This document shows positions 1-4,143 of a DNA stretch of 4,143 nucleotides, one piece after another. The DNA is taken from positions 1 to 4,143 of the IMG/VR virus record IMGVR_UViG_2671180878_000004; one strand, 5' to 3'. The translations under genes were made by a program, and so were the position numbers. This DNA is from a virus (lineage: Duplodnaviria > Heunggongvirae > Uroviricota > Caudoviricetes). Positions within the stretch are counted from its first letter, which is position 1, and every line of letters starts with the position of its first letter. The notes under the pieces are model-generated. The model worked only from the letters and a program-made list of their open reading frames with translations, was not told the DNA's origin and did no database searches.

Positions 1-30
1 GGTATATTTTCTGACAGACAGTGACGGGTG

Positions 31-57
31 TTGTCAAGATATTGTGTCATTTATAAC
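31..57 (+). promoter_or_regulatory. Candidate sigma70 promoter (late pR'-like): -35 TTGTCA, -10 TATAAC
   Basis: TTGTCA at 31-36 and TATAAC at 52-57, spacer only 15 nt (suboptimal). It lies about 80 nt upstream of a strong intrinsic terminator and just upstream of the lysis genes, where lambdoid late promoters sit. Weak call; the real pR' may lie upstream of the window. Confidence 0.25.
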
Positions 58-135
58 CTGAATCAGGGGAGGCCGGAATGTTATCTGGCATTTTTAGCAG
101 AGCCTGAATGCCATAATCACGGCTCCCGGAGTTGG

Positions 136-170
136 CCGTCAGTGGGTGACACTGGCGGTTTTTTTGTTTT
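136..170 (+). terminator. Rho-independent terminator (tR'-like late leader terminator, expected target of Q antitermination)
   Basis: Seen in sequence: 9-bp stem CCGTCAGTG (136-144) / CACTGGCGG (150-158) with one G-U pair and a 5-nt loop GGTGA, followed by TTTTTTTGTTTT (159-170). It sits directly upstream of the holin gene, as tR' does in lambdoid phages. Confidence 0.65.
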
Positions 171-215
171 TCTTTACTTTCATTTTCTGTCGGCGGTGAC
201 GGAGACATACATCAG

Positions 216-422
216 ATGGAAAAAATCACAACGGGTGTGTCATACACCACGTCAGCGGTGGGGACGGGATACTGGTTACTGCAGCTGCTGGACAAAGTCT
301 CTCCGTCCCAGTGGGTGGCGATAGGTGTGCTGGGGAGTCTGCTGTTTGGCCTGCTGACGTATCTGACAAACCTTTATTTCAAGATTAAAGAAGATAAGCG
401 TAAGGCGGCGCGGGGAGAGTAA
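216..422 (+). CDS. S: Class II holin, pinholin of the phage 21 S21 family (68 aa)
   Basis: Translation [68 protein letters not shown] is near-collinear with phage 21 S68 as recalled (two TMDs, conserved SPSQW...IGVLGSL...[11 protein letters not shown]...RKAARGE tail). GGAGA at 201-205 serves as RBS. First gene after the terminator. Confidence 0.9.
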
Positions 423-426
423 AGCG

Positions 427-771
427 ATGAAGAAAAAATACGAACTGGTTGTTAAAGGGATAAATAATTACCCGGATAAGATTACTGTTACTGTGGCACT
501 GGAAATTGGTGGGTATCCGTCACTGTTGTTGCCAGATGTGGCGATTAGTCTTGACCGTACTGAAGGTGCCACGCTGGAGTTTTACGAAGCTGAGGCGAAA
601 AAGCAGGCGAAGCAGTTTTTCATGGATGTTGCTGCCGGGTTATGTGAAGGGGATGGTCCGTTGCCGGAAAAGCGCCCCGTAATTTTAGAGGCGCAGGATG
701 TGTTGATAACCTACAGAGGAAAACTACCGGGAATAATTACTGGTTCTCTGAAGACTCCACCGCTGGCCTGA
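427..771 (+). CDS. Hypothetical 114-aa soluble protein between holin and endolysin (positional analogue of small DUF-type ORFs such as ydfR in E. coli cryptic prophages; not verified)
   Basis: ATG at 427 is 4 nt after the holin stop, with GGGGAGAG as RBS 9 nt upstream (translationally coupled layout). No TM segment or recognisable catalytic motif. Coding call rests on ORF length, RBS and context. Confidence 0.65.
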   Translation: MKKKYELVVKGINNYPDKITVTVALEIGGYPSLLLPDVAISLDRTEGATLEFYEAEAKKQAKQFFMDVAAGLCEGDGPLPEKRPVILEAQDVLITYRGKLPGIITGSLKTPPLA

Positions 772-821
772 AGACTTAACATATCCAGGGATTTGAAATC
801 GATAAACCCTGATAAATATCC

Positions 822-1355
822 ATGAACGCAAAAATCAGATACGGCCTGTCGGCTGCCGTTCTGGCGCTGATTGGTGCAGGGGCGTCTGCGCCTGAAATCC
901 TCGACCAGTTTCTTGACGAAAAAGAAGGTAACCACACCACGGCATACCGTGATGGTGCGGGTATCTGGACCATCTGCCGCGGTGCCATCTTGGTGGATGG
1001 TAAACCTGTCGTTCCGGGCATGAAGTTGTCGAAGGAAAAATGCGACCGGGTTAACGCCATTGAGCGTGATAAGGCGCTGGCATGGGTGGAGAAAAACATC
1101 AAAGTGCCGCTGACCGAACCCCAGAAAGCGGGGATCGCGTCATTCTGTCCGTACAACATTGGTCCCGGTAAGTGTTTCCCGTCGACGTTTTACAGACGAA
1201 TTAATGCAGGTGATCGAAAAGGTGCCTGCGAAGCGATTCGCTGGTGGATTAAGGACGGTGGCAGAGACTGCCGTATTCGTTCAAACAACTGTTACGGTCA
1301 GGTATCCCGTCGTGACCAGGAGAGCGCGCTGGCGTGCTGGGGAATCGACAGATAA
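822..1355 (+). CDS. R: SAR endolysin (signal-anchor-release lysozyme, T4-lysozyme/GH24 fold, R21 family)
   Basis: 177-aa product with an N-terminal Gly/Ala-rich weakly hydrophobic SAR segment (YGLSAAVLALIGAGASA) and catalytic-triad spacing E-x8-D-x5-T (EGNHTTAYRDGAGIWT) as in phage 21 R and P1 Lyz. Pairs with the pinholin upstream. No obvious Shine-Dalgarno ahead of ATG 822, which is the first start codon after an in-frame stop at 813. Confidence 0.9.
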   Translation: MNAKIRYGLSAAVLALIGAGASAPEILDQFLDEKEGNHTTAYRDGAGIWTICRGAILVDGKPVVPGMKLSKEKCDRVNAIERDKALAWVEKNIKVPLTEPQKAGIASFCPYNIGPGKCFPSTFYRRINAGDRKGACEAIRWWIKDGGRDCRIRSNNCYGQVSRRDQESALACWGIDR

Positions 1356-1511
1356 GAAGAATATTTTGCTGAAAAATGAGGTTTGCTCACACGGACGGAT
1401 AACACGAAATCCTGCGAACTGACAAAACCTAAGTGAATAAAAGTAAAAACCACGTTTGTTGGCAGCAAGCGGGGTTTTGTGTTTCTGACCTTGGATAAGG
1501 CAAGGGAGAAC

Positions 1512-1694
1512 ATGGAAAAGTATAAACGAATTCTGTTGAGGTTGACTATGAAAAACGGCCTTGAACTGAAAGCGCCAGTAACTGATGACATCAGCAGAGC
1601 ACAGGCTTTTGCTATTAAGTGGGTGGCGGTCGGTATTGCTGTGTCTCCGATGCTGTATGGGCTGGCAAAACTGGTCATTGCGTTGAAATCGTGA
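1512..1694 (+). CDS. Hypothetical small membrane protein (60 aa, C-terminal TM helix)
   Basis: ATG at 1512 preceded by AAGGGAG. Product [60 protein letters not shown] has a basic N-terminus and one C-terminal hydrophobic helix. The ORF track's GTG start at 1479 has a poorer RBS. No homolog recognised. Confidence 0.4.
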
Positions 1695-1706
1695 AGAGGA
1701 TTAAAC

Positions 1707-1838
1707 ATGTCAGACAAACTCATAATGCTGGCGAAGATCCTCTGTGTAATCGTCGGCATTTCATTTTCACTAATGCTGGTTGCTCTTTTTCTTTCCATGG
1801 GCTGGATGATGTTATCTTCGTCGGGGCTGCTGGGGTGA
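1707..1838 (+). CDS. Hypothetical hydrophobic peptide (43 aa, single TM)
   Basis: ATG at 1707 with strong RBS AAGAGGA 7 nt upstream. It starts 12 nt after the previous ORF's stop and ends 11 nt before the Rz start. Product [43 protein letters not shown] is almost entirely one TM helix. Absent from the ORF track, presumably because of a length cut-off. Confidence 0.35.
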
Positions 1839-1849
1839 GCATAAACCGA

Positions 1850-2308
1850 ATGCTTTCCGCGTTTACCGTTATTCTGCTGGTGGTCTGTGGTGCGCTTAGT
1901 CTGGGGCTGAATCATTACCGCGATAACGCCATCACCTACAAAGCGCAGCGCGATAAAAAAGCCAGAGAGCTGGAGCTGGCAAACGCAACCATTACTGATA
2001 TGCAGGTGCGCCAGCGCGATGTTGCTGCGCTCGATGCAAAATACTCGAGGGAATTAGCCGATGCGAGAGCTGAAAATGAAACTCTGCGTGCTGATGTTGC
2101 CGCTGGTCGTAAGCGCCTGCGGATCAACGCCACCTGCTCCGGTACCGTGCGTGAAGCCACCGGCACCTCCGGCGTGGGCAATGATGCCGCCGTCGAACTC
2201 TCTCCGGTTGCTGGACGAAACGTTCTCGGTATCAGAGACGGAATCATCAGCGACCAGGCTGCATTGAGAATGCTTCAGGAATATATCCGTACTCAGTGTA
2301 TTAACTAG
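1850..2308 (+). CDS. Rz: Rz i-spanin (inner-membrane spanin subunit, 152 aa)
   Basis: From ATG 1850 the product [65 protein letters not shown]... matches lambda Rz closely as recalled ([33 protein letters not shown]). N-terminal signal-anchor TM plus coiled-coil periplasmic domain. The 229-aa ORF-track version is an artefactual N-terminal extension. Confidence 0.9.
2061..2267 (+). CDS. Rz1: Rz1 o-spanin (outer-membrane lipoprotein), fully embedded in the +1 frame of Rz
   Basis: Product [39 protein letters not shown]... has a lipoprotein signal peptide with lipobox LVVSAC and a proline-rich mature region, as in lambda Rz1 (MLKLKMMLCVMMLPLVVVGC...CVKPPPPPAW). GAGGGA upstream of 2061. Start could instead be the Met at 2076. 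Confidence 0.85.
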
Positions 2309-2331
2309 TATTTTTGTTATCCGGAGAATGC

Positions 2332-2556
2332 ATGAAGAAATTACTGGTAACCGTAAAGCCTTTTCAGGGAACAATTCCGTTCCGTATTTTGCAGCGTGGT
2401 CGTGTTCTTGTTGAAGGTTCGTTCAGTGGTAAATGTACGCAATTACACTCCCGGACCTTTCAGGTGAATGCCACGAATGAAGAGCTAACCGTTGAGTGTA
2501 CGATGAATGCCGCTAAATGCCGTATGGTATCGGCTGCATTACAGCCAGTGTGTTGA
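2332..2556 (+). CDS. Hypothetical small Cys-rich protein (74 aa)
   Basis: ATG at 2332 with GGAG 5 nt upstream; the track's start at 2314 is TTG. Product MKKLLVTVKPFQGTIPFRILQRGRVLVEGSFSGKCTQLHSRTFQVNATNEELTVECTMNAAKCRMVSAALQPVC has four Cys and no TM. Occupies the Rz-to-cos interval where lambdoid phages carry morons (bor in lambda). Confidence 0.5.
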   Translation: MKKLLVTVKPFQGTIPFRILQRGRVLVEGSFSGKCTQLHSRTFQVNATNEELTVECTMNAAKCRMVSAALQPVC

Positions 2557-2815
2557 GCGACCTTATTATCCATGCGCGGTATTGTCGCCGTATTCCCGTA
2601 TTAACAGAGACCGCAGCCCGACAGGGAGACTCCTCTGCGCGAGTGTGCGGGGATAATCAAAAACGATACACACCGGGGTTTACCGCGTTAACGGAGCGCG
2701 GCGTTGTCCCCTCATGGTCGCTGGTCCGGTGCGATGGTGGAAGAAACTGGACTTTGTTGCAACTGATAATCATTATCATTTTCACGGGTCCTTTCCGGCG
2801 ATCCGGGCCGTTACG

Positions 2816-2827
2816 GGGCGGCGACCT
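2816..2827. other. cosN: 12-nt cohesive-end sequence GGGCGGCGACCT (terminase nicking site)
   Basis: Exact lambda cohesive-end sequence GGGCGGCGACCT, preceded by TTACG and followed by CGCGGGTTTTCGCTATTTATGAAAATTTTCCGG as at the lambda genome end junction (recalled). Lambda and phage 21 share this cohesive end. Sequence upstream (about 2690-2815) also resembles the lambda right end, including the cosQ region. Confidence 0.85.
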
Positions 2828-2864
2828 CGCGGGTTTTCGCTATTTATGAAAATTTTCCGGGGAA

Positions 2865-2878
2865 AATCATGTCGGTAC
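2865..2878 (+). repeat. cosB R3-like small-terminase binding site (AATCATGTCGGTAC)
   Basis: Matches the R1 copy at 11 of 14 positions, in direct orientation, exactly 100 bp upstream of R1. Arrangement R3 (direct), IHF, R2 (inverted), R1 (direct) mirrors lambda cosB, but the repeat sequence differs from the lambda R consensus. Confidence 0.55.
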
Positions 2879-2888
2879 TTCTCGAACA

Positions 2889-2901
2889 TAACTATTTGTT
2901 T
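2889..2901 (+). promoter_or_regulatory. Putative IHF site (I1-like) between R3 and R2
   Basis: TAACTATTTGTTT matches the IHF consensus YAANNNNTTGATW at 12 of 13 positions, followed by a T-tract. Lies between oppositely oriented R sites, as I1 does in lambda cosB. IHF sites are degenerate, so low confidence. Confidence 0.3.
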
Positions 2902-2923
2902 TTTCTAATATCGAATCCGTAAA

Positions 2924-2937
2924 GGTCCGACATGAAA
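2924..2937 (-). repeat. cosB R2-like small-terminase binding site (GGTCCGACATGAAA, inverted copy)
   Basis: Exact reverse complement of the R1 copy TTTCATGTCGGACC (14 of 14). Separated from R1 by a 27-bp partly palindromic spacer. Confidence 0.6.
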
Positions 2938-2964
2938 ACGCCTGAAAAAGTCATTTTCGGGCAC

Positions 2965-2978
2965 TTTCATGTCGGACC
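2965..2978 (+). repeat. cosB R1-like small-terminase binding site (TTTCATGTCGGACC)
   Basis: Third copy of the 14-bp motif, 24 bp upstream of the nu1 start codon, as R1 is in lambda. Confidence 0.6.
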
Positions 2979-3002
2979 CTGTATTTGTTGTGAGACTGTT
3001 TC

Positions 3003-3548
3003 ATGAAGGTTAATAAAAAGAAACTTGCCGAAATTTTCAAAGTGGATCCGCGAACGATTGAACGCTGGCAGTCTCAGGGGCTCCCTTGCGTCTCCGGAGG
3101 TGGTAAGGGCGTTGAATCTGTATTTGATACCGCCACGGCAATTCAGTGGTATGCGCAGAGGGAAGCTGATATCGAAAATGAAAAACTCCGTAAAGAGGTT
3201 GAGGATTACAGGGCTGCCAGCGAGGCAGATCTCCAGCCTGGGACTATTGAGTACGAACGCCATCGACTTACGCGTGCGCAGGCTGACGCCCAGGAGCTGA
3301 AGAATGCCAGAGACTCCGCAGAAGTGGTGGAAACCGCATTCTGTACTTTCGTGCTGTCACGGATCGCAGGTGAAATTGCCAGTATTCTTGACGGGATCCC
3401 TCTCTCAGTACAGCGGCGTTTTCCGGAACTGGAAAACCGACATGTTGATTTCCTGAAACGGGATATTATCAAAGCCATGAACAAAGCAGCCGCGCTGGAT
3501 GAACTGATACCGGGGTTGCTGAGTGAATATATCGAACAGTCAGATTGA
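3003..3548 (+). CDS. nu1: Terminase small subunit (gpNu1 / phage 21 gp1 type, 181 aa)
   Basis: 181 aa, the same length as lambda Nu1. N-terminal winged-HTH region [36 protein letters not shown]... is related to but clearly diverged from lambda MEVNKKQLADIFGASIRTIQNWQEQGMPVLRGGGKG... From about [18 protein letters not shown] to the C-terminus it is nearly identical to lambda Nu1 as recalled. Sits just downstream of cosB. Confidence 0.92.
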
Positions 3549-4143
3549 TATTCTGCGGCGTGATGTACGCGCCGGGCTGCGAGCCCTGTTCAGGCCGGAG
3601 CCACAGACTGCCGTTGAATGGGCGGATGCCAGTTACTATCTCCCGAAAGAATCCGCATACCAGGAAGGGCGCTGGGAAACACTACCCTTTCAGCGGGCTA
3701 TCATGAATGCGATGGGCAGCGACTACATCCGCGAGGTGAATGTGGTGAAGTCTGCCCGTGTTGGTTATTCAAAAATGCTGCTGGGTGTTTATGCTTACTT
3801 CATAGAGCATAAGCAGCGTAACACCCTTATCTGGTTGCCGACGGATGGTGATGCCGAGAACTTTATGAAAACCCACGTCGAGCCTACCATCCGCGATATT
3901 CCGTCGCTGCTGTCTCTGGCCCCGTGGTATGGCAAAAAGCACCGGGATAACACGCTCACTATGAAGCGTTTCACCAATGGTCGTGGCTTCTGGTGCCTGG
4001 GCGGTAAAGCGGCAAAAAACTACCGTGAAAAGTCGGTTGATGTGGCGGGTTATGATGAACTTGCTGCCTTTGATGAGGATATTGAACAGGAAGGCTCTCC
4101 GACGTTCCTGGGTGACAAGCGTATTGAAGGCTCGGTCTGGCCA
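3523..4143 (+). CDS. A: Terminase large subunit gpA, N-terminal 207 codons (partial, runs past the window end)
   Basis: GTG start at 3523 overlaps the last 26 nt of nu1, as in lambda. Translation [130 protein letters not shown]... is near-identical to lambda gpA as recalled. Open to the window end; missing from the ORF track because it has no stop in the window. Confidence 0.92.

What the first reader, a model, noticed from the sequence alone, without database searches (positions are those of the whole stretch)
427..771. Unassigned 114-aa ORF translationally coupled between pinholin and SAR endolysin
Canonical phage 21 lysis cassettes run S-R-Rz/Rz1. Here a 114-aa soluble protein is placed 4 nt after the holin stop and 50 nt before the endolysin, so its expression is locked to the lysis genes. 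It has no TM segment or obvious enzymatic motif. By position it resembles small domain-of-unknown-function ORFs found between holin and lysozyme in some E. coli cryptic prophages (I recall ydfR between essQ and rrrQ in Qin, but cannot verify sequence similarity). Its role is unknown; candidates include a lysis regulator, an endolysin chaperone or inhibitor, or a hitchhiking accessory gene.
Basis: partly seen in the sequence, partly recalled or inferred. Interest (0 to 1): 0.5.

Follow-up and report, generated by a model that had tools for sequence, protein, structure and literature searches.

The report
YdfR-family accessory gene in lysis cassette
The small gene between the holin and the lysozyme of this E. 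coli prophage is a real but already catalogued gene (YdfR/DUF1327 family), an optional insert that near-identical lysis cassettes lack, and its role is still unproven, although its K-12 relative was recently reported to bind RNase E.

Summary
A 114-aa ORF (427-771) starts 4 nt after the stop of a phage-21-type holin and ends 50 nt before a 177-aa lysozyme with a SAR-like N-terminus.

It is not unassigned. It matches Pfam PF07041 (DUF1327) at 156.8 bits, RefSeq names the identical gene "YdfR family protein", and it is 47% identical to E. coli K-12 YdfR over residues 1-74.

- **How common it is:** it occurs in about 3000 of 5426 complete E. coli genomes and in H-19B, BP-4795 and many Stx1/Stx2c phages.
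- **It is optional:** VT2-Sakai has a 94% identical holin and a 96% identical lysozyme joined directly by the same 4-nt junction.
- **Position is not fixed:** the two non-Escherichia homologues I could place lie among tail genes, not lysis genes.
- **Structure and selection:** the selected unit is an acidic three-strand-plus-helix domain (residues 1-73, dN/dS about 0.2-0.3). The tail is predicted disordered and was truncated by a roughly 451-bp deletion.
- **Fold:** no known fold matches with significance.

The only functional lead is a 2026 report that residues 1-72 of K-12 YdfR bind the catalytic half of RNase E.

Verdict: a known family, an accessory gene rather than a core lysis component, and low interest.

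The parts
216..422 (+). Phage-21-type class II holin S (68 aa); its 3' end carries the Shine-Dalgarno run used by the next gene
   Evidence: PF04971 E 1.2e-32; phrog 'holin'; 94% identical to the VT2-Sakai S. No upstream in-frame dual start: ATA at 207-209, where L001 has ATG.
412..419 (+). GGGGAGAG Shine-Dalgarno-like run, ending 7 nt before the ATG of the YdfR-family ORF (ATG at 427)
   Evidence: Read from the sequence. The same run precedes the lysozyme gene R directly in VT2-Sakai.
427..771 (+). YdfR-family (DUF1327) gene, 114 aa, short form
   Evidence: PF07041 156.8 bits against a cut-off of 25; phrog_406, unknown function; 100% nt identity to the RefSeq 'YdfR family protein' WP_000731241.1.
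427..648 (+). Conserved core domain, residues 1-74: strands 5-14, 18-27 and 38-43, helix 50-73; invariant D-R-x-E-G-x-x-L-E-F-Y-E-A motif; acidic (pI 5.1)
   Evidence: AlphaFold2 pLDDT 72-92 over this part; invariant columns; dN/dS 0.18-0.29; pI. This is the only part shared with K-12 YdfR and with the 71-72-aa minimal members.
649..771 (+). Tail, residues 75-114, plus the stop codon; predicted disordered; a separable module (EKRPVILEAQ..ITYRGKLPG.ITGSLKTPP)
   Evidence: pLDDT below 50 in both models; dN/dS about 1, but at low divergence; the same module follows an unrelated N-terminus in P0154.
757..762 (+). Deletion junction (CCACCG microhomology) that turned a 176-aa long form into this 114-aa form; about 451 nt are missing
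   Evidence: Window 401-762 matches L011 2975-3336 (97.8%) and window 757-860 matches L011 3788-3891 (91%).
772..821 (+). 50-nt spacer before the lysozyme gene, with no obvious Shine-Dalgarno run; a remnant of the long form's 321-nt intergenic region
   Evidence: The hairpin at 786-811 is no more stable than in shuffled sequence (z = 0.80).
822..1355 (+). Lysozyme R (177 aa) with a SAR-like N-terminus
   Evidence: PF00959 E 2.2e-24; 96% identical to the VT2-Sakai R.
1850..2308 (+). Rz i-spanin with Rz1 o-spanin embedded at 2061-2267 (context: the rest of the lysis cassette)
   Evidence: PF03245 E 1.2e-39 and PF06085 E 6.9e-21.

Best explanation
The ORF is a genuine member of the known YdfR/DUF1327 family. 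It is an optional accessory gene, moron-like, inserted exactly at the holin-lysozyme junction of lambdoid E. coli prophages. It is transcribed with the late operon and takes over the ribosome-binding site inside the holin's 3' end, which serves the lysozyme gene in cassettes without the insert. Its product is a small, soluble, acidic cytoplasmic protein. The functional unit is the N-terminal domain of three strands and a helix (residues 1-73). The tail is disordered, and in this copy a deletion has shortened it. The protein is not part of the lysis machinery. My best guess for what it does is that the core domain binds a host factor, most likely the catalytic N-terminal half of RNase E as reported for residues 1-72 of K-12 YdfR, and so adjusts RNA decay late in infection. 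What is shown: identity, optional presence, module structure, purifying selection on the core. What is inferred: co-expression with the lysis genes, dispensability for lysis. What is extrapolated from a 47%-identical relative: RNase E binding. My confidence by part: family identity about 0.97, accessory rather than core lysis component about 0.8, RNase E binder about 0.3.
For: - **Family identity:**
- **Optional insert:** VT2-Sakai has a 94% identical holin and a 96% identical lysozyme, with the holin stop, 4 nt and then the lysozyme ATG. The S21-type holin is in 427 phage records and YdfR in only 101. In complete E. coli genomes there are 13,911 holin places against 6,420 YdfR places.
- **Position not tied to lysis:** the Sodalis ligni homologue and a metagenomic homologue lie in tail-gene regions beside HicB, ORF6N and Arc-type accessory genes.
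- **Core domain is the selected unit:** dN/dS is 0.18-0.29, the model is confident, and minimal 71-72-aa members exist.
- **Tail is variable and truncated:**
- **RNase E lead:** in PMC13232886, K-12 YdfR gave two-hybrid signals with Rne 1-597, residues 1-72 were sufficient, and Rne 1-598 co-eluted with Strep-YdfR. The motif DRxEGxxLEFYEA in that segment is invariant between K-12 YdfR and this protein.
- **Acidic core throughout the family:** pI is 4.6-5.1. This fits a protein that occupies an RNA-binding surface, as the phiKZ protein Dip does on RNase E (PMC4980113).
Against: - The RNase E result comes from a 47%-identical paralogue, in over-expression and two-hybrid settings. No nuclease control was reported for the YdfR co-purification, so the contact could be bridged by RNA.
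- Over-expressing K-12 YdfR changed few transcripts and did not affect growth.
- The strict 4-nt junction with the holin in every Escherichia locus examined still allows a lysis-linked role.
- Dispensability for lysis is inferred from comparison, not from a knockout.
Confidence: 0.6

Rival explanations
1. It regulates lysis: a cytoplasmic antiholin-like factor, or a modulator of the SAR endolysin, made in fixed ratio with the pinholin to set lysis timing. This would be analogous in position to P1 LydB, which lies downstream of the holin LydA (from my own knowledge).
For: The gene always follows the holin stop by 4 nt in the Escherichia loci examined. This holin copy lacks the upstream dual-start codon that usually supplies an antiholin. 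The K-12 ydfR deletion appears in the hit lists of an envelope-leakiness screen (supplement of PMC3879167).
Against: Near-identical holin and lysozyme genes occur without it in VT2-Sakai and most Stx2a phages. L001 has both the dual start and the ydfR-family gene, so the two do not substitute for each other. The protein has no membrane segment and matched only unknown-function PHROG families at E <= 0.01, none in the lysis category. Distant homologues lie among tail genes. The screen hit could be a polar effect of the resistance cassette on the downstream lysozyme gene rrrQ (my inference).
Confidence: 0.15
2. It is a decaying passenger. The 114-aa form is a deletion remnant of a longer gene and no longer does anything useful; it persists because it sits inside an essential operon.
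For: The short form arose by a deletion of about 451 nt that removed the helical tail of the 176-aa form. dN/dS is about 1 for residues 75 onward. The database holds many truncated, frameshifted and fused variants.
Against: The core is under purifying selection (dN/dS 0.18-0.29). Members of 71-72 aa, consisting of the core alone, exist as intact genes. Short forms ending just after 'KTPP' arose at least twice, with different downstream DNA. This points to a tolerated module boundary rather than random decay. The 114-aa form is itself widespread and conserved at 99% or more.
Confidence: 0.15
3. It benefits the lysogen: a prophage-expressed factor for superinfection exclusion, defence or stress tolerance, in the manner of classical morons.
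For: The non-Escherichia homologues sit in accessory-gene islands with HicB, Arc and ORF6N genes. The authors of PMC13232886 mention cold-stress induction of the Qin cluster.
Against: The gene has no promoter-like site of its own. There are almost no ydfR reads in growing K-12. No match was found to any PADLOC defence model.
Confidence: 0.1

Closest known systems
E. coli K-12 YdfR (b1555, P76160), Qin cryptic prophage, between essQ and rrrQ
   Same: Same Pfam family. 47% identity over residues 1-74, E 1e-23. Same position, 4 nt after a class II holin and upstream of a 177-aa lysozyme. Same invariant DRxEGxxLEFYEA motif.
   Different: The C-terminal parts are unrelated: K-12 residues 75-103 against the EKRPVILEAQ...KTPP module here. 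K-12 ydfR overlaps rrrQ by 4 nt, whereas here a 50-nt spacer precedes the lysozyme gene.
Long-form YdfR-family proteins (176 and 183 aa) of E. coli prophages and phage 2H10
   Same: The 176-aa form in L011 is 97.8% identical in DNA over codons 1-112. Same junction with the holin.
   Different: The long forms carry about 65 extra residues, predicted as two helices, and a 321-nt spacer before the lysozyme gene. The window copy lost these through a deletion of about 451 nt.
Phage-encoded RNase E modulators, e.g. phiKZ Dip (PMC4980113), T7 gp0.7 (own knowledge)
   Same: If the K-12 result transfers, this would be a small acidic phage protein that binds host RNase E.
   Different: No sequence or fold relationship was found. 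Dip binds RNA-binding sites in the RNase E scaffold region, whereas YdfR was reported to bind the N-terminal catalytic half. No inhibitory activity has been shown for YdfR.
Accessory genes inserted in lambdoid lysis cassettes, e.g. ant between R and Rz in VT2-Sakai
   Same: An optional gene at a gene boundary of an otherwise conserved S-R-Rz cassette. This window likewise has two small unknown ORFs between R and Rz.
   Different: Different protein families. ydfR sits at the S/R boundary and captures the ribosome-binding site embedded in S.

Membership tests
DUF1327 / YdfR family (Pfam PF07041) | Score above the Pfam gathering threshold over the whole model | tested here: met
   156.8 bits against a cut-off of 25; residues 1-112 cover model positions 1-92 of 93.
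DUF1327 / YdfR family (Pfam PF07041) | Direct similarity to the name-giving K-12 YdfR | tested here: met
   BLASTP E 1e-23, 47% identity over residues 1-74. Nothing aligns beyond residue 74.
DUF1327 / YdfR family (Pfam PF07041) | Location between a class II holin and a lysozyme in a lambdoid prophage | tested here: met
   This is typical but not universal: Sodalis-type members lie among tail genes.
DUF1327 / YdfR family (Pfam PF07041) | Binding to the N-terminal half of RNase E (reported only for K-12 YdfR) | not testable with these tools
   PMC13232886. Only conservation of the core motif could be checked here.
Phage-21-type pinholin / SAR-endolysin lysis cassette (the context) | Holin of the P21 S family | tested here: met
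   PF04971 E 1.2e-32. PMC10462455 classes the near-identical H-19B and Stx2a holins as pinholins by homology.
Phage-21-type pinholin / SAR-endolysin lysis cassette (the context) | Lysozyme with a weakly hydrophobic, Gly/Ala-rich N-terminal signal-anchor-release segment | tested here: inconclusive
   The N-terminus YGLSAAVLALIGAGASA has a highest 19-residue hydropathy of 1.67, and the protein matches PF00959. This fits a SAR segment, but membrane release was not tested.
Phage-21-type pinholin / SAR-endolysin lysis cassette (the context) | Dual-start holin/antiholin motif | tested here: not met
   There is no in-frame ATG, GTG or TTG upstream of 216. 207-209 is ATA, where L001 has ATG. The closest genome copy is also annotated as 68 aa.
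Antiholins and other lysis regulators | A membrane or periplasmic segment, or similarity to a family annotated as lysis-related | tested here: not met
   No TM segment. All five PHROG matches are 'unknown function'. NCBIfam gave no match.
Known anti-phage defence proteins (PADLOC) | Match to a PADLOC model | tested here: not met
   No family at E <= 0.1 for the short or long forms.

The most novel reading that the evidence does not exclude
YdfR-family proteins may be a class of late-expressed, phage-encoded binders of the RNase E catalytic domain, carried by Stx1/Stx2c and many other E. coli lambdoid prophages. Made together with the lysis proteins, they would change the decay of the long late transcript, which in Stx phages also carries stx, or of host mRNAs, and so influence toxin yield, burst size or lysis timing.
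Probability: 0.2. Interest if true: 0.6.

Novelty: already known. Interest (0 to 1): 0.2.

Why it matters
The gene sits in the late operon of Shiga-toxin phages and of more than half of sequenced E. coli genomes, and it still has no proven function. If the reported RNase E contact holds for these phage copies, it would add a host RNA-decay modulator to the operon that controls toxin release. As a genome-scan finding, however, it is an annotated family member and brings nothing new beyond the details of its module structure.

Tried and rejected
- **Sequence search of PDB** with the family profile: best E 0.56, i.e. noise.
- **Remote homologues.** An exhaustive HMMER search over 1.84 billion representatives found only 56 proteins. 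Two giant repeat proteins among them (P0141, P0161) are surface proteins with other domains and count as spurious strand-like matches.
- **Search with the Sodalis member** found only one more relative.
- **Genome-contig scan** returned only three Escherichia loci, because the patterns it chose came from the E. coli-specific middle module.
- **PADLOC, NCBIfam and Rfam:** no matches for the ORF or this region.
- **Hairpin in the 50-nt spacer:** not more stable than shuffled sequence.
- **Long-range pairing** of 619-643 with 802-826 over the lysozyme start codon appears in the minimum-energy fold. The fold is not significant (z -1.45), and the other allele carries an uncompensated mismatch. I kept it only as a note.
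- **The envelope-screen hit for K-12 ydfR** appears only in supplementary lists, so I did not treat it as evidence for a lysis role.

Full report
**Observation.** The window is the late region of a lambdoid E. coli prophage. In order it carries:
- a class II holin (216-422, PF04971 'P21 holin S', E 1.2e-32);
- the ORF in question (427-771, 114 aa);
- a phage lysozyme (822-1355, PF00959);
- two small unknown ORFs;
- Rz with embedded Rz1 (1850-2308 and 2061-2267);
- one more unknown ORF;
- Nu1 and the start of the large terminase subunit.

The holin stops with TAA at 420-422 and the ORF's ATG is at 427, a 4-nt gap. A GGGGAGAG run lies at 412-419, inside the holin gene. The ORF stops at 769-771 and the lysozyme starts at 822, a 50-nt spacer. 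The protein has no hydrophobic segment: the highest 19-residue hydropathy is 1.18, against 1.83 for the holin. No promoter-like or terminator-like site separates the three genes beyond chance expectation.

**Identity.** The ORF is not unassigned.
- It matches Pfam PF07041 (DUF1327) at 156.8 bits, against a cut-off of 25.
- It matches PHROG 406, unknown function, at E 1.2e-64.
- Its DNA is 100% identical to a gene that RefSeq calls 'YdfR family protein' in E. coli O145:H28 RM12761. The whole window is 97.7% identical to prophages of O145 and related STEC strains.
- Against K-12 YdfR itself (b1555, between essQ and rrrQ in Qin), BLASTP gives 47% identity over residues 1-74, E 1e-23. Nothing aligns beyond residue 74.

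DNA matches occur in 3006 of 5426 complete E. coli genomes. Protein matches occur in 101 phage records, among them H-19B, BP-4795, YYZ-2008, Stx2 phage 86, 2H10, mEp460 and many Stx1a and Stx2c phages.

**A very narrow family.** An exhaustive HMMER pass over 1.84 billion representative proteins found only 56 hits, nearly all from Escherichia or Shigella. Two giant repeat proteins in that list are spurious.

**Anatomy.** The family is modular.
- **Core, residues 1-74.** All members share it, including 71-72-aa minimal proteins. AlphaFold2 models it confidently (pLDDT 72-92) as three antiparallel strands (5-14, 18-27, 38-43) followed by a helix (50-73). The invariant residues form a D-R-x-E-G-x-x-L-E-F-Y-E-A motif at the third strand and the start of the helix. 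The core is acidic in every member checked, pI 4.6-5.1. It is under purifying selection, with pairwise dN/dS of 0.18-0.29.
- **Tail, residues 75-112 (EKRPVILEAQ..ITYRGKLPG.ITGSLKTPP).** This is a second module. It is predicted disordered in both models and also occurs behind an unrelated N-terminus in P0154. Its dN/dS is near 1, although at low divergence.
- **Long forms, 176 or 183 aa.** These add about 65 residues, predicted at low confidence as two helices.

The window's 114-aa form is a deletion derivative of the 176-aa form. Window 401-762 aligns to L011 2975-3336 at 97.8%, and window 757-860 aligns to L011 3788-3891 at 91%. About 451 nt are missing, with a 6-nt CCACCG overlap at the junction. 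The last residues (L-A-stop) are read from what was intergenic DNA. A different 114-aa form, ending TPPKW and followed by a 343-nt spacer, exists in E. ruysiae. Truncation just after 'KTPP' therefore happened at least twice.

**Optional insertion.** VT2-Sakai carries a holin 94% identical and a lysozyme 96% identical to those of the window. There the holin stop is followed by 4 nt and then the lysozyme ATG, and the same GGGGAGAG run lies in the holin's 3' end. The ydfR-family gene and its spacer are thus a roughly 395-bp insert placed exactly at the start codon of the downstream gene. It captures the ribosome-binding site that otherwise serves the lysozyme, and the lysozyme gene is left behind a spacer with no obvious Shine-Dalgarno run.

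Counts point the same way. Among phage records, 427 have this holin type and 101 have YdfR. In complete E. coli genomes there are 13,911 holin places and 6,420 YdfR places; the search sensitivities differ, so that ratio is rough. VT2-Sakai and 933W are lysis-proficient, inducible phages (established knowledge), so the gene is very unlikely to be a required lysis component. This remains an inference from comparison, not a knockout result.

**Position outside Escherichia.** I could place two distant homologues: Sodalis ligni P0165 (39% identical to the window protein in the alignment) and a metagenomic relative, P0169. Both lie in prophage tail regions, next to HicB-, Arc- and ORF6N-type accessory genes, upstream of the tail L gene or the J-like tail-tip gene. 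The core domain therefore travels as a free-standing accessory gene, and its link to the holin is specific to Escherichia lambdoids.

**Mechanism.** Structure comparison gave no significant relative.
- Foldseek against PDB and BFVD gave nothing at E <= 0.001.
- The PDB sequence search returned only noise.
- I reject the dsRBD resemblance because the first helix is missing and the domain is acidic.

The one experimental lead is a 2026 paper, PMC13232886.
- K-12 YdfR was recovered in a two-hybrid screen.
- Its first 72 residues were sufficient for the interaction.
- The full-length fusion gave signal only with Rne 1-597.
- Rne 1-598 co-eluted with Strep-tagged YdfR, and RNA co-purified as well.

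There are caveats. No nuclease control was reported for YdfR. Over-expression changed few transcripts and did not affect growth. ydfR was almost silent in growing cells, as expected for a late gene of a prophage.

The interacting segment is exactly the conserved core, and its invariant motif is present here. I therefore take 'binds the RNase E catalytic half and modulates RNA decay late in infection' as the most likely molecular action, at about 0.3 probability. An acidic small protein occupying an RNA-binding surface has a precedent in phiKZ Dip (PMC4980113), but there is no homology between the two.

**Rivals.**
- **Lysis regulator.** The invariant 4-nt junction and the missing dual start in this holin copy favour it. 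Against it, L001 has both the dual start and the gene, cassettes without the gene exist, there is no membrane segment, and no lysis-annotated family matches. The K-12 ydfR deletion appears in supplementary hit lists of an envelope-leakiness screen but not in that paper's main text. A polar effect of the cassette on the downstream lysozyme gene would explain the hit (my inference).
- **Decaying remnant.** The deletion origin and the relaxed tail favour it. Purifying selection on the core and the existence of intact core-only genes argue against it.
- **Lysogen-benefit or defence factor.** It has little support: no promoter of its own and no PADLOC match.

**Verdict.** The feature is a member of a catalogued family found in thousands of genomes and in classical Stx phages. 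The new details here are:
- the exact insertion geometry;
- the three-module structure;
- the deletion origin of the 114-aa form;
- the acidic, selected core;
- the tail-region location of distant homologues.

Function remains unproven. Novelty: already known. Interest: low.

Noticed in passing
window 201-218: This holin copy has no dual-start (antiholin) codon. 207-209 is ATA, whereas L001 reads ATG TAC CAG ATG. The sequence upstream of 213 is unrelated to L001 and to Stx phages, so a mosaic junction lies just upstream of the holin.
   Followed up: partly
window 1479-1694 and 1707-1838: Two small ORFs lie between the lysozyme and Rz, at the place where VT2-Sakai carries ant. They are 71 aa (phrog_1115) and 43 aa (phrog_4906), both of unknown function and both with a strongly hydrophobic stretch that suggests small membrane proteins.
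   Followed up: no
window 2332-2556: A 74-aa ORF lies after Rz, roughly where lambda has bor. It matches only phrog_2571 (unknown function), with no Pfam or NCBIfam hit.
   Followed up: no
window 134-170: The strongest terminator-like site of the scan (11-pair stem, 6 G-C pairs, then a T run) lies just upstream of the holin gene. It is presumably read through by Q antitermination.
   Followed up: no
window 619-643 and 802-826: A 25-nt imperfect inverted repeat with a 9-nt perfect core (TTCATGGAT / ATCCATGAA) would pair ydfR codons 65-72 with the lysozyme start codon. It appears in the minimum-energy fold. The other ydfR allele has an uncompensated A-to-C change and the fold is not significant (z -1.45).
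   Followed up: partly
window 2924-2978: A near-perfect hairpin (25-nt arms, 88% complementary, 5-nt loop) lies about 25 nt upstream of the Nu1 start, in the expected cos region. A related direct repeat is at 2854-2875.
   Followed up: no
P0154: The middle module (EKRPIILEAQ..ITYKGKLPGRITGSLKTPPKW) occurs behind an N-terminal half that lacks the DUF1327 core. That half resembles the helical tail of the 183-aa forms, which suggests a rearranged order of the modules.
   Followed up: no
L003 6001-6219 and L015 4642-4926: In Sodalis ligni and a related metagenomic contig, core-only DUF1327 genes sit in tail-gene regions together with HicB-, Arc-, ORF6N- and FtsK-gamma-type accessory genes.
   Followed up: partly
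L008 3479-3739 and L011 3464-3727 (minus strand): Gene callers place an 86-87-aa ORF with no Pfam hit on the opposite strand, across the 3' end of the long-form ydfR gene and the following spacer. This is the stretch deleted in the window.
   Followed up: no

Follow-up and report, generated by a model that had tools for sequence, protein, structure and literature searches.

The lysis cassettes of lambdoid and Stx phages are textbook systems that are considered complete with a holin, an endolysin, and the spanins. The 4,143-nt stretch of DNA analyzed here (the window) is a lambdoid prophage late region in which every gene lies on the plus strand (Table 1), and between its lysozyme gene R and its spanin gene Rz stand two small genes, ORF-A and ORF-B, raising the question of what they encode and whether they belong to lysis at all. 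A first-pass annotation of the window had contrasted this arrangement with cassettes in which R and Rz are adjacent or overlapping, and the contrast is borne out by the Qin prophage of K-12, whose lysozyme is 90% identical to R of the window and in which rrrQ overlaps rzpQ with zero intervening genes. At 100% identity, the R-Rz interval is also found in E. coli O145 RM9872, on the chromosome, and in some 20 further strains. Among 5426 complete E. coli genomes, 1926 contain the segment, 990 with a cover of at least 80%, and the copies per genome have a median of two and a maximum of 14.

Table 1. Features of the window, in window coordinates
Feature	Position	Strand	Remarks
Pinholin, phage-21 type	216-422	+	PF04971
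YdfR/DUF1327 gene	427-771	+	
SAR-type lysozyme R	822-1355	+	PF00959; SAR-like segment N-terminal; upstream border of the slot
R-Rz interval, 494 nt	1356-1849	+	Contains ORF-A and ORF-B
Conserved non-coding stretch	1356-1445	+	Directly 3′ of the lysozyme stop; travels with R
Terminator-like hairpin	1446-1486	+	Stems 1446-1451/1473-1478 and 1453-1460/1464-1471; T-rich tail, A-tract upstream
SD-like AAGGGAG of ORF-A	1502-1508	+	Kept in all alleles
ORF-A, 60 aa	1512-1694	+	Predicted tail-anchored inner-membrane protein
48-nt island inside ORF-A	1518-1565	+	E. coli and Salmonella alleles 100% identical; rest of gene differs by ~26%
Sigma-70-like site	1519-1548	−	−35 TAGTCA 1548-1543, 18 nt, −10 TATACT 1524-1519
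Putative second ORF-A start	1538-1550	+	GAGG 1538-1541, 6 nt 5′ of Met13 ATG 1548-1550
SD-like AAGAGGA of ORF-B	1694-1700	+	
ORF-B, 43 aa	1707-1838	+	About one TM helix (residues ~5-35)
GTG, candidate Rz start	1835-1837	+	In Rz frame, overlapping the ORF-B TGA (GGTGA)
Rz i-spanin	1850-2308	+	PF03245
Rz1 o-spanin	2061-2267	+	PF06085; embedded in Rz
74-aa ORF, cos region, Nu1, large terminase subunit	Nu1 3003-3548	+	In this order 3′ of Rz/Rz1

Two Genes for Single-TM Proteins

Judged by its pattern of substitution, ORF-A is clearly a genuine protein-coding gene. Across 26 nucleotide alleles its dN/dS is 0.19, versus 0.99 and 2.7 for the two alternative frames, and the variable sites number 23, 15, and 43 at the first, second, and third codon positions. 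The predicted architecture of the protein is a conserved cytoplasmic N-domain followed by a C-terminal TM helix, in which the N terminus is basic and amphipathic (residues 2-14), the linker (MKNGLE..APVT) is conserved, and the TM helix spans residues ~32-58. Kyte-Doolittle hydropathy over 19 residues reaches its maximum of 1.90 at residues 38-56, with a net charge of +4 on the N side, and AlphaFold, given a 14-sequence alignment, models a low-confidence helix at residues 2-14, a loop, and a helix at residues 23-59 (pLDDT ~84). The soluble motif N-terminal to the TM helix, YKRILLRL-(T)-MK(N/D)G..AP(V)T, is kept in distant members of the family, and in these and in the GER2 form the N-terminal motif is kept at the protein level despite nucleotide changes.

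ORF-B is probably a coding gene as well, although the constraint that its alleles reveal is weak. Its dN/dS of 0.57 is the lowest of the three frames (0.78 and 1.10 in the others), and its frame is free of stops and survives where the start codon has shifted upstream onto the stop of an Ant-like gene; 10 of ~150 copies (~7%) are frameshifted. The hydropathy maximum of the encoded peptide, 2.89, falls at residues 11-29. An alternative frame over ORF-B was considered as the true gene and rejected, since it has a dN/dS of 1.10 and is interrupted by stops in 6 of 29 alleles. That frame runs into Rz and is fused in some loci to A′ (phrog_3246).

These data uphold the first-pass description of two co-oriented ORFs with SD sites that are packed 11 to 12 nt apart and encode single-TM peptides, and its view that both are real genes and not noise gains strong backing for ORF-A and moderate backing for ORF-B. 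Conservation of the reading frames in related prophages, which it had taken as a measure of real genes, is seen as constraint on the ORF-A frame and as retention of the ORF-B frame, with the frameshifted copies of ORF-B as the exception.

Descent of the two genes from their neighbors or from each other was also considered. The TM helix of ORF-A was rejected as a copy of pinholin TMD2, with an hhalign probability of 1.3% and a blank Pfam result; the only likeness between ORF-A and pinholin S, besides the chimera P0117, is a pairwise BLASTP alignment of 10/27 residues at an E value of 0.001. P0117 is one natural S::A chimera. ORF-B was rejected as a duplicate of the Rz signal anchor, BLASTP giving zero alignments, and its alignment to pinholin S has an hhalign probability of 0.2%. 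A paralogous relation between ORF-A and ORF-B is unsupported, at an hhalign probability of 5%.

Anonymous Homologs in Databases

Both genes are already known as anonymous database entries, labeled hypothetical protein by PGAP/RefSeq (WP_072095843 for ORF-A and WP_001280927 for ORF-B). The first-pass annotation had recognized no homolog, and this has to be revised: protein homologs, from Escherichia and Salmonella prophages and from Stx phages, number in the hundreds, nearly all carry an Escherichia or Salmonella label, and none bears a functional name. The profile searches it had proposed succeeded with PHROGs for both proteins and gave no Pfam match for either, even at E values up to 10 for ORF-A. 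ORF-A matches phrog_1115, phrog_4493, and phrog_3246 (E values of 5.9e-42, 3.4e-29, and 1.2e-18) and ORF-B matches phrog_4906 (3.1e-21), four profiles that carry no functional label. A search of 1.84 billion representative proteins with an ORF-A profile returned just 21 relatives.

Among the HMMs for holin, antiholin, releasin, toxin, and defense families in Pfam, NCBIfam, and PADLOC, zero matched ORF-A or ORF-B, the PADLOC models being searched at E values up to 1, and at the same limit Rfam returned zero sRNA-family matches over the interval. A species-wide genome scan, run with an alignment query and then with a degenerate DNA pattern, yielded only chance matches in unrelated bacteria, and the breadth of the families described here therefore derives from collections of IMG/VR, phage, E. 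coli, and protein sequences. ORF-B homologs were found by tblastn in 191 phage records, chiefly Stx2a and Stx1a converters. In 933W, a 49-aa homolog occupies the 153-nt gap between ant and Rz; it is missing from the annotation, so that an archetype phage is incompletely annotated at this point. Literature searches with the accessions, peptide strings, R-Rz phrases, and PhiR12 retrieved no paper on either gene. The papers searched contain nothing on the structure of the families, on the universality of a pre-Rz peptide among these phages, or on the likely dual start described below.

A Mosaic Slot Upstream of Rz

Comparison of ~250 related loci taken from IMG/VR, phage records, and Salmonella assemblies shows the R-Rz interval to be a recombining mosaic in which A, D/E, B, and non-peptide cargo occur in many combinations. 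Besides ORF-A, the A family comprises C, a form of 28 aa that consists of the TM segment only, and a GER2-type form of 50 aa with IRWW at its end. Members of D/E, which is likewise tail-anchored, have the common N-terminal motif DFSKLIRE(I/L)R(V/L)M, and B is a third peptide family and the commonest element of the slot. On this comparison, A and B belong to interchangeable single-TM peptide families of the R-Rz interval of R21-type lambdoid and Stx phages. The non-peptide cargo consists of two Ant-like genes (933W is an example), DNA methyltransferase genes of two types, and IS629, in agreement with the earlier suggestion that the junction is a tolerated insertion point.

The earlier notion of a special insertion does not stand. 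Anchoring the comparison on lysozymes at least 95% identical to R of the window gave 80 loci, 74 of which extend to Rz, and in 74/74 at least one small single-TM peptide gene lies 5′ of Rz; R abuts Rz in 0/74. Among the sampled relatives with this type of R the slot is never empty, and A-B is thus not a peculiar insertion but one state of the slot, out of about eight arrangements. The non-coding stretch that follows the lysozyme stop is ~94% shared with Stx1 and Stx2 phages whose downstream cargo differs, the Stx-phage match to the window ending at position 1510, and is alignable in part with Salmonella loci.

In Salmonella, A stands alone, 10 to 20 nt 5′ of Rz, in cassettes with three holin/endolysin combinations, one of which has a holin of the lambda S type and, as endolysin, a soluble GH19 enzyme. 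The occurrence of A before Rz across three cassette types indicates that its positional partner is Rz, and neither the SAR lysozyme nor the pinholin. Further A members lie outside lysis cassettes, after tail-fiber genes (L090/L091 and L182), before a tape-measure gene (L181), or beside another small membrane-protein gene (L180). The peptide genes also occur in propagating phages, namely Stx2a phages as well as PhiR12 and PhiR5, for which K-12 and E. coli C are listed as hosts. A link between peptide type and loss of the dual start of the pinholin was considered and dropped, as there is no association and MYQM is found in most loci of every type.

The extensive shuffling of peptide modules, in a cargo site that also holds Ant-like genes, methyltransferases, and IS629, could mean that ORF-A and ORF-B are moron-type membrane proteins with no role in lysis that simply occupy a late-operon slot tolerant of recombination. 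They could, for example, serve superinfection exclusion as inner-membrane peptides that keep DNA from entering or shield the infected or lysogenic cell in some other way. Positions such as those of A after tail-fiber genes between terminators (L090, L182) and beside a membrane-protein moron (L180) are classic for morons. A coupling to Rz (see below) and a constant pre-Rz peptide would, however, be superfluous for an independent moron, and PADLOC has no match to either protein. We regard this explanation as unlikely, all the more in view of the transcription signals considered next.

Probable Late Transcription and Chained Translation

The terminator-like hairpin sits ~35 nt 5′ of the ORF-A start codon and, with a T-rich tail and an upstream A-tract, can work on both strands. 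It is kept, with differing inner stems, in E. coli, in Salmonella, in modules of the D and GER2 types, and at the distant loci L181 and L182, and in L090 the A homolog is flanked by two terminators, with no recognizable promoter. A long-range helix between positions 1399-1413 and the 3′ arm of the terminator was discarded because its base pairs are not kept in Salmonella. We found no sigma-70-like plus-strand promoter in the interval and no terminator between ORF-B and Rz. The conserved hairpin and the missing forward promoter together suggest that only late, Q-antiterminated transcription reaches A, B, and Rz, and on these signals the expression of ORF-A and ORF-B looks strictly late. The same signals speak against a moron, which would be expected to form its own promoter-gene-terminator unit: a lysogen-active promoter was not found on the plus strand of the interval, and a terminator lies directly upstream.

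Translation of the peptides appears to be tied to that of Rz. The stop of ORF-A is separated from the ORF-B ATG by 12 nt and that of ORF-B from the Rz ATG at 1850 by 11 nt, and junctions are tight or overlapping everywhere in the slot (GTGA, TGAnATG, ATGA); C and D end in TGAnATG, and the Ant stop overlaps the B start. In several loci ATT replaces the Rz ATG (window position 1850), which makes the overlapping GTG a required Rz start there and a probable, translationally coupled start in the window. Junctions of this kind suggest that the peptide ORFs are translationally chained to Rz.

Such overlaps, including those of the ATG-less loci that depend on GTG, would also be seen if the peptides had little or no function of their own and served as coupling spacers that bring ribosomes to Rz after cargo had broken the ancestral R-Rz overlap, with B perhaps a decaying relic. 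The peptide C termini (…IRWW, …ALKS) coincide with the SD region of the next gene, and the dN/dS of 0.57 and recurrent frameshifts of ORF-B would fit. However, strong purifying selection acts over the whole of ORF-A, its soluble motif included, all three families encode a hydrophobic helix that a mere spacer would not need, and A is also present where Rz does not follow. Of the explanations considered here, this is the one to which we give the least credence.

A Probable Internal Start and a Candidate Antisense RNA

Inside ORF-A, Met13 is invariant in the A family, and the GAGG that precedes it uses the rare Arg codon AGG, the same codon being found in E. coli, Salmonella, GER2, L181, and L182; L090 retains GGAGG although its amino acids differ. 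The conserved GAGG and the invariant Met13 predict two ORF-A products, and the gene probably has two isoforms, one of 60 aa with an amphipathic extension of charge +3 and one of 48 aa with a net neutral N-tail.

The minus-strand sigma-70-like site overlaps this region, has 9/12 consensus matches, and occurs at the same place in every A lineage, with −10 TATACT or, in L181, TATAAT. We offer, as a hypothesis only, that it drives a candidate antisense RNA of ~65 to 70 nt that would cover the ribosome-binding site of ORF-A and end at the hairpin. The predicted RNA folds into a 5′ hairpin and a terminator with a U-run (z-score −2.9 for the common allele); the hairpin of the window itself has C-A mismatches on the minus strand.

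With such an RNA, ORF-A could be a type-I-toxin-like peptide whose leaky synthesis in the lysogen would be checked in cis from the site at 1548-1519 until a flood of late transcript titrates the RNA. The constant placement of the −35 and −10 elements across A lineages, the 48-nt island of intergeneric identity that covers them, the predicted fold, and the nature of ORF-A as a 60-aa single-TM peptide all point in this direction. On the other hand, promoter-like sites in the window are fewer than shuffled sequence would give (2 versus 3.7 expected), the internal SD, Met13, and amino acid conservation also account for much of the island, and the window hairpin is mismatched on the minus strand. 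Neither Rfam nor toxin-family HMMs match, and ORF-A lacks both a promoter of its own and the long 5′ UTR that type I toxins usually have. We therefore consider a toxin of this type very unlikely.

A Possible Role in Lysis

The reading that we prefer, with a probability of about 40%, is that ORF-A and ORF-B are late-expressed, non-essential modulators of lysis in the inner membrane. Q-modified RNA polymerase would read through the hairpin, so that A and B would be transcribed late together with S, R, and Rz, and translation would pass in a chain from A to B to Rz. The peptides would then be active in the inner membrane as infection ends, where they may tune holin triggering, membrane energization, or the release of the SAR lysozyme, or may act on the spanin. 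In Stx phages they would thereby affect when toxin and phage are released. This reading draws on the coding evidence, the tight junctions, the hairpin and the missing forward promoter, the pre-Rz position of a peptide gene in all 74 R-anchored loci and of A in Salmonella, the occurrence of the genes in propagating phages, the putative dual start, and the precedents for accessory lysis regulators discussed below.

Several observations pull the other way. Plainly non-lysis cargo (Ant-like genes, methyltransferases) shares the slot, which makes position alone weak proof of a role in lysis. Neither protein shows sequence or profile similarity to a holin, antiholin, or releasin family, and some A members lie away from lysis genes. 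Lambda lyses, and Qin is built, without any such peptide. ORF-B, finally, is weakly constrained and frameshifted in ~7% of its copies.

A bolder proposal can be made from the same material. The dual-start tail-anchored A and D/E families, together with B, might constitute an unrecognized, near-universal "pre-spanin" component of R21/Stx cassettes, a new single-TMD regulator that is holin/antiholin-like or gates the spanin, is locked by Q antitermination and possibly by antisense RNA, and sets the timing of lysis and of Shiga toxin release. We think this distinctly unlikely as a whole.

A conserved, Rz-chained single-TM peptide gene in every sampled relative with the same lysozyme type marks a possible gap in the standard model of lysis. 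If lysis modulation is the correct reading, the peptides would influence burst size and both the timing and the amount of Shiga toxin released by EHEC. If it is not, the slot would be a clean case of a recombination hot spot that gathers small membrane cargo. Either way, annotators gain a concrete definition of the families and a flag on a likely dual-start gene.

Comparison with Known Systems

In phage P2, LysA was reportedly described by Ziermann et al. in 1994 as a membrane protein encoded between the endolysin gene K and the spanin genes lysB and lysC. The order of endolysin, membrane protein, and i-spanin is the same as that of the slot, and LysA is non-essential and affects lysis timing. 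It differs in its length of ~140 aa, its several TMDs, and its phage lineage.

The putative dual start of ORF-A recalls the holins lambda S107/S105 and phage 21 S71/S68 (the latter PF04971), which have two in-frame starts, each with its SD, in that the longer form would be the more positive at its N terminus. The holin extensions measure 2 to 3 residues versus 12 predicted for ORF-A, which has one TMD at its C terminus. ORF-A is also unlike these holin pairs in its hhalign probability against the pinholin (1.3%) and in its setting, a cassette that already has a pinholin. ORF-A and ORF-B share with holins and antiholins a small size, at least one TMD, and linkage to an endolysin; a match to a holin or antiholin family profile was found for neither.

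The type I systems hok/sok, ldr/rdl, ibs/sib, and zorO/orzO resemble ORF-A in combining a single-TM peptide of at most 60 aa with many prophage copies per genome and, as a candidate here, a cis-antisense RNA, and both ORF-A (60 aa) and ORF-B (43 aa) are small hydrophobic peptides of the kind that type I toxins are. ORF-A differs from these systems in having no match to Hok, Ldr, TisB, Ibs, ShoB, or DinQ, no promoter of its own, and a coupling to the late operon.

The "releasin" gp25 of phage Mu (DUF2730, PF10805) is a small membrane-tethered cytoplasmic accessory lysis factor encoded downstream of a SAR endolysin (PMC9239132). Like ORF-A, gp25 has almost nothing in the periplasm, and it is encoded a few genes after its SAR endolysin. 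In gp25 the TMD is N-terminal (N-out/C-in) and the cytoplasmic domain is acidic and 73 aa long, whereas in ORF-A the TMD is C-terminal and the cytoplasmic domain is short and basic (+4); ORF-A further departs from a releasin in that Pfam gives no match and that A is found with a non-SAR GH19 endolysin as well.

Further accessory lysis regulators are LydB, LydC, and LydD of P1 (PMC9025707), ORF52 of Salmonella phage BSPM4 (PMC11657625), and the 1-TMD lysis regulators LysF1b and LysA2b of mycobacteriophages (PMC13056207; bioRxiv 10.64898/2026.08.27.747656), one such 1-TMD regulator being encoded outside the cassette, near tail genes (bioRxiv 10.64898/2026.08.27.747656). The roles of these proteins were established by genetics, in unrelated sequences and hosts. 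All of them are small TMD proteins that fine-tune a holin, and some, like some A members, are encoded outside the lysis cassette. From our analysis, the best guess is that ORF-A and ORF-B likewise belong to the small membrane proteins that phage lysis cassettes carry as accessories.

Variation within the lysis cassette and its flanks

The pinholin start region of the window (204-218) reads ATA CAT CAG ATG (I-H-Q-M), the first Met of the dual-start motif being absent, whereas the corresponding sequence in most related loci is ATG TAC CAG ATG (M-Y-Q-M). An antiholin isoform may therefore be missing from this prophage. The YdfR/DUF1327 gene varies from 63 to 99% identity across otherwise similar loci and is without a match in many, so that its position looks, from these comparisons, like a second variable slot within the same cassette. 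The pinholin (S) is also one parent of P0117, a natural chimera encoded on a 554-nt ENA contig, in which a pinholin N-terminus is joined to the C-terminus of ORF-A (60 aa, with a C-terminal TM helix) at their common WVA(V/I)G motif. S and ORF-A share an 11-nt identity at the joint (AGTGGGTGGCG), and the arrangement would imply either that YdfR and R were lost through a microhomology deletion or that the chimera is an artefact of assembly.

Upstream of the holin, in window 1-215, Rfam gave no family match. The prophage sRNAs PasA and PasC have been placed at the position of the terminator found here (134-160), between the SASA esterase gene and the holin (2026 preprint, bioRxiv 10.64898/2026.05.13.724894), and in locus L001 the SASA esterase is present upstream. 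Farther downstream in the window, an Rfam match to MIR8001 was spurious, arising from the long inverted repeat in the presumed cosB region. The 12-mer upstream of Nu1 matches the cohesive end (12 nt) of cosN in lambda.

Features of the window and of related loci
Feature	Position	Location and remarks
Intrinsic terminator, strong	window 134-160 + T-run	just 5′ of holin
YdfR/DUF1327 gene	window 427-771	between holin and lysozyme
Open Rz reading frame, 77 codons 5′ of annotated ATG	window 1619-1849	spans ORF-B entirely
74-aa ORF	window 2332-2556	3′ of Rz; phrog_2571, family of unknown function
cosN-like 12-mer GGGCGGCGACCT	window 2818-2829	upstream of Nu1
Long inverted repeat	window 2921-2979	presumed cosB region
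Two DNA methyltransferase genes, 311 aa with DPPY and 255 aa Dam-like	L008/L020 about 3490-4430; L102/L124/L129 (e.g., L102 2753-3520)	between small peptides and Rz
ORF-B homologue, 49 aa	L179 (933W, NC_000924.1) 3421-3570	start overlaps ant stop

Cargo of the R-Rz interval

The 311-aa and 255-aa DNA methyltransferases, recognized from motifs in their translations alone, are mutually unrelated, and these putative genes are additional cargo of the R-Rz interval. Among the smaller products, the D peptides (L095, L097, and L185) and E (L206), a second tail-anchored family of the interval, have in common the N-terminal motif DFSKLIRE(I/L)R(V/L)M followed by an internal Met, which echoes the ORF-A layout of an extension plus internal Met; for D, no clear internal Shine-Dalgarno sequence was seen. 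In other loci, the upstream Rz frame is fused with an ORF-A-related fragment (A′) to give 83- to 90-aa proteins (phrog_3246). We considered this frame as coding and rejected it as probably non-coding because its dN/dS is 1.10 and stop codons occur in 6 of 29 alleles.

Beyond Rz, the 74-aa ORF aligns with only positions 100-172 of the 291-position phrog_2571 profile and may therefore be a fragment; in phages 933W and VT2phi_272 its place is taken by bor, which is encoded on the other strand. Between ant and Rz of 933W, 153 nt are left unannotated in the reference record; we find there a homologue of ORF-B (43 aa, a single TM helix), and its absence from that annotation is an omission in the archetypal Stx2 phage.

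Follow-up and report, generated by a model that had tools for sequence, protein, structure and literature searches.

The window examined here, a stretch of 4,143 bases, contains what is very probably (with a probability of roughly 0.88) a cos site that belongs to a lambda-like E. coli prophage and that is predicted from its sequence to have the packaging-initiation specificity of phage 21. As judged from its sequence, the element belongs to the long-characterised lambda/21 family of cos sites, within which it is a natural chimera that joins a lambda backbone to a 21 specificity. What is new here is the delimitation of a 21-type cassette of ~355 bp inside an otherwise lambda-type cos and terminase region. 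The cassette comprises cosB together with the codons for the DNA-binding domain of the small terminase subunit (TerS), and the two were exchanged as one unit. Binding, cleavage and packaging specificity at this cos are assigned by homology with the characterised systems.

ORF translations and Pfam matches place the window at the late-gene junction of a lambdoid prophage, with the genes in rightward order. A class II holin of the phage-21 type (216-422; Pfam Phage_holin_2_1) is followed by a DUF1327/YdfR protein (427-771), a lysozyme (822-1355), two small hydrophobic ORFs (1479-1694, up to 71 aa, and 1707-1838, 43 aa) and Rz (1850-2308). Neither of the two small ORFs matches a Pfam family, and their counterparts in related prophages are annotated as hypothetical proteins. 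An ORF nested within Rz in the +1 frame (2061-2267, probable start 2076) has a lipoprotein-like N-terminus that fits the spanin Rz1, and it is taken to be Rz1; it carries no annotation in the RefSeq relative. Between Rz and cos lies an ORF of 74 aa (2332-2556), which has no Pfam match and which appears in the O145 prophage annotation as the hypothetical protein WP_000735655.1. The cos site itself sits within a 450-bp non-coding stretch between this ORF and the TerS gene. The latter (3003-3548, plus strand; 181 aa, Nu1 family; Pfam Phage_Nu1, E = 5.9e-91) lies directly downstream of cos, and is followed by the 5' part of the gene for the large subunit, TerL (gpA family; 3523-4143, plus strand; Pfam GpA_ATPase, E = 4.4e-32), which runs off the window. 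The 21-type cosB module is seldom marked in genome annotations. Two frames of the window, 2517-2849 and 2714-2908, are open across cosN, and in the isolated phage IdasGreatGrand (PP925829) a CDS labelled 'hypothetical protein' at locus 2360-2638 likewise crosses cosN (locus 2532). These cosN-spanning ORFs are probably spurious gene calls, as the mature genome is cut inside them.

The left part of cos is composed of cosQ, cosN and the I2 segment. cosQ, which acts in packaging termination (PMC4669245), is found as GGGTCCT at 2786-2792 (plus strand), 30 bp left of the top-strand nick; the block CGGGTCCTTTCCG is unchanged in every aligned cos region and falls within the box annotated as 'R4' in the phage 21 record M81255. 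The 12-nt cohesive-end sequence cosN, GGGCGGCGACCT, occupies 2816-2827, and the same 12 nt are present in lambda, in phage 21 and at 10 further loci. By analogy with these systems, the nicks would fall at 2815/2816 on the top strand and at 2827/2828 on the bottom strand, and the phage 21 genome record OL657228 begins at the first cosN base and annotates bp 1-12 as cosN. The I2 segment linking cosN to cosB, TATGAAAATTTTCCG (2845-2859, plus strand), matches the I2 annotation of M81255 (196-210) and is identical to that of lambda. A preliminary description of this DNA, made from its letters alone, had called cosN and its immediate flanks lambda-type. This holds to the right of the nick, where bp 1-45 are exactly those of lambda and phage 21 departs at bp 18, 24, 42 and 44; in the left flank cosQ is kept, but position 2799 and positions 2806-2809 differ from lambda.

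Further to the left, 8 bp from cosQ and 52 bp from the nick, lies a perfect 15-bp palindrome, TGATAATCATTATCA (2764-2778), which is identical to the Fur 7-1-7 consensus. The 19-bp Fur box GATAATGATAATCATTATC is matched at 17 of 19 positions on the minus strand at 2765-2783, with 0.00 such matches expected in shuffled sequence. Lambda and the E. coli MS 145-7 prophage have the palindrome equally far from cosN, and it recurs with no or one mismatch in five other cos regions; it is degenerate in phage 21 and absent from phages IdasGreatGrand and 1W. Judged by title and abstract, none of the five papers in which TGATAATCATTATCA occurs deals with phage cos, and two are on Fur or iron uptake.

To the right of I2, cosB is built around three copies of a short motif, two of them direct and one inverted. 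Phage 21 provides the annotated reference, with records X02501, M81255 and OL657228 marking cosN, R3, I1, R2 and R1, and M81255 additionally I2 and I0. R3, the TerS site closest to cosN (AATCATGTCGGTACTT; 2865-2880, plus strand), is identical at 15 of 16 bases to the annotated R3 of phage 21 (AATCGTGTCGGTACTT; bp 50-65). R2 lies in inverted orientation at 2922-2937 (minus strand) and, read on the plus strand, is AAGGTCCGACATGAAA, the same 16 bases as in phage 21 (bp 107-122). R1 (TTTCATGTCGGACCCT; 2965-2980, plus strand) agrees with its counterpart (TTTCATGTCGGGCCTT; bp 150-165) at 14 of 16 positions, so that in the alignment 45 of the 48 R-box bases are identical. The 14-mer TTTCATGTCGGACC that had first drawn attention to the repeats is present exactly where it was reported, at 2924-2937 (minus) and 2965-2978 (plus). 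The third, R3-like copy (AATCATGTCGGTAC, 2865-2878) had been credited with 11 of 14 matches; the count is 10 of 14, and a search allowing up to three mismatches misses it. All three copies nevertheless carry the exact 9-mer TCATGTCGG, which occurs three times against 0.03 expected, a number reached in none of 200 shuffles. Similarly, no 9-mer of any kind occurred in three copies inside 120 bp in 300 shuffles.

The layout of these repeats is equally close to that of the characterised sites. The distance from R3 to R1 is exactly 100 bp, as had been described, and in the annotation of phage 21 these two boxes are equally far apart (216 and 316 in M81255). Counted from the nick, the cores are positioned at 54 (plus), 112 (minus) and 154 (plus) in the window, compared with 55, 112 and 155 in phage 21 and 54, 114 and 155 in lambda. 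When the region is aligned with the phage 21 and lambda cos sites, the repeats fall exactly on the 21 R boxes, and cosB as a whole is ~88% identical to phage 21 and ~60% to lambda. Thirteen cos regions were compared, and every one retains the three repeats at equivalent positions with R2 inverted; the preliminary description would have been refuted by a lack of such conservation in related cos regions, which was not observed.

An IHF site and a T-tract had also been proposed between R3 and R2. The candidate site, I1 (AAACAAATAGTTA; 2889-2901, minus strand), matches the consensus WATCAANNNNTTR at 12 of 13 positions and is accompanied by a run of six T at 2899-2904. Matches to this consensus number 4 across the window against 3.5 expected, which is not significant alone, and the consensus was dropped as stand-alone evidence. 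I1 is accepted only because it occupies, at bp 74-86 from the nick, exactly the position given to I1 in the phage 21 annotation; its sequence differs from that of 21 by a single change. Every element of the proposed arrangement, a lambda cosB layout of R3, I1, R2 and R1 with another recognition sequence, can thus be located. The presence of R2, R1 and I1, with terL downstream, led to the rejection of a simple cosB of the PICI or N15 type. The cos sites of N15 and of Gram-negative PICIs share the conserved cosQ and cosN and possess an R3-equivalent at ~bp 48-65, but are without I1, R2 and R1 (PMC4669245; PMC9026076), whereas the cosB of the window is tripartite.

The packaging specificity of such a site can be predicted from a small number of contacts. 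Lambda and 21 have a common cosQ and cosN, and each packages its own DNA more than 1000-fold better; the discrimination depends on the R boxes and on the helix with which TerS recognises them, and the discriminating contacts identified genetically are bp 56 and 59 of R3 and TerS residues 20 and 24, the Glu24 of lambda clashing with the G:C pair at bp 56 of 21 (PMC4669245; PMC9026076). The R3 of the window has G at each of these two positions, bp 56 (2871) and bp 59 (2874), as in 21, while lambda has T and C. Residues 17-24 of its TerS read RTIERWQS, with Glu20 and Ser24, which is the helix of 21, compared with RTIQNWQE in lambda. The R boxes, the discriminating base pairs and the discriminating residues thus agree in supporting the earlier suggestion that the specificity is 'probably 21-type'.

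This correspondence between site and reader extends beyond lambda and 21. Five specificity types were compared (lambda, 21, window, PhiR5_1 and MS145-7), and across them the three R copies change in concert with each other and with the TerS recognition helix, which is the expectation for binding sites of one co-evolving protein. Lambda and Stx1_8100 combine the R-box core CGTTTCC with the helix RTIQNWQE, the phage 21 group and the window CRTGTCGG with RTIERWQS, PhiR5_1 CATGTCR with RTIDRWQT, and the E. coli MS 145-7 prophage CAGATCC with RTITAWQS. The last two, at locus ~2617-2810 of PhiR5_1 and ~431-615 of the MS 145-7 prophage, have the R3-I1-R2-R1 layout with other R cores, and their cosB types may represent additional packaging specificities.

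The terminase genes change allegiance within TerS. Its residues 1-70, the N-terminal winged-helix DNA-binding domain, are identical to 21 at 59 of 70 positions and to lambda at 42, whilst residues 71-181 match lambda at 108 of 111 positions and 21 at only 56. At the DNA level, the TerL gene is ~95% identical to lambda and ~65% to 21. [quoted passage not shown] TerS also has structural matches in the PDB: the 54 residues of entry 7lwr, a solved DNA-binding domain, are residues 1-54 of phage 21 TerS, to which the window TerS is identical at 47 of 54, and further matches are 1j9i, of 68 residues, and 6hn7, which aligns through lambda TerS sequence. Among the papers listed for the structures 7LWR, 7LXS and 7LW0, none could be recognised by title and abstract as their primary report.

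Compared element by element, the window shares with phage 21 the cosQ and cosN, the order, orientation and spacing of R3-I1-R2-R1, bp 56 and 59 and the TerS recognition helix. It differs from 21 in being lambda-like at the four variable positions of bp 1-45, in an inverted R2-spacer-R1 block (see below), in three residues of the TerS wing, in the lambda-type TerS 71-181 and TerL, and in a cosB diverged to ~88% identity. [quoted passage not shown]

The divergence from phage 21 raises an alternative, namely that this lambda-like cosB has a third specificity, akin to that of 21 but functionally distinct, and would be used inefficiently by the terminases of both 21 and lambda. Compared with phage 21, the cassette shows ~12% divergence and TerS differs at 11 of its first 70 residues. 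In the wing (residues 31-39) the window has SGGGKGVES, 21 SKGSKGIES and lambda RGGGKGNEV, so that residues 32, 34 and 37 depart from 21, and the PhiR5_1 (CATGTCR) and MS145-7 (CAGATCC) types demonstrate that other cores exist within the same architecture. At R3 bp 54 the window has A for the G of 21, and in R1 another 2 positions depart from 21; together with the wing, these differences make a shifted or narrowed specificity possible. Such an interpretation is nonetheless very unlikely. The window and 21 have the same recognition helix, the positions known to discriminate (bp 56 and 59 in R3, residues 20 and 24 in TerS) are of the 21 type (PMC4669245), the A-for-G change moves R3 towards the sequence of 21's own R2 and R1, and the conserved Lys35 of the wing is retained. 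The specificity predicted for the window is therefore best described as that of phage 21.

The limits of the 21-type segment were mapped from mismatches against the prophage of O145:NM strain FWSEC0002 and against Stx1_8100, and from sliding-window identity to lambda and 21. Among complete E. coli genomes, no match to the whole window was found at 99% identity or above; the best whole-window relative is the FWSEC0002 prophage, at 97.7% identity over 93% of the length, and the missing part of this match is the cassette itself. The FWSEC0002 prophage has 1 mismatch over window positions 450-2860 and is ~98% identical from ~3215 onwards. Between 2860 and ~3215, it is ~36% different, its cosB and Nu1 N-terminus being those of the lambda type instead. 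The Stx1a phage Stx1_8100 repeats this mismatch pattern. In the sliding-window comparison, positions 2861 to ~3190 are 21-like, whereas from ~3200 the sequence is ~95% lambda-like and ~65% 21-like. The cassette is accordingly placed at 2861 to ~3215 (plus strand, ~355 bp), covering cosB and TerS codons 1 to ~71, and its DNA is ~88% identical to phage 21.

Both ends of the cassette lie in sequence that lambda and 21 have in common, with cosQ-cosN-I2 on the left and the coding sequence for the TerS central domain on the right; the crossovers map to the conserved cosN-I2 segment (2860/2861) and to conserved TerS coding sequence (~3215). From this position between shared segments it is concluded that homologous recombination exchanged the site together with the protein that reads it, and sequence comparison identifies cosB and the TerS DNA-binding domain as one exchanged unit of ~355 bp. 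The exchange agrees with the domain plan of TerS, in which the DNA-binding domain is N-terminal and the C-terminal half binds TerL. A chimera of identical design is known from the laboratory: the lambda-21 hybrids 21hy51 and 21hy33 of the Feiss laboratory combine the cosB of 21 and a chimeric TerS with the TerL of lambda, the 5' half of the small-subunit gene being derived from gene 1 of 21 and the 3' half from lambda Nu1, and these hybrids are functional and 21-specific (PMC4669245; PMC9026076). The chimera in the window differs from them in that it is natural, its 21-type part is related to phage 21 but diverged from it, and its crossovers were not engineered.

In addition to being binding sites, R2 and R1 form a dyad that had been suggested to adopt a cruciform or hairpin. 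The pair constitutes a 25-nt inverted repeat, 88% complementary, with a 5-nt loop, in which the partly palindromic R2-R1 spacer (2938-2964) provides the inner stem, composed of an A-run, the loop and a T-run flanked by G:C pairs. Such a structure is thermodynamically possible: the single-stranded DNA fold of 2918-2984 reaches -23.6 kcal/mol (z = -9.6) and the RNA fold of 2918-3010 reaches -39.6 kcal/mol (z = -6.3). No independent support for its formation was found. All specificity types preserve the dyad together with its inner stem of A-run and T-run, two-sided changes being seen at 10 of 23 pairs, and one terminator-like hit falls within it (2940-2962). It could be argued from this that nucleic-acid structure is the main function of the R2/R1 dyad and protein binding secondary, either as a DNA cruciform or as a hairpin in the late mRNA upstream of terS that would act as a terminator, a stabiliser or a modulator of translation. 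However, the pairing of the outer stem and its covariation follow automatically from R2 and R1 being two inverted copies of one site for one protein. The inner stem is partly conserved, and neither phage 21 nor lambda forms it perfectly. As for the terminator-like hit, a single one is what chance would give (0.7 expected) and ACTTTCATGT makes a poor tail, and late transcription has to pass cos to express the head genes, as it does in lambda, where it reads through the site. A scan for promoter-like sites in cos found none, and a terminator or promoter function within cos was set aside. A primarily structural role for the dyad is thus extremely unlikely, and the R2/R1 structure is treated as a by-product of the symmetry of the sites bound by TerS.

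The same symmetry appears to have permitted an inversion. Compared with phage 21, the 27-bp spacer is identical at 17 of 27 positions when read directly and at 24 of 27 as its reverse complement; for the whole R2-spacer-R1 block (2922-2980) the corresponding values are 47 of 59 and 54 of 59, and BLAST likewise reports a minus-strand match. One orientation of the block is found in the window, in IdasGreatGrand and in two E. coli prophages (strains 8178 and 88-3493), and the other in phage 21, in phage 1W and in three E. coli prophages. An active inversion switch was examined with a synthetic version of 2861-3040 in which 2924-2978 was reversed, searched against 5426 complete E. coli genomes. 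No flipped copy of this sub-lineage was present in these genomes: the best match, at 95.0%, was the native sequence with its 9 differences, whereas the native query (2861-3040) returned 371 records at 99% or above. These genomes thus give no sign of an active switch, and the inversion relative to phage 21 is regarded as a fixed difference that arose long ago between the inverted R boxes. It remains quite unlikely that either the wing (GGG for KGS at 32-34), the R-box flanks and the inverted block together define a sub-specificity distinct from that of 21, or the block is occasionally flipped through R2 and R1 with functional consequences.

The 21-type module is common in E. coli. Window positions 2780-3240, which include the 21-type cosB, are covered to at least 80% in 1153 of the 5426 complete E. 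coli genomes. Many lambdoid prophages of E. coli are defective, and only 4 kb of the present one are visible, so the cos pattern might be a decayed remnant in a prophage that no longer packages its DNA. Against such decay, the lysis and terminase ORFs of the window are all intact, many O157:H7, O103 and O121 genomes contain the 180-bp cosB at 100% identity, and the isolated phage IdasGreatGrand has cos and terS, and with them the cassette, at ~98% identity. Decay is consequently a very unlikely explanation, and the site is better regarded as the cos of a lambda-like prophage with 21-type specificity.

By analogy with lambda and 21, packaging would be initiated at this site as follows. TerS dimers would engage the three R boxes (core CATGTCGG) through their winged helix-turn-helix domains, whilst IHF would bend the DNA at I1 and thereby bring R3 and R2 face to face. 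[quoted passage not shown] Packaging would then run rightward and stop at the next cosQ-cosN.

The significance of the site beyond annotation is small. As a cos, it marks the genome ends and the packaging direction of the prophage, and its predicted membership of the 21-type specificity group would decide which co-resident helper phages or terminases can mobilise the prophage. Were the sub-specificity considered above to be real, the many prophages of Shiga-toxin-producing E. coli that carry the cassette would form a separate packaging-compatibility group. The clean swap of ~355 bp between near-identical prophages provides a natural case of a binding site and its reader moving as a unit, as the lambda-21 hybrids predicted.
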